DNA of 64,000 nt. Source: Patescibacteria group bacterium. Its GTDB lineage: Bacteria; Patescibacteriota; Minisyncoccia; Phycocordibacterales; UBA9973. Made by a program: the position numbers and the translations under genes. The stretch is from positions 102,719 through 166,718 of the forward strand of contig JBBTUE010000004.1 of the NCBI GenBank assembly GCA_038063915.1, read 5' to 3'. The stretch's first letter is position 1, and each line of letters opens with the position of its first letter. Under the pieces are notes generated by a model, which ran no database searches, was not told the origin of the DNA, and saw only the letters and a program-made list of their open reading frames with translations. Positions 1 through 64,000 of the stretch are shown here, one piece after another.

Positions 1-64
1 AGCATGGTATTGCCTCCACCGATGACACCATTTTTCGCAACCGCAGCTATAATTGAAAGTATCA

Positions 65-913
65 TTATTTTATAATATCTAGACCAGTAATAGGTTCACT
101 AGGATTGAAATATGGAGCAAATGATTGATAAATATCGTCTACCAAAGACTCGTCTTTTTTTTCAGCCCTTTCAAAAATATTTTCGGGTAGGATTGGGAAT
201 ACGTTCGGATGCTCATTTGCCCTTTTAATTAGTTCCAACGCCCCCTCGTAGTGGTTATCATATATATGAGCGTTTGATATTGTGTGGGTATATATCCCAG
301 GTTTCACTCCAAGCTTCTGGGCGAGGGTACACATCAGAAGACTAAACCCAAAAGTATCAAATGGGCAACCTAGCATCATGTCGTTTGATCTTACTATGTT
401 GTGCATATGAAGACGCCCACCGATTATATTTACAGTGAATGCAAATGGGCATGGTGCATTCTTTTTGTAAGTAGCTTTTAGACCTTTGCCATAGAGTCCG
501 TCATCACCTGCATCCCAGGTTATAACCACCCCTTGCCTTGAATGGGGTTCTTCTTGTAGATGTTTTATAAGTTGACCGAGTTGGTCACGACCAAAATGAT
601 GTCTCCATCGGTACCCATATGCTGAAGTGATAGTGCCATCTTCCTCGATGAACTCGTCCCACATCTTTGTATATTTTCGCAGGAACTCCGTATCTTTATC
701 GCCGGTAATGAACCAGACTTGTTCAGCAATTGGAGATTTGATAGGATTTTTACGAAGAGTCAGAACAGGGAAGCCGTCCTTCTCAATGTCAGTTTGGAAA
801 GTTAGGCCAGGTAGTATCTTTATCTTATGGCCAGTACGCTCATTGAGCTCTTCGATACCGTCCTCCATTATTCTTTTTATTAGATTTTGATAGATTGTGT
901 CAAACGTCGTCAT
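65..913 (-). CDS. ThyA-family (thymidylate synthase fold) enzyme, predicted cytosine-specific: deoxycytidylate hydroxymethylase or dCMP methylase
   Basis: Aligns to E. coli ThyA without gaps from the catalytic Cys (APC, Cys163; codon 449-451) through R166/S167/D169 to Asn177. Here Asn177 is Asp194 (codon 356-358) in RSND...PFD, the T4 dCMP hydroxymethylase signature. ERTG, WDE, YGxxWR and SRxG motifs are present; R127 is Gln. Start taken at MTTFDTIYQ (cat at 911-913). Confidence 0.75.
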   Translation of the reverse strand: MTTFDTIYQNLIKRIMEDGIEELNERTGHKIKILPGLTFQTDIEKDGFPVLTLRKNPIKSPIAEQVWFITGDKDTEFLRKYTKMWDEFIEEDGTITSAYGYRWRHHFGRDQLGQLIKHLQEEPHSRQGVVITWDAGDDGLYGKGLKATYKKNAPCPFAFTVNIIGGRLHMHNIVRSNDMMLGCPFDTFGFSLLMCTLAQKLGVKPGIYTHTISNAHIYDNHYEGALELIKRANEHPNVFPILPENIFERAEKKDESLVDDIYQSFAPYFNPSEPITGLDIIK

Positions 914-943
914 GTAGTAGAGTATACAATAAAACATACAACC

Positions 944-1462
944 ATGGAAATAACTGCATCAAATTTAAAATATCCCTACTTGCCCAATGGGCGAGTTATA
1001 TTATATGTACCTATTGATAGTATATACATGAGCGCTGCCAAAGAAATAGCACTCACTTCTTATGATAGAGCTATGCCTACAGGAGCTGTCGCAGTGATAG
1101 AAGGTGATATCATAGCTAAAGCCAGTAATAAGCCACCACTCCGCAATAATTTTTTAGTTAATCTTCACAAGAAATACTGTATCCGTAGGATTTTTGGTAT
1201 TCCTTCTGGCCAAAAGTACTGGCTTTGTCCAGGATGTGCCGGAAGTGAAAATCACGCCGAATCTCGTGTAAGTACAGAATTAAAAAAGAAAGGTAATACT
1301 AAGCCCTTCGATCTGTATCTATGGGGGCATTGGTGGTGTTGTGAGCCATGCTGGAATGCTATGATTTCTGCAGGAGTCAAAGATGTCTACCTACTTGATA
1401 GGAGTGAAATTCTGTTCAATAATCTCAATAAAGATAATATAATAGGAAGACAATTTCAATAA
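944..1462 (+). CDS. deoxycytidylate (dCMP) deaminase family zinc enzyme
   Basis: HAE...PCxxC zinc/catalytic motifs (HAESRV, CCEPCWNAMISAGVKDVY); GAVAVIEGDIIAKASN core. Divergent from the ThyA-like gene with a 30-bp gap. Start chosen at internal ATG (MEITASN). Confidence 0.7.
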   Translation: MEITASNLKYPYLPNGRVILYVPIDSIYMSAAKEIALTSYDRAMPTGAVAVIEGDIIAKASNKPPLRNNFLVNLHKKYCIRRIFGIPSGQKYWLCPGCAGSENHAESRVSTELKKKGNTKPFDLYLWGHWWCCEPCWNAMISAGVKDVYLLDRSEILFNNLNKDNIIGRQFQ

Positions 1463-1465
1463 TAA

Positions 1466-1497
1466 AAAGCCGGCCCAAAGGGCCCGCTTTTTTGTTT
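1466..1497 (+). terminator. rho-independent terminator
   Basis: ggccc-aaa-gggcc hairpin followed by cgcttttttgttt. Confidence 0.5.
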
Positions 1498-1546
1498 ACC
1501 AGACTCGTGCTAAAATCAGGACATTACTCTTAACTATCAAAACTGC

Positions 1547-2725
1547 ATGAAGGACAAAGAAGTAGAAAAACTAATAAAAGCTGAAGAGAAGAGGCAGAAA
1601 AGCGTCATTAATCTTATCGCATCTGAAAATTATGTTTCCGACGATATTCTCAAAGCTCTCGGCTCAAAACTTACCAATAAGTATGCTGAAGGTTATCCAG
1701 GTCGCAGATACTATGGAGGCAACGAAATCATCGACAAAGTTGAGACACTTTGTATCGACCGTGCACTGAAGCTTTTTAAATTAAAGAAAGCCGATTGGCA
1801 TGTAAATGCTCAACTTCTCTCAGGTAGTCCGGCCAATTTTGCACTGTACTCTGCACTCGTACCACTAGGTGGAAAAATCATGGGAATGAAGCTCACAGCA
1901 GGTGGTCACCTTACTCATGGCCACCCACTTTCAATGACAGGTAAACTTTGGAAGCCAGTCCAATTTGAGCTTGACCCAAAAACTGAAATGATTGATTACA
2001 AGGCTCTTGAATCTATCGCTATGGTTGAACGTCCAGATATCATCGTCGCTGGATTTACTGCGTATCCAAGAATTGTTGATTTTAAAAAGTTTCGCGCGAT
2101 TGCAGATAAATGCCAGGCGCTCCTTCATGTAGACATGTCGCACTTTGCAGGGCTTATTGCAGGGGGAGTGTACCCATCTCCATTTCCATATGCAGATTCT
2201 GTTATGACGACTACTCACAAATCTCTTCGCGGTCCGAGGCAAGCGCTTCTTTTTGTGAAAAAGGATTCCCGAGAATTTGATAAGAAATTAGATAAGATGG
2301 TAATCCCCGGGCTATTTGGTGGACCACATGAGAACAATATCGCAGCTGTGGCTATTGCTCTAAAAGAGGCAGACACACCAGCGTTTAAAAAATATGCAAA
2401 GCAAGTCGTAAAAAATGCTCAGACCCTTGCAAATGAGCTTCAGAAATTAGGCTGGCATATTATATCGGGCGGTACAGACTCCCATCTTATACTTATGGAC
2501 ACTTGGATGAATGGAGTTGGTGTCTCAGGTTCTGATGCAAGTAAAAAACTTGAGAAAGCTGGAATAATTGTAAACATGAATACAATTCCAGGCGACCCTC
2601 GTTCTGTCATGGACCCCTCCGGTATTCGCCTTGGAACATGTGCTGAGACTACAATAGGAAAGAAGGAGAAGGATATGATAAAAATCGCAAGAAAGATTGA
2701 TAAAATTTTAAAAAGGAAGAAGTAG
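1547..2725 (+). CDS. glyA: serine hydroxymethyltransferase
   Basis: Full-length SHMT signature (ASENY, YAEGYPGRRYYGG, TTTHKSLRGPR PLP-lysine region). Confidence 0.95.
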   Translation: MKDKEVEKLIKAEEKRQKSVINLIASENYVSDDILKALGSKLTNKYAEGYPGRRYYGGNEIIDKVETLCIDRALKLFKLKKADWHVNAQLLSGSPANFALYSALVPLGGKIMGMKLTAGGHLTHGHPLSMTGKLWKPVQFELDPKTEMIDYKALESIAMVERPDIIVAGFTAYPRIVDFKKFRAIADKCQALLHVDMSHFAGLIAGGVYPSPFPYADSVMTTTHKSLRGPRQALLFVKKDSREFDKKLDKMVIPGLFGGPHENNIAAVAIALKEADTPAFKKYAKQVVKNAQTLANELQKLGWHIISGGTDSHLILMDTWMNGVGVSGSDASKKLEKAGIIVNMNTIPGDPRSVMDPSGIRLGTCAETTIGKKEKDMIKIARKIDKILKRKK

Positions 2726-2726
2726 A

Positions 2727-3188
2727 ATGCCTCATATTCACGAAAAAATTGATTTTACAGTAGAAGTATTTATTGTTCATAAAGACAAAGTTCTTCTTCG
2801 TATGCATGATAAATATCATTTATGGCTCTCTGTTGGTGGACATATAGAACTTGACGAAGATCCAGTCCAAGCTGCAATCAGAGAAGTAAAGGAAGAGGTA
2901 GGATTAGATATAAAAATTACAGGAGACGTTCCAGAATTTGATGATGGTGACTATACCTACCTGGCTACTCCCAAGTATATTGGTCGTCACAAAGTGAATG
3001 ATATTCATACCCATGTTGTTTTAGTTTATTTTGCCACATCCAATACTGATAAGGTGGTAGATTCAGAGAACGAACATGAGAAAACAGAAACGCGATGGGT
3101 CACAAAAGATGAACTTTCAAAAATGGATCTTCGTCCAAATATTCTCCACCTCGCTACTAAAGCTTTAGAAGAATTAGGAGAAAAATAA
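2727..3188 (+). CDS. NUDIX hydrolase
   Basis: Nudix box GGHIELDEDPVQAAIREVKEEVGL. Confidence 0.8.
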   Translation: MPHIHEKIDFTVEVFIVHKDKVLLRMHDKYHLWLSVGGHIELDEDPVQAAIREVKEEVGLDIKITGDVPEFDDGDYTYLATPKYIGRHKVNDIHTHVVLVYFATSNTDKVVDSENEHEKTETRWVTKDELSKMDLRPNILHLATKALEELGEK

Positions 3189-3189
3189 T

Positions 3190-3615
3190 ATGAGTATTGA
3201 AATTACAAAAGTTGGTATGGGAGTTGTAATTCTTAAAGAAGGGAAAATCCTTCTTGGTAAACGCAAGGGTTCTTTTGGTTCTGAAGAGTATGCATCACCC
3301 GGAGGTCATCTTGAATATATGGAATCATTTGAAAATGGCATTCGTAGGGAAGTACGAGAGGAATGTGGTATTGAGATAAAGAATATAAAATTCATTCATG
3401 TTGCAAACGAAGTTACATATGCACCAAAACATTATGTAAATGTTCAATTTCTTGCAGATTGGGAAAGCGGAGAACCTATAACTTTCGAGAGTGAAAAGAT
3501 TGGTGGTTGGAATTGGTATTCTTTTGATAGTCTTCCTGATAAAATTTTTGAACTAACTAGAAAGGGAATAGAGTCATACAAAACAGGTAGAAACTATTTT
3601 GATATAGAAAAATAA
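3190..3615 (+). CDS. NUDIX hydrolase
   Basis: Nudix box GGHLEYMESFENGIRREVREECGI. Confidence 0.8.
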   Translation: MSIEITKVGMGVVILKEGKILLGKRKGSFGSEEYASPGGHLEYMESFENGIRREVREECGIEIKNIKFIHVANEVTYAPKHYVNVQFLADWESGEPITFESEKIGGWNWYSFDSLPDKIFELTRKGIESYKTGRNYFDIEK

Positions 3616-3618
3616 TTT

Positions 3619-4314
3619 ATGAAAAAAGGCAAACTCATAGTCATAGATGGAACGGATGGATCTGGGAAGGCGACCCAAGTCGCTTTACTCACTACACGAC
3701 TGAAGAAGGAAGGATACACAGTCAAGAATGTAGATTTTCCTGAATACTATAAAAATTTTTTTGGGAAATTTATCGGTCACTGTCTTTCCGAGCAGTACTA
3801 TAACTTTGTCAAAGTGCACCCCAAGATTGCCTCAGTCCTTTATGCAGCGGACCGATTCCAATCAAAAGATGAGATAGAGGGTTGGCTTAAAAAGGGTTAT
3901 GTAGTGATTGCCAATCGTTATGTGAGTGCAAACCAAATCCATCAAGGTGGTAAAATTAAGAATGCGAAAAAAAGAGAGGCGTTTATAAAATGGCTCGACG
4001 AGATGGAGTATCAAGTTTTTAAAATCCCTAGACCAAATACTGTATTTTATTTAAGTTTACCACTACCTATAATTTTAAAATTAATAAAAGAACGCAATGG
4101 CAAAATGAAACGTGCTTACCTAAAGAAGCATAAAGATGTACATGAGAGTGATAAACAATTCTTGATAAATTCTCGCAATAGCGCTCTTTGGCTTGCTAAG
4201 ACACAAAAATATTACAGAAAGATTGATTGCGCAATAGGCAACTCTATCCGCACTCGCGACGATATACACCAAGAGATTTACGAGAAAGTAAAAGTGTTAC
4301 TAAAAAACAAATAA
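3619..4314 (+). CDS. tmk: thymidylate kinase family (dTMP / dNMP kinase)
   Basis: P-loop IVIDGTDGSGKATQ, RY lid region, Tmk length. Confidence 0.8.
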   Translation: MKKGKLIVIDGTDGSGKATQVALLTTRLKKEGYTVKNVDFPEYYKNFFGKFIGHCLSEQYYNFVKVHPKIASVLYAADRFQSKDEIEGWLKKGYVVIANRYVSANQIHQGGKIKNAKKREAFIKWLDEMEYQVFKIPRPNTVFYLSLPLPIILKLIKERNGKMKRAYLKKHKDVHESDKQFLINSRNSALWLAKTQKYYRKIDCAIGNSIRTRDDIHQEIYEKVKVLLKNK

Positions 4315-4347
4315 AGATACCGTTGCGGTATCTTTAAATATTTTTTT
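4315..4347. terminator. bidirectional hairpin terminator
   Basis: gataccg-ttg-cggtatc followed by tttaaatattttttt; lies between tmk stop and the minus-strand ORF stop. Confidence 0.55.
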
Positions 4348-4360
4348 ACCAACGGCCTTA

Positions 4361-4732
4361 TTATGACTGTCTCAGTGTGCATCTTTTACAGTAGTGAGAT
4401 AGATGAACTTTCTTGGTCTCAGAAGACTGAGACCCTATCACTGGAATCGAAACTGATACAGGTAGTTTGTCAGTATCTTTGTATCCAAAGTGTTTCTTTG
4501 CCGAGTCACTTCGACAATCTCCTCTACCAGGGAATTTTTTCCCTCTGTAAAAACATAAGGAGCAGTCTCTTGGTTCTGAAGTCCCTTGTATAAATTGAGA
4601 GATAAATGGAAGACCATCCAGTGTGTTGGTTTCGGGGTCGTAGCCCTTTTTGGCTTTGACGGTGTTTTCGTTTGTCATAGAACTACTTTTGTTTTGAAAT
4701 ATTAAATTATCATTAATTGCTCCCTTTGTCAA
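4361..4732 (-). CDS. small hypothetical protein (possible start at internal MTNENTV)
   Basis: Only clean ORF in the 450-bp tmk-dut spacer. Opposite strand to all neighbours, terminator on its 3' side, no recognisable motif. Confidence 0.25.
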   Translation of the reverse strand: MTKGAINDNLIFQNKSSSMTNENTVKAKKGYDPETNTLDGLPFISQFIQGTSEPRDCSLCFYRGKKFPGRGDCRSDSAKKHFGYKDTDKLPVSVSIPVIGSQSSETKKVHLSHYCKRCTLRQS

Positions 4733-4770
4733 ATATAATAACGGGTTTTAATTATGTTATATTTATAATT

Positions 4771-5193
4771 ATGCGGATTAAAGTTAAAAAATTAAAGGAG
4801 GATGCGAAGTTGCCGACATATGCACATCCAGGAGATGTAGGCATGGATATGTATGCTATGGAAACGGTCACAATTCCTCCGATGGGGCACTACCGTTTCT
4901 GGCATGGTTTTGCTCTAGAATTTCCGGTAGGTTACGGTGGTATAATAATGGACAAAGGTAGTATGTCAAAAGCTGGACTTATACATATGGGTGGAGTCTA
5001 TGATGCAGGGTATAGAGGAGAATACAATACACATCTAGTAAATCTTGGCACAGAGCCCTATACAGTAGAGGAGGGAGACAAAGTTTCTCAGCTCGTCATA
5101 ATGCCAGTAGAAATAGTTGAATTTGAAGTTACGGATACACTTAGTGAGTCATCACGTGGTGAGGGAATGTTTGGAAGTACAGGGAAGAAATGA
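4771..5193 (+). CDS. dut: dUTP diphosphatase
   Basis: dUTPase motifs (AHPGDVGMD, DAGYRGE, C-terminal RGEGMFGSTG). The ORF-track start at 4717 is TTG; the ATG at 4771 fits the family N-terminus. Confidence 0.85.
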   Translation: MRIKVKKLKEDAKLPTYAHPGDVGMDMYAMETVTIPPMGHYRFWHGFALEFPVGYGGIIMDKGSMSKAGLIHMGGVYDAGYRGEYNTHLVNLGTEPYTVEEGDKVSQLVIMPVEIVEFEVTDTLSESSRGEGMFGSTGKK

Positions 5194-6917
5194 TAAAAGA
5201 AAAAATTATACAAATTATAGACGATGCACTAAAAAATCTTGGCATTAAAGCCGAAGGTATTATTCTTGAGCATCCTGCAGATATTGAAATGGGCGATTAT
5301 TCCACCAATGTCGCAATGGCTTATGCTAAGCAGTTAGGAACAAACCCTCGAGAGTTGGCAGAAAAAATTAAAATAGAACTAGAAAAAAACTTACCTAAAG
5401 AAATTGAAAAAGTTGAAGTCGCAGGTGCAGGGTTTATAAATTTTTACTTATCTCGGGAATTTTTCACAAATTCAACTAAGGAAATACTAAAACAAAAAGA
5501 AAACTGGGGGAAAAATGAAATACTATCTAGCAAGAAGGTCATGGTGGAGTATACACAGCCGAACCCGTTCAAGCCATTCCACATAGGCCATCTTATGAGT
5601 AATGCTATAGGTGAATCTATCTCTCGTATTGTTGAATTCTCCGGGGCAAAAACTGTAAGAGCAAATTACCAAGGGGATGTAGGTCCTCATGTAGCCAAAG
5701 CTATATACGGCATCATGTGGTTATCTGATAACGCGTCGAATGAAAAGCTACAAACAACTGACCCAGCTGGAGAATTGGCAGAGTGGATCGGTGAGTGCTA
5801 CACCAAAGGTGCACAAGCTTACGAAGAAAATGAAAGCATTAAAATTCAAATCGATGAAATAAATAAAAAGATATATGATAAGAGTGATAACGAGATAAAT
5901 AAAATATATGACTGGGGACGCGAAGTAACGTTGTGTGCGTTTGAAGAAATATACCAGATTCTAGGTACAAAGTTTAACTATTATTTTTTTGAGAGTGAAA
6001 TGGCGCCAATAGGTGAGAAGATTGTACGAGAGAATATTGGAGGAGTATTCACCGAGAGTGAGGGCGCAATTGTATTCCATGCCGAGAATTACGACCCAAA
6101 GCTCCATACTAGAGTCTTTATCACATCTCTAGGCATTCCTTTATATGAGACAAAAGAAGTGGGGCTGACTGTGACTAAATTCGAGAAAGAAAATCCTGAT
6201 ATCTCTATTATCACTACCGCCATTGAGCAAGGAGAATATATGAAAGTTGTACAAAAGGCAGTATCGCTAATTCACCCTGATTACGAATCACGTATGAAGC
6301 ATGTTACTCACGGTATGATGCGACTGACTTCTGGGAAAATGTCATCTCGCAAAGGTAATGTAGTGACAGGCGAGTCGTTATTGCGAGACTCTATGGATGT
6401 AGTGCGTGAGAAAGTCGCGAGTAGAGATTTATCAGCTGAAGAAAAAGACACTATAGCTAAAGTTGTCGGAGTAGCAGCTCTAAAGTACTCCATACTTCGT
6501 TCATCTCTTGGCTCAGATATCGTTTATGATTTTGAGAAGTCTATTTCATTTGAAGGGGATTCGGGTCCATACTTGCAATACACTGCAGTGCGTGCGAATT
6601 CTATTATTAAAAAAAGTGAAGCAGAGGGTATACACTTAGTATATAAAAATATACCAACCGACATTACAATACTTGAGAAAAATCTTTACAAATTTCCTGA
6701 AATCGTCGCCCGCTCATACTTACTCCTTGAACCCCATCATATAGCGACATATCTGACCGAGCTTTCCAGTGCGTTCAATACTTTTTATGCGAATACGCAG
6801 ATAGTAAATAAAAGTGACCCATACGCGCCTTACCGCGTCGCCCTTGTTGAAGCATTTCACCAGACTATGAAGAACGGTCTCTATCTCCTCGGCATAAAAA
6901 CCCCAGATAAGATGTAA
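5190..6917 (+). CDS. argS: arginyl-tRNA synthetase
   Basis: Class I HIGH (PFHIGHLMSNAIG), KMSSRKG, C-terminal DALR-type domain ending in M; ATGA overlap with dut. Confidence 0.9.
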   Translation: MIKEKIIQIIDDALKNLGIKAEGIILEHPADIEMGDYSTNVAMAYAKQLGTNPRELAEKIKIELEKNLPKEIEKVEVAGAGFINFYLSREFFTNSTKEILKQKENWGKNEILSSKKVMVEYTQPNPFKPFHIGHLMSNAIGESISRIVEFSGAKTVRANYQGDVGPHVAKAIYGIMWLSDNASNEKLQTTDPAGELAEWIGECYTKGAQAYEENESIKIQIDEINKKIYDKSDNEINKIYDWGREVTLCAFEEIYQILGTKFNYYFFESEMAPIGEKIVRENIGGVFTESEGAIVFHAENYDPKLHTRVFITSLGIPLYETKEVGLTVTKFEKENPDISIITTAIEQGEYMKVVQKAVSLIHPDYESRMKHVTHGMMRLTSGKMSSRKGNVVTGESLLRDSMDVVREKVASRDLSAEEKDTIAKVVGVAALKYSILRSSLGSDIVYDFEKSISFEGDSGPYLQYTAVRANSIIKKSEAEGIHLVYKNIPTDITILEKNLYKFPEIVARSYLLLEPHHIATYLTELSSAFNTFYANTQIVNKSDPYAPYRVALVEAFHQTMKNGLYLLGIKTPDKM

Positions 6918-6949
6918 AAGCATCAAATTTATGTTAAAATCAGCCAATA

Positions 6950-9900
6950 ATGGCTGGGAAAGAAGACAATAATAAATCGGAAGTAGCGCTCCGCGAGGAG
7001 CGGGTTTTGGAGTTTTGGCAGGAGAATAATACTTTTCAAAAAACTTTAGAAAAAGATTCACCAAAAGGCGAGTTCGTTTTTTACGAAGGCCCTCCGACTG
7101 CCAATGGTAAACCAGGAATTCATCACCTCGAAGCCAGAGCTTTCAAGGATGCAATTCCAAGATATAAAACCATGCGTGGATATCATGTACGTCGTAAAGG
7201 TGGCTGGGATACTCATGGGCTACCCGTAGAACTCCAAGTGGAAAAGAAGCTTGAATTAAACTCCAAGAAAGCTATTGAAGAGTATGGTATAGCAGAGTTC
7301 AATAAACAGTGCAAGGAAAGTGTCTGGGAATATTTAGATATTTGGAATAAATTTACCAAGCGTATAGGTTACTGGGTGGACCAAGAGAATCCATATGTTA
7401 CTTATCATAATGATTATATAGAATCTGTCTGGAATGTTCTTGCCCAAGTAGAAGATAGGAAACTTCTATATAAAGATTACAAAGTAGTGCCATGGTGCCC
7501 GCGCTGTGGTACAGCCCTTTCTTCCCACGAACTTGCGCAAGGATACCAAGATGATAAAGATTTGTCGGTAACTGCAAAGTTTAAAATAAAAGGCGTTGTT
7601 GATGGTTATTTTTTGGCTTGGACTACAACTCCATGGACACTAGCAGGCAATGTTGCTCTTGCGGTTGGAAGTGAGATTATCTATGTTGAGGCAAAAGTTG
7701 GGCCGGAGGTTTTAGTTTTAGCAAAGGATAGGCTTTCTATAATTACTGATCCATATGAAATAGTGGCAGAACACAAAGGTAGTGAAATGGTTGGTATGGA
7801 ATACGAGCCACTTTATCCATATCTGTCTACTCTTGATGTGGGAGATGAAAAATTAAAAAATGCATATAAAGTTTATCCGGCAGATTTCGTAAATACTACA
7901 GATGGTACTGGTATTGTGCATACAGCAGTCATGTATGGTCAGGATGACTTTGAGCTCGGTACAAAAATTGGTCTGCCAAAGTTCCACACAGTCGATGATA
8001 GTGGTCACTTTGTAAAAGGCACTGGTTTCTTGGAAGGAAGATTTGTTAAGGATGAAGAAGTCGCAGTTGATATTATCAAAGATCTGGCACACAGAGGCCT
8101 TTTATTTAAGAAAGAAAAATATGAACACTCATATCCTCACTGTTGGCGCTGTAAAACTGCGCTCATATACTATGCTCGTGATTCTTGGTATATCAGAATG
8201 TCTGATCCGAGTGTGAAAGATAAACTAATAGCTGAAAATAAAGAAATAAATTGGGAGCCACCACATATTCGCGATGGGCGCTTTGGAGAGTGGCTCAAAG
8301 ATATAAAAGATTGGGCAATATCTCGTGAGAGATATTGGGGGACGCCGCTACCTATATGGCAGAAAGCCGACGGTAGTAATATTGTAGTAGATTCGATTGA
8401 TACACTTAAAAAATACATCAAAAAAAGTGGTAACAGTTACTTCATCATGCGTCATGGTGGGACAGAAGGTAATTTAGAGGAGCTCGTGAGCTATAAACAT
8501 CAAGAGACTGACAATTTAACTGAAAATGGTAAAGAGCAAGTACGCGTATCTGCAGATAAATTAAAAGATCATAATATAGATATAGTAATATATTCTCCTT
8601 TTACTCGCACTACCGAGACTGCTACGATTGTAAAAGAAGTGCTTGGTCTTGGTAGTGAGCAGGTAATGCCCGACGCACGACTAATAGAAATAAACCCAGG
8701 GATATATGATGGTAAGAATTGGAGTGAATATCACGAGCATTTATATAATATGGAGCGTGGATGGTTTGTAAGGAAAATTCCTGAAGGAGAATCCCTACAA
8801 GATGTCACCGAAAGGTCAGGAGCAGTACTTTATGATCTCGAGGCTAAGTATTCTGGTAAGAATATTCTAATTATTACTCATGGTGGCCCTGCATGGGCTA
8901 TGTATGTCGCTTCTGGTATTTATGAGAAGCGTAATACTGAATATAAAAAAGCAGACACCCATGTATTTGTGAAAGAATTCAAACAATTTGGTAATGCTGA
9001 AGTAAGAGAACTACCATTCGTACCACTACCCCATGATAAACACAATATTTTAGATTTACATAAGCCATATATAGATGAAGTAGAGCTTTTTGACGAAGAA
9101 AGCCGCCCAATGACTCGAGTCAAAGAAGTCATGGATGTATGGTTCGACTCTGGGGCCATGCCCTTCGCGCAAGATCACTATCCGTTCGAAAATAAAGAAT
9201 GGGTGGATACTAAAGGATTCCCCGCCGACTATATTTGTGAAGCGATAGATCAGACTCGTGGATGGTTCTATACTTTGCACGCGATAGGCGTACTCACAGG
9301 TAGAGGCAAAGCCTTTAAAAATGTCATCTGCCTTGGACATATCTTAGATAAAGATGGGAAGAAAATGTCCAAGTCTGTCGGCAACGTCGTCGACCCATGG
9401 GAAATGATGGATAAATACGGAGTAGATACATTACGCCTATGGATGTATAGCGTGAATCAGCCCGGTGAATCAAAGAACTTTGACGAGAAGACAGTTTCCG
9501 AGCTCAACAACAAAGTATTTAATTTATTTTATAATGTACTCGCATTCTACGAACTATATAGAGACAAATCCATTGAAGATAGGGAATATAAAAAGTCAGA
9601 TAATATTCTTGATCAATGGATAATTGCCCGGCTAAACAAGCTCGTCTTAGATATGACGAATAGTATGGATAATTATAAACTTTTAGAACCAGTAAGAGGT
9701 ATACGCGAATTTGTCGATGAGCTTTCTACATGGTATGTCCGTCGCTCACGTGAGCGGATTAAGGACGGGGATGTAGATGTGAAGCAGACTCTGTACTTCG
9801 TATTAAAAACGTTTTCAAAAATTTTAGCTCCATTTGCACCGTTTGCAGCTGAAGACATATGGCAGAAGTTAAAAAATACTTCTGATGCAGAGAGTGTGCA

Positions 9901-10414
9901 CCTAGCAGAATGGCCAGAAGGAGGAAAAGTTAACGAGGATTTGATTTCTGAAATGCAAATTGTACGACACGTAGTGACTCTTGGACTTGAAGCGAGACAA
10001 AAAGCAAATATCAAAGTTCGTCAGCCACTAAGTGAACTAAAAGTCAAGAGCTATCAACTAAAAGATGAGTATATAGAGATTATTAAAGATGAGCTAAATA
10101 TAAAAGCTGTCGTCTACGATGACTCTATTGAGAATCCAGTCGAACTCGATTCTCATATAACTCTAGATCTAAAAAAAGAAGGTCAATATCGTGAACTTGT
10201 TCGTGCTATTCAAGATATGCGCAAGAAGGAGGGGTTAAACCCAAATGATGTCATTGTTCTTACCATTGCTACTAATACCGAAGGTCAAGAAATCGTAAAT
10301 AAATGGAAAAGTGAACTCATGAAAATAGCTGGAGCTAAAGAGGTTAATATTGCCGATAATCAAGGCACTGAAGTTAAGATTGACGAATTAACATTCCTAG
10401 TCAGTTTTTCATAG
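6950..10414 (+). CDS. ileS: isoleucyl-tRNA synthetase (type 2, Thermus/eukaryote-like) with inserted histidine-phosphatase domain
   Basis: PPTANGKPGIHH, GWDTHGLPVE, ISRERYWGTPLPIW, HKPYIDEVEL, DVWFDSGAMPFAQ, KMSKSVGN. Collinear with T. thermophilus IleRS except for a ~200-aa insert. Confidence 0.9.
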   Translation: MAGKEDNNKSEVALREERVLEFWQENNTFQKTLEKDSPKGEFVFYEGPPTANGKPGIHHLEARAFKDAIPRYKTMRGYHVRRKGGWDTHGLPVELQVEKKLELNSKKAIEEYGIAEFNKQCKESVWEYLDIWNKFTKRIGYWVDQENPYVTYHNDYIESVWNVLAQVEDRKLLYKDYKVVPWCPRCGTALSSHELAQGYQDDKDLSVTAKFKIKGVVDGYFLAWTTTPWTLAGNVALAVGSEIIYVEAKVGPEVLVLAKDRLSIITDPYEIVAEHKGSEMVGMEYEPLYPYLSTLDVGDEKLKNAYKVYPADFVNTTDGTGIVHTAVMYGQDDFELGTKIGLPKFHTVDDSGHFVKGTGFLEGRFVKDEEVAVDIIKDLAHRGLLFKKEKYEHSYPHCWRCKTALIYYARDSWYIRMSDPSVKDKLIAENKEINWEPPHIRDGRFGEWLKDIKDWAISRERYWGTPLPIWQKADGSNIVVDSIDTLKKYIKKSGNSYFIMRHGGTEGNLEELVSYKHQETDNLTENGKEQVRVSADKLKDHNIDIVIYSPFTRTTETATIVKEVLGLGSEQVMPDARLIEINPGIYDGKNWSEYHEHLYNMERGWFVRKIPEGESLQDVTERSGAVLYDLEAKYSGKNILIITHGGPAWAMYVASGIYEKRNTEYKKADTHVFVKEFKQFGNAEVRELPFVPLPHDKHNILDLHKPYIDEVELFDEESRPMTRVKEVMDVWFDSGAMPFAQDHYPFENKEWVDTKGFPADYICEAIDQTRGWFYTLHAIGVLTGRGKAFKNVICLGHILDKDGKKMSKSVGNVVDPWEMMDKYGVDTLRLWMYSVNQPGESKNFDEKTVSELNNKVFNLFYNVLAFYELYRDKSIEDREYKKSDNILDQWIIARLNKLVLDMTNSMDNYKLLEPVRGIREFVDELSTWYVRRSRERIKDGDVDVKQTLYFVLKTFSKILAPFAPFAAEDIWQKLKNTSDAESVHLAEWPEGGKVNEDLISEMQIVRHVVTLGLEARQKANIKVRQPLSELKVKSYQLKDEYIEIIKDELNIKAVVYDDSIENPVELDSHITLDLKKEGQYRELVRAIQDMRKKEGLNPNDVIVLTIATNTEGQEIVNKWKSELMKIAGAKEVNIADNQGTEVKIDELTFLVSFS
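8426..9049 (+). other. in-frame histidine phosphatase (phosphoglycerate-mutase-like) domain inserted in IleS
   Basis: RHG motif (FIMRHGGTEGN), LTENGKEQV, DIVIYSPFTRTTETA, FPEGES-like KIPEGESLQDV, ILIITHGGPAWAM. Sits between IleS segments ...PLPIWQKADGSNIVVDSIDTLKKY and LDLHKPYIDEVEL, which are ~8 aa apart in T. thermophilus IleRS. Confidence 0.7.
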
Positions 10415-10415
10415 T

Positions 10416-10856
10416 ATGGCTTCAATAGAACAAGTTGCATACGGTATAGTAGTAGCTATCAAAGAAGATGAATGGAAATTCTTGATACTTCTACAAGATG
10501 AGACATTTGTAAATTGGAGTTTTCCAAAAGGTAAAACTGAAAAAGGCGAGACTGTACCGCTTGATATAGCTATGCGTGAATTGGGCGAAGAGACTGGTAT
10601 CACTGTTATCGATATACTAGACTGTCCACTTATGGAGGAGGAATATCGGTATGAAAAACGAGGTGATACTTACCACCGCACTAATAAATATTTCTTGGGT
10701 GTCGTCAAAGATAAATCTGTAAAGATACAAGAAGGTGAAATTATAGAATACAAATGGGCTACATATAAAGAAGCCTCAGAAACCTTTGTTTTTAAGAAGG
10801 AATCTCGTGTAGAAATCCTTCAACAAGCACAAGAATATCTAAATATGTTAAAATAG
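10416..10856 (+). CDS. NUDIX hydrolase (Ap4A-hydrolase-like)
   Basis: Nudix box WSFPKGKTEKGETVPLDIAMRELGEETGI. Confidence 0.8.
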   Translation: MASIEQVAYGIVVAIKEDEWKFLILLQDETFVNWSFPKGKTEKGETVPLDIAMRELGEETGITVIDILDCPLMEEEYRYEKRGDTYHRTNKYFLGVVKDKSVKIQEGEIIEYKWATYKEASETFVFKKESRVEILQQAQEYLNMLK

Positions 10857-10860
10857 AAGA

Positions 10861-11502
10861 ATGAAGATCAAAAAACTAGGGCATTGTTGTTTAGTTATAG
10901 AGGTAAATAGCAAAAGGATAATGACAGATCCAGGTTCTTATTCCACTCTCCAAGTTGAAGAGAAAAATATAGATATTATACTTATTACTCATGAACACCC
11001 CGACCACCTGCATGTGGATTCTTTGAAAGTTATTCTAGAGAATAATAAAGATGTAAAAGTAATTACAAATAGCGCAGTAGGAAAAATTCTTACTGAAGCT
11101 GGGATTGCATATGAATTGTTGGAAGAAGGAGGAAGGGGAGAATTTGAGGGGATATTATTTGAAGGATACGGAGATCATCATGCAGAGGTTTATGAAGAAT
11201 TTGGCCAAGTTCAAAATACTGGCTACTTTATAGACAATACACTTTTTTATCCTGGAGATGCATTTACTAATCCACATAAACAAGTAGAAATACTTGCTTT
11301 ACCTGTTGCCGGGCCATGGATGAAAATAAAAAATGCCATACATTATGCTCTTGAGTTAAAACCAAAAGTTTGTTTTCCTGTTCATGACGGGATGATAAAA
11401 GAAGATAGACCAGGGCCTATTTATAATCTGCCTAAAAATATTCTGACTCAAAGTGGGATTGAGTTTAAAGTGTTAGAAGTAAATAAAGAAGAAGAGTTAT
11501 AA
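10861..11502 (+). CDS. metallo-beta-lactamase-fold hydrolase
   Basis: ITHEHPDH (HxHxDH) motif. Confidence 0.75.
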   Translation: MKIKKLGHCCLVIEVNSKRIMTDPGSYSTLQVEEKNIDIILITHEHPDHLHVDSLKVILENNKDVKVITNSAVGKILTEAGIAYELLEEGGRGEFEGILFEGYGDHHAEVYEEFGQVQNTGYFIDNTLFYPGDAFTNPHKQVEILALPVAGPWMKIKNAIHYALELKPKVCFPVHDGMIKEDRPGPIYNLPKNILTQSGIEFKVLEVNKEEEL

Positions 11503-12086
11503 TGCACCACATATATCACACCCATGGGTTTATATTAGGTTCGCGCAATACTGGCGAGGCGAATAAAATGCTCACTGTTTATACTCGTGAGATGGGGCTC
11601 GTGCGAGTGGCATCTCAAGGTATACGATTCCATAAATCCAAACTACGTTTTGCTCTCCAAGATTATTCATACATAAATATGGATTTGGTTAGAGGTCGCG
11701 AGATTTGGCGTGTTACTTCAGCTACTAGTATTAATTCATTTCCATATGCTCGTTCGACTAAAGAGTCACTTTTGCTGATTGCACGGGTAAGCAAGCTTAT
11801 CGAGAGGCTCTGTGATGGGGAAGAAGCGAACGATAGAATATTTGATGATTTTATTCAGGCATTATATTTGCTCGACGATGTAAATTTATCTATTGATGTG
11901 CGTGAAGCACTAGAGCTTCATCTCGTGCTTCGCATTATGAGCACACTCGGATATATAGGGGAGTCTAGCTCTGTCCGTGAATATTTGTCATTGCCATTTG
12001 ATAAAGTTGAAACGAGTAGGTTTTTGAAGGAAAAGAAATCAATTATAGCGCATATAAATAAGGCTATAAATGAAAGCCAGCTATAA
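11502..12086 (+). CDS. recO: DNA repair protein RecO (short form)
   Basis: N-terminal OB region THGFILGSRNTGEANKMLTVYTREMGLVRVASQGIRFHKSK matches the RecO pattern GIVLRxRDYGExDR...AKGARR; 194 aa. Confidence 0.55.
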   Translation: MHHIYHTHGFILGSRNTGEANKMLTVYTREMGLVRVASQGIRFHKSKLRFALQDYSYINMDLVRGREIWRVTSATSINSFPYARSTKESLLLIARVSKLIERLCDGEEANDRIFDDFIQALYLLDDVNLSIDVREALELHLVLRIMSTLGYIGESSSVREYLSLPFDKVETSRFLKEKKSIIAHINKAINESQL

Positions 12087-12112
12087 AATTCTTGTGGTAT
12101 AATAAGCTTTAT

Positions 12113-14017
12113 ATGCCAGAAGGTGAAAGTAGGAACAGAATAGAAGATATCAAGCGTCGCCTTTACGACCGCGTCGATACAGTATCTAGCCGAACACATG
12201 AGGGCGTTCTTCATCCCGTAGTCCATAAAGTTCCTGAAAGTTGGCAAACTAATTTAAATAATGAGAATGATATTACAAATAAAATAATGAAGAAACCACC
12301 AACATCGGGATTCAAAAAGTTTTTTATCGGTGCAGTTATTTTCTTCCTCGGCTCCCTTATATTTGCTACCTATATGTTTTTAAATGGAGGAGTCTCGGTA
12401 TCAAGTGACAATATCGATATTACAGTTCTTGGTAATGCATTTACTAAAGGTGGTGAAGAACTTCCTCTTCAGGTGGAGATTGTAAATAATAACAATGCCA
12501 ATCTTGAGCTCGCTGACTTGATCGTAGAGTATCCTCGCGGAGCAAGTGACAATACTACTGATATGATACGTTTACCTCGTGATACCATAGGAGTAATTAA
12601 AAAAGGTAGCAGAGTGACCCGCAACATCAAAGTCAAATTATTTGGTGAGGAGAAATCTATACGTAACGTCAAGATTACTCTAGAGTATCACCCGGAGGGT
12701 TCCAACGCCATTTTTTCAAAAGACAAAGAGTATCCCGTAACCATAAGTTCCGCACCACTATCTTTAGTCATTGACGCTCCAGAGACTGCAACCTCGGACC
12801 AGGATATATCGTTTAAGGTTACAGCTTCTCTTAATACCTCACTTCCGCAAGGTGCTACTATGCTACAAGTTTCCTACCCAAATAATTTCGTTTTCGATAG
12901 TGCCGTACCCATTCCTTCTTTTGGTAATTCAGTTTGGAATTTATCAGGGTTGACCCAAACAAATCCCATATCTATCGTTGTCAAAGGAAGACTCGTCGGG
13001 GCAGATGGTGACGAGCAAGTATTTCATGTATACGCAGGCGCGACGAGCGGAGCAGATCAATCCGTTGTCAACGTTGTTTATAATTCGTTACTCAAAAGTA
13101 TTATAATCACTAAACCATTTCTCGAGGCTCGCATTTTGGTCAATAGTCAAGATTTGCCATCGTATGTTGCAACTGGTGGAGACACAGTTGACGCACAAAT
13201 ATCTTGGTCCAACAACTTACCAACTCGTATAACAGATACGCAGATAATAGTAAACTTTTCCGGCAATGCTTTTGACAAGAGTACTGTCAATCCCCTTGAA
13301 GGGTTCTATGATTCAGCAAATAATCAAATTATCTGGGACAAAAATACTATATCTGATCTTGCTTCTGTCGAACCTGGTGCTACTGGAACGCTTAGTTTTA
13401 GCTTCAAACCTATCTCGCTTGTCGGGCTAACTAATCCAATCAAGGAACCTCAAGTTGTACTCAATGTCAGTATCCGTGGTAGACAGCCTTCGGAGGGTTC
13501 TAATTTTAACAATGTTAATAATTTTACTAAAAAGATTGTTAAAATTAAATCTGATTTTCAAATTGCTTCAGCTGCACGTTTTACTTCGGGTTCCTTGCCT
13601 CCAAAGGCAGAAACTGAGACTACCTATACAGTAACTTGGACGCTGTCTAATTCTGCAAATAGCGTAGTTGGAGCTATTGCACATTCTACCTTACCAATTT
13701 ATGTGAAATGGGTTTCTCCTGCATCAGAGAATAGAGAAAATGTGGTTTACAATGAAGTCACTCGTGAAGTTATCTGGAATATAGGGCAAGTCCGCCCTAA
13801 CACTGGGCTTGATTCGAATCGTGAAGCGTCGTTTGTCATATCACTCAAACCATCTCTTTCACAGGTGGGGAGTGTCCCTCAGCTAATGAAAGAAGTTATA
13901 TTATCAGGCACAGATGCGTTCACTGGAACTATTGTCAAAAATACACGTTCCCCGATTACAACATATCTTATAAGTGATCCAGGCTTTAAATCTGGTCAAG
14001 AACGTGTTATACAATAG
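12113..14017 (+). CDS. hypothetical N-terminally membrane-anchored, beta-rich extracellular protein
   Basis: Single TM (FFIGAVIFFLGSLIFATYMF) after a basic cytoplasmic N-terminus, then ~550 aa Ser/Thr/Asn/Val-rich. The ORF-track start at 12092 is TTG; the ATG at 12113 is used. Confidence 0.55.
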   Translation: MPEGESRNRIEDIKRRLYDRVDTVSSRTHEGVLHPVVHKVPESWQTNLNNENDITNKIMKKPPTSGFKKFFIGAVIFFLGSLIFATYMFLNGGVSVSSDNIDITVLGNAFTKGGEELPLQVEIVNNNNANLELADLIVEYPRGASDNTTDMIRLPRDTIGVIKKGSRVTRNIKVKLFGEEKSIRNVKITLEYHPEGSNAIFSKDKEYPVTISSAPLSLVIDAPETATSDQDISFKVTASLNTSLPQGATMLQVSYPNNFVFDSAVPIPSFGNSVWNLSGLTQTNPISIVVKGRLVGADGDEQVFHVYAGATSGADQSVVNVVYNSLLKSIIITKPFLEARILVNSQDLPSYVATGGDTVDAQISWSNNLPTRITDTQIIVNFSGNAFDKSTVNPLEGFYDSANNQIIWDKNTISDLASVEPGATGTLSFSFKPISLVGLTNPIKEPQVVLNVSIRGRQPSEGSNFNNVNNFTKKIVKIKSDFQIASAARFTSGSLPPKAETETTYTVTWTLSNSANSVVGAIAHSTLPIYVKWVSPASENRENVVYNEVTREVIWNIGQVRPNTGLDSNREASFVISLKPSLSQVGSVPQLMKEVILSGTDAFTGTIVKNTRSPITTYLISDPGFKSGQERVIQ

Positions 14018-14021
14018 TAAT

Positions 14022-15233
14022 ATGGAAAAAGAACAGAACAATTTGATGGAGAAAATCATATCGCTTTCTAAGCGCCGAGGTTTTGTTTACCAAGGTTCTG
14101 AAATCTATGGTGGCTTGGCGGGTACTTGGGATTATGGTCCACTCGGAGTAGCGCTCAAGAATAATATCAAAGATGCTTGGAGGAAGAAATTTATTTCTTC
14201 TCGTACTGATATGTATGAAGTTGATGCGGCCATACTTATGAATAGCAAAGCTTGGGAAGCATCTGGCCACGTGGCTGGGTTCACTGACCCAACTCTAGAC
14301 GGAAAACAATTCAACGTTATGTTCAAGACTCAAGTAGGTGCAGGAGAAGAAGCCACTACTTCATATCTGCGTCCAGAAACTGCCCAAGGAGTATTCGTTA
14401 ATTTCAAAAACATTGTCGATTCGTTTCATCCAAAATTACCATTCGGTATTGCACAGATAGGTAAAGCTTTTCGCAATGAAATCGCCCCTCGAGATTTTAT
14501 CTTTCGTGTACGGGAATTTGAACAAATGGAGATTGAGTATTTTATTCAAGAAAATAATTGGGAGAAATATTTTACATATTGGAAGGACGAGCTAAATGAG
14601 TTTATTGAAGGACTTGGACTCGACATGAATCTAGTCCATGAAATTGAGATAGGGGATGGTGACCGAGCTCACTATTCAAAGCGAACAATAGATTTTGAGT
14701 TTGAGTATCCTTTTGGTCAGAAAGAACTTTTTGGCCTTGCTTACCGAGGAAGTTTTGATCTTGATAATCACAAATTAGATTACATAGACGAGGAAGCCAA
14801 AGGTAAAATCGTACCTCATGTTATAGAGCCATCTATGGGTATAGACCGCTTGTTGCTCGCACTCCTCCTATCTTCTTATAAAGAAGACGAGCAAAATGGG
14901 GAGGTACGGGCATATCTCGCTCTTAAACCTAGCATGGCACCTGTTATCTGTGCTGTTTCGCCATTACTTAAAAACAAGTCAGAACTTGTCGATAAAGCGC
15001 ATTTAATTTACGGTATACTAAAAGCCGAATTCGGCCGAGTTATGTGGGACGATAATGGCAACATCGGCAAGCGCTACCGCAGGCAGGATGAGATAGGTAC
15101 TCCGTGGTGCATTGTTATAGATTTCGATACTCTTACCGATGACTCTGTTACTATCCGAGACCGCGATACTGGAGCGCAAGAGAGAATCAAGCAAGACAAA
15201 ATTGTGGAATATATAAAAAATAAATTAGGTTAG
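14022..15233 (+). CDS. glyQS: glycyl-tRNA synthetase (dimeric alpha2 type)
   Basis: RRGFVYQGSEIYGGLAGTWDYGPLG and class II motifs; start at ATG 14022 after the upstream stop. Confidence 0.85.
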   Translation: MEKEQNNLMEKIISLSKRRGFVYQGSEIYGGLAGTWDYGPLGVALKNNIKDAWRKKFISSRTDMYEVDAAILMNSKAWEASGHVAGFTDPTLDGKQFNVMFKTQVGAGEEATTSYLRPETAQGVFVNFKNIVDSFHPKLPFGIAQIGKAFRNEIAPRDFIFRVREFEQMEIEYFIQENNWEKYFTYWKDELNEFIEGLGLDMNLVHEIEIGDGDRAHYSKRTIDFEFEYPFGQKELFGLAYRGSFDLDNHKLDYIDEEAKGKIVPHVIEPSMGIDRLLLALLLSSYKEDEQNGEVRAYLALKPSMAPVICAVSPLLKNKSELVDKAHLIYGILKAEFGRVMWDDNGNIGKRYRRQDEIGTPWCIVIDFDTLTDDSVTIRDRDTGAQERIKQDKIVEYIKNKLG

Positions 15234-16505
15234 ATGCAAAAAGCTAAAAAGAAAACATTAAAAAATGGTCTTCGAGTGGTGACCGTGCCTATGAAAGATA
15301 ATCCGACAGTAACGGTGCTTGTTCTTGTCGGCACAGGGAGCGATTATGAGGAGAAGAAAGTAAATGGCATATCGCATTTTCTAGAGCATATGTGCTTCAA
15401 AGGTACGACAAAGCGGCCAAATGCTCAGACTATCTCGCACGAACTCGACGCACTTGGCTCACAATACAATGCCTTCACTGACCACGAGATGACGGGCTAC
15501 TATGCAAAAAGTGATTCTAAGAACTTCAAAAAGATTTTTGATGTTATTTCAGATATCTATTTGAACTCTACATTCCCCGATTCTGAAATCCAAAAAGAGA
15601 AAGGGGTGATAGTAGAGGAGATAAATATGTATGAGGATATGCCGGCTCGCCATGTGCAAGATTTATTCCAAGAAGTTCTTTATGGGGATCAGCCAGCAGG
15701 GCGCAATATTGCTGGTACAAAAGATAATGTTCGAGCGATGACTCGCGATGATTTTGTCTCATACAAGAAGGCTCATTATGTAGCAAGTGGTACAGTTATA
15801 GTAGTCGCTGGAAGTGTAAGTGAACAAGAAGTATACAAGGAAGTCACAAAACATTTTGCTAATGTGCACACAAGTAACAAAGGAAATAAAGTAAAAACCA
15901 AGAATGTTCAAAATAAACCTCAAATTCTAGTTAAACATAAAGCGACTGACCAGACTCACTTTGTATTAGGGGTGAGAACATTTCCACTCAAAGATAAAAG
16001 AAATGCGATCCTCTCAGTGCTTGGAGGAGTACTCGGTGCTGGTATGAGTTCACGACTCTTTATCAAACTTCGTGAGGAGATGGGGGTAGCTTATTATGTG
16101 CGAGCTTTCAATGATGCATCTCTTGATCATGGATCTTTTCAGATATCAGCAGGTGTCAATAACGCACGAACCGAAGAGGTTATAAGAGAGATACTTAAAG
16201 AGTGCAAACGTCTAACATATGAGAAAGTGAGCGATAAAGAGCTGGCAAAGATAAAGTCCTTCCTTGCAGGAAATATGAAGCTATCACTCGAAGCCACAGA
16301 TGATATAGCCAATTTCTACGGCACAGAAGAGCTTATGAAGAGGGAGATGAAAACTCTTGACGATAAGATAAAGAATATAAACAAAGTAACAGCAAGTGAC
16401 ATTATGAATATGTCTAAACTTATATTTAAAAATAGCCATCTAAACCTTGCTGTCATAGGTCCATTCAAGGATAAATCGAAATTTGTAAAAGTTATGAAAT
16501 TCTAG
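15234..16505 (+). CDS. M16 family zinc peptidase (insulinase-like)
   Basis: HFLEHMCF inverted zinc motif (HxxEH); start abuts glyQS stop. Confidence 0.8.
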   Translation: MQKAKKKTLKNGLRVVTVPMKDNPTVTVLVLVGTGSDYEEKKVNGISHFLEHMCFKGTTKRPNAQTISHELDALGSQYNAFTDHEMTGYYAKSDSKNFKKIFDVISDIYLNSTFPDSEIQKEKGVIVEEINMYEDMPARHVQDLFQEVLYGDQPAGRNIAGTKDNVRAMTRDDFVSYKKAHYVASGTVIVVAGSVSEQEVYKEVTKHFANVHTSNKGNKVKTKNVQNKPQILVKHKATDQTHFVLGVRTFPLKDKRNAILSVLGGVLGAGMSSRLFIKLREEMGVAYYVRAFNDASLDHGSFQISAGVNNARTEEVIREILKECKRLTYEKVSDKELAKIKSFLAGNMKLSLEATDDIANFYGTEELMKREMKTLDDKIKNINKVTASDIMNMSKLIFKNSHLNLAVIGPFKDKSKFVKVMKF

Positions 16506-16538
16506 GTATAGATTGCCCAAATATGTTAAAATAGCTAA

Positions 16539-17603
16539 ATGGATAATAACTCTAAAAATCTACAAATCTCTATCTCAAACGGGACTATTGTGAGAGTTGT
16601 TTTATTTGGCATAGTCTTACTTGCCCTAGTAAAACTAACAAACATCATCCTGATACTACTTACATCTATAGTTGTCGCATCTTTCATAGGATTTGCTGTC
16701 AAAAAGATGAAGAAGTACATAAAAAATCGCACTCTTTCTGTGGCTCTGATTTATATATTCACCTTCGCAGTTATTTTCGGTTTACTTTCCATCTTCGTAC
16801 CAGTCTTTATTCAAGAAATGTCTACTCTCGTTGCTCAACTTGGGAAATATATTCCAGATGGTAGTATTTTAAATACTTTCCAACAAGACACTATAACTGG
16901 AGCAAAAGGAGTAGTCAGTACTATCTCTCATAATGCATCACTCGGAGATGTGATTAAGAGCACCCAGAATCTTGTTACGAGTCTCTCCGGTGGATTTTTT
17001 AACATTTTTGGACAAGCATTCGGTGGAGTTTTTAACTTACTTTTAATTATTGTCATTTCGTTTTATTTATCAGTAACAGAACGAGGTATTGAGAGTTTCT
17101 TGCGAATTATTACCCCTTCACCACAGGAAGAGTACATTATCGGTTTGTGGTTACGTACTGAACGAAAAATTGGTCTTTGGATGCAAGGACAGATGCTCAT
17201 GGGAGTCATCGTTGGAATGTTGACTTACCTCGGGCTCACTATCATTGGAGTCAAATATTCACTTGTACTTGCATTACTTGTAGTAGTGGCCGAGCTTATT
17301 CCATTTGGGTTGATACTAGCTGCTATTCCGGGAATGATCTTTGCTTACCTCGATGGAGGTGTTACTATTGCGGCTATTACTATGCTTTTGTATATAATTT
17401 TAGGACAATTTGAGACATACCTCATATATCCACTTATAGTCAGGCGGGCTACTGGTATTTCACCTTTGGTTGTCATCATATCTCTTTTAGTTGGAGCGAC
17501 TCTTGCAGGGTTCTGGGGTGTAATACTTGCTATACCGTGCGCTGTTTGTCTGCTCGAGTTCCTAGATGATTTAGAAAAGAAAAAAGTAGCATTATCTAAT
17601 TGA
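16539..17603 (+). CDS. AI-2E family (PerM/UPF0118) transporter
   Basis: 8-TM profile, C-terminal GQFETYLIYPLIVRRATGISPLVVIISLLVGATLAGFWGVILAIP family signature. Confidence 0.6.
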   Translation: MDNNSKNLQISISNGTIVRVVLFGIVLLALVKLTNIILILLTSIVVASFIGFAVKKMKKYIKNRTLSVALIYIFTFAVIFGLLSIFVPVFIQEMSTLVAQLGKYIPDGSILNTFQQDTITGAKGVVSTISHNASLGDVIKSTQNLVTSLSGGFFNIFGQAFGGVFNLLLIIVISFYLSVTERGIESFLRIITPSPQEEYIIGLWLRTERKIGLWMQGQMLMGVIVGMLTYLGLTIIGVKYSLVLALLVVVAELIPFGLILAAIPGMIFAYLDGGVTIAAITMLLYIILGQFETYLIYPLIVRRATGISPLVVIISLLVGATLAGFWGVILAIPCAVCLLEFLDDLEKKKVALSN

Positions 17604-17604
17604 T

Positions 17605-19047
17605 ATGGTAAAGGCCTTTTATATCACTACTACACTACCTTATGTAAATGCTGATCCACATGTCGGCTTTGCTATGGAAATCATTCGGGCTGACGTTATT
17701 GCCCGGGTTAAAAAATTGCAGGGCTATGAAGTATTTTTCAATACTGGTACAGATGAACATGGACGAAAACTTCTATTAGGTGCGGAGGCAGAAGGTAAAG
17801 ATGTTCAAAAATACGTTGATGAATATGCGGAGCGCTTTCGCGGACTAAAGGACTTGCTCGGTATATCAGATGATGTGCATTTTATACGCACTACTGATGT
17901 GCATCATATAAGTGCAGCACAAGAATTTTGGAAGCGTTGCGATGAACGTGGTTTTATTTACAAAAAAACATACCAAACCAAATATTGTGTTGGTTGTGAA
18001 CTTGAGAAAACTGAGTCCGAATTAAATGATAAAGGTGAATGCCCTATACACCCAGGTAAACCAGTTGAGTTGATTGATGAAGAGAATTACTTCTTTAAAT
18101 TTAGAGATCTAGAGAAACCACTCCTAGACTATTATGAGAAAAATCCAACCTTTGTCATACCAGACTTCCGATTCAACGAGATAAAAACTTTTGTAAAAAG
18201 CGGGCTTGAGGATTTCTCTATATCACGTCTAAAGTCAAAGATGTCATGGGGGGTACCTGTGCCGGATGATGATGACCATGTTATGTATGTATGGTTTGAT
18301 GCGCTTGTAAATTATATATCGACTCTAGGGTGGCCTGAGAATATAGAGCAATTTGAGAAATTCTGGACTGACGGACAACCTGTCCAATATTGTGGCAAGG
18401 ACAATCTGCGTCAACAATCAGCTATGTGGCAGGCGATGCTGATGGCGGCGGGGTTGCCAAACTCAAAGCAAATAGTGATAAATGGATTTATAACAGGGGA
18501 AGGAGGAGTCAAAATGTCTAAATCCCTCGGTAATGTTTATAACCCTTATGATATAGTCAAGGAATATGGAACTGAAGCACTTCGGTATTTCCTACTGCGT
18601 GAAATTTCAGCATTTGAAGATAGTCCATTCACAATGGAGCGATTTAAGGAGGCTTATAATGGGGGACTTGCAAATGGCATAGGGAATCTTACTAGTCGGA
18701 TACTCACTCTTTCAGAAAAATATTTACCAGAGTGTCCGATAATTGATGATAATACAATTCCCGCAGAATATTTTAAACTCTTTGAGGCTTTTGATTTAAA
18801 AAGAGTTACCGATTATGTATGGGAAGAGATACAATCGCTCGATAGATTTATCCAAGAGACAGAACCTTTCAAAGTAGTAAAAATTGATGAAGATAAAGGA
18901 AAGGAGCTCATAATTGTGATGGTTGAAAGATTATACAAAATTGCATATATGCTCAGTCCTCTACTTCCAGAAACAAGCTCAAAGCTTATGAAATTAATTA
19001 ATGAAAACAAAAAGCCAGAGACACCGCTATTTTTAAGAAAAGAGTAA
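17605..19047 (+). CDS. metG: methionyl-tRNA synthetase
   Basis: YITTTLPYVNADPHVGFA, FNTGTDEHG, VKMSKSLGN. Confidence 0.9.
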   Translation: MVKAFYITTTLPYVNADPHVGFAMEIIRADVIARVKKLQGYEVFFNTGTDEHGRKLLLGAEAEGKDVQKYVDEYAERFRGLKDLLGISDDVHFIRTTDVHHISAAQEFWKRCDERGFIYKKTYQTKYCVGCELEKTESELNDKGECPIHPGKPVELIDEENYFFKFRDLEKPLLDYYEKNPTFVIPDFRFNEIKTFVKSGLEDFSISRLKSKMSWGVPVPDDDDHVMYVWFDALVNYISTLGWPENIEQFEKFWTDGQPVQYCGKDNLRQQSAMWQAMLMAAGLPNSKQIVINGFITGEGGVKMSKSLGNVYNPYDIVKEYGTEALRYFLLREISAFEDSPFTMERFKEAYNGGLANGIGNLTSRILTLSEKYLPECPIIDDNTIPAEYFKLFEAFDLKRVTDYVWEEIQSLDRFIQETEPFKVVKIDEDKGKELIIVMVERLYKIAYMLSPLLPETSSKLMKLINENKKPETPLFLRKE

Positions 19048-19048
19048 T

Positions 19049-19924
19049 ATGCAAGAGAAGAATATAGCAAAATATATAGACATACATAGTCATGTGAATT
19101 TTAAAGCATTTGATGAAGATCGAGACGAAGTGATTAAGCGTGCGCTAGATAGTGATACATGGATAATAAATGTCGGGACACAACTTGGTACTTCAAAGAA
19201 AGCTGTAGAGATGGCAAATCAATATGAAGAAGGCGTGTATGCTATTATCGGACTTCATCCGATACATACTGGAGCTTCATATCATGATGAGAAAGAGTTA
19301 GGAGAGGGAGGAGTAGAGTTTACTTCACGAGGTGAGAGTTTCGATAAAGATGCATATTTAGAACTTTGTAAAGACAAAAAAGTTGTAGCTATCGGTGAAT
19401 GTGGGCTAGATTATTTCCGCTGCACTCCAGAATCTATAGAGAAGCAAAAGAAAGATTTTATAAAACAAATAGAACTAGCAAACGAAGTAGGGAAGCCTTT
19501 GATGCTCCACATTCGCAATAATGAAAAGGCCGAACTCATGGAAGGGGCGCCGAAAGCTCCAAATGCTTATAAAGATGCTTTAGAGCTCTTAAAACAATAT
19601 TCGAAAGTAAAAGGCGATGTACATTTCTTTGCTGGTAGTTTAAATATAGCCAAAGAGTTTGTAGATTTTGGCTTCACTCTTTCATTTACAGGAGTTATAA
19701 CCTTTACTAAAGATTATGATGAAGTTATTCGCAACACTCCACTTGATATGATTATGTCCGAGACTGATGCCCCATATGTCGCCCCGGTGCCTTATAGAGG
19801 CAAACGCAATGAACCAGTCTATGTCCAAGAAGTTGCCAAAAAGATAGCGGAAATCAAGGGTTTATCAGAATCCGAAGTAGCTAAAGCCATAATAATAAAC
19901 GCTAAAAGAGTCTTTGGATTATAA
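19049..19924 (+). CDS. TatD family hydrolase (DNase)
   Basis: IDIHSHVNF, GECGLDY, metal-binding histidines of the TatD fold. Confidence 0.8.
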   Translation: MQEKNIAKYIDIHSHVNFKAFDEDRDEVIKRALDSDTWIINVGTQLGTSKKAVEMANQYEEGVYAIIGLHPIHTGASYHDEKELGEGGVEFTSRGESFDKDAYLELCKDKKVVAIGECGLDYFRCTPESIEKQKKDFIKQIELANEVGKPLMLHIRNNEKAELMEGAPKAPNAYKDALELLKQYSKVKGDVHFFAGSLNIAKEFVDFGFTLSFTGVITFTKDYDEVIRNTPLDMIMSETDAPYVAPVPYRGKRNEPVYVQEVAKKIAEIKGLSESEVAKAIIINAKRVFGL

Positions 19925-20056
19925 GCTAGACATCCCATGCTAATTCTGCTAATATAACCGAACATCTTGCTTGTCCCGGCACTGAATCCGGTACACAATA
20001 CTCTGACCTATGTCGGAGGGTCCATAGCAAGATAATTAATAACAATAGTAATAAAA

Positions 20057-20557
20057 ATGGCAAAAGAAAAAGAAGTTGTCGAAGTGAGTGAGGATCTTAA
20101 TGAGGCAAAAGGCAGTGTCTATGAAGTTGGTTATATTATGGTGCCAACAATAGCTGAGGAGAATCTTGGGGGTGAAGTCACAGCATTTAAGGATATGCTG
20201 ACCGAGCATGGTGCAACATTTATCTCTGACGAGCATCCAAAGATGATGGAGCTCTCATACGAGATGTCCCGCTCAATAGCAAACAAGAGACAGAAATTCT
20301 CTTATGGATATTTTGGGTGGGTTAAATTTGAATGCACACCAGTGCAGGCAAAAGTTGTAAAAGATATATTAGATAAGAATGAGAAGTTGGTAAGATACCT
20401 TCTTATTAAAACGGTTCGAGAGAATACTATGTCCCCAAAGCGTCCTTATGGTAAGACTGAAGGTGGCATGAGAAGAAAATTTACTCCAAAAGAGGAAGTA
20501 TCAGGCCCAATCAATGAGGAAACCATAGACAAGGAAATAGATGCGCTTGTAGTATAA
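20057..20557 (+). CDS. rpsF: 30S ribosomal protein S6 (with C-terminal extension)
   Basis: YEVGYIMVP matches the S6 N-terminal YEIVFMVHP pattern; classic rpsF-ssb-rpsR operon. Confidence 0.85.
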   Translation: MAKEKEVVEVSEDLNEAKGSVYEVGYIMVPTIAEENLGGEVTAFKDMLTEHGATFISDEHPKMMELSYEMSRSIANKRQKFSYGYFGWVKFECTPVQAKVVKDILDKNEKLVRYLLIKTVRENTMSPKRPYGKTEGGMRRKFTPKEEVSGPINEETIDKEIDALVV

Positions 20558-20592
20558 TATAGATATTAATAGTTTAACTATTCATCAAACAT

Positions 20593-21051
20593 ATGTACTT
20601 AAATAAAGCATTACTCATAGGAAACTTAACTCGAGACCCTGAACTCAAAGCGATTCCATCTGGAATCAAAGTTTGTAGTTTCTCTATCGCAACAAATCGG
20701 GTTTGGAAAGATAAAAATGGCGCCAAGCAAGAGGCAGCAGACTATCACAATGTCGTAGTATTTGGTCGCCAAGCTGAGACCGTTGCCCAGTATATGAAGA
20801 AGGGCTCACAGGTCATGGTAGAAGGCCGTATGCAGACGAGGAGCTGGGATGACGCTGCGACTGGTACTAAAAAATATCGCACAGAAGTCATAGCTGATCG
20901 TGTCCAATTTGGTTCAAGTGGGACTGGTAAGACATCAGGTGGGTCAGGTGAATCATCTTCTAAAGCATCGGCTCCAAAAGAGGATGATGGAGAGTTAGAT
21001 ACCATCGAGTATCCTGAAGAGCAGATCAATGCAGAAGATATACCATTTTAA
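20593..21051 (+). CDS. ssb: single-stranded DNA-binding protein
   Basis: OB fold, Gly/Ser-rich linker, acidic tail ending DIPF. Confidence 0.9.
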   Translation: MYLNKALLIGNLTRDPELKAIPSGIKVCSFSIATNRVWKDKNGAKQEAADYHNVVVFGRQAETVAQYMKKGSQVMVEGRMQTRSWDDAATGTKKYRTEVIADRVQFGSSGTGKTSGGSGESSSKASAPKEDDGELDTIEYPEEQINAEDIPF

Positions 21052-21070
21052 CAAATTATAAAAGAAAATT

Positions 21071-21271
21071 ATGAAACAAGATTATTTCTCATCAAACAAT
21101 ATAAAACATATAGATTACAAGGACGTAGAACTATTAAAAAGGTTCTTAGCTCCTTCTGCTCGTATGATGGCTCGCCGTCGTACAGATGTGACTGCCAAAA
21201 ATCAACGCAAGCTCTCGATCGCTATCAAGCGGGCCAGATTTATGGGGCTACTTCCTTATATCGCAAAATAA
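21071..21271 (+). CDS. rpsR: 30S ribosomal protein S18
   Basis: IDYKDVELLKRF...QRKLSIAIKRARFMGLLPY. Confidence 0.9.
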   Translation: MKQDYFSSNNIKHIDYKDVELLKRFLAPSARMMARRRTDVTAKNQRKLSIAIKRARFMGLLPYIAK

Positions 21272-21282
21272 ATATACATCAA

Positions 21283-21311
21283 AAAACTACCTATCCCAGG
21301 TAGTTTTTTGG
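21283..21311 (+). terminator. rho-independent terminator
   Basis: aactacct-atccc-aggtagtt followed by tttttg. Confidence 0.55.
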
Positions 21312-21374
21312 TTGACAGAAAGCCCAAAAGTGCTAGCATATATGTATATAAACTAAGCTAATAAACCATTAAAT

Positions 21375-22787
21375 ATGAAAAAAATTATAGTTTTAAGTGT
21401 TTTTGTACTAGGCCTTTTATTCACTATTCAAAACGTAGCCCAAGCAATGACTACATACAAAGAGGGTTGTACTGCTACAACTGCCTTTAGTGGAGTAACT
21501 GGGGAAAAGTGCGCAACCGGAAATGTATTAGGTGGGTCAACTGCTGGCAGTGACCAGGTACCTCTACCTCCTGTGTATAACAATGATCCTTATCCTCTAC
21601 CACCTGTGCCTTATTCAGACTGTAGTAAAGCAAGCGCGCCCTCAATAACAGTTCTTTCGCCTAATGGGGGAGAGGTCTACCAAGCAGGACAGCAAATCAA
21701 AGTACAATGGAGTACTTGTAATGTATATGTTAATGAAAATATCACACTTGGAATTAATAGTTTTGAACCAAATAATACGGGAGGGTATTCAATAGTAAAT
21801 ACTATTAATGATGGAAGTGAGATTATCACTCTTCCTAGTGCCTCTCAGTTTGGACAGAATCCTGGTCAGTATCACTATGGAAATTATTTCAAAATATATG
21901 CAGCATACCTACATAATAACCAAACTCAATATATAGATTATTCTGATAATTTATTCACTATCAACGGTCCTAAAATTAGTGTTTGCGCTAACGAAGTTCC
22001 TTCAATCACAGTTCTCTCACCTAATGGAGGAGAAATATACCAAGCAGGAGAACCAATTCCTCTTAAATGGAAGACTTGTAACATTGGAAGTGACAAAAAA
22101 ATAAGAATTCAAATGAATCTTTATAAGAGTACCGTCTCTAATTACACCGTTCCTATGATAGGACAGACTCCATTTGAAGGTACTTATATTAATAATTGGA
22201 CACCAAATGATGGTGAAGAGATTACCCGCTTAGATATAGATAATTTTTCTGCACATGAACCTTTCAGATATGGTATTGATTTCAAAGTTTATATCCAAGC
22301 TCAAGATATGAATAATAATGCTGTCTTGATTGCTGATGATTATTCAGATAATTTTTTTACAATTAGAGCAAAAGTCTCAGGAGGTTGTACATCGGTTTCA
22401 AGCGTTAATTGTGGCAATGATATTATTCCTATGCCACCTGTGCCTTATCCAGATTGTAAAGGTGTGAGTTCAACCGATGATACTAAGCCATGTGGTCCTA
22501 CAATAAGCCCTGTCGATTATAGTTGTCTATTTAGCAAGTACAGTACTAGTATCGGAGAACCTTGTTCTAAATTACCACCAGTTCCTGCAAAGAAAATTAG
22601 AGTACTAAGACCTGGATTAAGAGGTGACGACGTCAAAGCCCTTCAAGAATGGCTCAATATCAAAGCTGATGGCGTATACGGCCGTGGTACTGCAAAGAAA
22701 GTTAAAGAATGGCAATTATTGCATGACCTTAAGCCTGACGGAGCATTCGGTTCTGCTAGTCGAGGGAAAATCGATTCTAGCAACTAG
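21375..22787 (+). CDS. secreted protein with two Kre9/KNH-like repeat modules and a C-terminal peptidoglycan-binding domain
   Basis: Signal peptide; repeated SITVLSPNGGE[VI]YQAG...W modules; PP-rich Cys linkers (PLPPVPYSDC, PMPPVPYPDC); C-terminal GDDVKALQEWLNIKADGVYG...PDGAFG PG_binding_1-like. Confidence 0.6.
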   Translation: MKKIIVLSVFVLGLLFTIQNVAQAMTTYKEGCTATTAFSGVTGEKCATGNVLGGSTAGSDQVPLPPVYNNDPYPLPPVPYSDCSKASAPSITVLSPNGGEVYQAGQQIKVQWSTCNVYVNENITLGINSFEPNNTGGYSIVNTINDGSEIITLPSASQFGQNPGQYHYGNYFKIYAAYLHNNQTQYIDYSDNLFTINGPKISVCANEVPSITVLSPNGGEIYQAGEPIPLKWKTCNIGSDKKIRIQMNLYKSTVSNYTVPMIGQTPFEGTYINNWTPNDGEEITRLDIDNFSAHEPFRYGIDFKVYIQAQDMNNNAVLIADDYSDNFFTIRAKVSGGCTSVSSVNCGNDIIPMPPVPYPDCKGVSSTDDTKPCGPTISPVDYSCLFSKYSTSIGEPCSKLPPVPAKKIRVLRPGLRGDDVKALQEWLNIKADGVYGRGTAKKVKEWQLLHDLKPDGAFGSASRGKIDSSN

Positions 22788-22830
22788 CTCAAATAAAAAT
22801 CCTCTCAGTTGAGAGGATTTTTATTTGAGC
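22787..22830. terminator. 44-nt perfect palindrome; bidirectional terminator between convergent genes
   Basis: gctcaaataaaaatcctctca-gtt-(t)gagaggatttttatttgagc, 20-21 bp perfect arms; overlaps stop codons of both flanking genes. Confidence 0.6.
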
Positions 22831-23555
22831 TGTAGTGATTTTAGTAATATATCCAATTCTTCGCCTTTGATTTCTTCAAATCCACCCAGTGGAATTTTAC
22901 AAAGCTCTATATTCATAATACGGATGCGTTTGAGATCCATTACATTGTGATGTAGAGCTTCACACATACGGCGGATTTGGCGTTTCTTACCCTCGGTAAG
23001 AATTATATGAAAGGTGTCTTTGCTCTTACGCCCGCCTGCGCTGGCAGGCCAGACTTTGCATTTCTGACTTATGAATCCATCAAATTTGACTCCATTTCCC
23101 AAGAGCTCTACAAATTTATCAGAAAATGCGGGTTCAACTTTTACTACGTACTCTTTCTCATGGATATATTTTGGCGAGAGCAATCTATCTGTCACCCGAC
23201 CATCATTTGTCATAATTATTAGCCCGTGTGAATCTTTATCAAGTCGGCCGATAGGGAAGACCCGAACTGGGAATCTAGTTGCTTGTAAAATATCCTTACT
23301 TCCTTTGTCTGGATTTGTGGATATGCCAATTGCTTTATTATAAGCATAATATACGTAATTATCTTTCGGTGCTTTTTTACTCACCTCTACCGCGTCACCT
23401 TCTTTTACTTGGTCGCCCAGAATAGCTTTCTTTCCATTAATAGTCACGAATCCTTTTTTGATAAGTAGATCTGCGCCTGTGCGAGTAGCAAAGGCATGAA
23501 GCGCAAGATATCTATTGATTCGGATTGGGTATGCTATATTTTTCGTTGTTTTCAT
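22821..23555 (-). CDS. pseudouridine synthase, RsuA/RluB family
   Basis: N-terminal S4 domain plus PIGRLDKDSHGLIIMTNDG catalytic-Asp motif. Confidence 0.85.
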   Translation of the reverse strand: MKTTKNIAYPIRINRYLALHAFATRTGADLLIKKGFVTINGKKAILGDQVKEGDAVEVSKKAPKDNYVYYAYNKAIGISTNPDKGSKDILQATRFPVRVFPIGRLDKDSHGLIIMTNDGRVTDRLLSPKYIHEKEYVVKVEPAFSDKFVELLGNGVKFDGFISQKCKVWPASAGGRKSKDTFHIILTEGKKRQIRRMCEALHHNVMDLKRIRIMNIELCKIPLGGFEEIKGEELDILLKSLQLK

Positions 23556-24708
23556 GATTATGTTTTAAATATGGAATATAGTACAGTCCACAAAGTACGA
23601 TAATACCAAGGATGATGAATAAATATTTAAATGGCAAAAATACAAAAATCAAAGTTGCAAATAACGGCGCAATTATATACGCTACCGGAGCCATATCTCT
23701 AAATACGCCAAGTAAATATGCTTCCTCTTCTTTTATGTGTGTGAAGAAATATATTTCTGATGCTGTCTCAACTATACTTGCGCCAGTACGGGTCAGAAAT
23801 AGTACGAGTGCCCATAGTGCCACACTCTTAATACTTATAAATGGTATTGCAAGTGTAGAGATTGCCATGATGAGAAACCCTATTATTAAGAGTGTTCGTT
23901 TTTTTACATGATATTTATCTACTAATATCCCGACAGGTAACCCAAATATTACAAAAGGAGCAAGCATTATTGTAAATATTACCCCAATCTGATCCCACCC
24001 AAATCCTATATGCTCCATGAGGTATATTGGTGTATAAACTACCATCCAAGCAAAGAAGAACTGCAGGATAAAGTTTATTATAGTAATTGAGAGCATGTGT
24101 TTATTTGTTTTCAGGTATCTATATGTCTTCAAGAACGGCGCTCTTTCATACTTTTTATCATTAAAATCTTTGACAGAGAAGAATAACCCCAAAGTCATTA
24201 GAATAACAGTAGCAAGAGCTACTATATAGACAGAAATATACCCTCCTTCTTGTGTAATAAGTAGAGCCGTGATGAGAGGTGAGAGCATCCAAGCTATATT
24301 GGTGATAGTCAGGTATAGTCCTCGATTCCTACCGATGGTTTCAGGGTTACCAAAGTGTTCGATGAAGATATCTAAGCATAGCGCGATAAGGGTGTTGGTA
24401 GTTAGTATAGATATGAAAGATAGAGCTATCAGACTTGAGTTGCCAGAAGATATAAGACATGCAAGTGATAGCATGTTAATAAAAAGCAACCATAATACTA
24501 GCTTGCGATTACCGAAGTATTTCAGTAAATTTGGGCTCCTTGAGAGCAGAATTATTGTAATAATAGCTCCGACGGTATAGAGGAGACCTACATATTTTTC
24601 CGAGATGATTTTAGTTAAAAATGTTGAGTTAACATAGGCCGATAGGGAAATATGAAGTGTAAATAGGAATGACAGTATATACATTCGGTGAATTTTTGTA
24701 AGTTTCAT
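23512..24708 (-). CDS. MFS transporter
   Basis: 12 predicted TM helices, MFS-like loops; 3' end overlaps the pseudouridine synthase start. Confidence 0.7.
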   Translation of the reverse strand: MKLTKIHRMYILSFLFTLHISLSAYVNSTFLTKIISEKYVGLLYTVGAIITIILLSRSPNLLKYFGNRKLVLWLLFINMLSLACLISSGNSSLIALSFISILTTNTLIALCLDIFIEHFGNPETIGRNRGLYLTITNIAWMLSPLITALLITQEGGYISVYIVALATVILMTLGLFFSVKDFNDKKYERAPFLKTYRYLKTNKHMLSITIINFILQFFFAWMVVYTPIYLMEHIGFGWDQIGVIFTIMLAPFVIFGLPVGILVDKYHVKKRTLLIIGFLIMAISTLAIPFISIKSVALWALVLFLTRTGASIVETASEIYFFTHIKEEEAYLLGVFRDMAPVAYIIAPLFATLIFVFLPFKYLFIILGIIVLCGLYYIPYLKHNHENNEKYSIPNPNQ

Positions 24709-24714
24709 ATATTT

Positions 24715-26685
24715 CTAGACGCTTAATAGCACAGGTATGACCAATGGACGCTTTGCAGTTTTCTGATACAGGAATTTTGATATATTATCTCCTAAATTTG
24801 TTTTTATCATATCAAAATTTATAGGATTCATTCCACGGGCACCGTCTTCGATGGTCTTTTTAATTATTAATCTGACTTGATGAAGTAGTTCCTGATTTTC
24901 TTTTAGATAAATAAATCCACGAGAAATAATATCTGGGGATTTACGCAATTTGCCAGTCTCTGAGTCAATTGTAGCAATAAGAACAAACATACCGTCTTGA
25001 GCAAGCATCTGGCGGTCACGAATTACGACTTCTTGTTCATCGCCAACTGAGAATCCATCTACCATCATAGGCCCAGACGGTGCCTTTTCCTTGCGTACAT
25101 TAATTTTTGTACCTTCGTTTGTAATCTCAATTATAGAGCCATTATCTGGGACTACAATATTTTCCTCAGACATACCGATCGACATAGCGACCTCTTTGTG
25201 TTTGACAAGCATTGAGTGCCAACCATGAATTGGTATAAAGAATTTTGGATGAGTCTTCCTATGGAGCCATTTAATATCTTCTTGGTTGCCGTGCCCTGTG
25301 GCATGAATAGTCTCCTCAGAGGTACGGTAGCTTATTATTTTTACCCCATGTCGAGCGAGGTTATCTTTTAAGTGTTGAACTGATATCTCATTTCCAGGAA
25401 CAATCGAAGCTGAGAGTATGATAGTATCTCCCTTTCTAATTGTGAATTTTTTATGGGTTTTATTAGCTGCACGATTGAGCGACGCAAATTCTTCACCTTG
25501 AGCTCCAGTCATTAGAACTATAACTTTGTTCGGGGGATAACTGTCCACATCTTCAACTGGGATAATCGTGCCTTTTTTAGGTTTGAATAATCCGGCTTGT
25601 TCGCAGACTTCCATATTTGTTTTCAAGGACCTTCCATCTAGTACCACTTTCTTGCCTAGTGACTCAGCAATTTCTACTACTTTTACTAAACGAGTAATAT
25701 GAGAAGCAAAAGCAGCAATAATGATACGCCCAGTACCTTGCTTGATGAGTTTATCAAGACCTTCATGCACACGTACTTCTGGAAGTGAGAACCCTTCATT
25801 TTCGATATTTGTTGAGTCAGTCAAAAGGAGCAATACTTTTTCTTTATCAAAAAAAGCATACTCTTTTTCTTCTTCGTCAGAGACTTTACCGTCTATCTGA
25901 TCGAGCTTATAGTCTCCAGCTGTAACTATTGATCCAAATGGAGTCTCAATAATAATCCCCATAGAGTCAGGCACTGTATGTGTGACTCCAAAGAAGCGAA
26001 TTTTCATCTCGCCTGCATGTATGACAGAGTTTTTTTCAACTATTTGAGTATTTAATGCTGGTAGGTGAGGGAATTCTTCTTGGCGCTTCTTCATTAAAAG
26101 GATAGATAGATTCCTAGAGTAGAGTGGTGGATTGCCTATACGACTCATAACAAGTGGTATACCACCAATGTGATCTAGGTGGCCGTGGGTGACAAACATT
26201 CCGCGAATTTTTTCCTTCCTTTCTTCCAAGTAAGTAGTATTGGGTATTATATAGTCTATACCAGGTGTATCTTCTGTTTTAAACTGCATACCAGCATCTA
26301 TGACAATTATGTCGTTACCTATTTCGATAGCTGTCATATTTTTTCCTATCTCTTCAACACCTCCAAGTGGAATAACACGGATTACACCACTCTCTGGTGG
26401 GGGGATAAGATGAGTCTTTCTCTTAGATATTGTAGGCGTAGTGTTTGGCGCCTGTGCTTGGGCGCGAGGCCTTCTTCCACCCTTATTATTACCATATTGG
26501 TAACTACCTTTACTGCCTCTATTTCCACTCTGACTAGTTTTATGGTAGAAACTTTTACTAGCCTGTTTATTATTATCAGTACTCTCTGTGTTCGTTTGTG
26601 GCTTGTGCAGGGTACGAGCGTAATTTACTTTATTGTTGTGAAAGTTATTACTCTTCGGTTTTCTATTCGGCTGTGATTGATCCAT
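24715..26685 (-). CDS. rnj: ribonuclease J with N-terminal low-complexity extension
   Basis: MBL/beta-CASP motifs (VTHGHLDHIGG, etc.). The first ~100 aa are basic and N/Q/G/S-rich (NNKVNYARTLHKPQ...GGRRPRAQAQAP). Confidence 0.85.
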   Translation of the reverse strand: MDQSQPNRKPKSNNFHNNKVNYARTLHKPQTNTESTDNNKQASKSFYHKTSQSGNRGSKGSYQYGNNKGGRRPRAQAQAPNTTPTISKRKTHLIPPPESGVIRVIPLGGVEEIGKNMTAIEIGNDIIVIDAGMQFKTEDTPGIDYIIPNTTYLEERKEKIRGMFVTHGHLDHIGGIPLVMSRIGNPPLYSRNLSILLMKKRQEEFPHLPALNTQIVEKNSVIHAGEMKIRFFGVTHTVPDSMGIIIETPFGSIVTAGDYKLDQIDGKVSDEEEKEYAFFDKEKVLLLLTDSTNIENEGFSLPEVRVHEGLDKLIKQGTGRIIIAAFASHITRLVKVVEIAESLGKKVVLDGRSLKTNMEVCEQAGLFKPKKGTIIPVEDVDSYPPNKVIVLMTGAQGEEFASLNRAANKTHKKFTIRKGDTIILSASIVPGNEISVQHLKDNLARHGVKIISYRTSEETIHATGHGNQEDIKWLHRKTHPKFFIPIHGWHSMLVKHKEVAMSIGMSEENIVVPDNGSIIEITNEGTKINVRKEKAPSGPMMVDGFSVGDEQEVVIRDRQMLAQDGMFVLIATIDSETGKLRKSPDIISRGFIYLKENQELLHQVRLIIKKTIEDGARGMNPINFDMIKTNLGDNISKFLYQKTAKRPLVIPVLLSV

Positions 26686-26698
26686 ATATTATTATTCT

Positions 26699-28507
26699 TT
26701 ATTTAGTAAAAATCTTCCATACATTTTCAGTATCAGCGTACCAACTGAAGATCTGGGTAAAACGATCCGACGGTATTGTTAATGTGCTTAGATTTAGATT
26801 TCCAAGCTTAGGAGACGTAGCATATAAATATTTAGGTGAATAAACTAAAAGCGCTGGCACGTCCTTATTAAATTCTTTTATGAAATCTTCATATTTGCCT
26901 CCTCTATCTTTTTGGGTAGTTATCTTCTGTGCTGATTCAAGTATACTATCTACATCTTTGTTGCTGTACATAGCAATATTGAGTCCAGGATCTGCTTTTT
27001 GGCTAGAATGCCAGAATGAAAATAAGTCAGATTCATGATTAACTATTTGTCCAAAAAATAAAACTTCATAATCACGAGCCCTTATTAATTGATTAAGTGG
27101 ACCAGTTTCATAAATTTTTATATCAATTTGTGCACCTAATTTTTCTAGTTGCTCTTTGATTAGTAGAGATACACTTTTCAACTCTGGAGTATTACCTGTA
27201 GTAATTGAAAAAGAAAGCCTAATAACAGGTCCGTTATTTACAGTTACTTTTTCAGTAACCGTCTTCTTGCCTACTTTCTTTGTTTTCGATACAGTTGTGA
27301 TTCCACCCTTAGAGCGTATCCCGTCTATTCCTTGAATCCAACCAGCATTATCAAGTATCAGTCTAGCTTCATCCAAAGAAGAGTTTCTATATTTTTCTTT
27401 CGATGGGTCGTTTATAATAGTTTCTGGAATTGGTCCATGAGTTATATCTGCATACCCATACAAGACTTTGTCAATTATTTCTTGTCTATCTATAGCTTTG
27501 TCAAATGCGGTTACCACATTTTTATCTGCAAATATTTTATTGTTATTACTGTTCCAAAATACCCCAAATATACGAGGTAAAGTAGCAGTATTTATAGTAT
27601 ATTCAGCTTTCGTAATATCTCTTGCATTTTCAGGAGATATGCCAGAAGCTTGATCGATAGAGTGTGATAACAGGGCATCCACTAAATCTTTTTCATTTGA
27701 ATATGAAATTATGTTCATATACTTGATATGCGGTTCGCCAAGCACAAATCCTTTGAATCTTTTTAATTGATATTCATTTGGAACACCGTCACTGTCTTTT
27801 GATACAGAGTCTATTAGATAGGGGCCAGATCCTATAGCTTTGATATTTAAGCTAGATAGGCCAAACTCTGCCGGGGTGACATTTTTCCATATATGCATAG
27901 GTAAAATACCTATAGTAGTATTATCGATGAACGATATGTAAGGTTGCTTTAAAGTAAAGACAATAGTACTTTCATCTTTTTTACTAACGCTTACTCCATC
28001 CCAACCTATTTTTCTCGGACTCTTTATTAATGGATCCTTTATTTTTTCAATAGTGAATACTATATCGTCCGCTGTAACCTTAACTCCGTCTTGGAATTTT
28101 GCGTTTTTCTTGAGTATGAAAGTATAAGTCATACCATCCCCTGATACATCATACGATTCTGCTAGATCGTTTATAAAGTCACCGTTTGGCATTTTTCTCA
28201 TTAATCCACTATATACAAGAGTGGTTAAATCTTTATCTGCGTCAGATAGTGCAAGAGCAGGATTTACTAATGTCGGTGTACCAATAATGCCTTCGTTGAT
28301 AGTTCCTCCATCAGATGGTATGGGTACCATAAAAGAGATGTTTACTTTCTCTAATATCACTATCATTGCTACAACTGCGATAGACAAAGTTGCTACGAAA
28401 ATAATGAACTCCTTCTTCGAAAAAGATGCTCTAGCATCTAGGAGTTCTTTCTTTTTTGGAATTTTAAATTCTTTTATAAATGTGAGAAATTTCTGCATAC
28501 AATGCAT
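26699..28507 (-). CDS. ABC transporter substrate-binding protein, family 5 (peptide/nickel type), membrane-anchored
   Basis: SBP_bac_5-like length and motifs, N-terminal TM anchor (no lipobox). Confidence 0.75.
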   Translation of the reverse strand: MHCMQKFLTFIKEFKIPKKKELLDARASFSKKEFIIFVATLSIAVVAMIVILEKVNISFMVPIPSDGGTINEGIIGTPTLVNPALALSDADKDLTTLVYSGLMRKMPNGDFINDLAESYDVSGDGMTYTFILKKNAKFQDGVKVTADDIVFTIEKIKDPLIKSPRKIGWDGVSVSKKDESTIVFTLKQPYISFIDNTTIGILPMHIWKNVTPAEFGLSSLNIKAIGSGPYLIDSVSKDSDGVPNEYQLKRFKGFVLGEPHIKYMNIISYSNEKDLVDALLSHSIDQASGISPENARDITKAEYTINTATLPRIFGVFWNSNNNKIFADKNVVTAFDKAIDRQEIIDKVLYGYADITHGPIPETIINDPSKEKYRNSSLDEARLILDNAGWIQGIDGIRSKGGITTVSKTKKVGKKTVTEKVTVNNGPVIRLSFSITTGNTPELKSVSLLIKEQLEKLGAQIDIKIYETGPLNQLIRARDYEVLFFGQIVNHESDLFSFWHSSQKADPGLNIAMYSNKDVDSILESAQKITTQKDRGGKYEDFIKEFNKDVPALLVYSPKYLYATSPKLGNLNLSTLTIPSDRFTQIFSWYADTENVWKIFTK

Positions 28508-28541
28508 TTCAAACGGATAGATACCAACTTAATGTTGAATT

Positions 28542-28784
28542 TTATTTAACGAGTATTGCAACAAACGCTGATGCAGCAAAAAGTATACCAACCACGATTG
28601 TAGTAATAAATAGGAACTTTTCAAATCCACGTCGGGTGTGATAGAGTCCACCACCGTCTCCACCTCCAAGTGCGCCACCAAGCCCTGCGCTAGATTGCTG
28701 AAGTAGGATTGCAACAACCAAAATGATAGACAGTATAATCTGTATATATGGTAATACATTAGCAATAATCGTCATAAAATCCAT
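28542..28784 (-). CDS. secG: preprotein translocase subunit SecG
   Basis: ILLQQSSAGLGGALGGGDGGG...RRGFEKFLFITT, two TM helices; start trimmed to MDFMTII. Confidence 0.7.
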   Translation of the reverse strand: MDFMTIIANVLPYIQIILSIILVVAILLQQSSAGLGGALGGGDGGGLYHTRRGFEKFLFITTIVVGILFAASAFVAILVK

Positions 28785-28842
28785 GTTACTATATTTAGAC
28801 AAAGATTGCAAATATTATATGTACTTAATTAAACACAATTTG

Positions 28843-28924
28843 TGCCCAGGAGAGGACTTGAACCTCCAAGGATTTCTCCACTAGTTCCTAAGACTAGCGC
28901 GTATACCAATTCCGCCACCTGGGC
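28843..28924 (-). tRNA. tRNA-Leu (anticodon TAG), type II long variable arm, CCA not encoded
   Basis: Reverse complement gcccaggtggcggaattggtatacgc...cttagga anticodon loop...ggttcaagtcctctcctgggca; cloverleaf pairs. Confidence 0.85.
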
Positions 28925-28959
28925 ATATTTTATTTTCTAACATGGGCGGGACTTTCCGC

Positions 28960-29035
28960 TGGAGGCGTGGGCGGGAATTGAACCCGCGCATGTCGGTTTT
29001 GCAGACCGAAGCGTTACCACTTCGCCACCACGCCC
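28960..29035 (-). tRNA. tRNA-Cys (anticodon GCA), CCA encoded
   Basis: Reverse complement ggcgtggtggcgaagtggtaacgc-ttcggt ctgcaaa accga-...gcgggttcaattcccgcccacgcctcca. Confidence 0.85.
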
Positions 29036-29057
29036 TATTTCATTATGCATTTATATC

Positions 29058-29390
29058 CTAGCTTTTCGCGAGCAATTCGTCAATTTTCTGACGATTCTTT
29101 TCTCCCTCGTCTATTTCCACATCGAGGAAGGGTATAGGGTTTATTCGAAGCCCTTTGGTGACATATTTACGTAAATCTCCCAAGTTACGTTTTATAAATC
29201 CATATGCGGCATTCTCTTTCTCGCGCGGGAGAACAGTCACCATGATTTTTGCTTTCTTGTTGTCCGGAGTTAGTATTACTCTAGTAACTGTAATCATAGA
29301 AGTCGGGCCTCCTTCACGTTCTATATAGGTCGCAGCGAGTTCACGGATATGATTGGCTATTTTTTCTCCACGAAATTCTTTGGTATTCAT
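29058..29390 (-). CDS. rbfA: ribosome-binding factor A
   Basis: RbfA fold signature (ITVTRVILTPDNKKAKIMVTVL); directly downstream of infB. Confidence 0.8.
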   Translation of the reverse strand: MNTKEFRGEKIANHIRELAATYIEREGGPTSMITVTRVILTPDNKKAKIMVTVLPREKENAAYGFIKRNLGDLRKYVTKGLRINPIPFLDVEIDEGEKNRQKIDELLAKS

Positions 29391-29391
29391 C

Positions 29392-30903
29392 TTATTTCAT
29401 CACCATAATAAAAGCTTCTAATACATCACCAGGAGCAATATCTATCTTGGACTCTATGGATATACCGCAGTCTGTCTCCTCTAAGACTTCCTTAGCCTTT
29501 ATCTTATTTGTCTGTAGCCCGATTATTTTACCCCGACCAATTTCAAAATCCCGTCTGATAACTCGGACATTACCATTGTCAGTTATACGTCCTGTAATAA
29601 CCTTACCCCCTACGACTTGTCTATCACGAGTAGCACCAAAAGTTTTTAGAACCTTAAGCATCCCGGTGATCTCTACTTGCTCTTGTCTAGGACGCCTTTC
29701 ATTAATTGTTTCTTTTAACCAATCGATCAGTTTGTAAATGATATCGAAGATCTGAATATTTACTTTTAGAGACTCATTTAAATCACGAGCTCCGTTATCA
29801 ACCTTTGTATTGAAACCCACTACAATAGTGTCTTTATTTACATTAGCCATTTTTAGATCGGATTCATTTATTGCTCCGACGCCCTTGCTTATAATTTTAT
29901 AAGCTATATCATCTCCATTTAATTTACTTATTTCTTTTTCAAGCGCTTCTATAGTTCCCGAGACGTCAGTCTTTATCAATAGAGGTATTATTTTATTGGC
30001 CTGCATAATTGATTCCTCGGATACTTTTGGTAAGGATTTCTCTCTTTTTATTGTGTTTACATATTCTTCGGCTTCCTTCTTAGTATGAAATGATAGAAAT
30101 GTGGATCCAACTTCTGGCATAGATTCAAATCCGACAAGTCGGACAGGGGAGGAAAATGTAGCTTCTTTGATGGGTTTTCCTAGAAAATTCTCGAGTATTC
30201 TTGTAGTAACTATAGCCTCACCGCAAGCTATAAACATTCCAGATGAGAGTGTCCCGTCCTTTATAATAGCAGTTGCTGATATGCCACGCTTTGGTTCACG
30301 ATTTGCTTCGATGATGATACCTGAGGCGTCTAAATCCCTATCTCCAGTTAGTGCATGCATCATAGATACAAGTAATATCATATCCAATAATTCTGGCACA
30401 CCAGTACCTTCCTTTGCAGAGATAAGTACAAATGGAATATCTCCACCCATACCTTCTAGATATATTCCTTTTTCTACTAAATCCATTTTTACTTTCTCTA
30501 CATTTGCATTTTGTTTATCAATTTTATTAATTGCAACAATGTAGGGGATTTTATTATCTATTATAGTATTGTAAGCTTCAAGTGTCTGAGCTTTTACTCC
30601 ATCTTCAGCTGATACCACCAAAATAGCAATATCAGAAGTCACTGCACCTCTTGCGCGCATTTTCGAGAACGCTTCATGCCCTGGTGTGTCTAGGAATGTT
30701 ATCAATTTATCGATACCGTTCTCATCTTTATGTATTACTTCGTATGCGCTTATGTGTTGAGTAATACCTCCAGCTTCATCAGATACGATGTTAGACTTTC
30801 GAATATAGTCAAGCAGTGTTGATTTGCCATGGTCCACATGGCCCATCACACAAGCGACAGGGGGACGTTCCACGATATGTGATTTTTTTTCTTTTGCGTT
30901 CAT
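29392..30903 (-). CDS. infB: translation initiation factor IF-2 (short form lacking N-terminal domains)
   Basis: RPPVACVMGHVDHGKSTLLD G-domain, DTPGHEAF, NKIDK; 503 aa. Confidence 0.9.
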   Translation of the reverse strand: MNAKEKKSHIVERPPVACVMGHVDHGKSTLLDYIRKSNIVSDEAGGITQHISAYEVIHKDENGIDKLITFLDTPGHEAFSKMRARGAVTSDIAILVVSAEDGVKAQTLEAYNTIIDNKIPYIVAINKIDKQNANVEKVKMDLVEKGIYLEGMGGDIPFVLISAKEGTGVPELLDMILLVSMMHALTGDRDLDASGIIIEANREPKRGISATAIIKDGTLSSGMFIACGEAIVTTRILENFLGKPIKEATFSSPVRLVGFESMPEVGSTFLSFHTKKEAEEYVNTIKREKSLPKVSEESIMQANKIIPLLIKTDVSGTIEALEKEISKLNGDDIAYKIISKGVGAINESDLKMANVNKDTIVVGFNTKVDNGARDLNESLKVNIQIFDIIYKLIDWLKETINERRPRQEQVEITGMLKVLKTFGATRDRQVVGGKVITGRITDNGNVRVIRRDFEIGRGKIIGLQTNKIKAKEVLEETDCGISIESKIDIAPGDVLEAFIMVMK

Positions 30904-30920
30904 ATATGTTAATTTTTCCG

Positions 30921-31370
30921 CTATCTGTCTTTGGATTTTTTTAATACTTCTTTCTCTTCTGTAGATAATTCAAACTCCGATTTACCGTTGTTTATAGGTT
31001 TTGCAAATATACTCATACGATCACGAGCATAAAGACTAGATATTATTACCCCGTCTCCTTTATCATTTAGAAAGGATATAGCAAAGCTCTGGTTACTTCC
31101 AGCATCTAGGAATGGGTTAAAGCGAATTGTCTCGACGCTTCTTATCGATTTATCGAGCCTACTATCTACTGTTATAAGATGGCTATTTATCTCAAGCTGG
31201 GTCTTCTTTAAATTTTCAACCTGCTTGAATATGTCAGTCATCAGTTCTTCTAAATCCTCAGCTTTTTTGCCTACGAAGAACTTTTTCAATCTACGTTCAG
31301 TCAACATCACCCATACCAAGAGGATGACAATTATACCAGCTAGTATATAGATTAATACGAGTGTATTCAT
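30921..31370 (-). CDS. hypothetical membrane-anchored protein (DUF4446-like)
   Basis: Single N-terminal TM, coiled-coil, conserved RFNPF motif; upstream of infB where nusA normally sits. Confidence 0.4.
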   Translation of the reverse strand: MNTLVLIYILAGIIVILLVWVMLTERRLKKFFVGKKAEDLEELMTDIFKQVENLKKTQLEINSHLITVDSRLDKSIRSVETIRFNPFLDAGSNQSFAISFLNDKGDGVIISSLYARDRMSIFAKPINNGKSEFELSTEEKEVLKKSKDR

Positions 31371-31440
31371 AACTAAGAAGAGTATATATGAATTGGAGTG
31401 TTTTTACAATGCTGTGATATAGTAATGACACAACTAAAAT

Positions 31441-32655
31441 ATGGCTAAAAAACATCAAAATACTATATATCTAGACCACGCAAGTGCCACACCTATAGAT
31501 TCTAGTGTGGCTAAACTTATATCTCTATATGAGCGTAGATATTTTGCTAATGCTTCGTCTATCCACAAAGGTGGGGTAGAAACACAAAAGGTAATTGAGA
31601 ACGCCCGAGAGCAAATCGCCAAGCTTATATTCGCTCATAGTGATGAGATTATCTTCACCGGCAGTGGCACAGAGAGTGATGCCCTTGCTATAATTGGCGT
31701 TGTTCGTGGGTACAAGGGCAAAAATATTCCTCATATAATAACAACAACCATAGAACATTCAGCTGTACTTGAGAATTGCAGGATGCTTGAAAAAAATCGA
31801 GAAGCCGAAGTAACTTATATTATGCCTGATGCGGATGGAATAATAAATCCAAAAGACGTAAGAGATGCACTCAAAGTAAGTACTGCCCTAGTATCGGTCA
31901 TGTACGCCAACAATGAAATTGGAACCGTACAACCCATACAAGAGATTGCGAAGATAATTAGACATTATAGAAAAAATACAAATTCTTCCTTTCCTCTTTT
32001 ACACACTGATGCCTGCCAAGCGATGAATTACTTGCCAACCGAGAATATTGAGAAGCTCGGAGTGGACTTGCTCACATTTAATAGTTCTAAAATTTACGGA
32101 CCAAAAGGAGTCGGTGTTTTATATAAAAAAAGAGGAGTAAATCTTGCACCTATCTACCTTGGTGGTGGACAAGAGTTTGGATTGCGATCAGGGACCGAAA
32201 ATATAGCGGGGATTGCTGGCGTTGCTCTAGCACTTTCACAAACATTTAGGATAAAGAAAAAAGAATCAACCAGATTAATAAAACTTCGCGACTATGGAAT
32301 TAAAAAGTTACTATCCCTATCTCATGTATCTGGCTATGAAATAATTCTAAATGGAGATAAGGTAAAAAGATTACCGAACAATATAAATATATCTATCTCT
32401 GGAATTTCAAGCGAGCTCCTTGTTATCGAACTTGATGCGAAGGGAATACAAGTCTCTGCCAAAAGCGCTTGCAAGAGTGAGGAACTAGATGAATCATATG
32501 TCATTGGCGCTCTCCGTAAGGCACAAAATATTAAACCAAACACAACTGACGGTTCGCTTCGTATCTCACTCGGAAGACAAACAAAAAAAGGTGATATTGA
32601 TGCATTATTCAAAGCCCTTAAAGAAATTCTAGCCAAATATAGGAAGTGGAAATAG
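31441..32655 (+). CDS. cysteine desulfurase (NifS/IscS family, class V aminotransferase)
   Basis: LDHASATP, TGSGTESD, HTDACQA, PLP-lysine in SSKIYGPKGVG. Confidence 0.8.
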   Translation: MAKKHQNTIYLDHASATPIDSSVAKLISLYERRYFANASSIHKGGVETQKVIENAREQIAKLIFAHSDEIIFTGSGTESDALAIIGVVRGYKGKNIPHIITTTIEHSAVLENCRMLEKNREAEVTYIMPDADGIINPKDVRDALKVSTALVSVMYANNEIGTVQPIQEIAKIIRHYRKNTNSSFPLLHTDACQAMNYLPTENIEKLGVDLLTFNSSKIYGPKGVGVLYKKRGVNLAPIYLGGGQEFGLRSGTENIAGIAGVALALSQTFRIKKKESTRLIKLRDYGIKKLLSLSHVSGYEIILNGDKVKRLPNNINISISGISSELLVIELDAKGIQVSAKSACKSEELDESYVIGALRKAQNIKPNTTDGSLRISLGRQTKKGDIDALFKALKEILAKYRKWK

Positions 32656-32682
32656 AGTAGACGGCTGTGATATAATAGGGGG

Positions 32683-33255
32683 ATGGATATCAAAGAACTC
32701 AATAAAACCCAGCTTATATTACTTACTCTCTTGATCACTTTTGTGGTCTCTATTGCTACGGGGATAATAACTGTGTCTATAATGCAACAGATGCCCAAGA
32801 GTGTTCCCCAAACCATAAATAATGTAATTCAGCGCACAATTGAGAAAATTACAACGGCTCCAGCTGTCATAACTGTATCTGATAAAACAGAAGAAAATAA
32901 GACACCTACGGTTGTATTTGGAGAAGGAGATGCGGTTATCAATATTTACTCTATCGAGGCAGTAGTGCCTCCGCCTACAACAATCGAGGGAGAAACAAAA
33001 ACAGAAGCTCCTAAGCCACTAGGTCAAGGAATTATAATCTCCGATACAGGGCTCGTGCTGGTTGACTCGGATATTCTCGTTGACAAGGAATTGTATAAAG
33101 TTGTTCTAGATAAAATAGAATTTGACGCTACCATTTTAATGAAGTTCCCAAATGGATTTACTGTTCTTAAAATAAGTCCAAAGAAAGTCCTCCCTGTCAA
33201 AGAAGAGCCAAAGAAGGATAATGGTGTGGTTCCTCCAATTGACAACAAACCATAG
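32683..33255 (+). CDS. hypothetical membrane-anchored protein
   Basis: One N-terminal TM; TGnTATAAT box at 32666-32676 only 6 nt before the ATG, so possibly leaderless. Confidence 0.5.
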   Translation: MDIKELNKTQLILLTLLITFVVSIATGIITVSIMQQMPKSVPQTINNVIQRTIEKITTAPAVITVSDKTEENKTPTVVFGEGDAVINIYSIEAVVPPPTTIEGETKTEAPKPLGQGIIISDTGLVLVDSDILVDKELYKVVLDKIEFDATILMKFPNGFTVLKISPKKVLPVKEEPKKDNGVVPPIDNKP

Positions 33256-33292
33256 AAATTTTAAAATCCCTTCTCATTCGTAATTATCACAT

Positions 33293-35989
33293 ATGCCACC
33301 ATTCAATCATTTTACAACTAAAGCTAAAGAAGCCATTCGTAAAGCCCACGAGCTGGCTATTGAGCGTGGGCAGAATCACGTCAATGCACTTCACTTACTC
33401 ACTTCTCTTCTAATTCAAGAGGACTCCCTAGTAGTATCAATACTAGATCGTATGGATATCGATACTATGCTAATGACAGACAACCTCATTGAGATGATAG
33501 AATCTCCAGAGAATCGCAATACCCTTTCGCCTTCATACCAACTTTATCTCACTCCTGATTTAGCTTCCGTTATAGAGAATTCTAGTAAAGTCGCGGCGAC
33601 ATTGAAAGATGAATTTGTGTCGACGGAGCATTTATTTGTGTCACTACTTGAGACACCCGGCGAGGCTCGTGAACTTTTAGGTAAATTTAAAATCGAGAAA
33701 GATCAAGTAGTGAGTGTCCTTGAAGTATTTAGAAATGAAAACGTTACCGAATCAAGCGGTGGCAAGAAACACAAGCTTCTAGCAAAATTTACTCGCAACC
33801 TGACAGACCTCGCCCGCGCCGACAAGCTCGACCCAGTCATCGGTCGTGATAATGAAATCATGCGCATGATGCAGATACTCTCTCGTCGTACCAAGAACAA
33901 TCCAATATTAATAGGGGAGGCTGGCACAGGCAAGACGGCTGTCGCTGAAGCCTTAGCGCAGAGGATAGCCAAAAATGACGTCCCAGAGAGCCTACGGGAT
34001 AAAGAGATGGTATCCCTTGATTTAGGCTTACTTCTATCCGGCACAAAGTATCGTGGTGAGTTTGAGGAGAGACTCAGAGGTATCATGAAAGAAATAGAAA
34101 AATCCGACGGTAAAATAATTCTCTTCATAGATGAGATCCATACTATTGTCGGCGCAGGATCTGCCGAGGGGTCACTTGACGCATCAAACATGCTAAAGCC
34201 CGCGCTTGCGCGAGGCGAGCTCCGTGCTATCGGTGCAACGACACTAAAAGAATATCAAAAACATATAGAAAAAGACCCAGCTCTTGCACGTCGCTTCCAA
34301 CCAATATTTATCGACGAACCAAGTACCGATGATGCTGTGGCAATACTCCGAGGACTCAAAGAAAAATATGAACTTTTCCACGGTGTTCGTATTACCGATG
34401 ATGCGATTATATCGGCAGTCAATCTTTCGACTCGATATATTACAAATAGATATCTGCCCGATAAAGCAGTCGACCTCATCGATGAAGCTGCATCTGCTCT
34501 TCGCCTATCCCTTGAGAATAAACCACAAGTTTTAGAAGATGCCGATCGCAAGATTATGCGATTTGAAATCGAGAAGGAAGCACTCTCCAAAGAAATAGAG
34601 CGAGTATCAAGTAAATCCGAAGAACACAAGAATGCGAAAGCACGGGTTAAAGATATTGATAAAGAAATTGGTAATTTAAAAGAGAAAACCCGAGAGCTTG
34701 AACTCAAGTGGAAGAATGAAAAAGAGACAGTCATAGAAATACGTTCAATAAAGAAAGAATTAGAAGCGCTCCGCTTAGAAGGCGAGAGTGCTGAGATGCG
34801 TTCCGACCTTGCCCGTGCCGCCGAGATTCGCTATGGCCGAATCCCAGAACTACAGAGTAAATTGGAGACGAAACTCTCACGGCTAAAGAAACTTCAGAAG
34901 TCACGTCGAATTCTAAAAGAAGATATTACCGCCGAAGATATTGCCGAAGTGGTATCGCGTTGGACCGGTATCCCACTTGTCAAAATGCTCGAAGAAGAGC
35001 GTGAGAAACTTGCAAATATGGAGAGTGAGCTCAGAAAGCGTGTCGTTGGCCAAGACGAAGCGATAACCAAAATTGCCAACGTCGTCCGCAGATCACGCGC
35101 CGGTATTTCTGATCCAAATAAGCCCATTGGCTCATTTATATTCCTCGGTCCGACTGGTGTCGGTAAGACTGAGCTCACCAAAACTCTAGCCCAGTTCATG
35201 TTCAACGACGATAAGGCCCTCATCCGCGTAGATATGAGTGAATATATGGAGCGCCATAGTGTATCGAAACTCATTGGCTCTCCACCCGGATACGTCGGCT
35301 ACGATGAGTCTGGTAATCTGACCGAGGCTGTTCGCCACCGACCTTACTCGGTGATACTTTTCGACGAAATAGAAAAGGCTCACCCCGAAGTGTTCAATGT
35401 GCTCCTCCAAGTTCTCGACGAAGGTCGCCTGACAGATGCCAAGGGCCGGATAGTAAACTTCAAAAATACTATCATCATCATGACATCAAATATCGGTTCG
35501 AATTTTATTGAAAAGATGGAGTCACTCGGATTTACTAATTCAAAAAAGAATGAATATGCTGAGACAAAAGAAAAAGTCCTCGGATCACTCAAAGATCACT
35601 TCCGCCCAGAATTCCTAAACCGTATAGATGATACAATTGTGTTTGATATTTTATCTATCGAAGTCATCCGGCATATAGTGGATTTGAAAATCCAAGTTAT
35701 AAAAGAAAGATTACAAAGTAAAAATATTGAGCTTGAAATAACTGATGATGCTCTATCCTATCTTGCGCGTGAAGGTTACAACCCTCACTACGGGGCAAGA
35801 CCTCTAGGCAGACTAATCCAAAATAAAATTCTAAATCCTATCGCATCGTTTATCATAGGTAAAGGTGTGAAAAAAGGCGATATTGTCACAGTAAATATTA
35901 AAGACAATGACTTAGTCATTGAAATGAAGAAAAAGAAAATCAAATCTGACTTCAAAGTTTCCAAGACTTCATCTTACAATAGTAAATAA
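33293..35989 (+). CDS. clpB: chaperone ClpB (AAA+ disaggregase)
   Basis: Clp_N repeats, NBD1 Walker A GEAGTGKT, long coiled-coil M-domain, NBD2 GPTGVGKTE; 898 aa. Confidence 0.9.
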   Translation: MPPFNHFTTKAKEAIRKAHELAIERGQNHVNALHLLTSLLIQEDSLVVSILDRMDIDTMLMTDNLIEMIESPENRNTLSPSYQLYLTPDLASVIENSSKVAATLKDEFVSTEHLFVSLLETPGEARELLGKFKIEKDQVVSVLEVFRNENVTESSGGKKHKLLAKFTRNLTDLARADKLDPVIGRDNEIMRMMQILSRRTKNNPILIGEAGTGKTAVAEALAQRIAKNDVPESLRDKEMVSLDLGLLLSGTKYRGEFEERLRGIMKEIEKSDGKIILFIDEIHTIVGAGSAEGSLDASNMLKPALARGELRAIGATTLKEYQKHIEKDPALARRFQPIFIDEPSTDDAVAILRGLKEKYELFHGVRITDDAIISAVNLSTRYITNRYLPDKAVDLIDEAASALRLSLENKPQVLEDADRKIMRFEIEKEALSKEIERVSSKSEEHKNAKARVKDIDKEIGNLKEKTRELELKWKNEKETVIEIRSIKKELEALRLEGESAEMRSDLARAAEIRYGRIPELQSKLETKLSRLKKLQKSRRILKEDITAEDIAEVVSRWTGIPLVKMLEEEREKLANMESELRKRVVGQDEAITKIANVVRRSRAGISDPNKPIGSFIFLGPTGVGKTELTKTLAQFMFNDDKALIRVDMSEYMERHSVSKLIGSPPGYVGYDESGNLTEAVRHRPYSVILFDEIEKAHPEVFNVLLQVLDEGRLTDAKGRIVNFKNTIIIMTSNIGSNFIEKMESLGFTNSKKNEYAETKEKVLGSLKDHFRPEFLNRIDDTIVFDILSIEVIRHIVDLKIQVIKERLQSKNIELEITDDALSYLAREGYNPHYGARPLGRLIQNKILNPIASFIIGKGVKKGDIVTVNIKDNDLVIEMKKKKIKSDFKVSKTSSYNSK

Positions 35990-35993
35990 AAAA

Positions 35994-36024
35994 AGCCCCC
36001 TTCATACGAAGGGCGCTTTTGTAT
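35994..36024. terminator. hairpin terminator
   Basis: cccttc-atac-gaaggg followed by cgcttttgtattt; between convergent clpB and lipoprotein genes. Confidence 0.5.
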
Positions 36025-36043
36025 TTAGCAAAATCCAAACATC

Positions 36044-36820
36044 CTATTTAGGGCTCTCCTCATTGAGATCAAGGTCAACGAGTTGGTCACCCTTACCAAT
36101 GTGGATGTTACCAACCGTGATAGAACCTGCGCCGGTATTTTTGATGACGAACATCGGCTTTTGGCCAAAGTTTTCCGGCATTACAACGGTAGTGTTGGCT
36201 TCAGCAGTTGCACTGGCGTTGTTCTCCACAGATACTGGCTGAACCGGGTTTGCTACCCAACGTTCACTTCCTTCTTCACCAGCGGGAGGATCATTTCTGC
36301 GCCTTCCTGCTCCTGTTGCAGCTGGTGTATTATTCCTCATCGCCATGAAGAGGAGATAACCAAGCCACAAAATGAATGCCAGTAAAGCTAACGGCCACAG
36401 AACCTGGAAAATATCGCTCAACCAATTCGGCATCCAGTTAAAACCAGAATGCGAAGAGGAAGATTGATTAATTCCTGAATTGTCGCTGTCGGAATTGTCG
36501 GGCATTACCGGCGTTGTGCCGATAGGGAAGTAATACCAGCCTTTTGAATTCATTTCGTCGGACGAAAGGGTGATAGTCTGACCTTTGGAAAGGCAGATAA
36601 CACTGTCTTTGTACGATTTTACTTTCCGGTAAATTGATTTGCCTCCGGAGCACAAACCTATGGGTGCGGTTACCGGTACTTTCACGGTAATGCAAGTATC
36701 CATTGTGCAGGTGTAAGTGAAATTGTTTTCAACAGGGGTTGTAACTTTTGTTTTGCTGTTACAGCTTGCAAATGCAAGAACGATAGCAATTGCCATAAAG
36801 GCGAACATAACTTTTTTCAT
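36044..36820 (-). CDS. hypothetical lipoprotein with internal TM segment, GC-elevated
   Basis: Bacteroidetes-style signal/lipobox MKKVMFAFMAIAIVLAFASCNSK; central TM (LWPLALLAFILWLGYLLFMAM); ~47% GC by eye versus ~36% background. Confidence 0.55.
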   Translation of the reverse strand: MKKVMFAFMAIAIVLAFASCNSKTKVTTPVENNFTYTCTMDTCITVKVPVTAPIGLCSGGKSIYRKVKSYKDSVICLSKGQTITLSSDEMNSKGWYYFPIGTTPVMPDNSDSDNSGINQSSSSHSGFNWMPNWLSDIFQVLWPLALLAFILWLGYLLFMAMRNNTPAATGAGRRRNDPPAGEEGSERWVANPVQPVSVENNASATAEANTTVVMPENFGQKPMFVIKNTGAGSITVGNIHIGKGDQLVDLDLNEESPK

Positions 36821-36957
36821 GTTAAACTGGGTTTTGATGTTTGAAATTTTGTTTGGAAAGATCACTCCTCACATACCTCACTCTCTCCTTGTAGTATAGC
36901 ATATCCTACCCTCTTTGTCAAGAGGTGTATAGAGTTAAAATAGCCTTGGAATATATA

Positions 36958-36995
36958 TGTAAAAATCTCATAACAGAAGTTACGAGATTTTTACA
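36958..36995. repeat. perfect 12-bp-stem hairpin
   Basis: tgtaaaaatctc-N14-gagatttttaca, immediately 3' of tRNA-Tyr on the minus strand and upstream of the lipoprotein gene. Confidence 0.5.
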
Positions 36996-36998
36996 TTG

Positions 36999-37081
36999 TG
37001 CGTCGGGTTGGATTCGAACCAACGAAGGCCAAGGCCGACAGATTTACAGTCTGTTGTGATAGACCACTCCACCACCGACGC
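36999..37081 (-). tRNA. tRNA-Tyr (anticodon GTA), type II, CCA not encoded
   Basis: Reverse complement gcgtcgg-tg-gtgg...acaga ctgtaaa tctgt...gttgg ttcgaat ccaac ccgacgc a. Confidence 0.85.
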
Positions 37082-37150
37082 GGGTATTCATGAGTATACA
37101 TGCTTTTCTTCAATTTTTCAACACAAAAAAAATATGCTAAAATACAGCTT

Positions 37151-38146
37151 ATGTCACAGTTGTATAGTAATTCAATCTTCTGGATTGATGTAGATAAAGT
37201 CAAACCAAATCCGTTTCAGCCTCGTCGAGAATTCGATGAAGCTCGTCTTCGTGACCTTGCCGACTCAATACGACAGTACGGAGTCCTCCAACCACTTACC
37301 GTCTCTCGAATAGAAGTAGTAAAAGAGGATGGGGGTATCGCAGTTGAGTACGAGCTTATCGCTGGCGAGCGCAGACTAAGGGCTTCTCGGCTCGCGGGTC
37401 TCGAGCAAGTACCAGTCATCATTCGTGTCGGTGATGACAATATGGTAAAGCTCGAGCTTGCCATTATTGAAAATCTACAACGCGAAGATCTCAATTCTGT
37501 CGAGCGTGCCCGAGCTTTTTTCAGACTCAATGAAGAATTTAAATTTACTCACGGGCAAATCGGGGCCAAGGTTGGCAAGAGCCGTGAGCATGTTTCAAAT
37601 ACTCTACGCTTGCTTTCACTACCGCAAGAAATACTCGATGGGCTATCGGGCGGTAAAATCTCCGAAGGTCACACTCGACCGATACTAATGCTCGCTGATA
37701 GGCCCGAAGAGCAGATGGTGCTCTTCAAAGAGATAATGCTAAAGAAGATGACAGTCCGCGATGCCGAGAAGATAGCTCGCAAGATTGCTGTTGATCGTAT
37801 TCGCAAGAAAGAATATTTACCTGACCCCGAGCTCGCAGATCTTGAAGACAGACTCCAAGAGACTTTAGGTACTCGAGTACACATAGATCGCAAAGAGAAT
37901 GGTGGGCAGATCACTATCGACTTTTTCTCCAACGATGACTTGCGGATGATACTCGATATTATTAAATCCAACCAAATAAAAAATCCAAATGAAATGCTCG
38001 ATAGCTTTATGGCTAAGCAAGCCGGAGAATCAGTTTCTGATACTCTAGAAGAAGACTCTATCTTGCTTGATGATCGTACGACAGAAGAAAAAGCTCAGGC
38101 CGACGAAGATGCAGATCTATATAGTATTAAAAATTTCTCTATCTAG
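37151..38146 (+). CDS. parB: chromosome partitioning protein ParB/Spo0J with acidic C-terminal tail
   Basis: LQPLTV, IAGERRLRAS (box II), HTH GKSREHVSNTLRLLSLP; no parA adjacent. Confidence 0.8.
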   Translation: MSQLYSNSIFWIDVDKVKPNPFQPRREFDEARLRDLADSIRQYGVLQPLTVSRIEVVKEDGGIAVEYELIAGERRLRASRLAGLEQVPVIIRVGDDNMVKLELAIIENLQREDLNSVERARAFFRLNEEFKFTHGQIGAKVGKSREHVSNTLRLLSLPQEILDGLSGGKISEGHTRPILMLADRPEEQMVLFKEIMLKKMTVRDAEKIARKIAVDRIRKKEYLPDPELADLEDRLQETLGTRVHIDRKENGGQITIDFFSNDDLRMILDIIKSNQIKNPNEMLDSFMAKQAGESVSDTLEEDSILLDDRTTEEKAQADEDADLYSIKNFSI

Positions 38147-39615
38147 CTGTTTCCGAAAGATAAAAATTTAGAAAGCAAACTGTGCGACTTTAGATAGGTA
38201 TTTATATGTTTACGAGCAAGACCAGTCTTCGTATGGTCAAGCCATTTTGATGATGGATTGGAATTCTTGTTAACTTGGATTTCTATGATGTCATTGGTTT
38301 TAAGTTTTGTATGTAGGGCAACATTCTTGCCATTTACTTTTGCACCTTGAGCGTGGTTACCGATATCGGTGTGAATAGCATATGCAAAATCAATAACACT
38401 AGAATCCTCGGGCAAGTCTATAATGTCACCCTTTGGGGTAAAGACGAACACGCGGTCTTTAAAGAAGTCCATTTTGATTTCTCTAAGGAATTTCTCTGGA
38501 TCTTTTTTCTCACCGCTTAATTCATTTAGGTTTCGAAGCTCACGTACCCATTCGAATTGATCCAAGGCCATATTCTTACTCCCCTTGTTTTCTTTATAGG
38601 CAAAGTGAGCAGCAATACCGTATTCAGCTTCTTGGTGCATTTCATATGTACGAATCTGGACCTCCACTATTCCTCCGGTACCTGTGAATATGGTTGTATG
38701 CAGACTTCTGTAGCCGTTGAGCTTTGGCGTGGCTATATAGTCCTTGAATCGGTTTGGAAGTGGTGTCCATGTGCCGTGGATAAGCCCGAGTACGTGGTAG
38801 CAGTCGGCCACAGTGTCCACCATGACACGCAGTGCCAAGATGTCATATATCTTTGTTATATCCATCTCATACTTTTTGAGTTTTCTCCAGAGCGAGTATA
38901 AATGTTTTTGCCTGTAGTCGACGTGGGTATTTTCGATGCTATCTTTTTTTAGCTTCTTTACTAGCTCATTCTTTACTTCCATTAAATATTTTTCTTCAAC
39001 ATCTTTTTTAGAAATCAATAACGCTTTGACTTCACCATACTCTTTTGGATAAGCAAATTTAAATGCGGCATCTTCGAGTCGGCCTTTGAGGCGACCCATC
39101 GATAGCCGATTGGCCAGTGGAGCGTAAACTTCTAAAGTTTCAAGAGCGATGCGTTTCTGTTTGTCAGGGCGGACATGTTCGAGCGTCTCAATATTGTGCA
39201 GTCGATCGGCAAGTTTTATAACAAGTACTCGTAAATCTTCTGTCATTGACATAAAAAATCTCCGCAAGTTCTCGACGTTGCGCTCGATACCTTTATATTT
39301 TACAGTTCCCAATTTCGTCACACCTTGCACGAGGGATACTATTTCTTTATTAAATTCTTTCGTCAGCTCTTCCTCGGTAGTTTTTGTATCTTCGAGGACG
39401 TCGTGGAGAAACCCTGCAGTGATAACAGTCGGGCCCATCCCTAGGTCCGCTAGATTTTTAGCAGTCTTAAATACGTGGATAAAATATGGTTCACCGCTTT
39501 TACGAAGTTGGCCCTCATGCGCTTTGACTGCGAAATGGTATGCTTTCTCTATAAGCGCTTTTCCCTTAGCGCCTAAAGTAGGAGTGACTGAGAAGATTTC
39601 ATCTATCTTTGGCAT
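38143..39615 (-). CDS. rel: bifunctional (p)ppGpp synthetase/hydrolase, short RelA/SpoT homolog
   Basis: HD domain (HFAVKAHEGQLRKSGEPYFIH, HDVLED), synthetase (RFKDYIATPKLNGYRSLHT), TGS domain; start at MPKIDEIF. Confidence 0.85.
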   Translation of the reverse strand: MPKIDEIFSVTPTLGAKGKALIEKAYHFAVKAHEGQLRKSGEPYFIHVFKTAKNLADLGMGPTVITAGFLHDVLEDTKTTEEELTKEFNKEIVSLVQGVTKLGTVKYKGIERNVENLRRFFMSMTEDLRVLVIKLADRLHNIETLEHVRPDKQKRIALETLEVYAPLANRLSMGRLKGRLEDAAFKFAYPKEYGEVKALLISKKDVEEKYLMEVKNELVKKLKKDSIENTHVDYRQKHLYSLWRKLKKYEMDITKIYDILALRVMVDTVADCYHVLGLIHGTWTPLPNRFKDYIATPKLNGYRSLHTTIFTGTGGIVEVQIRTYEMHQEAEYGIAAHFAYKENKGSKNMALDQFEWVRELRNLNELSGEKKDPEKFLREIKMDFFKDRVFVFTPKGDIIDLPEDSSVIDFAYAIHTDIGNHAQGAKVNGKNVALHTKLKTNDIIEIQVNKNSNPSSKWLDHTKTGLARKHINTYLKSHSLLSKFLSFGNS

Positions 39616-39799
39616 ATAAGCTAGTATAGCCGATTGACATACTTTAGTAAAATGGTAGTATGCTAGAAAACAAATCCTCAATTCCTTAATCAAAAAAATC
39701 TATATGCAATAGTCACCCATTGTATTAATTGGTTCCGGAGCACAAAAGTACTTCGATGAAAATCTTAATATATTTAGATCGAGTGAGTTTAAGTATATA

Positions 39800-40162
39800 A
39801 TGATTCAATCCGTTGGATCTGATCTACTTCAAATGTTGATTATGCGAATAGGTGATCCATTTACCTATCACGCAGAAGCCCTTCTGGACTACATGAAAAG
39901 TGAAGGTCTGAAAGAGATAAAAGTGAACGGTGGAGGGCGGATTAATTTTTCACTTAATGAAAAAGAAGTCACTGTTACAGAAAAATCTTACGCCTTCGGC
40001 AAAGCCTACCCAAAGGAAGTAGAAGAGTTTATAAAAACTGTATGGCCTTCATTTTCAGTTTCCACAGAGTACATGGCTGTAGATCCAAGCAGAAAAGAAA
40101 TGTCAGTTACCGGAAGAGTGTTTACGATAGGACGGGTCAAAGAACACGCCGATAACCCTTAA
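39800..40162 (+). CDS. hypothetical protein
   Basis: 120-aa ORF with plausible start and terminator; no motif recognised. Confidence 0.4.
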   Translation: MIQSVGSDLLQMLIMRIGDPFTYHAEALLDYMKSEGLKEIKVNGGGRINFSLNEKEVTVTEKSYAFGKAYPKEVEEFIKTVWPSFSVSTEYMAVDPSRKEMSVTGRVFTIGRVKEHADNP

Positions 40163-40180
40163 AAATTGTTTTTCAATAAT

Positions 40181-40211
40181 AAAAAAGAAGCTCGCTGGAG
40201 CTTCTTTTTTG
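40181..40211. terminator. bidirectional terminator
   Basis: aaaaaagaagctc-gctg-gagcttctttttt. Confidence 0.55.
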
Positions 40212-40213
40212 AT

Positions 40214-42430
40214 TTACTTCTTTTTTACATTCTCGCCAGTCTTATGCGGGTTATGCATCTTGCACATCTTATTACTACAACGCTCGGGAATAGTTTTTGT
40301 ACCTTCCATCATTAGCGATTGGCAAAGGGGACAGATATTACCCGTTGGCTTGGCTTTTATCGCATTCTTGCAAGTAGGGTAGTTACTACAAGAATAAAAT
40401 ATTCCAAACCGTCCTCTTCGCTCCATCATTTTCCCACTATTGCAAACTGGGCAAGTCACGTCAGTCATTTTCTTTTTCTTCTCTTCTTCATCTTCTTTTA
40501 TGAATTTACATTTTGGGTATCTTGAACAAGAAACAAATGCTCCGAACTTACCTTGGCGTACTACGAGCTTGCCTCCACCCGACTTTCCTTTTTTATCGCC
40601 ACAGAGTGGACACATTTCCCCAGTCTCTTTCGGTCCTTCTAATTCGTTACCTTCCATCGTCCGAGCGCCAGCACAATCAGGATATTTTGCACATGAATAG
40701 AATTTGCCATTGCGTGCGAGTTTTATAATCATTTCACCCCCACATTTTGGGCAGAGCATATCCGTTGGTGCTTCACCCATATTTGTCGCTTTCGCGAGTT
40801 TGTCTTTTGCTTTTATGTCTTTCTGGAAGGGAATATAGAAATCTTTTAAAGTTTTCACATATTCGCGTGTTCCATTCGCGATGTCATCGAGCTCATTTTC
40901 CATCTCGGCAGTAAAAGTATCACTAATGTACTCTCCAAAGTTATTCTCAAGAAAGCTTGATACCACATCCCCGGTGTCAGTCGGGAAAAGGGTGCGACCT
41001 TCCTTGGTCACATAACCTCGATCTTCAAGCGTTTTCATGATGGAAGCATATGTACTAGGTCTACCAATATCACGAGCCTCGAGCTCTTTGACGAGCCCTG
41101 CTTCAGAATAGCGATTTGGTGGCTCAGTAAACTTTTCGATATTTTTAAGTTCAAGTAATTTTAATTCTTCTCCAATTTCCACAAGCGGTAGCTCCACATC
41201 TTCTCCTCGAGCTTCTGTATCAACTGCGAGCCATCCAGGGGAAAGAACCCTTGAACCATTTGCAGTAAAGTCAGGTACTCCATTTTCTTTGATATTGGCC
41301 ACAATTTTTGTCTTCATAAGTTTCGCATCTATCATTTGCGATGAGACTGTGCGCTCCCAAATCAGGCGATACAATTTCTTCTGTTCGTCGTTTATTCCTT
41401 CGTTCATACTATCGATATGTGTCGGACGAATAGCTTCATGCGCTTCTTGAGCGTTCTTTGATTTGGTTTTATAAATTCGTGGTTCAGCTTGGTCTTTACC
41501 ATATTTTTTCTCTATGATTTTTTGTATTTGAATTTGGGCTGTAGTTGCGATATTTGTACTGTCTGTACGCATATACGTTATGAATCCTTGCTCGTATAAT
41601 TTTTGAGCTACACCCATAGTACGTGCCGGTGAGAACCCTAAACGAGTGCTCGCAGTTTGTTGGAGTGTCGAAGTAGTAAAAGGTGCACGAGGACTTCGCT
41701 TTTGTTCTGATGCTTTTAAATCTGTCACGTACCATTTTTCCTTCTGGCCGAGGTCAAGTATTTTATCGACAATTTTTTGGTCGCGTGGTTCGTCGACACA
41801 TGTCAGTGTGAGTTTCTCCCTCTTGTGCGTCTCAAATAATCCTTCGAGCATCCAATATTGCTCTGGTATAAATGCGCGGATTTCCCGTTCCCGTTCCATG
41901 ATGATACGGAGTGCAGGGGATTGGACTCGCCCAGCTGATAATCCATATCGTACTTTTTTCCAAATAATTCCAGAGAGGTCATACCCGACAAGGCGATCGA
42001 GCACTCGGCGGGCTTCTTGAGCTTTGCGCAAATTGGTATCAATATCTCGCGGAGATTTCAAAGCCTCTTCTACTGCCTCTTTAGTAATTTCGTGGAAGGT
42101 AACACGCTTTATAGGAGCTTTTACTTTCTTGTCACTATTTAGCAATTCCTCTATATGCCATGCAATAGCTTCTCCTTCACGATCTGGGTCAGTAGCGAGC
42201 ATTATCTCTGTGGCTTTTTCAGCCAAGTGCTGTAGCTCGTGGACAACTTTTTCTTTACCCCTAGATATTTCGTAATGAGGTACAAATCCAGCAGGAATAT
42301 CAATCGCTATTTTATTTGACTTTGGTAAGTCGCGAATATGTCCGACAGATGCACGTACAGTAAATGCGCCGTCTAAATATTTCTCAATGGTCTTCGCTTT
42401 CGATGGCGACTCAACAATCAATAATTTCAT
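40214..42430 (-). CDS. topA: DNA topoisomerase I
   Basis: TOPRIM MKLLIVESPSKAKTIEKYL, catalytic Tyr region, multiple C-terminal C4 zinc ribbons. Confidence 0.9.
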   Translation of the reverse strand: MKLLIVESPSKAKTIEKYLDGAFTVRASVGHIRDLPKSNKIAIDIPAGFVPHYEISRGKEKVVHELQHLAEKATEIMLATDPDREGEAIAWHIEELLNSDKKVKAPIKRVTFHEITKEAVEEALKSPRDIDTNLRKAQEARRVLDRLVGYDLSGIIWKKVRYGLSAGRVQSPALRIIMEREREIRAFIPEQYWMLEGLFETHKREKLTLTCVDEPRDQKIVDKILDLGQKEKWYVTDLKASEQKRSPRAPFTTSTLQQTASTRLGFSPARTMGVAQKLYEQGFITYMRTDSTNIATTAQIQIQKIIEKKYGKDQAEPRIYKTKSKNAQEAHEAIRPTHIDSMNEGINDEQKKLYRLIWERTVSSQMIDAKLMKTKIVANIKENGVPDFTANGSRVLSPGWLAVDTEARGEDVELPLVEIGEELKLLELKNIEKFTEPPNRYSEAGLVKELEARDIGRPSTYASIMKTLEDRGYVTKEGRTLFPTDTGDVVSSFLENNFGEYISDTFTAEMENELDDIANGTREYVKTLKDFYIPFQKDIKAKDKLAKATNMGEAPTDMLCPKCGGEMIIKLARNGKFYSCAKYPDCAGARTMEGNELEGPKETGEMCPLCGDKKGKSGGGKLVVRQGKFGAFVSCSRYPKCKFIKEDEEEKKKKMTDVTCPVCNSGKMMERRGRFGIFYSCSNYPTCKNAIKAKPTGNICPLCQSLMMEGTKTIPERCSNKMCKMHNPHKTGENVKKK

Positions 42431-42499
42431 TATGACTCTATTAGTAGCATCTCCGCAATTTTTTTGCAAATTATATAAGATGTTTGTTGCGTGTAGAAT

Positions 42500-42931
42500 A
42501 TGTTATATAATAGACTTATGTGGATTTTTTATGCTTTCCTATCTTCTATACTCATCGCCATTACCGGTTTATTTGATAAACTCGCTTTGCGCTCCATCAA
42601 GTCTTCTGACAGCCTTTTAATTAAGTCTATTATCATGGGTTTAATAATGGCAGTCATTGTACTTTTAACTACAGGAGCAAAATCCTTACATACAGCAAAC
42701 AAGATGGATTTATTTTATCTACTTATAGCTGGTGTTATTGGAACTTTTGCTTGGCTAACATATAACCTAGCATTATCTAGTGGCTCACTTTCTATTGTTT
42801 CACTAATTTACAGGTCAAGCTTTGTTATATCAGTACTACTTGGGATTTTCTTACTAAATGAAAGTTTTACTGCTACTAAAGTAGTAGGAGTGATACTTTC
42901 TATCGCAGGACTTATATTCGTGTCTCTATAA
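42500..42931 (+). CDS. small DMT/EamA-like membrane protein
   Basis: 4-5 TM helices, EamA half-domain-like. Confidence 0.5.
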   Translation: MLYNRLMWIFYAFLSSILIAITGLFDKLALRSIKSSDSLLIKSIIMGLIMAVIVLLTTGAKSLHTANKMDLFYLLIAGVIGTFAWLTYNLALSSGSLSIVSLIYRSSFVISVLLGIFLLNESFTATKVVGVILSIAGLIFVSL

Positions 42932-42940
42932 TTTAGAAAT

Positions 42941-43804
42941 TTAGACTTTTCTTATTTCTCCTAGTTCTTCTTTGATTAATTCTTTTATTTCCATCATTGA
43001 AAGAAGTGCATTTGCTTTTGCTGTATCCATGCCTAGTGCTCGGATTAGCTCGTCGCGTTCCATCGGTTCAAGTAAGAGCCTGATGACTTCACCTTCTTCT
43101 CTAGTGCAGTCGGCGTACTTTTCTTCATCAGAAAGTATAGGCTTTTCCATTTCAAATCCGAGAGCTTCAAGAAGTTCATTGCTATTTGTTATGGGTGTTG
43201 CACCTTGGCGGAGTAAATTGTTGGACCCTTTGGAATTAGATGAGAAGACTGACCCAGGTACAACTAATACATCACGATTGTAATCGAGCGCCATGCGTGC
43301 AGTAACTAAAGTTCCAGATTTTTCGCCAGCTTCAATAATAAGCACGGCGCGGGCAATACCTGCCATCAAGCGGTTGCGCTGAGGGAAGGAATATATAGTA
43401 GCCTTCCAATTCGGATCAAGCTCAGATATAAGGCACCCACCAGCGTCTACTATTTCTTGAGCTAGTTTTATATTGCTCTGTGGATGGATCACTGAGTTAT
43501 CTAATCCTGATCCTGGGAATGACACAGTTGTAATCCCGTTCGTAAGTGCCGCTCGATGAGCGATACTATCTATGCCTATAGCAAGACCTGAGACGATAGC
43601 GATTGGGTAGCCTTTAAGTCCGGCGATTAATTTCTCGCAAATATCACGCCCATATGAAGTGTACTTTCGTGAACCGACTACGGCTAAGTAGATAAAATCT
43701 TTCGGTGGCAACTTACCGCGAATGTATAGCTTCTTCGGTGGTTGGGGAATTTCGAGTAAAGCTTTTGGGAACTCCTCTAGTTTTAATTTATCTATGTCCT
43801 CCAT
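42941..43804 (-). CDS. dprA: DNA processing protein DprA (Smf)
   Basis: VVGSRKYTSYG...AIVSGLAIGIDSIAHRAAL Rossmann motif; conserved dprA-topA adjacency. Confidence 0.85.
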   Translation of the reverse strand: MEDIDKLKLEEFPKALLEIPQPPKKLYIRGKLPPKDFIYLAVVGSRKYTSYGRDICEKLIAGLKGYPIAIVSGLAIGIDSIAHRAALTNGITTVSFPGSGLDNSVIHPQSNIKLAQEIVDAGGCLISELDPNWKATIYSFPQRNRLMAGIARAVLIIEAGEKSGTLVTARMALDYNRDVLVVPGSVFSSNSKGSNNLLRQGATPITNSNELLEALGFEMEKPILSDEEKYADCTREEGEVIRLLLEPMERDELIRALGMDTAKANALLSMMEIKELIKEELGEIRKV

Positions 43805-43844
43805 ACGATTTGTCTATTGTATCATTTTTTTATATACTGAGGAT

Positions 43845-45152
43845 ATGTTAGATATCAAATTCATCCGAGAAAATAAAGATATAGTAAAAGCTGGTATCCA
43901 GAAAAAGAATGCCACTGTCGATATTGACGAGCTCCTAGATTTAGATGAGAAGCGCCTTGCTATTATGGCTCGTACTGAAGCACTTCGCAGTGAGCAGAAT
44001 AAGATGAATACGTCTATTGCTACAGAGAAGGACTCAAATGTTCGTGGACAGATGATAAATGAGATGAAGATGGTAAAAGATGAATTTAAAGAAAAAGAAG
44101 AAGAGTTAGAGAAGGTACTAATAGAGTGGCAGAAACTTATGCTTAAAATACCAAACATCCCGTCAGTAGATACTCCAGAGGGGCCGGATGAGACAGGCAA
44201 CCAAGTTATAAGAGAGTGGGGAGAAAAGCCAGAGTTCACCTTCGCACCTAAAGAACACTTTGAATTAGGAAAAGCCTTAGGAATAATTGATACCGAGACG
44301 GCAGCCGAGGTTGCATCTTCTAGATTCTCGTATCTAAAAGGGGATTTAGTACTTTTACAATTTGCACTTATTCAGATGTGTTTAGAAATTTTAACTAATA
44401 AAGAAACTTTAGAAGCTATAGCAAAAGATGCAGGACTCTCAATTATTCCTTCTGTGTTTACTCCTGTTATACCACCAGTTTTTATCCGACCACTTGTTCA
44501 AGTAAAGATGGCCCGTTATATGGCACCAGAGGACCACTACGTTTTTCCCAATGATGATCTTATGCTTATCGGTAGTGCTGAGCACACTCTCGGCTCTATG
44601 CATATGAATAAAATTTTTGAAGAAAATGAACTACCAGTCAGATATGCAGGGTACTCTACTGCCTTCAGACGTGAGGCGGGCACAGCTGGCAAAGATACAA
44701 ATGGAATCTTGAGACAGCACCAATTTGATAAATTAGAAATAGAAGTTTTCTCTCTACCTGAGAATGGTATTGGAGAGCAGAATTTTCTTGTAGCAATACA
44801 AGAACATGTATTAAAATCTCTAAAAATACCTTATCAAGTAGTATTGATTTGTAGTGGCGATATGGGTTTCCCTGATACAAGGCAGATTGATATTAATACT
44901 TGGATGCCAGGACAAAATATATATAGAGAAACTCATAGTTCTGATTTTACTGGTGGTTTTCAGTCTCGTCGTCTCAATACTCGCGTGCGCAGAGCTGATG
45001 GTAAAATAGAGCCTGTTCATATGAATGATGCCACTGTTGTCGCAATCGGTCGCACCCTTATTGCCATTATGGAGAACTACCAGCAGGAAGATGGCACAAT
45101 AAAAATACCAGAAGTTCTGCAGAAATATTTAGGTAAAGATACTATTTCGTAG
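43845..45152 (+). CDS. serS: seryl-tRNA synthetase
   Basis: N-terminal coiled-coil arm, class II motifs (FRRE, GSAEHTL); start at ATG 43845 (MLDIKFIREN). Confidence 0.9.
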   Translation: MLDIKFIRENKDIVKAGIQKKNATVDIDELLDLDEKRLAIMARTEALRSEQNKMNTSIATEKDSNVRGQMINEMKMVKDEFKEKEEELEKVLIEWQKLMLKIPNIPSVDTPEGPDETGNQVIREWGEKPEFTFAPKEHFELGKALGIIDTETAAEVASSRFSYLKGDLVLLQFALIQMCLEILTNKETLEAIAKDAGLSIIPSVFTPVIPPVFIRPLVQVKMARYMAPEDHYVFPNDDLMLIGSAEHTLGSMHMNKIFEENELPVRYAGYSTAFRREAGTAGKDTNGILRQHQFDKLEIEVFSLPENGIGEQNFLVAIQEHVLKSLKIPYQVVLICSGDMGFPDTRQIDINTWMPGQNIYRETHSSDFTGGFQSRRLNTRVRRADGKIEPVHMNDATVVAIGRTLIAIMENYQQEDGTIKIPEVLQKYLGKDTIS

Positions 45153-45159
45153 GTTTCAT

Positions 45160-46023
45160 ATGAAAGATATTCTCACATCACCGCGCATAATGGATATGAA
45201 GCGTAAGCGTCGCGTACGACGCATCAGATTAAATGTTCTTATTTTTGTATTATTTTTAAGTATTGTTTACGCGCTTGGGTATTTCTCTTCCAATCATCGC
45301 ATAACTATAAATCGTATTAGTATCACTGGAACTCGTATCCTAAAAGAAGAAGAAGTTCTAACGATAGTTAAGAATGCATTGTCGGGCAAGTATATTAAGT
45401 TATTTTCGAGAAGTAATAGTTTTATATATCCTAAAAATCAAATTCACAAGGAATTGACCACAAAGTTCCCACGCATCGAAAAGTTGTCTATTAATCGAGA
45501 TAATTGGAATACTTTACATATAGATATATCTGAACGTTTCGGTTCATCACTTTACTGCGGGAAAAATGTACCAGACGAAAAGTTGGAGGTTGGTGAAAAT
45601 TGTTACTTTGTAAATAACGATGGCTATATATTTGATAAAGCTCCATATTTCTCAGGGAATATTTATTTAAAATATTATATAGGTCTCCCAGAAGGTGTGG
45701 GTGACCCTATGGGGAAGCAAATACTTTCACCAGATATATTCCATAAATATATAAGATTTATAGATGGACTGACCACCTTAGGGTTTAAACCCATATATGT
45801 AGTTATAGGTGGCGGTGATAACTCTATATATCTAGATCACATAGAAGGTGTCACAGCACCCAAGATAATTTTTACAAATGAAAACGACATGGATAATATA
45901 CTCGATAATTTGTCTCTGTCCATGAATAAACCCGAATTTGCTAACGAAATCAAAGGGAAGTATACTACTCTCCTATATATAGATCTGCGGTTTAAGAATA
46001 AGGTTCTATATAAGTTTGAATAA
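45160..46023 (+). CDS. FtsQ/DivIB-like POTRA-domain cell-division protein
   Basis: Basic N-terminus, one TM, POTRA-like ITINRISITGTRILKEEEV...HIDISER. Confidence 0.5.
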   Translation: MKDILTSPRIMDMKRKRRVRRIRLNVLIFVLFLSIVYALGYFSSNHRITINRISITGTRILKEEEVLTIVKNALSGKYIKLFSRSNSFIYPKNQIHKELTTKFPRIEKLSINRDNWNTLHIDISERFGSSLYCGKNVPDEKLEVGENCYFVNNDGYIFDKAPYFSGNIYLKYYIGLPEGVGDPMGKQILSPDIFHKYIRFIDGLTTLGFKPIYVVIGGGDNSIYLDHIEGVTAPKIIFTNENDMDNILDNLSLSMNKPEFANEIKGKYTTLLYIDLRFKNKVLYKFE

Positions 46024-46985
46024 TGTCTAATTTCTGGGAAAAGTTACCAAAACCATTTTTTGCCCTAGCACCGATGGCCGATGTCACCGATACGGCTTTT
46101 CGTCGTATCATATGTAAATATGGCAAGCCAGATGTAACATGGACTGAGTTCGTGTCTGTAGATGGACTTTGTTCTATTGGAAAAGAAAAGTTATTGATCG
46201 ATTTGAAATATACTGAAGGTGAAAGACCAATAGTAGCGCAAATATTCGGAAGTAAGCCTGAGAATTTTGAAAAAGTAGCGCATATGCTAGTAGAGATGGG
46301 TTTCGACGGCATAGATATAAATATGGGTTGTCCTGTAAAAAAAGTTCTAAATCAAAATTCTTGTTCAGCACTTATTCGCACTCCGGAACTTGCTCAAGAA
46401 ATAATTCTGGCAACGATGCGAGGAGCAGGGAATTTACCAGTTTCTGTAAAAACGCGTATCGGATTTAATAAAATGGAAATAGAAACTTGGATTCCGCAAG
46501 TTTTAGAAACAAAACCCGCAGCCCTTACCGTGCATTTGCGAACTGTCAAGGAAATGTCCCTCGTTCCAGCCCATTGGGAAGTGATGAAGCAGGTTGTGGA
46601 ATTACGTAATAAGATTTCTCCAAAAACTCTCATAATAGGTAATGGTGATGTGCGCGACATTGTCCATGCCAAAGAGCTTGTCAGACAAACTGGGTGCGAT
46701 GGTATCATGCTTGGTCGTGCAATATTTGGAAACCCTTGGCTTTTTACGGGTTATGTACCTAATACAGAGGAGAAGCTCAAGATTATGGTTGAGCATACAA
46801 AGCTCTTTGAAGAATTGCTCGGTAAAGTAAAAAACTTTGCTATTATGAAAAAGCACTACAAAGCTTATGTAAATGGTTTCGATGGCGCCAAGGAACTGCG
46901 AGTAAAGCTTATGGAATGTAATAATTCAAGGGAAGTAGAAGCCCTTGTGGATAACTTTCTTGCGAATCCAGAAGAAGTGCTATAA
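46023..46985 (+). CDS. dus: tRNA-dihydrouridine synthase
   Basis: LAPMADVTDTAFRRI, FMN/TIM-barrel motifs, catalytic Cys region. Confidence 0.85.
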   Translation: MSNFWEKLPKPFFALAPMADVTDTAFRRIICKYGKPDVTWTEFVSVDGLCSIGKEKLLIDLKYTEGERPIVAQIFGSKPENFEKVAHMLVEMGFDGIDINMGCPVKKVLNQNSCSALIRTPELAQEIILATMRGAGNLPVSVKTRIGFNKMEIETWIPQVLETKPAALTVHLRTVKEMSLVPAHWEVMKQVVELRNKISPKTLIIGNGDVRDIVHAKELVRQTGCDGIMLGRAIFGNPWLFTGYVPNTEEKLKIMVEHTKLFEELLGKVKNFAIMKKHYKAYVNGFDGAKELRVKLMECNNSREVEALVDNFLANPEEVL

Positions 46986-47059
46986 TGGTTTCCAGTGTAT
47001 ACCAAGAGAAAAAGTAAAGATCGAAAGCCTAATGCCTTCATTTTTTATTTTCCTCTTTT

Positions 47060-47116
47060 AGCCCCCATGTTTGGGGGATTTTTTTTGCCTCATTCTCGTC
47101 AAATGAGGCTTTTATT
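47060..47116 (+). terminator. tandem hairpin terminators
   Basis: ccccca-tgtt-tggggg plus a T9 run, then gcctcatt-ctcgtca-aatgaggc plus a T-run. Confidence 0.5.
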
Positions 47117-47130
47117 AATCAATATTTTAT

Positions 47131-47970
47131 ATGAAAAATAATTACATAGGGTGCGAAGATACTGTAGCTTTTAGTGAGGTTATAAATCGAGTTCGAAGTT
47201 TTTTCTTGGCAAAGAATTTCGTTGAAGTTCATACACAAGATAGGCTATCGATACTTGCTGCCTGCGAAGACCCAGAGACTGTTGCTACATACGAGTACGC
47301 GGGGCAGATCTGGCCTCTACCACAGACAGGACAGATGTGGCTCGAATATGAGTTATTAACAAGAGATAGAGTGCCAGGTGTCTTTTGTGTCTCGACTAGT
47401 TATCGAAATGAAAAAAATCCAGTTCCCGGTCGGCATAAGATTATTTTCCCAATGTTTGAATTTGAATCACGAGGCACAATCGAGGATTTAAAAAAGTTGG
47501 AAGCTGAATTATTAGAACATCTTGGCTTTGGTTCTAAAGAAAAATTTCCTCACAAGACCTACGATGAACTTTCTAATGATTATAAAGTCAAAGAACTCTC
47601 ACATAAAGAAGAGAAAAAGATGCAAGAAGATTACGGCCCTGTCATATTCCTAGAACACTTTCCGATCTACACATCACCATTTTGGAATATGAAGAAATGC
47701 GGTGGTCACGCTCATAAGATTGATGTCATTATAGGTGGCAGTGAGACTATCGGTTCAGCTGAGCGAAGTACAGATGTAGATGAGATGAGGGAGCAGTTTC
47801 ACACAATCTCCGGTGGCAAATATGCTGGCAGGCTCTACGAACTTTTTGGACGAGAGCGTGTGATTACAGAACTTGAAGAATTTCTGTCACTCTCATTTTT
47901 CCCTAGATTCGGTGGGGGAATAGGTGTTACACGTTTAATAGACGGTATGAAGTCTGGTGGCTTGTTATGA
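47131..47970 (+). CDS. class II aaRS catalytic-core paralog lacking an anticodon-binding domain (archaeal-type AsnA-like aspartate-ammonia ligase)
   Basis: Motif 2-like SYRNEKNPVPGRHKIIFPMFEFE, GGSETIGSAER, motif 3-like GGGIGVTRL; 279 aa. Architecture resembles Pyrococcus AsnA (RLESRRKDDGRHSYEFTQLDFE...AGAGIGVERL). Confidence 0.5.
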   Translation: MKNNYIGCEDTVAFSEVINRVRSFFLAKNFVEVHTQDRLSILAACEDPETVATYEYAGQIWPLPQTGQMWLEYELLTRDRVPGVFCVSTSYRNEKNPVPGRHKIIFPMFEFESRGTIEDLKKLEAELLEHLGFGSKEKFPHKTYDELSNDYKVKELSHKEEKKMQEDYGPVIFLEHFPIYTSPFWNMKKCGGHAHKIDVIIGGSETIGSAERSTDVDEMREQFHTISGGKYAGRLYELFGRERVITELEEFLSLSFFPRFGGGIGVTRLIDGMKSGGLL

Positions 47971-47982
47971 TATACTAAATCC

Positions 47983-49032
47983 ATGAAAGCCATGGATAAA
48001 GATAGTAATATTGCGCTATATAGGAAATATCGCCCAGAGAGCTGGGATGATGTTATAGGGCAAGACCACATAGTCAAAGCCATAGAAGGAGCTCTAAAAA
48101 CTGGAAAAGTTGCTCATGCTTATCTCCTTTGCGGACCTCGTGGTACCGGCAAAACCACTATTGCTCGTATTATTGCGCATACTCTTGGTTCGTCTGTGAA
48201 TGATATTTACGAGATGGATGCAGCCTCTAATCGAGGGATTGATGACGTCCGTGACATCAGAGAGAACGTCAGGACTTTGCCTTTCGATTCAAAATATAAA
48301 ATCTATATTCTTGATGAAGTACACATGTTCACCAAAGATGCATGGAATGCACTACTTAAAACCATCGAAGAGCCACCAGATCATGTCATATTTATATTAG
48401 CTACTACTGAGCTTGAGAAAATTCCTGAGACAATAGTATCCCGTTGCCAGAGTTTTATATTTAAAAAACCAAATGATGCAATTTTATCTCTACATATAAA
48501 AGATATTGCCAAAAGGGAAGGGTATAAACTTGAAGAAGGTGGAGCTGAGCTTATTGCCTTGCTCGCCGATGGTGCATTTCGTGATGCGCTCGGGACTTTG
48601 CAGAAAGTTATTTCATTTTCAAAAGACAAAGTTATAAATATTACAGAGATTGAAGAAATTACTGGAGCCCCGAATACGACACTTGTAAATAATTTCCTTG
48701 ACGCTCTAGCGACAAATGATATTGAGAAAGGTTTTTCATCGATTGAGAAAGCGGTAAGTCAGAATCTTGATATGTCTGTCTATATTAAAATGATTCTTGC
48801 CAAGCTACGCTACGCGCTTATGATTCGCTACGTACCAGCAACAAAGAAATCCATAGAAACCGTTATATCTGAGAGTAATATGAGATTTATAGAGAATCTG
48901 ATATCTACCAAACCAGAGCATATATCTTCCAATACTTTATCTATATTACTCGAGACGTATCAAGCTCAAAAAAATGCTGTTATAAGTGAGTTGCCCCTTG
49001 AGCTTGCTTTAGTCAAAATTTTAAATGCCTAA
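47983..49032 (+). CDS. dnaX: DNA polymerase III subunit gamma/tau, minimal clamp-loader form
   Basis: LYRKYRPESWDDVIGQ, GPRGTGKTT, DEVHM, SRC motif; 349 aa. Confidence 0.75.
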   Translation: MKAMDKDSNIALYRKYRPESWDDVIGQDHIVKAIEGALKTGKVAHAYLLCGPRGTGKTTIARIIAHTLGSSVNDIYEMDAASNRGIDDVRDIRENVRTLPFDSKYKIYILDEVHMFTKDAWNALLKTIEEPPDHVIFILATTELEKIPETIVSRCQSFIFKKPNDAILSLHIKDIAKREGYKLEEGGAELIALLADGAFRDALGTLQKVISFSKDKVINITEIEEITGAPNTTLVNNFLDALATNDIEKGFSSIEKAVSQNLDMSVYIKMILAKLRYALMIRYVPATKKSIETVISESNMRFIENLISTKPEHISSNTLSILLETYQAQKNAVISELPLELALVKILNA

Positions 49033-50275
49033 AAATAGCGCTGAAATTTTTGACTGTATTATTATTGGTGGAGGAGCTTCCGGCATGATGGCTGGTGCAG
49101 TGGCGGGCGCTCGAGGCAAATCCATTTTAATATTAGATAAAAATAAATCGCTAGGCGAGAAACTGAAAATTACTGGTGGTGGAAGATGTAATATCACTAA
49201 CGCAGAAGAAGATCAGAGGGTATTTCTTTCAAACTATGGTAAGGCTGAAAAATTTCTATACTCTCCGTTCTCACTATTTGGGGCCAAAGATACGTTTCGA
49301 TACTTTGAAGACCGGGGACTTCCACTCGTCGTCCAAGCACGCAAACGTGCGTTTCCTCACACAGAAAAAGCGACTGACGTGCAGATACTTCTAAATAAAG
49401 AACTCATCAAAAATCGTGTGGCTATTAAGACTAGTTGCACAGTTCGAACGGTTCACTTTAAGAATAAATCAATTGTTTCTGTCGACACAAGCCAAGGTGC
49501 GTTTAAAGCTCACTCTTTTATCCTCTCTACTGGTGGTATGTCACATCCGGAAACTGGAGCAACAGGGGACGGCTTTAAATTTCTCAAAGATCTAGGCCAC
49601 AGCATAAAAGAACCGACTCCGTCTATCGTGCCTCTAGAAGTGAGTGATAAATGGATTCATATGCTAGCTGGTGTCTCACTTTCATTTATGAAAATTACTT
49701 TTTTCGTAGATGGTAAGAAAGCTTTTTCAAAGACAGGCAAAGTACTCTTTACTCATTTCGGTCTCTCAGGCCCACTCATACTAAATAGTGCAAGCCTTGT
49801 CAGTGACCTACTCCAGAGTGGCAAAGTCACAGCTACGATTGACGCATACCCTGATACAAACCATGGTGAGCTGTCTAGTAAAATTGTAAAGATATTTGAT
49901 ACCAATAAAAACAAAATGCTCAAAACCGTTTTTAAAGATATTGTACCCGATGGTACTCACAAAGCCATCGCGATAATTCTCGAAGATATAGATTTTGAAA
50001 AGAAAGTTCATAGTATTACAAAAGAAGAAAGGAAAAAGATTGTAGATATATTAAAAGCGTTACCTGTAAATATCACAAATCTTATGGGCTACGATAGGGC
50101 AGTTGTTGCTGACGGGGGAGTGATGCTAGAGGAAGTCGATACAAAGACTATGCGCTCAAAATTATTTGATAATTTATATATCACTGGGGATTTACTAAAC
50201 ATAAACCGCCCATCGGGCGGTTACGGACTACAACTATGCTGGACTACAGGGTATGTAGCTGGGATCTCTGTTTAA
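49025..50275 (+). CDS. HI0933-family FAD-dependent oxidoreductase
   Basis: DCIIIGGGASG dinucleotide fold, TGGGRCNITN signature. Confidence 0.75.
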   Translation: MPKNSAEIFDCIIIGGGASGMMAGAVAGARGKSILILDKNKSLGEKLKITGGGRCNITNAEEDQRVFLSNYGKAEKFLYSPFSLFGAKDTFRYFEDRGLPLVVQARKRAFPHTEKATDVQILLNKELIKNRVAIKTSCTVRTVHFKNKSIVSVDTSQGAFKAHSFILSTGGMSHPETGATGDGFKFLKDLGHSIKEPTPSIVPLEVSDKWIHMLAGVSLSFMKITFFVDGKKAFSKTGKVLFTHFGLSGPLILNSASLVSDLLQSGKVTATIDAYPDTNHGELSSKIVKIFDTNKNKMLKTVFKDIVPDGTHKAIAIILEDIDFEKKVHSITKEERKKIVDILKALPVNITNLMGYDRAVVADGGVMLEEVDTKTMRSKLFDNLYITGDLLNINRPSGGYGLQLCWTTGYVAGISV

Positions 50276-51309
50276 CTGTGCTTGATTTCCTTTCTATAGA
50301 TAGAAACTAGACTATACAATAAACTCAAAACAAGAGGCCCTATCAACACTCCGACTGGGCCCATCAGCGCAACTCCACCTAATATGGAGAATAATATAAA
50401 CAATGAAGGTATTTCAGTATTTTTTGATATTACATATGGCGCAAGGAAATTGTCTATCATGCCGACAAGTAGTAAGGCCCACAAAAGAAGCCCTAGAGCC
50501 GGTAGGTGTGCCCCAGTGAAGTATAAGAACAGAATCGCAGGTACGGTCACTATAGAGACGCCTATCGTTGGTACAAATGAAGCCATACCAGCAACCACAC
50601 CCCAAAGTGCTGGACTTGGAACACCGAAAATTGTAAGTCCAATGCCCGCTAGTATTCCTTGTGCAATTGCGATTAGAAATGAGCCCTTGAGGATACGATT
50701 TATAGCGCTTTTTAATTTATTTAATATCTCTTCTACATGGCTATCTGATAAAGGAGACAAACTAACCAGATTCTTCCTCCAATGCTCGCCATCTTTGAGT
50801 ATATAGAAAATAGTGAGAATCATTATAAGGAACATCAAGAGTGAGTTGAAAGTTGCAGTAAAGAAGCTAGTGACATTGTTTGATAAAAATACTCCAAGAT
50901 CGTGGATCTTTGCTTCCATGTCGAAAGTAAAACCATTTGGCATAGCATTATTGATTGAAGCGTCAATTCTCTGCACTAATTCATTCGTATTTGCACCCCC
51001 AGATATCAAATGGTAAACATCTTGAGCTTGGTTGAATATAACAGTTCCTATAAAGAAAAGTGGTCCGCATAAAATAATAAGAAATAATATAACAGTAATA
51101 ACCGAAGCAAGCCAAGCAGTACCCTTTGTGATACGACGTTTAATCCATAAATAAACTGGCTCGAGCACTACAGCAAAAGCTCCGGCAAGAACTACAACCG
51201 TAATGAATGGCCAAAATATTGCAATGGTAAGTACGATCACTATAGCAAGTAGAGCGAATAAGAAATATTTCTCAATTAAAGATGTGTGCATATATGGTAA
51301 TTGTACCAT
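50272..51309 (-). CDS. AI-2E family transporter (second paralog)
   Basis: 8 TM, C-terminal GMIDNFLAPYVISKNTEIPSLFILFSILGGVALMGPVGVLIGPLV. Confidence 0.65.
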   Translation of the reverse strand: MVQLPYMHTSLIEKYFLFALLAIVIVLTIAIFWPFITVVVLAGAFAVVLEPVYLWIKRRITKGTAWLASVITVILFLIILCGPLFFIGTVIFNQAQDVYHLISGGANTNELVQRIDASINNAMPNGFTFDMEAKIHDLGVFLSNNVTSFFTATFNSLLMFLIMILTIFYILKDGEHWRKNLVSLSPLSDSHVEEILNKLKSAINRILKGSFLIAIAQGILAGIGLTIFGVPSPALWGVVAGMASFVPTIGVSIVTVPAILFLYFTGAHLPALGLLLWALLLVGMIDNFLAPYVISKNTEIPSLFILFSILGGVALMGPVGVLIGPLVLSLLYSLVSIYRKEIKHS

Positions 51310-51390
51310 AGGATATATGTATAGAGTACAGCGTTTGACTACACCATGTTTTTGTAGTACTATGATGGAAAAATAAAATAATAAAGCACA

Positions 51391-51750
51391 ATGAAAACGA
51401 AACAGGTTATCTACGCCGTTTTATGGGGAATATTATATATCCTCGCCACATACTTTTTCTGGAAAATATTTTTACCATTTGTGTCACAACCCAAAACAGC
51501 CGAGGACCAGGGAACTGATGTCGGACTTGCTCCATTTGAAATAGCTCTTGGAGTATGGTGGTGTTTGGGTTTATGTGGAGCGTATGAAAGAATTAATCCA
51601 AAGAATCCTAATTTAGCGGCAGCAGTAATAACTGTTGGGACAATAATTTCACCACTTTGGTGGGTACCGATCGGAATAGTGTGGCTCGCTATAAAAAGCG
51701 TGAAAAGCCTCATATTGTTTTTCAAAACCAGCCAGTTTGCGATTAGGTAA
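51391..51750 (+). CDS. hypothetical small membrane protein
   Basis: 3 TM helices, Trp-rich. Confidence 0.4.
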   Translation: MKTKQVIYAVLWGILYILATYFFWKIFLPFVSQPKTAEDQGTDVGLAPFEIALGVWWCLGLCGAYERINPKNPNLAAAVITVGTIISPLWWVPIGIVWLAIKSVKSLILFFKTSQFAIR

Positions 51751-51806
51751 CCGTATAAAAGTTAGGTTCTCTATAAATCTTTTCTTTCACATTAAAATAC
51801 TCCAAA

Positions 51807-52067
51807 ATGAGTGAAAAAAAACTTCAAACCCGTGATTATATTAAACTCAATCTAAGATTCAGAAGCACTACATATCAGTGCAAACTAAACCTTGATGAAG
51901 GGACTATAATTGGCGCAACAGAAGTCTCCAGAATTGTACGCAAAGCATTTAAGATAGATATCCCGACTGCAGAAATAAGCTATGATGTGCAGAAAGTATC
52001 AAAAAAAGAATTTGATGATTTGAAATGCGACATTTTTTTCAAATATCGTTCCCCAGTTCGTTGCTGA
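51807..52067 (+). CDS. hypothetical small protein
   Basis: 86-aa ORF followed by a strong terminator. Confidence 0.35.
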   Translation: MSEKKLQTRDYIKLNLRFRSTTYQCKLNLDEGTIIGATEVSRIVRKAFKIDIPTAEISYDVQKVSKKEFDDLKCDIFFKYRSPVRC

Positions 52068-52087
52068 GCATAAAATAGTTGAAATAA

Positions 52088-52120
52088 AAAGAGAATACAG
52101 GGATGTATTCTCTTTTTCTT
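52088..52120. terminator. bidirectional terminator
   Basis: agagaataca-ggga-tgtattctct (10-bp perfect stem) followed by ttttctt. Confidence 0.55.
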
Positions 52121-52126
52121 ATTAAG

Positions 52127-52723
52127 TTATTTTTGTAACAACACCTCAAGCCACGTTTGGCCCCTTAACTCATTCGTTTCATTTTTAATAATATTAAAAT
52201 TACCGGCAAATCTCTCGATATCTTCCTTAGAATAAAGGTAATAGGTTCTTATTCCAAATTCGTCTTCCTTTTCAATTTCTTTATAAACTTCACTATATTT
52301 CATGGAAAGGCGAGCGACCCCTCCTGTATTTAAAGCGCTGTACAATTCTCGTAAAACCTTTTCAAAGCTATCTTTCGGGACATGTATAAGGGAAGCAAAG
52401 GCAAATGCTATGTCTAAATTTTTCGGGAAAGTATAATTTTCAATATCAGCAACTTCAAATTTTCCCTCCGGAACATTTTCTTTAGCAATTTCTATGAATT
52501 TCAGAGCTACATCAATTCCTAGATAGTTATTAGTCCGCTTTACTATCTCTTTTGCATCCCTACCGTTACCACAGCCGATTTCCAATACTGAAGGGTTTTC
52601 TTTTGGGACAAGTTTGAATGTTTCATCGATATCTTCAACTCTCGCTCCTAAATTGTCGAATTTCTCTGCCATGTTATCCGCAGTCAGATTATAGGTATCG
52701 ATAGTTTGCTGTTTTTTATTCAT
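52127..52723 (-). CDS. class I SAM-dependent methyltransferase
   Basis: Motif I VLEIGCGNGRD, motif post-I LGIDV, acidic-loop ADIEN. Confidence 0.7.
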   Translation of the reverse strand: MNKKQQTIDTYNLTADNMAEKFDNLGARVEDIDETFKLVPKENPSVLEIGCGNGRDAKEIVKRTNNYLGIDVALKFIEIAKENVPEGKFEVADIENYTFPKNLDIAFAFASLIHVPKDSFEKVLRELYSALNTGGVARLSMKYSEVYKEIEKEDEFGIRTYYLYSKEDIERFAGNFNIIKNETNELRGQTWLEVLLQK

Positions 52724-53399
52724 GATTAACGAAAATTTTATAGGAATCTATTTCCCTTTGTAATCTCGATAGTTTGTAAGGAGTATCTGCTCTATCAAGT
52801 TCACTGATATAGTGCTCTAACATTCCTACTTTGTCTAGTAATAATGGTAAGTATGTCGCTATTGCAGATTCTGTAGTCATACCGACATCGTATGCTTCCT
52901 TCGGTATTTTTGAATGAATATTCTCAAGAGCGTTGTATAGATTAGTCTCTAGATCTTTTTTATCTTTTTTAAAAGTTTCCTCGGTTTCTTTCTTCTGCTT
53001 TTCTTCTTCTATTGCTTTTTCTTTCCTACTATTGTTCCATTCAAGTTCGTTGATTTTGCTTTGGATTCTACTGATCTCCTTATTGATTGGCTGTAGCTGG
53101 GTAACTTTAAAGTCATTCTCTTTATCTAGGGTAGCCAGTGCCTCTTCATAGTCGTTATTAGTTGATTCTATGTATAGTCTTATGGTTTCAATATTATTTG
53201 GACCAAATCTATTTATTGAGTCCATCATTAAATCATAAAGCTCGACATTATAAAACTCGGAAGCCTTATTCTTGGTTTGTTCTAATCTTTGCTTTGCATT
53301 AGTGAGTTCTAGTTCAAGCTCCTCCTTTGAAGCAGTGTTCCCTTGTTCGGTTATTGAGGGCGCAGTTGTCTTTAGCTCTATACTGTTTTTCTTATCCAT
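52716..53399 (-). CDS. hypothetical coiled-coil protein
   Basis: Heptad-rich, Lys/Glu-rich central region; stop overlaps the methyltransferase start (operon). Confidence 0.5.
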   Translation of the reverse strand: MDKKNSIELKTTAPSITEQGNTASKEELELELTNAKQRLEQTKNKASEFYNVELYDLMMDSINRFGPNNIETIRLYIESTNNDYEEALATLDKENDFKVTQLQPINKEISRIQSKINELEWNNSRKEKAIEEEKQKKETEETFKKDKKDLETNLYNALENIHSKIPKEAYDVGMTTESAIATYLPLLLDKVGMLEHYISELDRADTPYKLSRLQREIDSYKIFVNHE

Positions 53400-53430
53400 A
53401 CTAGGTCAATTATACATCAGTGGTTGGTAT

Positions 53431-53471
53431 TTTTAAACTATTGTTGACAAATGATGGGTAAATTGTAGTAT
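53431..53471 (+). promoter_or_regulatory. promoter-like element, copy 1 (TTGACA -16- TAGTAT with AT-rich upstream)
   Basis: ttttaaactattgTTGACAaatgatgggtaaattgTAGTATaaag; near-identical copy at 53906-53948. Confidence 0.45.
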
Positions 53472-53505
53472 AAAGAAAAATCCTTAATTTTAAAATCTTC
53501 TAATC

Positions 53506-53847
53506 ATGGTAAAAGATTCAGTAATCAAAAGCCTGAGCTTAGGCATAGGAGATGTAGTAAAGATTGTCTTAGATGATTTTTATTACAAAATAGACCCTCC
53601 AACAGAAAAGGTAAATTGGCCAGTCCTCCATACTGGTTATGGAAAAAAGGACGAAGAGGATTGGATTCCTTGCAAAGAAGTGACTGGTTCGTATTGTGGT
53701 GATAATTACAAACAAGAACCACACAGGATAAATATCATAAAAATAAGAATTTCAAAACCTTTCAAGATGAGTAGTGAATATAGAAATTATGTTGAGTTTT
53801 CACCCTCACGAATAATATCTATTGAAAGGGAGTTGGTCACAGCATAA
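53506..53847 (+). CDS. hypothetical protein
   Basis: 113 aa, no motif; driven by repeat-promoter copy 1. Confidence 0.45.
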   Translation: MVKDSVIKSLSLGIGDVVKIVLDDFYYKIDPPTEKVNWPVLHTGYGKKDEEDWIPCKEVTGSYCGDNYKQEPHRINIIKIRISKPFKMSSEYRNYVEFSPSRIISIERELVTA

Positions 53848-53874
53848 ATTAATATAAAAAATATTTTCAATAAG

Positions 53875-53904
53875 GAGGGATGGATCACCGTCGCTCCTTT
53901 TTTG
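53875..53904 (+). terminator. hairpin terminator (one mismatch)
   Basis: gagggatgg-atca-ccgtcgctc followed by cttttttg. Confidence 0.4.
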
Positions 53905-53905
53905 T

Positions 53906-53948
53906 TTTAAATATATATTGTTGACAAATAATGAGTAAATTGTAGTAT
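53906..53948 (+). promoter_or_regulatory. promoter-like element, copy 2
   Basis: ttttaaatatatattgTTGACAaataatgagtaaattgTAGTATgggt; 30/32 identity with copy 1 over the core. Confidence 0.45.
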
Positions 53949-53986
53949 GGGTTTAAAATATATGTAAATCACTAAAACTTCATACA

Positions 53987-54616
53987 ATGAGCAAAAGTAG
54001 GAAAAGAAACTTGTTTTTCGACTTGGATGGTATGAAGTTTAATACTCTACCAGCCCATGTGGCCTATGTGAACCATCGCTATGGAATAAATACTTTACCT
54101 GAAGAATATATAGGGAAAAATGATAGCTTTGATTCTGTAATAAAGAGACATGCCACTGATGTCACCCTAACTTGGGAGGGAATATACAAAGACCTCGGAG
54201 AGAATTTCCACTCATCAGTAGAGTGGCATAAGGATGTGAAGCCGATGGAGGATATGTGTGAAGTAGTTCCACTGCTTTCAAAAAAATATAACCTCTACAC
54301 CGTAACTGCACGGCAAAAAAATGGGCAACACGTTGTCCAATATCTATTGGACAAGTATATACCGAACTGTATAAGGGATATACATTGTAGTTGGGACTAT
54401 ATTCCCGGGGTAGGGTTCGTCGAAGTTCAAAAAAAGGATTTTATCCAAAAGACGGAAGGAGAAAATGTTGCATTTTTTGATGACTCACTCAAGGAAGTCA
54501 AAAGGGCCCAGAATGTAATCACTTCTCATCTATTTGATCCTAATAGTTCCTATAAAGATATCAATGGCATGAATCGTATTGAAAGCTGGAAACGGATTGG
54601 GGAACTGTATCTTTAA
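53987..54616 (+). CDS. HAD-superfamily hydrolase, 5'(3')-deoxyribonucleotidase (NT5C)-like
   Basis: N-terminal LFFDLDGMKFNT (DxDG motif I), C-terminal FFDDSLKEV (motif IV-like), NT5C-like length. Confidence 0.5.
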   Translation: MSKSRKRNLFFDLDGMKFNTLPAHVAYVNHRYGINTLPEEYIGKNDSFDSVIKRHATDVTLTWEGIYKDLGENFHSSVEWHKDVKPMEDMCEVVPLLSKKYNLYTVTARQKNGQHVVQYLLDKYIPNCIRDIHCSWDYIPGVGFVEVQKKDFIQKTEGENVAFFDDSLKEVKRAQNVITSHLFDPNSSYKDINGMNRIESWKRIGELYL

Positions 54617-54635
54617 TATGAACTAATAATAACTT

Positions 54636-54666
54636 TGAAAAAGCATCATTCCACGATGCTTTTTTA
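54636..54666. terminator. bidirectional terminator
   Basis: gaaaaagcatc-attccac-gatgctttttt. Confidence 0.5.
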
Positions 54667-54954
54667 TATGACTAAAAGCAAAATAGAAAGGAGGACAACA
54701 AAGCCAGCAAAGAACCCGACAATTTTACCAAAGAACAGGAGGGCTTCCTGTTTTTGATTTTCCATGTATAAACGAATAGGTTCGGACAAAAACAAGAATC
54801 CCATAATCGCTGCCGATAGGACAAAAAGGCCGAGCATTACCATCGGTATAAGTATAGTTTCCTTTTGTGGAACATACCTTGTAAAGTTTAAAATTGAAAC
54901 TATAAGGACGATATATACTGTAGCTACCAGTGCATATAAAATTGGCTTTTTCAT
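54664..54954 (-). CDS. hypothetical small membrane protein
   Basis: 3 TM helices. Confidence 0.45.
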   Translation of the reverse strand: MKKPILYALVATVYIVLIVSILNFTRYVPQKETILIPMVMLGLFVLSAAIMGFLFLSEPIRLYMENQKQEALLFFGKIVGFFAGFVVLLSILLLVI

Positions 54955-54986
54955 AACTATATTATTATATCAAAATTATCAGTTTT

Positions 54987-55012
54987 CCGTCTGGGACGAA
55001 GTTGGAACAGTG
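54987..55012. repeat. imperfect direct repeat, left copy
   Basis: ccgtctgggacgAAGTTGGAacagtg; partner at 55757-55800. Confidence 0.35.
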
Positions 55013-55022
55013 CTATTGGTAT

Positions 55023-55700
55023 TTAGCGTATATATTTATCATTTGTTTGTACCCATTTCCCTGTATTTTCATTTATTTCAAAAATTAATGATAAATAAAC
55101 ATATTTTCCATTCTTAATTTCTTTTAATACTGTTGGTACATTTTCAAGAGAATCCATAATTATTTCTTTCTTAAAATTTAAGTTAAATATAAATAGAGCC
55201 TGCTTGCTATCAATCCAAAAAACAAAGGCGATATTTTTATTTTTATTCCTCTTGAAGAATTTAGAATATACGTTTTTAAAAGATGTTTTAATTTTATCCC
55301 AAATTTTATCATCGATATCCTCAAGAATTTTTTTTATTGCCCATGGGAAAAATATATAACGTCCAAAAAGATCAAGATTATTGACTATCACGTCTACATA
55401 GCTCAATCCAGTAGATGGGCTACCCATACCAAGACCATCAACCCTAGATAGAAACTCCTCGTATTTAATTTTAACTGTTTCAAGTTCTTCTTCGTGTTTT
55501 TTTGAAATATATATATTAACTTTTAATTCTTTAGGAAAATTATTAAATAAACTCGCAGCTTCTTCCTTGGAGATATTTTCATTTAATAAAAAACTAATCT
55601 CGTTTTCTGATTCAGGATTGATTAATACAGTACTATTTTCATATGCTTTTCTTAAATCCTCCTTATATTCTTCTGCTTTCATATATTCTTCTGTGTTCAT
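55023..55700 (-). CDS. hypothetical protein, very AT-rich gene
   Basis: 225 aa, Lys/Glu/Asn/Ile-rich; gene GC visibly below neighbours; flanked by the imperfect direct repeats. Confidence 0.45.
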   Translation of the reverse strand: MNTEEYMKAEEYKEDLRKAYENSTVLINPESENEISFLLNENISKEEAASLFNNFPKELKVNIYISKKHEEELETVKIKYEEFLSRVDGLGMGSPSTGLSYVDVIVNNLDLFGRYIFFPWAIKKILEDIDDKIWDKIKTSFKNVYSKFFKRNKNKNIAFVFWIDSKQALFIFNLNFKKEIIMDSLENVPTVLKEIKNGKYVYLSLIFEINENTGKWVQTNDKYIR

Positions 55701-55756
55701 ATTTATTAAATACTATTACTGCCAAAATTTAATTATAATTGTTCCTACAATGCTCT

Positions 55757-55800
55757 ACGCCTGGGACGCCCGCCCGCCTCTGGAGGGAAGTTGGAGTGAG
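55757..55800. repeat. imperfect direct repeat, right copy, with a 19-nt GC-rich insert
   Basis: acgcctgggacg[cccgcccgcctctggaggg]AAGTTGGAgtgag; a GC island within an AT-rich spacer. Confidence 0.35.
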
Positions 55801-55808
55801 ATTACTTG

Positions 55809-56357
55809 CTAATCCAGCTGATATTCCCATCCCGGTTGCCAAGATCTTGTTTTGCGCCAATCTTCCGCTAGAGCTTGTTTCCAGGTCTTGCCTTTAAGTA
55901 GGACATCTAGTGAGAGCTGTGGGGCCTTGTGACCAACTAAGGCAACATGTTTGCCGTCGTAATTATTTTTTAAAAATTCTAGGAAATCTGCAATACGTAC
56001 CTTTACATCTTCATAACTTTCTCCTTCAGGAAATTTATTATAAATACATTCATCCTCTTGCATTGGTTCTACAATAGCAGAAGGCGCGGCATTTAGTTTT
56101 CCATAGTTACATTCTCTTAATCTTGAATCAGGAATGATTGGGTAGACTCCATCCCAAGCTAATTTTGCTGACTTGGTTGCACGTTGTAAATCTGAGCAGA
56201 ATACGACATTAAATTTCTTATCTTTAGTCTGGTCTTTTAATTCAATAGATTGCTTTACCCCTAAGTCTGAAAGATCGACATCGGACCATCCCGATGAGAT
56301 TTCCTTTTCATTATCTGTTGTCGTACCGTGGACAAAATACGTGATATAGACTGACAT
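55809..56357 (-). CDS. histidine phosphatase (phosphoglycerate-mutase-like) family protein
   Basis: YFVHGTTTDNE (RHG-like, with Arg replaced by Val), SDLQRATKSAKLA, KFPEGESYEDV, ALVGHKAPQ. Closely parallels the domain inserted in IleS. Confidence 0.6.
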   Translation of the reverse strand: MSVYITYFVHGTTTDNEKEISSGWSDVDLSDLGVKQSIELKDQTKDKKFNVVFCSDLQRATKSAKLAWDGVYPIIPDSRLRECNYGKLNAAPSAIVEPMQEDECIYNKFPEGESYEDVKVRIADFLEFLKNNYDGKHVALVGHKAPQLSLDVLLKGKTWKQALAEDWRKTRSWQPGWEYQLD

Positions 56358-56433
56358 AAAATGATTATATCATGAGGCTTAATTTCCTACTGCATTGTAA
56401 TTTATCTATTTTTAGTGTATTTTAAAGATGTAT

Positions 56434-56504
56434 TTGGGGATCGTCTAATGGTAGGACAGTGGCCTTTGAAGCCATTAATTGGGGTTCGAATCCCTGTCCC
56501 CAAG
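56434..56504 (+). tRNA. tRNA-Gln (anticodon TTG)
   Basis: ttgggga-tc-gtc taatggtag gac a gtggc ctttgaa gccat taat tgggg ttcgaat ccctg tccccaa g; 3-bp D-stem as in bacterial tRNA-Gln. Confidence 0.8.
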
Positions 56505-56506
56505 CA

Positions 56507-56911
56507 ATGGAAACTAAAACTAGAATTGGTGGAATAATTATTCAAGATGGAAAACTTCTTATGTTATTAGGCAAGGGTTATAAAGAACTGTGGACCCCAG
56601 GAGGCAAAATTGATGAAGGTGAAAGTGATGAAGAGTGCCTAAGGAGGGAACTTCAAGAGGAGTTGGGTGTTTCGCTTGTAGAAGCAAAATTTTTCAAAGA
56701 ATATATCGGTCCATCTTTTTATAATCCAGATAAGCACATAACTAAACAGAGAATATATATTATAAAAATAGAAGGCACCATTACTCCTGCAATGGAAATT
56801 GAAAGTTATATATGGTTCACCAAAAAAGATTTTGTAAATAAAAAATACCCCATGATTACTATGACAGAGAAAGAATTAATCCCAGATGTCATAAAGGCTG
56901 GAATTTGGTAA
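56507..56911 (+). CDS. NUDIX hydrolase
   Basis: Nudix box GGKIDEGESDEECLRRELQEELGV. The ORF-track start at 56459 overlaps the tRNA; the ATG at 56507 (METKTRIGG) lies 2 nt past the tRNA 3' end. Confidence 0.75.
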   Translation: METKTRIGGIIIQDGKLLMLLGKGYKELWTPGGKIDEGESDEECLRRELQEELGVSLVEAKFFKEYIGPSFYNPDKHITKQRIYIIKIEGTITPAMEIESYIWFTKKDFVNKKYPMITMTEKELIPDVIKAGIW

Positions 56912-56921
56912 AATACGTACT

Positions 56922-57152
56922 ATGAAAACATACAATAAAAGATTATATAAAAGTAATGATAATAAAGTTATCTCAGGAGTTATGGGAGGACTCGGAGAAT
57001 ATTTCGATATTGACCCAGTAGTTTTCCGTGTAGCTTATACGGCATTCAGCTTCTTCACTGGTATTGTGCCGGGAATGCTCACTTATATATTTATGGCATT
57101 AGTTATGCCAAAAAGACCTGAGGTCGTAGTCGAAAAGTCAGAAGTGAAATAA
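56922..57152 (+). CDS. PspC-domain membrane protein
   Basis: LYKSNDNKVISGVMGGLGEYFDIDPVVFRVAYTAF...YIFMALVMP. Confidence 0.6.
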   Translation: MKTYNKRLYKSNDNKVISGVMGGLGEYFDIDPVVFRVAYTAFSFFTGIVPGMLTYIFMALVMPKRPEVVVEKSEVK

Positions 57153-57157
57153 TAATA

Positions 57158-57430
57158 ATGGGAAAGAAACTTTGGTTCAAAAGAAAAAGATATGGCTGGG
57201 GTTGGACGCCTTCTACTTGGCAAGGGTGGCTTGTACTAATAGTATATTTGGTAGCTATGGTCAAGAGCTCTATACTTGTCGATATATATTCGCATTCGGG
57301 TAGCGATACTCTTATTGGATACGCATTGCCATTTATTTTATTTACTACAATTTTAATAATTATCTGCTACAAGAAAGGTGAGGCGCCCAAATGGCAGTGG
57401 GGAAAGAGTGATATTGACAAAGTAAATTAA
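57158..57430 (+). CDS. hypothetical small membrane protein
   Basis: Basic, Trp-rich N-terminus (KRKRYGWGWTPSTWQGW), 2 TM. Confidence 0.4.
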   Translation: MGKKLWFKRKRYGWGWTPSTWQGWLVLIVYLVAMVKSSILVDIYSHSGSDTLIGYALPFILFTTILIIICYKKGEAPKWQWGKSDIDKVN

Positions 57431-57442
57431 GGGCGTTATAGT

Positions 57443-57916
57443 GTGCATATTATGAAAAAGACATTTACAATACTTTCAATATTTATCATTTTGATAGGAG
57501 TTGGGCTATTGTCCTACCCAAAGTCTTCATCTGCTGATTGGGGCTTCGGCATCAGTATAGGAGGAGGCTATGCTGGCTATAATAACTATGGTGGTGGATA
57601 CGGCAATCAATACTACGGTGGTGGCTATGGGGGCAATTATGGAGGCTACGGAGGAGGTTATAACAACATGTATCCAACTATGGGCTACTATGGCAATACA
57701 TATGGTGGTGGAGGATACGGTGGCTATGGATACCCAGTAAATAATAATTATGGCAATAATGGCTACAATGCTGGCTACGGATATACGAATACAAACTACG
57801 GCTATCCTTATGCCGGAAATATTTCCCCAACATATGGCAATTACTACGGAGGCCAAGGATTTGGCAATAATTACGGATATAGTAACTACGGCAACGGCCC
57901 ATCTTGGACTCACTAA
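57443..57916 (+). CDS. secreted Gly/Tyr/Asn-rich low-complexity protein
   Basis: Signal peptide (MKKTFTILSIFIILIGVGLLS), then ~120 aa of GGYG/NYG/GYGY repeats. Confidence 0.55.
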   Translation: MHIMKKTFTILSIFIILIGVGLLSYPKSSSADWGFGISIGGGYAGYNNYGGGYGNQYYGGGYGGNYGGYGGGYNNMYPTMGYYGNTYGGGGYGGYGYPVNNNYGNNGYNAGYGYTNTNYGYPYAGNISPTYGNYYGGQGFGNNYGYSNYGNGPSWTH

Positions 57917-57936
57917 TATTTATTAAAGTTCAAACT

Positions 57937-57963
57937 AAAAATCCTCCACTCGGAGGATTTTTA
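57937..57963 (+). terminator. rho-independent terminator
   Basis: aaaatcctcc-actc-ggaggatttt followed by t. Confidence 0.55.
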
Positions 57964-58040
57964 GTTGCTCTCTATCTATTTGACTTTAGGAGTCTTCCGT
58001 GATATAATTCGCAAAAATCTAAAATTAAATCATCTTTATT

Positions 58041-59036
58041 ATGAGAAAAATTAGCTCGTTAACAATCGCAATCGTAGCCATGCTTACGATAATATCCTTT
58101 TGGTCTTGCACCAAAGAATGTGCTAACCAACCTACTAACTGTGTGGATACCCTCCGTAAAGTGGTAACGCCGGCATTTGCTGGACTTACTTCGGTGCAAA
58201 GTGGAACTACAAATGCTCCTATTGCATCATTTGATATTACGCCTTTATGCGAAAGTAAAAAGGTGACACAGCTCGTAGTTCAGCCGATGCTTACCGGGAT
58301 GGCTCCGACTGGCTCAAGCCTAATGAATGTATCTCTATACTACAAAGGGGTACAAATTGGCTCAACACGATCCTACGATGGGTTTACCCCGATTGTTTAT
58401 AATAATTTAGGCGGTCAGTTGATCCTTCTAAAGGATTCAATAAATACTTTGGTAGTCAAAGCAGATATATACATGACAAACGGTATACCATATAGTGCCG
58501 GAACGATTAAAGTAAAAATTTGGATTCCAGTAAGTGGGATGATAGGGTTTAGCTCTAACGTGAGCACTCAAGTTATTGATTTTCCAATCACTACAGGCCT
58601 ATCAGTAAACACTGATCTTATACTTATAGCAAAAAATCCTGCCTTGCCAAACACAACGACTTCTCCTAATACTGCCGGAGTGAAACAAGGTTCATTTGTC
58701 CTTCGTAATACGAATATGGTTGACCCGTTTCGTGTAACAAATATTGATGTTCGAATCAGCGGTACTACACCCTTGAATAATTTTACCAATATTAGAACTT
58801 CTGAAATGTCAGGGAATGGTGGCGTACCCATTGGAGTTGTACAGGCGTCGCAAATGTTTTCTGTTGATTTTATTTTACCACCTGGTACTTCTAAGGTGAT
58901 TGATATATTCTTTGATCAAGGTTCATTAACTGGTGGTACGGTCATTACCAGCATGAAGATTGGTTATCTTTCAACCACAACAAATGTCTTTTATAGCTCT
59001 GACTTAATAACCGGTCAGACTATGACAATAAATTAA
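58041..59036 (+). CDS. hypothetical secreted protein or lipoprotein
   Basis: Signal peptide with possible lipobox (ISFWSC), Thr/Ser/Asn/Val-rich beta-type sequence. Confidence 0.5.
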   Translation: MRKISSLTIAIVAMLTIISFWSCTKECANQPTNCVDTLRKVVTPAFAGLTSVQSGTTNAPIASFDITPLCESKKVTQLVVQPMLTGMAPTGSSLMNVSLYYKGVQIGSTRSYDGFTPIVYNNLGGQLILLKDSINTLVVKADIYMTNGIPYSAGTIKVKIWIPVSGMIGFSSNVSTQVIDFPITTGLSVNTDLILIAKNPALPNTTTSPNTAGVKQGSFVLRNTNMVDPFRVTNIDVRISGTTPLNNFTNIRTSEMSGNGGVPIGVVQASQMFSVDFILPPGTSKVIDIFFDQGSLTGGTVITSMKIGYLSTTTNVFYSSDLITGQTMTIN

Positions 59037-59056
59037 CTTACAAACCAATGTTTGTA

Positions 59057-59087
59057 AAAAACCATCCCTTTTACGGGGATGGTTTTT
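59057..59087. terminator. bidirectional terminator
   Basis: aaaaaccatccc-ttttacg-gggatggttttt, 12-bp stem. Confidence 0.55.
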
Positions 59088-60137
59088 CTACTCCTCATCT
59101 TGTGGTTTATCGAGAGTCATCGTCTCGATGTCTATCGGTACACCTGCAATACGCATGACGTCTTTGTCTACTTTTCTGAATTCGTGATTGGATTTATTAA
59201 AATGGTTCACAGTGGTTTCGAGCGCCGCGCCAAGCTTCTTGTGGTATTCTTCATATTTTTGTAGATGAGTGCCAAGTTCACCGACACGCTTAATTATCTC
59301 TTTCGCACCTTTTTCTATCTGTAGAGCATTTAATCCTTGAAGTACTGTCTGCAAATATGCAAGGAAAGAAGTAGGGGATACTATGATAACTTTGTATTTA
59401 CTCGCTGCGCGTTGAATCAGGTTCTCAGTATCTTCACCTTGTATCACGCCAATCTTATTTACAAGCAGATCATAGTAGATAGCCTCATGAGGTATGAACA
59501 TAAAAGCGAACTCCATAGTGTCATTTTCCGGCTGGATATATTTTGATGTCTCGACAATACGATTCTTCAGATCGTTCATGAATACTTTCTCCAGTCTTTC
59601 TTTTTCACCCTTATCATTAGTCTCGGATATTCGATTGTAATTCTCGAGAGAGAACTTCGAATCAATTGGGATGACTTTATCTTTTACAAATACTGCCGCG
59701 TCTACTATAGTCCCATCAGGGAATGGGTACTGCATTTGGTATGAGCCGGGAGGCATGACATTCTTCAATAATGTTTCTAAATAGTACTCACCAAGTATTC
59801 CTCGCTGTTTTGGATTCTTTAAAATATCCTGCAAGTTCTGAAGTTGGTCTGCAAAAGATACCACTTGCTTGTTGGTCTCATCCAATCGCGTAATCTTCTC
59901 CGTAATATCTGCCACAATGCGTGAAGTCTCGCTCGACTGATAGCGCATAGTCTGAGTCATTTCCTTCTGTGATTCACCCAATTTATGATCTAGTGTCCTT
60001 GATAGTTCGTTAATTTGCGCAAGCATAAGTTGCATGGCGCTGTCGTTACTTTCTATCGGCTTTTTTCGCAAGAAGAAAAACATACCTACAAAGAGTGCGA
60101 CTAGTAATATTATTATAATAATTAAAAGTATATTCAT
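59088..60137 (-). CDS. rmuC: DNA recombination protein RmuC
   Basis: N-terminal TM and coiled-coil, QRGILGEYYLETLL...IPIDSKFSLENY RmuC core. Confidence 0.8.
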   Translation of the reverse strand: MNILLIIIIILLVALFVGMFFFLRKKPIESNDSAMQLMLAQINELSRTLDHKLGESQKEMTQTMRYQSSETSRIVADITEKITRLDETNKQVVSFADQLQNLQDILKNPKQRGILGEYYLETLLKNVMPPGSYQMQYPFPDGTIVDAAVFVKDKVIPIDSKFSLENYNRISETNDKGEKERLEKVFMNDLKNRIVETSKYIQPENDTMEFAFMFIPHEAIYYDLLVNKIGVIQGEDTENLIQRAASKYKVIIVSPTSFLAYLQTVLQGLNALQIEKGAKEIIKRVGELGTHLQKYEEYHKKLGAALETTVNHFNKSNHEFRKVDKDVMRIAGVPIDIETMTLDKPQDEE

Positions 60138-60139
60138 AA

Positions 60140-60901
60140 TTATAATTTCCCTAAATGATATTTTAATGTATAAATCCAGTCTTCTTCGTTGTCAGGATTC
60201 AATTCTTTCTGTCCGAGCATCCAGTCTAAATATCCTGGATCAATATTTTTTACTTCTTCTATAGTCTTGCCATTGTATTTACCAAAAGGGAAGCTATTCA
60301 TTAGCGATGGCCTACTAGAAATTTCTATCATTTTTTCTATCGCTTCTTCCTCTGTAAGATTTTCTTCCCCGCCTGCAGAAGCTATGCCATCAGCATTGCG
60401 GGCAGGTTTCATTATCTTATCTAAAAGTCTTTTATACAGTTGCTCTAGCACAAGCACGTCACCAAGCGCATCATGAGCCTCAGCTTTGATTTCTATGTCC
60501 AAGTAGTAGCGTAAATATTGGAGCTTGTATTGAGGGATGACATTTTTTGTGTCGAGTGCTCTGGCTACGCGAAGGGTGCAGATAGTATGGGCCGGTGTAA
60601 TACCTTCCTTTTTTATAATTTCTTCATCAAATCGTGCATTGTGGGCGACCATGACAGCAGTTGGGTCTTCGAGCATTAGTTTTATCGCACCATAATTGCT
60701 ACTTTCTTGGAATGCTTTCTTATCTACGACATGCTTGTTCGTAATGTGTGTCACGGCGCTTGCCTCCGGTGGAATAGGGATAGGAGGTTTGAAAAGCTCA
60801 CAAAATGTTTCCTCGCTTGTCTTCCATGCCAGCTGACAAAGAAAATCTTTCACTGGTTCATTACCAGTCGTTTCAGTATCTAGGAATATAATCTTTTTCA
60901 T
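60140..60901 (-). CDS. DEDDh 3'-5' exonuclease (DnaQ-like) with ExoX-like C-terminal domain
   Basis: Exo I IIFLDTETTG, Exo II VAHNARFD, Exo III HDALGD; C-terminal FGKYNGKTIEEV...DPGYLDWML. Sits 2 nt upstream of rmuC. Confidence 0.7.
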   Translation of the reverse strand: MKKIIFLDTETTGNEPVKDFLCQLAWKTSEETFCELFKPPIPIPPEASAVTHITNKHVVDKKAFQESSNYGAIKLMLEDPTAVMVAHNARFDEEIIKKEGITPAHTICTLRVARALDTKNVIPQYKLQYLRYYLDIEIKAEAHDALGDVLVLEQLYKRLLDKIMKPARNADGIASAGGEENLTEEEAIEKMIEISSRPSLMNSFPFGKYNGKTIEEVKNIDPGYLDWMLGQKELNPDNEEDWIYTLKYHLGKL

Positions 60902-61056
60902 ATTACCTATTTTAACATAGAACGTTTCATCAAAATAGCTCCTCTTGAAATGCACACATAATTTGAAGCTTCAAATTTGCTCTGCTCGGCTACCCGCCTG
61001 CGCAAGGCATTTCTCAAGGACTATTTTGATTACACTTTTTTTGCTATAATCAGTCT

Positions 61057-61509
61057 ATGTTACATGAAGAAATCAAGAATAATATAAAGGAAGCAATGAA
61101 GGCACGCGATACTGTCACACTCGAGGTCATGCGTGGACTCTCCACTGCTTTTACCAATGAGCTCGTCGCTACAGGCAAGACTCCGCAAGATATGCTACCC
61201 GATGAGCAAGCTCTCGCTGTCATTACTCGCATGTCTAAACAGCGCAAAGATTCTATAGATCAATTTACAAAAGGTGGCCGCATGGATTTGGTAGCTGAAG
61301 AGACGGCACAGCTGGCAGTCCTCGAAAAGTATCTACCAAAATTGATGGACAAGAGCGAAGTGGAAAGTATCGCAAAGGCAAAGAAGGATGAGCTAGGTAT
61401 TACAGATAGTACGAAGAAGGGTATGCTTATGTCGGCACTTATGAAAGATTTAAAAGGCAAGGCCGATGGCAATGTGGTCAAAGAAGTCGTTGATTCATTA
61501 TTTTCTTAA
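61057..61509 (+). CDS. GatB/YqeY domain protein
   Basis: YqeY-family pattern along the full length (IKEAMKARD...RMSKQRKDSIDQFTKGGRMDL...KGKADG). Confidence 0.75.
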   Translation: MLHEEIKNNIKEAMKARDTVTLEVMRGLSTAFTNELVATGKTPQDMLPDEQALAVITRMSKQRKDSIDQFTKGGRMDLVAEETAQLAVLEKYLPKLMDKSEVESIAKAKKDELGITDSTKKGMLMSALMKDLKGKADGNVVKEVVDSLFS

Positions 61510-61520
61510 TTAAATCTCTT

Positions 61521-61865
61521 ATGAGAATTATTTTACATTGGATTATACTCTCGGTTGCCGTCTGGGCGACGACCCAAATAATCTCTGGGGTGACTGTTAG
61601 TCCTATTTGGGTGGCACTTATAGTAGGAGCCTGTCTGACACTTTTCAACATGTTCTTACGACCGATAATAAATATACTGACTCTACCTATAAATATGATT
61701 ACTCTTGGCCTATTTTCCCTAGTGGTAAATGGAATACTGTTTTGGTATTTAGGCACTATAATTCGAGGATTTTCTGTTACTACATTTACTGCTGCATTTA
61801 TAGGAGCATTACTAGTATCGATACTTAACTGGATTCTTACAAAATTATTCAACTTCAACTCGTAG
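61521..61865 (+). CDS. phage holin family 4_2 / YvlD (DUF360) membrane protein
   Basis: 4 TM helices, NMFLRPIINILTLPINMITLGLFSLVVNG core. Confidence 0.55.
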   Translation: MRIILHWIILSVAVWATTQIISGVTVSPIWVALIVGACLTLFNMFLRPIINILTLPINMITLGLFSLVVNGILFWYLGTIIRGFSVTTFTAAFIGALLVSILNWILTKLFNFNS

Positions 61866-61871
61866 CTTTAT

Positions 61872-62489
61872 ATGTTCACACTCAGTCATATCCAACATTT
61901 TGTCGAGCTGAATGCAAATATAGCCTATCTCTTAATATTCCTAGGCGTTATAATAGAAGGAGAAATAATTGTTGTCATTGCTGGCATATTTGCCCATTTG
62001 GGATCATTGAATATTTTCATCGCATTTATTGCTACTATGATAGGCGGAGGATCAAAATCAGTCATAGGCTATATAATCGGATATTATCTCCAGAAAAACC
62101 ATTCAGGTAAGCCAGTCCTAAGGTACGCTGAGCACCGGGTAAATTATTTCCTACCAAAGTTTGAAAAGAAACCGTTTTGGTCTATATTTCTTTCTCGTTT
62201 TTTGATACTCGGACTTCATTGGTTTACACTTCTTTTTGCGGGATACAAAAAGATAAGACTTCGTACATTTGCCGAAGCAGAGCTCGGGTCACTCCTTGTC
62301 TGGTCTACTTCGGTACTTGCACTCGGATACTTTTTCAGTTACACTGCGCTGTCGATAAGTCGCGACATCCGTAAATTTTTAATCATCATCTTACTATTCT
62401 TTATTGCTTTCTTTGTACTTGAACAGATAGTAGCTTTCATAATCGAACTATGGGAATCCAAAGGTGATAAAAATAATAAAAAAGAATAA
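61872..62489 (+). CDS. DedA/VTT-domain membrane protein
   Basis: IIEGEIIVVIAGIFAHLG... VTT motif region. Confidence 0.7.
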   Translation: MFTLSHIQHFVELNANIAYLLIFLGVIIEGEIIVVIAGIFAHLGSLNIFIAFIATMIGGGSKSVIGYIIGYYLQKNHSGKPVLRYAEHRVNYFLPKFEKKPFWSIFLSRFLILGLHWFTLLFAGYKKIRLRTFAEAELGSLLVWSTSVLALGYFFSYTALSISRDIRKFLIIILLFFIAFFVLEQIVAFIIELWESKGDKNNKKE

Positions 62490-62490
62490 T

Positions 62491-63417
62491 ATGTCATTTT
62501 TAAAGAAAAAGAAAATATTAGTCACACACAATGGTTCTTTCCATGCAGATGATTTATTTGCTTGTGCTGTTTTGATTATATGGTTGAAAAAGAGTAATCA
62601 ATCGGTCAAAATAATTCGTACTCGTGATAAAGAAACAATAGACAAAGCTGACTACGTATTTGATGTTGGTGGTATATATGATCCAGTGTCTAATCGCTTT
62701 GACCATCATCAGAAAGAAGGAGCAGGTGCTCGTGCAAATGGCATACCATATGCTTCTTGTGGTCTTGCGTGGAAACATTTCGGACTAGATACTTGTGATA
62801 ACAATATGGAAGTATGGAATCTTATTGACCGCAAGATATTTTCATCTCTTGATGCCATAGACAATGGTGTCGATATTATCTCACCAAAATTTAAAGACGT
62901 TATGCCTTATTCAGCTGATCAACCTTTTTTAATTTACTCGCCAACATGGGAGGAGATTGGTATTAATGAGGATTTGATTTTTAAACAGCAAGTCATGAAA
63001 GTTGTAGAAGTATTGGAAAGAGAGATTTATGTCGCCCTTACAGATCATCGTGGTAAGCAATTAATCAATGAGGCGTATACGAAGGCAACAGATAAAAGAA
63101 TTATCGAAGTCGCAAATGATTTCCCTAGGTACTTATTCCAGGATACCTTATCTCTGTTACCTGAACCAATTTATTTTATTTATCCAAGTGGGCATAGTTC
63201 ATCGTGGAAAGTTGAAGCAATTAGGAAGAACTCTGAAACATTTGAAAGTAGAAAAATGTTCCCTGAATCTTGGCGAGGATTACTCGATCGAGATCCCAAA
63301 CTTGTTGAACTTACTGGGGTACCAGACGTTAATTTTTGTCATAGAGGTGGTTTTTATATGACGGTAGACTCAAAAGAAGGGGCGATCGCCCTTGCTAAAA
63401 AGGCACTGCTCGCGTAG
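62491..63417 (+). CDS. MYG1/UPF0160 family metal-dependent hydrolase
   Basis: ILVTHNGSFHADDLFACAVL N-terminus, DHHQ motif; start at internal ATG (MSFLKK). Confidence 0.65.
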   Translation: MSFLKKKKILVTHNGSFHADDLFACAVLIIWLKKSNQSVKIIRTRDKETIDKADYVFDVGGIYDPVSNRFDHHQKEGAGARANGIPYASCGLAWKHFGLDTCDNNMEVWNLIDRKIFSSLDAIDNGVDIISPKFKDVMPYSADQPFLIYSPTWEEIGINEDLIFKQQVMKVVEVLEREIYVALTDHRGKQLINEAYTKATDKRIIEVANDFPRYLFQDTLSLLPEPIYFIYPSGHSSSWKVEAIRKNSETFESRKMFPESWRGLLDRDPKLVELTGVPDVNFCHRGGFYMTVDSKEGAIALAKKALLA

Positions 63418-63426
63418 AGTAAAATT

Positions 63427-64000
63427 ATGTTCATAGATGAAATAAAATTTCATGCGCAGGCTGGCCACGGCGGAGACGGGGTTGTTCGTTGGCGCCGGGA
63501 AAAGTTTATCGACAAAGGTGGTCCAAATGGTGGGGATGGGGGCCGTGGGGGCAGTATTTTTGCAGTTGCGGTTTCCGACATCCACTTGCTTTCAAAATAT
63601 AAACACAAAAAGGAATTCGCTGGTTTTAACGGCGAAGCCGGTATGGGAGGAAGTAAACATGGTAAACATCGCAAGGATTTAATCATAGAGCTACCAGTGG
63701 GGTCCATCATTACTAGTGTAGAGAGTGGAGCATCTATCTCGCTTGATGAAGTAGGGCAGAAGGAATTACTTTTGAAGGGTGGCCTTGGTGGCTGGGGTAA
63801 CGAACAATTTAAAACTTCTATCAATACAACTCCAACTAAGGCAACTAAAGGTAAACTTGGCGAGCAAGGTCACTTCAAGATAGAGCTTGAACTTTTTGCT
63901 GACATCGGCTTGATAGGACTACCAAATGCTGGGAAATCTTCATTACTTAATGCTGTGACGAATGCGCAGGCAAAAGTGGGTAATTATGAATTCACGACAC
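63427..64000 (+). CDS. obg: GTPase Obg (partial; runs off the window end)
   Basis: MFIDEIKFHAQAGHGGDGVVRWRREKF, GGDGGRGGS Obg fold, G1 GLPNAGKSSLL; no stop within the window. Confidence 0.85.
   Translation, partial: MFIDEIKFHAQAGHGGDGVVRWRREKFIDKGGPNGGDGGRGGSIFAVAVSDIHLLSKYKHKKEFAGFNGEAGMGGSKHGKHRKDLIIELPVGSIITSVESGASISLDEVGQKELLLKGGLGGWGNEQFKTSINTTPTKATKGKLGEQGHFKIELELFADIGLIGLPNAGKSSLLNAVTNAQAKVGNYEFTT

Follow-up and report, generated by a model that had tools for sequence, protein, structure and literature searches.

Introduction

Does a thyA-like gene that lies in an apparent housekeeping thymidylate operon encode a thymidylate synthase (TS), or does it encode an enzyme of cytosine metabolism? 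The question is raised by a locus in a 64,000-nucleotide stretch of DNA (hereafter, the window) from a small uncultured Patescibacteria bacterium. A preliminary description of this DNA had pointed to an Asp in place of Asn177 of E. coli ThyA and to a divergent gene of the dCMP deaminase family nearby. It proposed either that dCMP is methylated and then deaminated to dTMP, or that the genes form a phage-type module for 5-hydroxymethyl- or 5-methylcytosine in DNA. The features of the locus are collected in Table 1.

Table 1. Features of the thyA-like locus, in window coordinates
Feature	Position	Strand	Remarks
folA 5′ end (21 codons), dihydrofolate reductase (DHFR)	1..65	-	remainder past the left edge of the window
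ThyA-family enzyme, Asp177 (cytosine) type, predicted dCMP C5-methyltransferase (5-methyl-dCMP synthase)	65..913	-	282 aa from the conserved start
Asp194, at the E. coli ThyA Asn177 position	356..358	-	GAT codon
Catalytic Cys163 (E. coli Cys146)	449..451	-	TGC codon; invariant among aligned representatives
Divergent intergenic region	914..943	.	30 bp between the thyA-like and deaminase genes, read from the sequence
Divergent dCMP-deaminase-family zinc deaminase, 172 aa	944..1462	+	PF00383, 30.7 bits
glyA, serine hydroxymethyltransferase (SHMT; regenerates 5,10-methylene-THF)	1547..2725	+	PF00464, 495 bits; NF000586, 493.7 bits (cut-off 335)
NUDIX hydrolase 1	2727..3188	+	PF00293, 61 bits; no NCBIfam equivalog cut-off met
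NUDIX hydrolase 2, weakly conserved neighbour	3190..3615	+	PF00293, 66 bits
tmk, thymidylate kinase	3619..4314	+	PF02223, 62.5 bits
dut, dUTP diphosphatase, 140 aa	4771..5193	+	TIGR00576, 107.2 bits (cut-off 102.55); gene call in locus L082

Results

The open reading frame 65..937 on the minus strand belongs to the Thymidylat_synt family (PF00303, 183.5 bits, E 5.5e-54 in a profile search). Conservation of the N-terminus among homologues indicates that the true start is the ATG at 913 (M9); residue numbers 163 and 194 follow the 290-aa numbering of the longer frame. The gapless alignment from the catalytic Cys to position 177 that had been described was recovered, with an offset to E. coli ThyA of 17 at both residues. 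HMMER aligned the sequence GCPFD opposite G[VL]PFN of three solved thymidylate synthases, and two MAFFT alignments placed the Asp opposite Asn177 in the same way. The reported replacement of R127 by Gln was likewise seen in the alignment, and it is the sole exception among the catalytic and phosphate-binding residues, all others of which are retained. In E. coli numbering, the residues kept are R21, E58, W80, Y94, R126, C146, R166, S167, D169, H207 and Y209, the last two of which bind the deoxyribose 3′-OH in TS structures, while W83F, L143N, H147P, Q165V and N177D are substituted. Positions 177 and 147 were the best separators of cytosine-modifying from uracil-using homologues in the MetaGPA study (PMC8670742), and according to work cited in that paper, the N177D/N229D change makes TS favour dCMP over dUMP, the mutants being dCMP methylases.

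Among 120 close homologues, 118 carry Asp177, and all 79 orthologues from 80 species-level Patescibacteria genomes combine it with the Xp12-pattern signature; being so widely shared, the residue is neither a chance change nor one private to this protein. All Patescibacteria sequences group in a single exclusive clade. Representatives of the 150 nearest clusters (50% identity) are mostly of the Asp type (122/150), the canonical Asn-type enzymes starting only at ~135 bits. By BLASTP the protein scores 180 bits against the Xp12 enzyme, 111 bits against E. coli ThyA and 34 bits against T4 gp42; the highest score with a solved TS was 128.6 bits, again below that for Xp12, and the best phage matches among 4371 records with a homologue came from the Xp12-type group (Mallos, Elanor, PaMx74, Xp12). 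Such comparisons support assigning the protein to the Asp177, or cytosine-type, branch within the ThyA family.

The neighbouring deaminase had no NCBIfam match. Across 54 homologues its invariants are H104-A-E106, C133-x-x-C136, the set H75/C79/C95/C98 and a WGHWW motif, and the top PDB matches that Foldseek returned for its AF2 model (pLDDT 85) are dCMP deaminases. The separation of the two genes described earlier holds when the thyA-like gene starts at 913. In 76 of 80 loci a deaminase gene lies no more than a few kb from the thyA-like gene; contig ends interrupt the remaining four. The divergent orientation recurs in most of the 76. This linkage, together with a natural fusion of a dCMP_cyt_deam_1 domain to an Asp-type TS on a phage-like contig (P0139), bears out the functional tie that had been suggested. 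We predict that the 944..1462 product deaminates a 5-methylcytosine deoxynucleotide to the thymine nucleotide; that it prefers 5-methylcytosine is a guess. It is not related as an orthologue to the phage deaminases (BLAST E 0.2, hhalign E 1e-4), a comparison in which the Xp12 deaminase served as the only proxy for the phage enzymes and aligned at the superfamily level only.

On the other side, the start of folA overlaps the stop of the thyA-like gene as TAATG, and the minus strand from the ATG at 65-63 reads MILSIIAAVAKNGVIGGGNTM. Locus L082, which is 100% identical to window positions 1-10868, carries a 170-aa DHFR_1 protein at the folA position and after it, in convergent orientation, a 109-aa MazG-like gene, and the DHFR orthologue of locus L002 scores 183 bits against PF00186. 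The DHFR and MazG-like genes thus lie almost wholly or wholly beyond the window. A DHFR-family gene is found directly downstream of the thyA-like gene in ~69 of 80 species, and the conserved partners of the latter are the deaminase, DHFR and the MazG-like pyrophosphatase. Gene order and its conservation over the 80 species are, like family membership and the active-site signature, direct observations.

Pfam and NCBIfam agree with the block of glyA, two NUDIX genes, tmk and dut that had been assigned, although its members differ in how often they accompany the thyA-like gene: glyA lies within 10 kb in 33 of 80 loci, and tmk and dut are nearby in 23 and 18. NUDIX 1 and NUDIX 2 are found in 4/80 and 12/80 loci, respectively, and their proposed membership in the module is therefore not upheld. 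In comparison with M. tuberculosis TMPK (1G3U), Tmk keeps D73, R74 and N100, the latter two corresponding to thymine-contacting residues, and its DRY motif reads NRY. A Dcd-like gene follows the gene pair directly in 23/80 loci, one of these 23 exceeding the dCTP deaminase equivalog cut-off, and loci of the L074 type include a phage-type dNMP kinase in the operon (phrog_139, E 3.6e-20).

The cellular setting that had been claimed is confirmed by the aaRS genes, tRNAs and topoisomerase gene around the locus, and the Asp177 module occurs on cellular chromosomes of at least 80 Patescibacteria species. A search for thyX or a canonical thyA elsewhere in the genome had also been proposed; in the 1.26 Mb covered (window and flanking sequence), neither a second ThyA nor a ThyX was found. 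Because of this result and the exclusive Patescibacteria clade, the module looks like a housekeeping one in streamlined genomes.

Discussion

Our preferred reading, to which we give a probability of roughly 0.58, is that the thyA-like gene encodes an Xp12-type dCMP C5-methyltransferase and that, with its partners, it would provide a cellular route to dTMP via 5-methyl-dCMP instead of dUMP. Among the options raised earlier, methylation followed by deamination best matches the Xp12 signature, the deaminase linkage and the DHFR coupling. In the proposed route, dCMP would come from salvage or from dCTP cleaved by a MazG-like or NUDIX pyrophosphatase, and the ThyA-like enzyme would convert dCMP and 5,10-methylene-THF to 5-methyl-dCMP and dihydrofolate by reductive methylation. 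The translationally coupled DHFR would reduce dihydrofolate to THF, from which SHMT would form methylene-THF. The divergent deaminase would yield the thymine nucleotide from its 5-methylcytosine counterpart, most likely at the monophosphate level (5-methyl-dCMP to dTMP) and possibly at the triphosphate level, after which Tmk would phosphorylate dTMP while Dut would hold dUTP low. A methyl product is favoured because residue 143 carries the Asn of Xp12 and not Asp or Glu, because D169 is retained, and because DHFR is translationally coupled; the product rules for residue 143 and D169 are those of PMC13326640. Coupling to DHFR fits reductive methyl transfer, which releases dihydrofolate, and the thymine-contacting residues kept in Tmk fit phosphorylation after deamination. 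A counterpoint is that the characterised phage deaminase, mSCD-B5, works on triphosphates, not monophosphates (bioRxiv 10.1101/2024.12.05.627091).

The net stoichiometry of this route is also that of the classical dCMP to dUMP to dTMP pathway, and the same operon would therefore be expected if the enzyme still used dUMP. An ordinary dUMP-methylating thymidylate synthase, working despite Asp177 beside a divergent dCMP deaminase that supplies dUMP, is one alternative to weigh. The operon holds the full textbook set (deaminase, TS, DHFR, SHMT, Tmk and Dut), dut and the Dcd-like genes of 23 loci belong to the dUMP route, and the protein is annotated as thymidylate synthase in all databases. It narrowly passes the NCBIfam TS model TIGR03284 (116.6 bits; cut-off 108.35), but seven other such models, including all five PRK01827 equivalogs, were matched below cut-off and mostly by a wide shortfall (e.g. 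148 bits against 327). What makes this alternative unlikely, in addition, is that, in every orthologue, the five altered active-site residues surrounding O4/N3 and C5 of the pyrimidine are jointly Xp12-like, that Xp12 is a closer relative than any solved TS, and that the N177D/N229D exchange described above itself turns TS into a dCMP methylase.

It is also improbable, in our view, that the same enzymology serves an Xp12-like purpose, in which some of the 5-methyl-dCMP would be carried on by phosphorylation to 5-methyl-dCTP and enter DNA, and 5-methylcytosine would replace much or all of the genomic cytosine, with the deaminase diverting part of the pool to dT nucleotides and pyrophosphatases clearing dCTP. 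The operon kinase of this genome is an ordinary Tmk with thymine-contacting Arg74 and Asn100, a dedicated 5-methyl-dCMP kinase is not visible within the window, and the NUDIX genes lack conservation, whereas the phage-type kinase of L074-type operons, the presence of MazG-like and NUDIX pyrophosphatases, and the match of the conserved Asp-type TS, deaminase, DHFR and NTP pyrophosphatase set to that of Xp12 and PaMx74, phages with full 5mC substitution of their DNA, would suit such a role. Globally 5mC-substituted Patescibacteria DNA is unreported in the searchable literature, which counts slightly against it.

A hydroxymethylase or hydroxylase that acts on dCMP (or CMP) to make the precursor of a hypermodified base or nucleoside antibiotic is very improbable, for although Asp177 is common to T4 gp42, MilA and the 5-hydroxy-dCMP synthases, residue 143 is Asn and not Asp or Glu, residue 169 is Asp and not Asn, similarity to T4 gp42 is slight, DHFR is translationally coupled, H207 and Y209 are retained, and glycosyltransferase or antibiotic-pathway genes are absent nearby. 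Overall, the Asp177 type and the deaminase tie of the preliminary description have stood; its hydroxymethyl option is disfavoured, and the inclusion of the NUDIX genes is not supported.

Comparison with known systems

With E. coli ThyA (EC 2.1.1.45) the protein shares the fold family, Cys146, E58, Y94, R21, R126, R166, S167, D169, H207 and Y209, and, as for canonical ThyA, the gene is linked to those for DHFR and SHMT; the folate chemistry is probably the same, a reductive methyl transfer giving DHF. It differs from the E. coli enzyme by N177D, H147P, W83F, L143N, Q165V and R127Q (29% identity, 111 bits) and from canonical ThyA in its predicted substrate, dCMP in place of dUMP. T4 gp42 (EC 2.1.2.8) likewise has Asp at the Asn177 position and the catalytic Cys, Glu and Tyr, but identity is 22% over 156 residues, and Asp143 and Thr147 of gp42 are Asn143 and Pro147 here. 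T4 gp42 releases THF and hence needs no DHFR, whereas the DHFR gene is translationally coupled in the present locus. The 5-hydroxy-dCMP synthases carry D169N, in contrast to the D169 kept here.

In mSCD-B5 and its relatives from phage metagenomes, as in Patescibacteria, a dCMP-deaminase-family protein is found beside an Asp177 ThyA homologue, although mSCD-B5 requires its substrate as triphosphate or ssDNA. Of the characterised relatives, the Xp12 enzyme (37% identity) is the closest; it shares F83, N143, P147, a hydrophobic residue 165 (Val here), D169 and D177, and it served as a positive control yielding 5-methyl-dC in a study where linked phage deaminases turned 5-methyl-dC nucleotides into dT nucleotides (bioRxiv 10.1101/2024.12.05.627091). 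The route had been called unusual for a bacterium; it is less without precedent than this suggests, its logic having been demonstrated by experiment in Xp12-type phages. In Xp12 and PaMx74 the genes for the TS homologue, the deaminase and DHFR are adjacent, PaMx74 adding an NTP pyrophosphohydrolase. Relative to this phage group, the Patescibacteria module is chromosomal, belongs to an exclusive clade and has linked SHMT, Tmk and Dut genes, and its deaminase forms a separate, Patescibacteria-specific branch within the deaminase superfamily, with an extra Cys/His cluster and the WGHWW motif.

Results

The ThyA-like product belongs to the Thymidylat_synt family (PF00303; 183.5 bits vs. a cut-off of 24.3, residues 15-247 matching profile positions 2-232 of 266), and it matched 124 PDB sequences at E values up to 0.001, thymidylate synthases making up 59 of the 60 among the matches listed. 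Homologues are 277-282 aa long and begin at the second ATG of the reading frame (MTTFD...), which together with the alignment to E. coli ThyA supports the 282-aa form as the probable product; gene callers differ on this start, and public assemblies have a 267-aa form (start 868). The mechanically listed 290-aa and 191-aa reading frames at this end would overlap one another (887-943, 913-937). Asp194 of the long reading frame falls opposite Asn177 of E. coli ThyA in HMMER alignments to solved thymidylate synthases and in two MAFFT alignments, which agree, and the stretch between Cys163 and Asp194 is gapless relative to E. coli ThyA, because the offset is 17 at both residues. The preliminary description had reported this Asp, both codons, the gapless stretch and a Gln in place of R127, and it proved right wherever alignment and codon reading allowed a check. 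In E. coli ThyA numbering, used hereafter, the query retains R21, E58, W80, Y94, R126, C146, R166, S167, D169, H207 and Y209 (HMMER, MAFFT) and carries the substitutions W83F, R127Q, L143N, H147P, Q165V and N177D; within the catalytic and conserved set tested, the sole change is R127 to Gln. In canonical ThyA, Asn177 hydrogen-bonds O4/N3 of uracil, as part of a network to which H147 and Q165 also belong.

Coordinates of features in the window and in the loci compared with it
Feature	Sequence	Coordinates	Strand	Remarks
ThyA-like reading frame	window	65-937	minus	282-aa form starts at 913
Codon of Asp194	window	356-358	minus	GAT
Codon of Cys163	window	449-451	minus	TGC
DHFR gene start	window	65	minus	21 codons inside the window
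Deaminase	window	944-1462	+	172 aa
tmk-dut gap	window	4315-4770		about 450 nt
Reading frame called in tmk-dut gap	window	4361-4732	opposite	123 aa; without Pfam match
Isoleucyl-tRNA synthetase	window	6950-10414	+	1154 aa
NUDIX-like, immediately 3' of ileS	window	10416-10856	+	called NUDIX in L082
NUDIX-like by eye	window	56459-56911	+	overlaps tRNA-Gln region
Part 100% identical to L082 (GCA_964363515.1)	window	1-10868		
Operon parts with the MazG-like genes and the inserted reading frame	L002	6343-7684, 11425-11754		
Module of the second Patescibacteria group	L074	9929-13499		
Deaminase-ThyA fusion P0139	L084	8001-9302		433 aa
dut to Asp-type ThyA	L086	4519-6710		phage contig
Deaminase	L087	4989-5483		phage contig

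The canonical dUMP-type trait N177/H147/Q165 is absent from the query, which has D177, P147 and V165, and likewise from all 79 orthologues in 80 species-level genomes; these read F83-[H/Q]127-N143-P147-[V/I/L]165-D169-D177, the exceptions being three sequences that have Leu at 147 and one that is partial. Asp177 is also present in 118 of 120 close homologues (67-100% identity) and, judged by these sequences, is not a chance substitution. The query missed all five PRK01827 equivalog models (148 vs. 327, 138 vs. 327, 124 vs. 325, 117 vs. 405 and 76 vs. 427 bits) and narrowly passed TIGR03284 (116.6 vs. a cut-off of 108.35 bits). In BLASTP it scored 180 bits (37% identity) with the dCMP C5-methyltransferase of Xanthomonas phage Xp12, 111 with E. 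coli ThyA and 34 with T4 gp42 (query sequence 100% identical to the T4 record).

Residues at specificity-related positions (E. coli ThyA numbering)
Protein	83	143	147	165	169	177
Query	F	N	P	V	D	D
Xp12	F	N	P	L	D	D
T4 gp42	V	D	T	M	D	D
E. coli ThyA	W	L	H	Q	D	N

Asn at position 177 goes with uracil and Asp with cytosine, 177 and 147 being the most discriminating positions in metaviromes (PMC8670742); at 143, a bulky hydrophobic residue is associated with a methyl product and Asp or Glu with a hydroxymethyl product (T4 gp42, MilA), while D169N is a mark of 5-hydroxy-dCMP synthases (PMC13326640). Production of 5-methyl-dC has been shown for the Xp12 enzyme and for five of seven metavirome Asp177 homologues (bioRxiv 10.1101/2024.12.05.627091). 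The Xp12-type combination of Asp177, a non-acidic residue at 143 and Asp169 was found in the query, and N143 occurs in 100 of 113 Asp-type representatives, i.e. ThyA homologues with Asp177. On this signature and its kinship to assayed enzymes, the ThyA-like enzyme is predicted to convert dCMP to 5-methyl-dCMP. A T4-type hydroxymethylase needs an acidic residue at the L143 position, which lets water reach the exocyclic methylene intermediate, and T4 gp42 has one where the query has Asn. A 5-hydroxy-dCMP synthase of the RB69 gp48 type was likewise rejected, since D169N is absent and D169 is kept (RSND).

Asp177 was present in 122 of the best 150 matches among 1.84 billion representative proteins; nearly all aligned Asp177 proteins have F83 and most have N143 and P147, and canonical W83/L143/H147/Q165/N177 proteins appear only from about 135 bits downward. 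Record titles of the orthologues name Nomurabacteria, Paceibacteria, Kaiserbacteria, Taylorbacteria, Uhrbacteria, Falkowbacteria, Moraniibacteriota and others. A homologue was found in 4371 phage records, the best matches being the Xp12-type phages Mallos, Elanor, PaMx74 and Xp12, together with some Achromobacter, Rhodobacter, Variovorax, Stenotrophomonas and other Pseudomonas phages. In a rough neighbor-joining tree, 18 Patescibacteria sequences formed an exclusive clade among the Asp-type sequences and outside the Xp12 subgroup, Xp12 lying elsewhere among the Asp-type, and the Asn-type sequences formed one compact clade. No second thymidylate synthase was found near the locus when ThyA of E. 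coli and ThyX of T. maritima were compared by tblastn with 1.26 Mb comprising the window and 80 flanks.

The deaminase gene starts 30 bp upstream of the ThyA-like gene and is divergent from it, and the DHFR gene lies on the other side, its ATG overlapping the ThyA-like stop codon (TAATG). L082, the locus identical to this part of the window, extends past the window edge and there shows DHFR_1 at its full length of 170 aa, along with the MazG-like gene. From the counts in 80 species-level loci, the conserved core therefore consists of the deaminase, the Asp-type ThyA, DHFR and the MazG-like protein. The genes of the larger block named in the preliminary description are present here, but that block is a local, extended version of this core. 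A translationally coupled DHFR fits a reductive methyl transfer that would yield dihydrofolate; a hydroxymethylase would have no need for DHFR.

Neighbors within 10 kb of the ThyA-like gene in 80 species-level loci
Gene	Loci	Remarks
Deaminase family	76/80	within a few kb; remaining 4 cut by contig ends
DHFR family	67/80 (tblastn), 72/80 (clustering)	directly downstream in about 69
109-aa MazG-like pyrophosphatase	44/80	convergent, after folA
glyA	33/80	
tmk	23/80	
dut	18/80	
NUDIX 2	12/80	
NUDIX 1	4/80	

The MazG-like protein could not be assigned as a DCTPP1 orthologue, its similarity being non-significant (E 0.3-0.5), and the NUDIX proteins reached no curated cut-off. L002, with a ThyA-like protein 89% identical to the query, has two MazG-like genes, one between the NUDIX genes and one after folA, and its operon contains an inserted 160-aa PaaX_M/Cas2-like reading frame. 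In a second Patescibacteria group (L074 and 22 other loci among L057-L080), the module is collinear and differs in composition, its order being Asp-type ThyA, RibD_C-type DHFR-like reductase, Dcd-like protein, a fusion of the deaminase with a Nuc_deoxyrib_tr-like domain, and a dNMP kinase of phage type (phrog_139, E 3.6e-20); the Dcd-like protein of one such locus (L078) scores above the equivalog cut-off for dCTP deaminase.

The deaminase (NCBI AAB477_02340, exact match) scored 30.7 bits with PF00383 (cut-off 25); no NCBIfam model matched it at E up to 0.01, curated dCMP deaminase families included, and a PDB sequence search gave nothing significant (best E 0.09 and 0.51). It has about 365 homologues, which are from Patescibacteria according to the sources that name them. 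Invariant in 54 of these are H104-A-E106 and C133-x-x-C136 (C133-E-P-C136 in the query), which constitute the catalytic zinc site, a W127-G-H-W-W131 motif right before the Cys pair, and H75, C79, C95 and C98, which may form a second zinc site. The top Foldseek PDB matches of its AF2 model (pLDDT 85) were dCMP deaminases from cyanophage S-TIM5, S. mutans, human and T4 (4p9e, 5c2o, 2w4l, 1vq2), at modest similarity (E 7e-5 to 2e-4, TM 0.44-0.59). Orthology with the Xp12 deaminase was rejected, BLAST giving E 0.2 and hhalign aligning the catalytic core at E 1e-4, i.e. superfamily level only. That the substrate is a 5-methylcytosine nucleotide we infer solely from genomic context.

The window is a low-GC (about 38%) bacterial chromosome segment that encodes aminoacyl-tRNA synthetases, four tRNAs and further housekeeping functions. 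Its isoleucyl-tRNA synthetase contains a phosphoglycerate-mutase-like histidine-phosphatase domain, as indicated by a 'FIMRHGGTEGN' motif in the translation and the Pfam order tRNA-synt_1 / His_Phos_1 / tRNA-synt_1 of the identical L082 gene. Two extra NUDIX-like reading frames would bring the total to four per 64 kb, in a very small genome. The tmk-dut gap is unusually long and has a terminator-like hairpin immediately after tmk; it gave no significant Rfam match and a folding z-score of only -2.0, and the corresponding gap of L002, only about 260 bp, is too small for the 123-aa reading frame.

Discussion

We propose, with a probability of about 0.6, that this module makes dTMP by way of 5-methyl-dCMP. 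The ThyA-like enzyme would convert dCMP and CH2-THF to 5-methyl-dCMP and DHF, DHFR would reduce DHF to THF, and SHMT would restore CH2-THF from THF; 5-methyl-dCMP would then be deaminated to dTMP, a step assigned to the deaminase by its context, and dTMP phosphorylated to dTDP by Tmk. Possible roles of the MazG-like and NUDIX enzymes are to provide dCMP by cleaving dCTP or to remove 5-methyl-dCTP. In an alignment with M. tuberculosis TMPK, Tmk retains D73, R74 and N100, which we take to be contacts to thymine O4/N3, and its DRY motif reads NRY. These residues fit a dTMP kinase, and deamination before phosphorylation is therefore favored in this genome.

One alternative, an ordinary dUMP-using thymidylate synthase that carries an odd Asp, agrees with the textbook operon content, the presence of dut and, in 23 loci, that of Dcd-like genes, but we consider it unlikely in view of the five residues changed in concert and the kinship to the Xp12 enzyme. 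Also unlikely is a reading in which the same enzymes operate yet 5-methyl-dCTP is additionally incorporated into DNA, as in Xp12; the phage-like gene set speaks somewhat for it, as does the phage-type dNMP kinase of L074-type operons, and the ordinary Tmk found here speaks against it. Improbable in our judgment is the broader proposal that members of a large portion of the Patescibacteria draw on 5-methyl-dCTP for chromosomal DNA synthesis in the manner of Xp12, and obtain thymidylate from this pool by deamination; 5-methylcytosine would then stand for much or all of the cytosine of a cellular genome, and these would be the first cellular organisms with pre-replicative, genome-wide base substitution. 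C5-DNA-methyltransferase motifs, which would oppose fully 5-methylcytosine DNA, were not detected by regular expression in the same 1.26 Mb, a result that is uninformative. A hydroxymethylase, which the preliminary description also considered, or a hydroxylase is very improbable given residues 143 and 169, the low similarity to T4 gp42 and the coupled DHFR.

By making dTMP through 5-methyl-dCMP, a major and very abundant bacterial lineage would carry out thymidylate synthesis in reversed order, cytosine methylation preceding deamination, with enzymes so far regarded as phage DNA-modification tools. To our knowledge, cellular ThyA- and ThyX-dependent thymidylate synthesis always starts at dUMP in textbook pathways, and the literature searched yielded no description of an Asp-type thymidylate synthase from cells or CPR bacteria, nor of a bacterial 5-methyl-dCMP route. 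Databases call the ThyA-like protein 'thymidylate synthase' and the deaminase mostly 'hypothetical protein' or 'deoxycytidylate deaminase'; if the proposal is true, thousands of entries from this clade, 'thymidylate synthase' wherever named, would need re-annotation, and metabolic models of ultrasmall symbionts would be altered. The deaminase would represent a new family that may prefer 5-methylcytosine, a type of enzyme in which methylome sequencing currently takes an interest. The proposal also raises the question of whether the DNA of these bacteria contains unusual amounts of 5-methylcytosine, and it would suggest that cellular nucleotide metabolism and the base-modification toolkit of phages are evolutionarily tied, with transfer possible in either direction.

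Natural fusions join Asp177 ThyA to a dCMP-deaminase domain in P0139, on a phage-like contig beside a Dcd-like gene and ribonucleotide reductase, and to a PRA-PH/MazG domain in P0194 (424 aa). The N-terminal extension of another homologue, P0124, was rejected as a deaminase fusion; it has no similarity to the window deaminase and looks like a mis-called, high-GC segment. Among about 2.9 million IMG/VR contigs, the Patescibacteria-type (WGHWW) deaminase occurs in only 3. One of these, L086, encodes an Asp-type ThyA as well; its dut, deaminase, adenine-methyltransferase-like and ThyA genes are consecutive. In another phage contig, L087, the deaminase lies near SAM synthetase and ParB-methyltransferase genes, with no ThyA within 5 kb.

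Phages already provide examples both of this enzyme type and of the methylate-then-deaminate logic (bioRxiv 10.1101/2024.12.05.627091). The sole feature common to the phage mSCD deaminases and the Patescibacteria deaminase is genomic association with an Asp177 thymidylate synthase. In PaMx74, genes for an NTP pyrophosphohydrolase, thyA, cd and frd are consecutive, and in Xp12 the thyA homologue, deaminase and DHFR-like genes are; both phages share linked DHFR and deaminase with the Patescibacteria module.

What the first reader, a model, noticed from the sequence alone, without database searches (positions are those of the whole stretch)
8426..9049. In-frame histidine-phosphatase (PGM-like) domain inserted into isoleucyl-tRNA synthetase
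Seen in sequence: IleS is collinear with type-2 IleRS on both sides of the insert (...ISRERYWGTPLPIW...DSIDTLKKY before it; LDLHKPYIDEVEL...DVWFDSGAMPFAQ after it). Between these lie ~200 aa carrying every hallmark of the histidine phosphatase superfamily: RHGxxxxN, LTxxGxxQ, SPxxRxxxTA, PEGES and a THGG motif. In T. thermophilus IleRS the same junction is ~8 aa, containing a Zn-binding Cys cluster that is absent here. The reading frame is continuous, so this is not two adjacent genes. Inference: a phosphatase module has been grafted onto an essential aaRS next to the editing domain and the KMSKS half of the Rossmann fold. Its substrate could be a phosphorylated nucleotide or Ap4A, or the tRNA 3' end (2',3'-cyclic or 3'-phosphate repair). 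I am not aware of this being described.
Basis: partly seen in the sequence, partly recalled or inferred. Interest (0 to 1): 0.8.

Follow-up and report, generated by a model that had tools for sequence, protein, structure and literature searches.

The report
Phosphatase domain nested inside isoleucyl-tRNA synthetase
An essential translation enzyme (isoleucyl-tRNA synthetase) of an uncultured Patescibacteria bacterium carries a complete phosphatase domain, with all its catalytic residues, spliced into one of its surface loops; in related bacteria the same phosphatase is a separate gene touching ileS, so the two enzymes are probably partners in a function nobody has described.

Summary
Window 6950-10414 (+) is one 1154-aa ORF, a complete type-2 IleRS. 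Residues 493-700 (nt 8426-9049) are a histidine-phosphatase branch-1 domain (PF00300, E 2e-31). It replaces about 4 residues at the tip of the CP3 subdomain.

It is not an artefact. All 120 closest protein clusters, five intact ORFs in other MAGs and 33 metagenome loci share the architecture. The phosphate-pocket residues (R501, H502, R553, H644) are invariant in 200/200 copies. AlphaFold folds the insert (pLDDT 92) and the whole enzyme (pLDDT 90.5) confidently.

New findings:
- The closest free-standing relatives are genes abutting an insert-less ileS. Of 73 classifiable metagenome loci, 33 are nested and 37 have ileS in the locus (36 adjacent). The two forms never co-occur.
- A separate clade of the same domain sits at the homologous CP3 site of ValRS in Gracilibacteria/Peregrinibacteria-type bacteria, in 1-4 copies.

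Best reading: a catalytically competent phosphomonoesterase that is an obligate partner of IleRS. Its substrate is unknown. tRNA 3'-end healing is the most novel reading not excluded.

Public records name these proteins only generically, and seven full-text searches found no description. I rate it a new variant of a known kind, interest about 0.7.

The parts
6950..10414 (+). ileS: single 1154-aa ORF, a type-2 isoleucyl-tRNA synthetase with a nested phosphatase domain
   Evidence: TIGR00392 865.6 bits, cutoff 621.4; identical protein P0155 in NCBI as 'class I tRNA ligase family protein [Patescibacteria group bacterium]'; AF2 full length pLDDT 90.5, pTM 0.82
7115..7126 (+). G56-I-H-H59, the non-canonical G/AXHH form of the class I HIGH signature
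   Evidence: this motif type is described for IleRS2 in PMC10485003
7541..8140 (+). CP1 editing domain (aa ~198-397), with WTTTPWT (224) and GTGIVH (319)
   Evidence: matches isolated IleRS editing-domain structures 1wk8/1wny/1ue0; motifs
8357..8425 (+). N-terminal half of the CP3 subdomain (…IWQKADGSNIVVDSIDTLKKYIKK); the CxxC of the ancestral Zn knuckle is lost here
   Evidence: CP3 definition from PMC7191050
8426..9049 (+). Nested histidine-phosphatase (branch 1) domain, aa 493-700; Pfam core aa 498-653 = nt 8441-8908
   Evidence: AF2 alone pLDDT 92.1, pTM 0.90; Foldseek best hits 4ij5/4ij6 PspA E 3e-14, TM 0.70, then Rv2419c, PhoE, TIGAR, dPGMs
8450..8458 (+). R501-H502-G503: RHG motif; H502 is the predicted phospho-accepting nucleophile
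   Evidence: R and H present in 200/200 IleRS-nested copies; invariant in A1, A2 and A3
8606..8608 (+). R553, second phosphate-pocket arginine (SPFTR)
   Evidence: 200/200
8789..8791 (+). E614 (PEGES), predicted general acid/base
   Evidence: 193/200 E
8879..8881 (+). H644 (THGG), second catalytic histidine
   Evidence: 200/200
9050..9133 (+). C-terminal half of CP3 (ILDLHKPYIDEVELFDEESRPMTRVKEVM) leading into DVWFDSG; the second Cys pair of the ancestral Zn knuckle is lost
9362..9376 (+). KMSKS loop (aa 805-809)
5190..6917 (+). argS, the upstream neighbour. In relatives the free-standing phosphatase gene lies between argS and ileS.
11502..12086 (+). recO, the conserved downstream marker of the dut-argS-ileS-…-recO syntenic block

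Best explanation
**What is shown.** The gene encodes a complete, apparently working type-2 IleRS. It has the GIHH variant of HIGH, KMSKS, the CP1 editing motifs and the anticodon-binding and C-terminal domains. A ~205-aa histidine phosphatase of the PhoE/CobC/PspA-like branch is nested at the tip of its CP3 subdomain. The insert folds on its own and keeps the full catalytic set of the superfamily.

**Chemistry (inferred from the family).** H502 attacks a phosphomonoester and forms a phospho-histidine intermediate. R501, R553 and H644 hold the phosphate. E614 protonates the leaving group.

**Origin (inferred from the complementary distribution).** The domain is the counterpart of a small phosphatase gene that in related Patescibacteria abuts the 5' end of an insert-less ileS, usually just after argS. 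In the window's lineage that gene has ended up inside ileS.

**Function (inferred).** Phosphatase and IleRS are obligate partners. Where they are separate genes, their abutting arrangement would suit expression as a pair. Here they are tethered permanently, so the phosphatase acts on a phosphomonoester produced, consumed or encountered at the synthetase. The substrate is not identified. I rank the candidates as follows:
1. A nucleotide-type or tRNA-terminal phosphate.
2. A phospho-metabolite whose level tunes charging.
3. A phospho-protein.

A glycolytic mutase role is unlikely.
For: **Reality of the architecture.**
- One ORF with Pfam and NCBIfam support.
- Intact orthologous ORFs of 1137-1198 aa in L002, L003, L004 and L006.
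- All 120 best 90%-identity clusters (63-76% identical to the window protein; P0155 is the window protein itself) carry PF00300.
- About 100 of the top 154 representatives of 50%-identity clusters in the exhaustive search are IleRS-embedded.

**Active enzyme.**
- R/H/R/H are present in 200/200 nested copies and E in 193/200, while the rest of the insert falls to ~30% identity.
- The insert model has pLDDT 92 and hits solved His-phosphatases at E 3e-14.

**Host intact.** Signature and editing motifs are present. The full-length model has pLDDT 90.5 and pTM 0.82. No second IleRS is in the window.

**Partnership with ileS.**
- 4 of 6 closest standalone relatives sit next to an insert-less ileS.
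- Among the 80 best metagenome loci, 34 are standalone with ileS immediately downstream. The median gap is about -6 nt and the downstream ileS ORFs that are complete in the locus (18) are 919-983 aa. Two more are convergent-adjacent, 1 has ileS elsewhere in the locus, 33 are nested, 7 cannot be determined and only 3 have no ileS nearby. No locus has both forms.
- Loci with the nested form keep the dut-argS-ileS-…-recO order (L005, cut at its 5' end, shows only ileS-recO), and none has a free copy of the phosphatase.

**Convergence.**
- A separate clade of the domain (83 of 84 copies in one NJ clade; 24% identity to the IleRS copies; different linkers) is nested at the homologous ISRQ…DTWFSS CP3 site of ValRS. 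This holds for 71 of the 120 sequences examined: P0043 plus its 119 best relatives.
- Extra sites and 2-4 tandem copies mostly keep the catalytic residues.
Against: - No substrate, activity or physical interaction was tested.
- I could not obtain coordinates. The position of the phosphatase active site relative to the synthetic site, the editing site and the tRNA acceptor path is unknown.
- The inserts are mildly acidic (mean net charge -3.6). That gives no sign of an RNA-binding surface.
- The nearest solved structures are all small-metabolite phosphatases at ~22% identity.
- Adjacency alone could explain how the gene got into ileS without any functional link.
- CP3 is a structurally variable, presumably permissive subdomain.
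- Tandem arrays of 2-4 diverged, mostly catalytically complete copies are not what a single precise tRNA-end activity would need.
- The two uninserted ValRS loci examined have no adjacent phosphatase gene.
Confidence: 0.6

Rival explanations
1. Passenger enzyme. The insert is an ordinary housekeeping metabolite phosphatase (PhoE/GpmB/PspA-like). It happened to lie next to ileS in a compact operon and was captured by a local rearrangement into a permissive loop. It works independently of IleRS and gains only co-expression.
For: - Structural neighbours are all metabolite phosphatases.
- Only the catalytic core is conserved, and the surface drifts fast. Host-versus-insert distance correlation is 0.04 among close relatives, against 0.57 for the N-half versus C-half control.
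- The inserts are acidic.
- CP3 differs in topology among solved IleRSs, so it is probably tolerant of insertions.
- Adjacency makes capture mechanistically easy.
- Tandem diverged copies resemble a multi-specificity phosphatase toolkit.
Against: - 70 of 73 classifiable loci tie this subfamily to ileS. That is far tighter than usual for an unrelated operon neighbour.
- An independent clade of the same superfamily was nested at the same CP3 site of ValRS in another Patescibacteria class, where two uninserted ValRS loci show no adjacency that could explain capture.
- The window genome also has a separate His-phosphatase-like gene at 55809-56357.
Confidence: 0.25
2. Built-in tRNA end-healing. The phosphatase removes a 2'/3'-phosphate (or one derived from a cyclic phosphate or pyrophosphate) from the A76 end of tRNA bound to the synthetase. 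This restores a chargeable end after nuclease or toxin damage. It is the first reader's boldest option.
For: - The domain is linked only to tRNA-handling class Ia enzymes (IleRS, ValRS) and sits beside argS.
- The same CP3 site was used twice independently.
- Free-standing relatives lie in translation gene clusters such as smpB-infC-rpmI-rplT-argS-hp-ileS.
- The closest non-aaRS relatives found by word search are RNase H-phosphatase fusions (NF005567).
Against: - No geometry could be measured.
- The domain surface is acidic.
- To my knowledge (not checked here) no histidine-phosphatase family member is known to act on RNA ends.
- Tandem arrays are unnecessary for this job.
- There is no PADLOC defence-system match.
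Confidence: 0.12
3. Catalytically silent module. The domain serves only as a structural prop replacing the lost CP3 Zn knuckle, or as a ligand-sensing regulatory domain.
For: - The CP3 cysteines are lost in the window, L002 and L003.
- 9 of 83 ValRS copies have N in place of the second His.
Against: - L004-L006 keep the Zn cysteines and still carry the insert.
- R/H/R/H are kept in 200/200 IleRS copies across ~30% overall identity. That is hard to explain without catalysis or at least phosphate binding.
Confidence: 0.04
4. Assembly, frameshift or gene-calling artefact: two genes wrongly read as one.
For: One relative (L001, GCA_034680565.1) has the gene in three pieces, with a TAA stop and a frameshift.
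Against: - The window has a continuous ORF.
- The same architecture occurs in independent assemblies from NCBI, JGI, ENA and Logan.
- IleRS sequence continues collinearly on both sides of the insert.
- There is no composition break.
Confidence: 0.01

Closest known systems
Type-2 isoleucyl-tRNA synthetase (IleRS2), e.g. Priestia megaterium IleRS2 (PDB 8C8V series) and T. thermophilus IleRS (1ILE)
   Same: - Collinear over the whole length outside the insert (813 and 747 bits).
- Shares CP1 editing, KMSKS and the type-2 C-terminal domains (DUF5915).
- Carries the G/AXHH signature-motif variant described for part of the IleRS2 family.
   Different: - ~205 extra residues form a second predicted catalytic domain at the CP3 tip.
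- The CP3 Zn-knuckle cysteines are lost.
Histidine phosphatase superfamily branch 1: PhoE (1H2E), PspA phosphoserine phosphatase (4IJ5), CobC, Rv2419c GpgP, GpmB
   Same: - Same fold (Foldseek E 3e-14 to 1e-11, TM ~0.7).
- Same RHG…R…E…H catalytic set.
- Same size, ~200 aa.
   Different: - Only ~22-25% identity to any solved member.
- Below every NCBIfam equivalog cutoff.
- Nested inside another enzyme rather than free-standing.
- Substrate unknown.
Bifunctional RNase H / acid phosphatase (Rv2228c-type, NF005567)
   Same: - A His-phosphatase of the same branch fused to a nucleic-acid enzyme.
- These are the closest non-aaRS hits of the word-indexed search (P0004, P0005, 30-33% identity).
   Different: - An end-to-end fusion, not a nested one.
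- The partner is RNase H, not an aaRS.
- Score 82.6 against a cutoff of 326.
IleRS with an appended GNAT domain (NCBIfam NF040702 ileS_w_GNAT), and the CP1 editing domain itself, as precedents for extra catalytic modules in class Ia synthetases
   Same: The principle is the same: an additional enzymatic domain built into IleRS. CP1 is likewise a domain nested in the connective peptide.
   Different: - Different fold and chemistry.
- NF040702 scores 303 against a cutoff of 1999.
- No curated model or paper for a phosphatase-bearing IleRS or ValRS was found.

Membership tests
Isoleucine--tRNA ligase (TIGR00392), type 2 | Whole-protein HMM score above the curated cutoff | tested here: met
   865.6 bits against 621.4, in two stretches split by the insert
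Isoleucine--tRNA ligase (TIGR00392), type 2 | Class I signature motifs (HIGH or the IleRS2 G/AXHH variant; KMSKS) | tested here: met
   GIHH at 56-59 and KMSKS at 805-809; G/AXHH is a natural IleRS2 variant (PMC10485003)
Isoleucine--tRNA ligase (TIGR00392), type 2 | CP1 editing domain with its conserved motifs | tested here: met
   aa 198-397 match the isolated editing-domain structures 1wk8/1wny; WTTTPWT and GTGIVH are present
Isoleucine--tRNA ligase (TIGR00392), type 2 | Isoleucine-specific aminoacylation of tRNA-Ile | not testable with these tools
   Needs an enzyme assay
Histidine phosphatase superfamily, branch 1 (PF00300) | HMM score above the gathering threshold | tested here: met
   109.7 bits (114.5 when excised) against 21.7
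Histidine phosphatase superfamily, branch 1 (PF00300) | Catalytic core: RHG nucleophile His, two Arg, second His, acidic proton donor | tested here: met
   R501, H502, R553, E614 and H644; kept in 200/200 nested copies (E in 193/200)
Histidine phosphatase superfamily, branch 1 (PF00300) | α/β fold of the superfamily | tested here: met
   AF2 pLDDT 92.1, pTM 0.90; Foldseek E 3e-14, TM 0.70 to 4ij5/4ij6, then PhoE, TIGAR and dPGM
Histidine phosphatase superfamily, branch 1 (PF00300) | Phosphomonoesterase or mutase activity through phospho-His | not testable with these tools
   Needs an assay of wild type against H502A
2,3-BPG-dependent phosphoglycerate mutase (TIGR01258 / NF038349) | Score above the family cutoff | tested here: not met
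   23.8 against 81.7 and 64.6 against 225
Alpha-ribazole phosphatase CobC (TIGR03162) | Score above the equivalog cutoff | tested here: not met
   82.8 against 162.9
Phosphoserine phosphatase PspA (NF045917) | Score above the equivalog cutoff | tested here: not met
   67.7 against 350, although 4IJ5 is the best structural match
Phosphohistidine phosphatase SixA (TIGR00249) | Score above the equivalog cutoff | tested here: not met
   36.0 against 74.5, and only the first half matches
Known anti-phage defence components (PADLOC-DB) | Any model match to the insert or to the free-standing relatives | tested here: not met
   No match for the insert or P0079; a weak Cas4-like-nuclease match for P0124 (E 5e-4, 18 bits), which I take as noise

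The most novel reading that the evidence does not exclude
The nested phosphatase is a new kind of synthetase-resident tRNA quality-control site. While tRNA-Ile (or tRNA-Val in the ValRS versions) is held by the enzyme, the phosphatase strips a blocking 2'/3'-phosphate or pyrophosphate from A76, left for example by ribonucleases or by tRNA-end-modifying toxins. End repair and recharging would then happen on one protein. This would add a third catalytic function, 'end healing', to class Ia synthetases alongside synthesis and editing.
Probability: 0.12. Interest if true: 0.9.

Novelty: new variant of a known kind. Interest (0 to 1): 0.7.

Why it matters
**For synthetase biology.** Aminoacyl-tRNA synthetases are among the most conserved and best-studied enzymes. 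Extra catalytic domains in them, such as editing domains, have repeatedly revealed new steps in translation quality control. Here a phosphatase with a fully conserved catalytic core is a fixed partner of IleRS across a large branch of the Patescibacteria, either nested or as the abutting gene. A separate clade of the same domain has been nested at the same loop of ValRS. That pattern points to a translation-linked phosphomonoester substrate that is not part of the textbook aminoacylation cycle.

**Why it is testable.** The protein can be expressed and compared with an H502A mutant. The free-standing versus nested pairs give natural controls.

**For annotation.**
- NCBI records give these proteins only the generic name 'class I tRNA ligase family protein'; JGI records call them isoleucyl-tRNA synthetase.
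- Pathway pipelines could miscount them as 'phosphoglycerate mutase family' enzymes in metabolic reconstructions of these reduced genomes.

Tried and rejected
- **Literature.** Seven full-text searches found no description of a phosphatase-bearing IleRS or ValRS. They covered IleRS or tRNA synthetase combined with histidine phosphatase or phosphoglycerate mutase, CPR plus aaRS insertions, the Pfam names, and CP2/CP3. A 2026 survey of 96,219 IleRS sequences does not mention phosphatase or Patescibacteria in its main text.
- **First homologue search.** The word-indexed search with the insert returned only 5 hits and suggested rarity. The exhaustive search and the full-length search corrected this.
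- **Cluster look-up.** The listing of cluster members added no taxonomy.
- **AFDB fold search.** afdb50 was not available. I could not see how UniProt/AFDB names these proteins.
- **Geometry.** No coordinates are returned by the structure tools. The distance and orientation of the phosphatase pocket relative to the tRNA path could not be measured. The papers read give CP3 only as lying 'opposite CP2'.
- **Defence-system hypothesis.** There were no PADLOC matches for the insert.
- **dPGM, CobC, PspA or SixA identity.** All scores are below the curated cutoffs.
- **ValRS adjacency.** Two uninserted ValRS loci have no neighbouring phosphatase gene.
- **Insert versus host evolution.**
  - Among 120 close relatives the distances are uncorrelated (r = 0.04, against 0.57 for the N-half versus C-half control).
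  - The two main insert types need 13 changes on a host NJ tree (33 when labels are shuffled).
  - The nearest host neighbour shares the insert type in 89 of 105 cases.
  - This suggests fast or cassette-like evolution. NJ trees of a star-like radiation are weak, so I treat it as suggestive only.
- **dN/dS.** Not computed, because synonymous sites are expected to be saturated at these distances.
Full report
**1. The observation**

Window 6950-10414 (+) is one uninterrupted ORF of 1154 aa. Pfam finds a class I synthetase catalytic domain split into two stretches, a His_Phos_1 domain at aa 498-653 (E 1.8e-31), Anticodon_1 and DUF5915. NCBIfam calls the protein ileS at 865.6 bits against a cutoff of 621.4.

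Against the closest solved IleRS (8c8w, a variant in the P. megaterium IleRS2 series), residues 5-489 align to chain residues 3-477 and residues 697-1090 to 482-886. About 207 residues therefore replace about 4. Base composition shows no break across the insert.

The gene sits in a compact block: dut, argS, ileS, Nudix, MBL-fold, recO.

**2. Not an artefact, and not rare**

- Intact single ORFs of 1137-1198 aa with the same insert occur in four other Patescibacteria MAGs (L002, L003, L004, L006). A fifth (L005) is cut by a contig end.
- The window protein itself is in NCBI as 'class I tRNA ligase family protein [Patescibacteria group bacterium]'.
- All 120 best 90%-identity clusters (63-76% identical) carry PF00300. 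Source names include Nomurabacteria, Paceibacterota, Pacebacteria and Minisyncoccia.
- In an exhaustive HMMER search of 1.84 billion cluster representatives, about 100 of the top 154 hits to the insert are IleRS-embedded.
- One relative (L001) has the gene broken by a TAA codon and a frameshift. This is either a pseudogene or an assembly error.

**3. Anatomy**

The insertion point lies between the ISRxRxWG motif and DxWFDSG. This is the CP3 subdomain as defined for C. albicans IleRS. That paper notes that CP3 topology differs among the Thermus, Staphylococcus and Candida enzymes and that only the Thermus one binds zinc.

Insert-less relatives (L010) and some insert-bearing ones (L004-L006) keep CxxC … CxC/CxxC on either side. 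The window, L002 and L003 have lost these four cysteines but keep the CP-core cysteines 183, 186, 398 and 401.

The host enzyme looks intact. It has GIHH, the G/AXHH variant of HIGH known in IleRS2 (PMC10485003). It also has KMSKS, WTTTPWT and GTGIVH.

AlphaFold2 gives pLDDT 92.1 and pTM 0.90 for the insert alone, and pLDDT 90.5 and pTM 0.82 for the full protein. Low confidence is confined to the first residues and one loop at about 660-680.

**4. The insert is a catalytically complete phosphatase**

- Across 94 diverse full-length sequences, R501, H502, G527, S549, R553 and H644 are invariant. N508 and E614 are at least 90% conserved.
- Across 200 IleRS-nested copies, R/H/R/H are present in 200/200 and E614 in 193/200. 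The rest of the domain falls to about 30% identity.
- Foldseek places the model among branch-1 histidine phosphatases. The best hit is PspA phosphoserine phosphatase 4IJ5/4IJ6 (E 3e-14, TM 0.70). Then come Rv2419c, a riboflavin-pathway phosphatase, TIGAR, PhoE and the dPGMs, all at about 22% identity.
- It scores below every curated equivalog cutoff: CobC 82.8 against 162.9, PspA 67.7 against 350, archaeal dPGM 64.6 against 225, and SixA 36 against 74.5.

It is therefore a member of the superfamily but of no characterised subfamily. The inserts are mildly acidic, with a mean net charge of -3.6.

**5. Where it came from, and the key association**

The closest free-standing relatives (about 190 aa, 32-40% identical) end right after the last β-strand of the domain. 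Four of the six whose contigs I fetched lie directly next to an insert-less ileS and downstream of argS:

| Locus | Arrangement |
|---|---|
| L008 | argS … hp, then ileS |
| L009 | argS … hp, then ileS 7 nt downstream |
| L010/L011 | argS, hp and ileS abutting (3-nt and 1-nt gaps) |
| L012 | argS-hp, with ileS convergent |

A metagenome scan with a profile of these standalones returned 80 loci:

| Class | Loci |
|---|---|
| Standalone, ileS immediately downstream on the same strand | 34 |
| Standalone, ileS convergent-adjacent | 2 |
| Standalone, ileS elsewhere in the locus | 1 |
| Nested in an ileS ORF of about 1150-1230 aa | 33 |
| Cut by contig ends, undetermined | 7 |
| Standalone, no ileS nearby | 3 |

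In the first class the median gap is about -6 nt. The 18 downstream ileS ORFs that are complete in their locus are 919-983 aa, so they are insert-less. No locus has both forms.

Loci with the nested form keep the dut-argS-ileS-…-recO order where the contig extends that far, and none has a free copy of the phosphatase. So 70 of 73 classifiable loci tie this phosphatase subfamily to ileS.

The adjacent and nested forms are mutually exclusive. This is the classic signature of a gene fusion between functional partners. In neighbour-joining clustering, IleRS-nested and ileS-adjacent copies are intermixed.

**6. Recurrence**

- Some IleRSs carry 2-3 tandem copies at the CP3 site (P0071, P0137, P0150).
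- Others carry a second copy between the catalytic body and the anticodon-binding domain (P0116, P0133, P0140).
- P0043 is a ValRS with at least four copies.
- I searched with P0043 and then examined 120 ValRS sequences: P0043 plus its 119 best relatives. Of these, 71 carry 1-4 His_Phos copies. The few source names given are Gracilibacteria or Peregrinibacteria.
- In most of them the insert lies between ISRQ and DTWFSS, the homologous CP3 hairpin. A second site lies upstream of ISRQ.
- The ValRS copies form their own clade (83 of 84). They are only 24% identical to the IleRS copies and use different linkers. The nesting in ValRS is therefore independent.
- Most tandem copies keep the catalytic residues.

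**7. Evolutionary tempo**

- Among the 120 close IleRS relatives, host and insert distances are uncorrelated (r = 0.04, against 0.57 for the N-half versus C-half control).
- Two main insert types are scattered over the host tree, needing 13 changes against 33 when labels are shuffled.
- Nearest host neighbours usually share a type (89 of 105).
- L006 is an example, with a host 62-69% identical and an insert only 32% identical.

This fits fast surface drift or occasional cassette exchange. I treat it as suggestive only.

**8. Interpretation**

*Shown:*
- A real, widespread nested architecture.
- An intact host.
- A conserved catalytic core in the insert.
- Tight and exclusive genomic coupling to ileS.
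- Convergent nesting in ValRS.

*Inferred:*
- The phosphatase is active through a phospho-H502 intermediate.
- It is an obligate partner of the synthetase.
- The nested form arose from the neighbouring gene.

*Not resolved:* the substrate. A passenger-enzyme reading remains possible (0.25). It explains the metabolite-phosphatase-like fold neighbours, the acidic surface and the tandem arrays. It explains poorly the 96% linkage to ileS and the independent use of the same loop in ValRS.

The tRNA-end-healing idea is attractive but untested (0.12). I could not measure geometry because the tools return no coordinates. A purely structural role is unlikely, given the conserved active site and its presence alongside an intact Zn knuckle in L004-L006. 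There is no match to known defence systems.

**9. Novelty**

Seven full-text searches found no description. A recent survey of 96,219 IleRS sequences does not mention it in its main text. NCBIfam has an exception model for IleRS with a GNAT domain but none for a phosphatase-bearing form. Public records name these proteins only generically.

The thing is therefore present in databases but apparently undescribed. I rate it a new variant of a known kind (a synthetase with an extra catalytic module), with interest about 0.7.

Noticed in passing
window 55809-56357 (-): A second, free-standing His-phosphatase-like ORF of 182 aa, 29% identical to the insert. It has VHG instead of RHG (FVHGTTTDN) but keeps the later R, E and H. 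It lies next to tRNA-Gln (56434-56505).
   Followed up: partly
window 7115-7126 (IleRS aa 56-59): The HIGH signature is GIHH. This is the non-canonical G/AXHH form linked in IleRS2 to mupirocin hyper-resistance (PMC10485003). Some insert-less relatives have the canonical form (L010: HYGH).
   Followed up: partly
window IleRS aa 470-492 and 701-728 (nt 8357-8425, 9050-9133); L002, L003 versus L004-L006: The four cysteines of the CP3 Zn knuckle are lost in the window, L002 and L003. They are retained in other insert-bearing IleRSs and in insert-less ones. Loss of zinc binding therefore followed the insertion and did not precede it.
   Followed up: partly
L001 7932-7934 and ~8880-8950 (GCA_034680565.1): The orthologous ileS has an in-frame TAA where the window has a Ser codon, plus a frameshift, so it is called as three genes. 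This is either a pseudogene or an assembly error. The locus also has HAD and HD hydrolase genes downstream in place of the Nudix gene.
   Followed up: partly
L005 31-2370: This insert-bearing IleRS lacks about 50 residues spanning QTRGWFY…KMSKS in the alignment. It may be an inactive synthetase or a mis-assembly.
   Followed up: no
P0110, P0298, P0333, P0307 (proteins): Other odd domains turn up in these class Ia synthetases. P0110 (IleRS) has an IS200-type Y1 transposase domain inside the editing region plus a C-terminal GNAT. Two ValRSs carry PF04480 (DUF559). One ValRS carries an HU domain (PF00216).
   Followed up: no
P0275-P0393 (ValRS relatives): ValRSs whose few source names are Gracilibacteria or Peregrinibacteria commonly carry 1-4 His_Phos domains at the CP3 site or upstream of ISRQ, with lengths up to 1626 aa. 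Nine of 83 copies have N instead of the second catalytic His.
   Followed up: partly
window 10416-10856 (+): A Nudix hydrolase gene starts 2 nt after the ileS stop codon. It has a weak PADLOC match (PDC-S07, E 6e-7). It is conserved in L002 but not in L001, L003, L004 or L006.
   Followed up: no
L013 4001-4618: One free-standing relative (P0141) is not next to ileS. It sits between adk and secY in the ribosomal-protein operon, on the opposite strand.
   Followed up: no
L006 6049-6645 versus its flanks: This IleRS is 62-69% identical to the window's in its body but only 32% in the insert. It is an example of the decoupled evolution of insert and host.
   Followed up: partly

What the first reader, a model, noticed from the sequence alone, without database searches (positions are those of the whole stretch)
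55809..56357. Standalone histidine-phosphatase paralog of the IleS insert, with Arg of RHG replaced
The 182-aa protein parallels the IleS insert motif by motif and in the same order. YFVHGTTTDNE matches FIMRHGGTEGN. SDLQRATKSAKLA matches SPFTRTTETATIV. KFPEGESYEDVKVRIADFLEFLKNNYDGKHVALVGHKAPQ matches KIPEGESLQDVTERSGAVLYDLEAKYSGKNILIITHGGPAWA. Inference: the IleS insert probably derives from duplication of a gene like this one (or the reverse). The standalone copy has Val in place of the catalytic-motif Arg, so it may have different or lost activity.
Basis: seen in the sequence. Interest (0 to 1): 0.55.

Follow-up and report, generated by a model that had tools for sequence, protein, structure and literature searches.

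The report
Conserved arginine-less histidine phosphatase gene
This small gene is real, but it is not a decayed copy of the phosphatase domain inside the isoleucyl-tRNA synthetase: it belongs to a separate, very strongly conserved and uncharacterised phosphatase family of ultra-small bacteria and archaea that always lacks one "essential" arginine and is itself found spliced into other housekeeping proteins elsewhere.

Summary
ORF 55809-56357(-) encodes a 182-aa His_Phos_1 protein, and Val sits where the Arg of RHG should be. It aligns motif by motif with the His_Phos_1 insert of IleS (29% identity).

The similarity is generic superfamily similarity. With an IleS-insert profile, free-standing RHG-type CPR phosphatases score 85-121 bits and this protein scores 44, rank 188 of 357. 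In 200 NJ bootstraps the insert never groups with this protein's family.

The Val is not decay. The protein belongs to a large family in which the Arg is never present (0 of 89 domains, against 83 of 83 in RHG comparators). H10, N16, R59, E82 and H143 are 96-100% conserved. Relatives are 64-90% identical across many CPR classes and DPANN archaea, while fourfold synonymous sites are saturated. That indicates old, intense purifying selection.

Unexpectedly, domains of this same family (46-56% identical) are inserted into ValRS in the same loop that carries the window's IleS insert. They are also found elsewhere in an IleRS, and fused to FtsY, HD, Nudix and serine-hydrolase domains.

Most likely this is an active, non-canonical phosphatase. 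Its substrate is unknown; context leans weakly towards nucleotide metabolism.

The parts
55809..56357 (-). CDS of the 182-aa Arg-less (V-H-G) branch-1 histidine phosphatase. The end coordinate range includes the stop codon.
   Evidence: ORF. Pfam His_Phos_1, 94 bits. Homologues of 80-90% identity and the same length and start. AF2 model with pLDDT 95.3 and pTM 0.90.
56328..56333 (-). Codons for Val9-His10. His10 is the predicted phospho-accepting nucleophile. Val9 occupies the place of the Arg of RHG.
   Evidence: Alignments to Pfam and PDB. Position 9 is R in 0 of 89 family domains and in 83 of 83 RHG comparators. H10 is 98% conserved. Coordinates.
56181..56183 (-). Codon for Arg59 (motif SDLxRA), the retained phosphate-pocket arginine.
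   Evidence: 98% conserved in the family and 100% in RHG comparators.
56112..56114 (-). Codon for Glu82 (motif RLRECNYG), the predicted general acid.
   Evidence: 100% conserved in the family.
55929..55931 (-). Codon for His143 (motif GHKAPQ), the second pocket histidine.
   Evidence: 96% conserved in the family and 99% in comparators.
56358..56433 (-). 76-bp upstream region between the start codon and the tRNA-Gln gene. It holds a TATAAT hexamer at 56369-56364, 6 nt before the ATG, and no obvious Shine-Dalgarno sequence.
   Evidence: Read directly from the sequence. The consensus scan gave only a weak promoter-like site at 56447-56419, not above shuffle expectation. Function is not shown.
8432..9046 (+). 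Comparator: the RHG-type His_Phos_1 domain inserted in IleS (aa 495-699). It lies between WGTPLPIW...KKSG and ILDLHKPYID.
   Evidence: It belongs to a different subfamily from the standalone gene.
56507..56911 (+). Context: a divergently oriented Nudix hydrolase gene. The domain type recurs as a neighbour or fusion partner of this family.
   Evidence: Pfam NUDIX. Nudix genes lie next to the family gene in 5 of 132 immediate neighbours and in 7 of 80 loci within 4 kb. P0154 is a direct fusion.
53987..54616 (+). Context: an NT5C-like (HAD) 5'-(deoxy)nucleotidase gene about 1.2 kb away.
   Evidence: Pfam NT5C, 28.6 bits against a cutoff of 24.8. It was not found next to the family gene in other genomes.

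Best explanation
The gene encodes an intact, functional member of a distinct Arg-less subfamily of branch-1 histidine phosphatases. The family signature is x-H-[GSA]-T-T-x-D-N-E ... SDLxRA ... RLRECNYG ... (G/A)H(K/R/Q)AxQ ... DWR..K.WxPGWxY. The subfamily is centred on CPR bacteria and DPANN archaea and has evolved under very strong purifying selection.

It most likely still works as a phosphoryl-transfer enzyme by the standard superfamily mechanism. His10 attacks the phosphate and forms a phospho-histidine intermediate. Glu82 acts as general acid/base. Asn16, Arg59 and His143 hold the phosphate. The pocket carries one positive charge fewer, because Val9 replaces Arg. Family-specific acidic residues (Asp15, Glu17, Asp56) lie in the sequence next to pocket residues. 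This implies a substrate specificity different from the PhoE, CobC, PspA and dPGM enzymes.

Shown here: family membership, absence of the Arg across the family, retention of the rest of the catalytic set, the fold, the selection pattern, and independence from the IleS insert. The insert derives from a different, RHG-type group of free-standing CPR phosphatases.

Inferred: that the protein is catalytically active. Weakly inferred: that it acts on a small nucleotide-related phosphoester in salvage or house-cleaning, alongside the Nudix, HD, cytidine-deaminase, CYTH and serine-hydrolase genes with which it is recurrently adjacent or fused.
For: - Fold and family: Pfam His_Phos_1 at 94 bits. The AF2 model has pLDDT 95.3. 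The best Foldseek matches are PspA 4ij5 (TM 0.79), PhoE 1h2e, HFP 9mmh and CobC.
- The Arg-less state is a family trait. All 120 closest homologues have FVHG or YVHG. Among the 150 cluster representatives the position is V 77, T 19, A 11, S 9, I 3, P 3, F 1 and never R. In curated domain sets R is 0 of 89 against 83 of 83.
- Catalytic set retained: H10 0.98, N16 0.98, R59 0.98, E82 1.00, R121 0.93, H143 0.96.
- Selection: relatives in 80 genomes are 64-90% identical in protein. Identity at fourfold sites is only 0.13-0.49, which is saturated. Other proteins shared with the same genomes are 30-57% identical, and ClpB is 73%.
- Family size and spread: 6139 hits. There are 575 50%-identity clusters at E<=1e-10. 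Many CPR classes are represented, plus Nano-, Woese- and Pacearchaeota. One archaeal contig is confirmed by a neighbouring Taw1 gene.
- Independence from the IleS insert.
- Context: Nudix, dCMP/cytidine deaminase, Ser_hydrolase, HD, CYTH, NDK and DHH occur as neighbours. HD, HD_3, Nudix and alpha/beta-hydrolase occur as fusions.
Against: - No member has been assayed or solved. A family profile finds only canonical RHG proteins in the PDB.
- From my recollection of published work on fructose-2,6-bisphosphatase and dPGM, the RHG arginine binds the phospho group and its mutation strongly impairs catalysis. No family-specific basic residue that could replace it was evident from the conservation analysis.
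- Gene neighbourhood is not conserved. There is no synteny with the window in any of 80 loci, and the commonest immediate neighbour (Nudix) reaches only 5 of 132. The substrate inference is therefore weak.
- 64-90% identity across phyla and domains is unusually high for a small-molecule phosphatase. It could instead indicate a macromolecular partner.
Confidence: 0.72

Rival explanations
1. The gene and the IleS insert are a duplicate pair, one derived from the other, and the standalone copy has lost the catalytic Arg and is decaying or has lost activity.
For: Both are His_Phos_1 domains in one genome and are collinear in motifs, with 29% identity and E=2e-14. They are the only two His_Phos_1 domains in the window.
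Against: - Their similarity equals or falls below that to unrelated PDB proteins.
- The standalone ranks 177 of 337, and the insert 31 of 75, in reciprocal BLASTP backgrounds.
- The insert profile scores free-standing RHG CPR proteins at 85-121 bits against 44 for this protein.
- Bootstrap support for any grouping with the VHG family is 0 of 200.
- The insert lacks every family-specific motif.
- The Arg-less state is ancient and selected, not decay.
Confidence: 0.03
2. Pseudo-enzyme or binding module. Without the RHG arginine the domain no longer turns over substrate. It acts instead as a phospho-ligand sensor or a protein/RNA-interaction module, which is why it is so conserved and why it is grafted onto ValRS, IleRS and FtsY.
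For: - The pocket arginine is lost.
- Sequence conservation is exceptional and more typical of macromolecular interfaces.
- The domain is inserted in or fused to non-metabolic housekeeping proteins: ValRS five times, IleRS, FtsY seven times plus L061.
Against: The nucleophile His10, the general acid Glu82, Asn16, Arg59 and His143 are all kept at 96-100%. A mere binding module would not need the Glu and both His residues. The domain is also fused to bona fide small-molecule hydrolase domains: HD_3, Nudix and alpha/beta hydrolase.
Confidence: 0.15
3. It is the cofactor-dependent phosphoglycerate mutase of CPR/DPANN lower glycolysis, as some database records name it. The extreme conservation would then reflect a central metabolic role.
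For: - One source names a close homologue 'Phosphoglycerate mutase [Candidatus Magasanikbacteria]'.
- Conservation is high.
- In one Woesearchaeota locus a PGK gene lies about 0.9 kb away.
Against: - All NCBIfam dPGM models score far below cutoff, for example TIGR01258 at 29.3 against 81.7 and PRK14115 at 28.6 against 305.
- The protein is 182 aa and matches the short PhoE/CobC/PspA-type structures better than the 230-250-aa dPGMs, which align with RMSD around 5 A.
- It lacks the Arg that helps hold the phospho groups.
- Fusion partners (aaRS, FtsY, HD, Nudix) are not glycolytic.
- PGK adjacency was seen once in 80 loci.
Confidence: 0.07

Closest known systems
PhoE/YhfR broad-specificity phosphatase of Geobacillus stearothermophilus (PDB 1H2E/1EBB), COG0406
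   Same: Same fold and size class. TM 0.77 and 99.7 bits to the family profile. Same order of motifs, and the catalytic His, second Arg, Glu and second His are all shared.
   Different: PhoE has the canonical RHG arginine. It lacks the family-specific DNE, SDL, RLRECNYG, APQ and C-terminal WxPGWxY motifs. Sequence identity is only about 22%.
Metal-independent phosphoserine phosphatase PspA/iPSP1 of Hydrogenobacter thermophilus (PDB 4IJ5)
   Same: It is the best structural match (E=9e-15, TM 0.79) and the best profile match (101.6 bits).
   Different: The NCBIfam PspA model scores 46.9 bits against a cutoff of 350, so the window protein is not a member. PspA has RHA. 4IJ5 is also the best PDB match of the IleS insert (45.7 bits), so the likeness is generic.
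Alpha-ribazole-5'-phosphate phosphatase CobC (TIGR03162; PDB 6NRU, 6E4B, TTHB049)
   Same: It is the best NCBIfam hit for both the standalone protein (68.5 bits) and the insert (82.9 bits). It is a short single-domain phosphatase acting on a nucleotide-like substrate.
   Different: The score is far below the cutoff of 162.9. CobC has RHG. Cobalamin synthesis is not expected in these reduced genomes; this last point is my own background knowledge, not tested here.
Free-standing RHG-type His_Phos_1 proteins of CPR of about 190 aa (e.g. P0276, P0280 Pacebacteria, P0285 Staskawiczbacteria)
   Same: Same superfamily, same host phyla and similar length.
   Different: These, and not the window's gene, are the closest free-standing relatives of the IleS insert: 36-41% identity and 103-110 bits, with a shared C-terminal G/N-x-E-[VL]-R-E-[LI] strand. 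They keep the RHG arginine.
Idiosyncratic inserted domains of class Ia aminoacyl-tRNA synthetases, e.g. the leucine-specific domain of LeuRS (recalled from the literature, not tested here)
   Same: A folded extra domain sits in the catalytic core between the conserved WGxxIPxW motif and the D-x-W-F-x-S-G motif, before KMSKS.
   Different: Here the inserted module is a complete enzyme domain of the histidine-phosphatase superfamily. I found no paper describing that.

Membership tests
Histidine phosphatase superfamily, branch 1 (Pfam PF00300 His_Phos_1) | Significant match to the family profile above the curated cutoff | tested here: met
   94 bits against a cutoff of 21.7, E=1.2e-26.
Histidine phosphatase superfamily, branch 1 (Pfam PF00300 His_Phos_1) | Alpha/beta fold of the superfamily | tested here: met
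   The AF2 model has pLDDT 95.3. 285 PDB matches have E<=0.001; all 50 listed are His_Phos_1 enzymes, with TM up to 0.80.
Histidine phosphatase superfamily, branch 1 (Pfam PF00300 His_Phos_1) | Catalytic His of the N-terminal RHG motif | tested here: met
   His10 aligns with the nucleophile and is 98% conserved in the family.
Histidine phosphatase superfamily, branch 1 (Pfam PF00300 His_Phos_1) | Arg of the RHG motif (phosphate pocket) | tested here: not met
   Val9 in the window protein. R occurs in 0 of 89 family domains and in 83 of 83 RHG comparators.
Histidine phosphatase superfamily, branch 1 (Pfam PF00300 His_Phos_1) | Second pocket Arg, second His, and acidic proton donor | tested here: met
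   Arg59 0.98, His143 0.96 and Glu82 1.00 conserved.
Histidine phosphatase superfamily, branch 1 (Pfam PF00300 His_Phos_1) | Phosphatase or mutase activity through a phospho-histidine intermediate | not testable with these tools
   Needs an enzyme assay.
The subfamily of the IleS His_Phos_1 insert (window IleS, P0121, P0122, P0273-P0275) | Scores with the insert profile at least as well as the insert's free-standing relatives, and groups with the inserts in a tree | tested here: not met
   44.1 bits, rank 188 of 357, against 85-121 bits for RHG CPR proteins. The group nearest the inserts contains a VHG-family member in 0 of 200 bootstraps.
2,3-bisphosphoglycerate-dependent phosphoglycerate mutase (TIGR01258 and PRK equivalogs) | Score above the curated cutoff | tested here: not met
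   29.3 against 81.7. Equivalog models score 24-35 bits against cutoffs of 305-421.
Alpha-ribazole phosphatase CobC (TIGR03162) | Score above the curated cutoff | tested here: not met
   68.5 against 162.9.
Phosphoserine phosphatase PspA (NF045917) | Score above the curated cutoff | tested here: not met
   46.9 against 350.
Anti-phage defence or phage-borne gene | Match to PADLOC models, or presence on viral contigs | tested here: not met
   No PADLOC hit. No relative in IMG/VR. Only a generic PHROG of unknown function at 60 bits.

The most novel reading that the evidence does not exclude
Histidine-phosphatase domains have been grafted at least twice independently into the same catalytic-core loop of class Ia aminoacyl-tRNA synthetases in CPR bacteria. 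The loop lies between WGxxIPxW and DxWFxSG. The Arg-less family of this gene went into ValRS, and an RHG-type family went into the window's IleRS. The Arg-less domain is additionally inserted elsewhere in an IleRS and fused to FtsY in DPANN archaea.

If this recurrence is functional rather than mere structural tolerance, the ultra-conserved Arg-less phosphatase acts on a component of the translation or targeting machinery. Candidates are a phosphorylated tRNA 3' end, a nucleotide by-product of aminoacylation, or a GTPase/alarmone ligand. The free-standing gene in this window would then be the trans-acting form of a previously unrecognised translation-associated phosphatase.
Probability: 0.2. 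Interest if true: 0.8.

Novelty: new variant of a known kind. Interest (0 to 1): 0.5.

Why it matters
For the finding as written, the result is deflationary. The gene is not the source or a decayed twin of the IleS insert.

What replaces it is more useful. This is a large, uncharacterised clade of histidine phosphatases that has dispensed with a residue regarded as part of the catalytic core. Yet it is among the most conserved proteins shared by CPR bacteria and DPANN archaea, being more conserved than ClpB in the same genome pairs.

That combination marks it as an important unknown in the biology of ultra-small symbionts. It is also a natural experiment on how the His-phosphatase pocket works without its first arginine.

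The same domain has been inserted into ValRS and IleRS and fused to FtsY, Nudix, HD and serine-hydrolase modules. This gives concrete, testable leads to its function. It also shows that synthetase-embedded phosphatases in CPR are a recurrent phenomenon with at least two independent origins.

Tried and rejected
- Other His_Phos_1 paralogues in the window: none found.
- Recent horizontal transfer as the cause of the 80-90% identities: rejected, because fourfold sites are saturated. Some older CPR-DPANN transfer is still needed to explain 64-77% identity across domains.
- Conserved operon: rejected. There is no synteny with the window in 80 loci, and the commonest immediate neighbour family reaches only 5 of 132.
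- Phage or defence origin: no viral relatives and no PADLOC hit.
- A solved structure of an Arg-less member: none. The family profile hits only canonical RHG proteins.
- Literature on aaRS-embedded histidine phosphatases or Arg-less His_Phos_1 families: five full-text searches and one paper found nothing relevant. The Rigden 2008 review was not available.
- A compensating family-specific basic residue was looked for in the conservation tables. Only R79 and R81 of RLRE are more conserved than in comparators, and K144 is variable. This is inconclusive without coordinates, because the structure tool returns no atomic model.
- The first bootstrap attempt with Biopython timed out and was redone with a numpy NJ.
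- P0195, a GroEL fragment joined to a partial domain, is treated as a possible assembly or gene-call chimera and is not used as evidence.

Full report
**1. The observation**

IleS is the 1154-aa ORF 6950..10414(+).

Pfam assigns His_Phos_1 to both. The standalone protein scores 94 bits (E=1.2e-26). IleS residues 498-653 score 109.7 bits, flanked on both sides by tRNA-synt_1 segments.

Pairwise BLASTP gives 29% identity over 163 columns, 55.8 bits, E=2e-14. Val9 occupies the position of the Arg of RHG, and His10 aligns with the nucleophile. A phmmer scan of the six-frame translation finds no third His_Phos_1 region in the window.

**2. Is the likeness more than superfamily likeness?**

It is not. 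That is what I find.

- By phmmer, standalone against IleS scores 35.5 bits and insert against standalone scores 39.1 bits.
- The standalone scores 36.9 bits with an unrelated PDB phosphatase, 9mmh. The insert scores 45.7 bits with Hydrogenobacter PspA, 4ij5.
- A profile of the three IleS inserts then known (alignment A1) retrieved three more IleS fragments with the same insert: P0273, P0274 and P0275, at 44-56% identity.
- The same profile then retrieved about twenty free-standing RHG-type proteins of about 190 aa from CPR bacteria (Pacebacteria, Staskawiczbacteria and others). They score 85-121 bits.
- With that profile the window's standalone protein scores 44.1 bits, rank 188 of 357.
- By BLASTP the insert matches those free-standing RHG proteins at 36-41% identity and 103-110 bits. 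It matches the standalone at 29% and 56 bits, rank 177 of 337.
- Reciprocally, the insert is only the 31st best of 75 RHG proteins for the standalone.

I also ran a neighbour-joining analysis of 172 domains over 174 columns with 200 bootstraps.

- The standalone's family is monophyletic in 198 replicates.
- The IleS inserts are monophyletic in 177 replicates.
- The group nearest the inserts is made only of RHG-type proteins in 200 replicates, and only of CPR free-standing ones in 123.
- That nearest group contains a member of the standalone's family in 0 replicates.

The free-standing RHG proteins also share with the insert a C-terminal strand: KGELRELN or TGEVREI against NAEVRELPF. The likely donor of the IleS insert is therefore that RHG group, not a gene like 55809-56357.

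**3. What the gene is**

The protein has more than 6000 database relatives. The best 120 are all 80-90% identical, 178-270 aa long (most 180-183 aa), and from Patescibacteria where named. Every one has F/Y-V-H-G.

A word-index-free search of 1.84 billion cluster representatives found 5029 relatives at E<=0.001 and 575 at E<=1e-10. Among the best 150, the RHG-Arg position is V 77, T 19, A 11, S 9, I 3, P 3, F 1 and never R.

In curated near-full-length domain sets, R is 0 of 89 in this family against 83 of 83 in RHG comparators. The rest of the catalytic apparatus is kept: H10 0.98, N16 0.98, R59 0.98, E82 1.00, R121 0.93, H143 0.96.

Family-specific conserved residues include D15, E17, S30, D56, R79/R81, Y85, W177 and Y179. 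The window's IleS insert has none of the family motifs. It reads RHGGTEGN, SPFTRT, RLIEINPG and THGGPA.

More distant Arg-less members of the E-T-H type come from Actinomycetes and Acidobacteria.

AlphaFold2 gives a confident model with pLDDT 95.3 and pTM 0.90. Its best PDB neighbours are the short phosphatases PspA, PhoE, HFP, CobC and GpgP, at TM 0.75-0.80. No solved structure belongs to the Arg-less family, because the family profile finds only canonical RHG chains. All NCBIfam equivalog models, including dPGM, CobC and PspA, score far below their cutoffs.

**4. Selection and distribution**

A scan of one genome per GTDB species returned 80 loci with 63-90% identity. They come from Minisyncoccia and from Nomura-, Zambryskii-, Moranii-, Komeili-, Ryan-, Sungii-, Uhr-, Doudna-, Falkow- and Shapirobacteria. 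They also come from Saccharimonadales and from DPANN archaea: Nano-, Woese- and Pacearchaeota. One Woesearchaeota contig is confirmed archaeal by a neighbouring wyosine (Taw1) gene.

At fourfold-degenerate sites of conserved residues, identity to the window gene is 0.13-0.49. It is only 0.35 even for the 90%-identical protein. These sites are saturated. The protein identity therefore reflects long-standing purifying selection, not recent transfer. The 64-77% identity across domains still implies some past CPR-DPANN exchange.

For calibration, other proteins shared between the window and the same loci are 30-57% identical. ClpB is 73%, where this protein is 83%.

The gene is absent from IMG/VR viral contigs and from PADLOC.

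**5. The unexpected part**

Among the cluster representatives, many are long proteins in which this same Arg-less domain (46-56% identical to the window protein) is embedded.

- Five are class I synthetases: P0129, P0138 and P0136 are ValRS by their C-terminal arm, and P0168 and P0137 are ValRS-like.
- One is an IleRS (P0139).
- Seven are FtsY proteins (P0127, P0130, P0131, P0143, P0146, P0148, P0156).
- Two are fusions with HD or HD_3 domains (P0126, P0141).
- One is a fusion with Nudix (P0154) and one with an alpha/beta hydrolase (P0192).
- In genome L061 a Woesearchaeota ORF carries Ser_hydrolase + this domain + FtsY.

In the ValRS proteins the domain sits directly after SRQxW(W/F)GHRIP(V/A)W (SRQIWWGISIPVWY in P0137) and before DPD(T/V)LDTWFSS(G/S); P0138 reads DEDTLDTWFSSG. 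The window's IleS insert lies in the homologous inter-motif loop. It follows SRERYWGTPLPIW plus 24 residues, and precedes ILDLHKPYID...MDVWFDSG.

So two different His_Phos_1 subfamilies have entered the same loop of two class Ia synthetases. In IleRS P0139 the Arg-less domain is elsewhere, ahead of the anticodon-binding domain, and a Ser_hydrolase domain is inserted as well.

P0129 lies on a 61.7-kb Patescibacteria contig. Its ValRS gene is preceded by DHH, HD, NUDIX, DUF5698 and Ser_hydrolase genes.

**6. Context of the free-standing gene**

There is no conserved operon. No neighbour of the window gene recurs.

The gene usually sits in tight co-directional arrays of small genes: 110 of 132 immediate neighbours are on the same strand. 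A Pfam census of those neighbours gives NUDIX 5, dCMP/cytidine deaminase 4, alpha/beta or Ser_hydrolase 3-4, Peptidase_S51 3, Y1 transposase 3 and CYTH 2.

Seed searches within 4 kb add HD (3 loci), DHH (2), NDK (5), and Ser_hydrolase directly abutting in 4 loci.

In the window the gene is flanked by tRNA-Gln and a divergent Nudix gene, and an NT5C-like nucleotidase lies 1.2 kb away. The pattern leans towards nucleotide salvage or house-cleaning but is statistically weak.

**7. Mechanism**

*Shown:* the fold, the retained His/Asn/Arg/Glu/His set, the missing first Arg, and the selection pattern.

*Inferred:* the protein is an active phosphoryl-transfer enzyme using His10 as nucleophile and Glu82 as acid. 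Its pocket has one cationic ligand fewer, and extra acidic residues lie close in sequence. This points to a specificity different from known relatives, perhaps for a substrate carrying a positive or less negative group. The nucleotide-related substrate is a weak inference from neighbours and fusions.

*Rivals:*
- A non-catalytic binding or interaction module. The loss of Arg, the extreme conservation, and the grafting onto ValRS, IleRS and FtsY fit this. Retention of the nucleophile and the acid argues against it.
- A phosphoglycerate mutase. The database name fits, but model scores, size, structure and partners argue against it.

**8. Comparison with the known**

The protein works like a PhoE/CobC/PspA-type short histidine phosphatase and is a member of Pfam His_Phos_1. 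It fails one textbook defining feature of the superfamily, the RHG arginine, as does its whole clade. It is not a member of any curated equivalog family.

I found no paper on this clade or on phosphatase domains embedded in synthetases. Absence from the searchable library is not proof of absence.

**9. Verdict**

The duplication link and the decay model are refuted.

The gene is a new variant of a known kind, a member of an uncharacterised, ultra-conserved, Arg-less histidine-phosphatase clade of CPR/DPANN. Interest is moderate (0.5). It is low for the claim as made. It is raised by the conservation, the non-canonical active site, and the recurrent embedding of the domain in translation and targeting proteins.

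Noticed in passing
window 56434-56505 (+): A tRNA-Gln(UUG) gene lies between the phosphatase gene and the Nudix gene. The mechanically listed Nudix ORF start (GTG 56459) overlaps it, so the real Nudix start is probably ATG 56507.
   Followed up: partly
window 8432-9046 (+), within IleS 6950-10414: The RHG-type His_Phos_1 insert in IleS is rare. Only five other sequences with it were found among 5.8 billion proteins (P0121, P0122, P0273, P0274, P0275; 44-76% identical), and all are IleS fragments. Its closest free-standing relatives are RHG proteins of about 190 aa from Pacebacteria and Staskawiczbacteria.
   Followed up: yes
L082 1-20416 (GCA_034680565.1): This contig is syntenic with the window around ArgRS-IleS. 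Its IleS is called as three ORFs (404, 315 and 442 aa), so it may be frameshifted or mis-assembled. It is surrounded by CYTH, thymidylate kinase, dUTPase, Ser_hydrolase, HAD and HD genes.
   Followed up: no
L061 3059-5497 (+) (Candidatus Woesearchaeota RIFOXYD1_FULL_40_14): A single 812-aa ORF combines Ser_hydrolase, the Arg-less His_Phos_1 domain (72% identical to the window protein) and a complete FtsY (SRP54_N + GTPase). The neighbouring Taw1/wyosine gene confirms an archaeal contig.
   Followed up: partly
L081 2512-9180 (Patescibacteria GCA_028712155.1): A ValRS with an embedded Arg-less phosphatase domain is preceded by a run of small hydrolase genes: DHH, HD, NUDIX, DUF5698 and Ser_hydrolase. 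These are the same domain types that occur fused to the phosphatase domain elsewhere.
   Followed up: partly
P0138 (ValRS, 1232 aa), residues ~643-800: After the phosphatase domain this ValRS carries a further insert of about 140-150 aa with no Pfam match, before the DEDTLDTWFSSG motif.
   Followed up: no
L007 and L017 (Candidatus Zambryskiibacteriota nzgw494): One genome carries two copies of the free-standing gene on different contigs, 82% and 80% identical to the window protein.
   Followed up: no
window 56507-56911 (+): The Nudix protein next to the phosphatase gene matches the PADLOC candidate defence model PDC-S07 (51 bits, E=2e-14). This may simply reflect the Nudix fold.
   Followed up: no
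window 57443-57916 (+): This ORF encodes a 157-aa protein with an N-terminal hydrophobic segment followed by an extreme Gly/Tyr/Asn-rich low-complexity region (GGYGNQYYGGGYGGNYGGYGGGYNN...). It has no Pfam match.
   Followed up: no
P0195 (426 aa, ENA contig of 14.8 kb): GroEL residues 1-302 are followed by a partial Arg-less phosphatase domain that starts at family position about 52. This could be an assembly or gene-calling chimera rather than a real fusion.
   Followed up: no
window 56364-56369 (-): A perfect TATAAT hexamer lies 6 nt upstream of the phosphatase start codon, with no Shine-Dalgarno-like sequence. This would fit a leaderless transcript. It was not flagged by the consensus scan, because no -35 element matches.
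   Followed up: no
L078 5417-6634 (-) (Woesearchaeota): A phosphoglycerate kinase gene lies about 0.9 kb downstream of the phosphatase gene. This is the only glycolytic neighbour seen in 80 loci.
   Followed up: no
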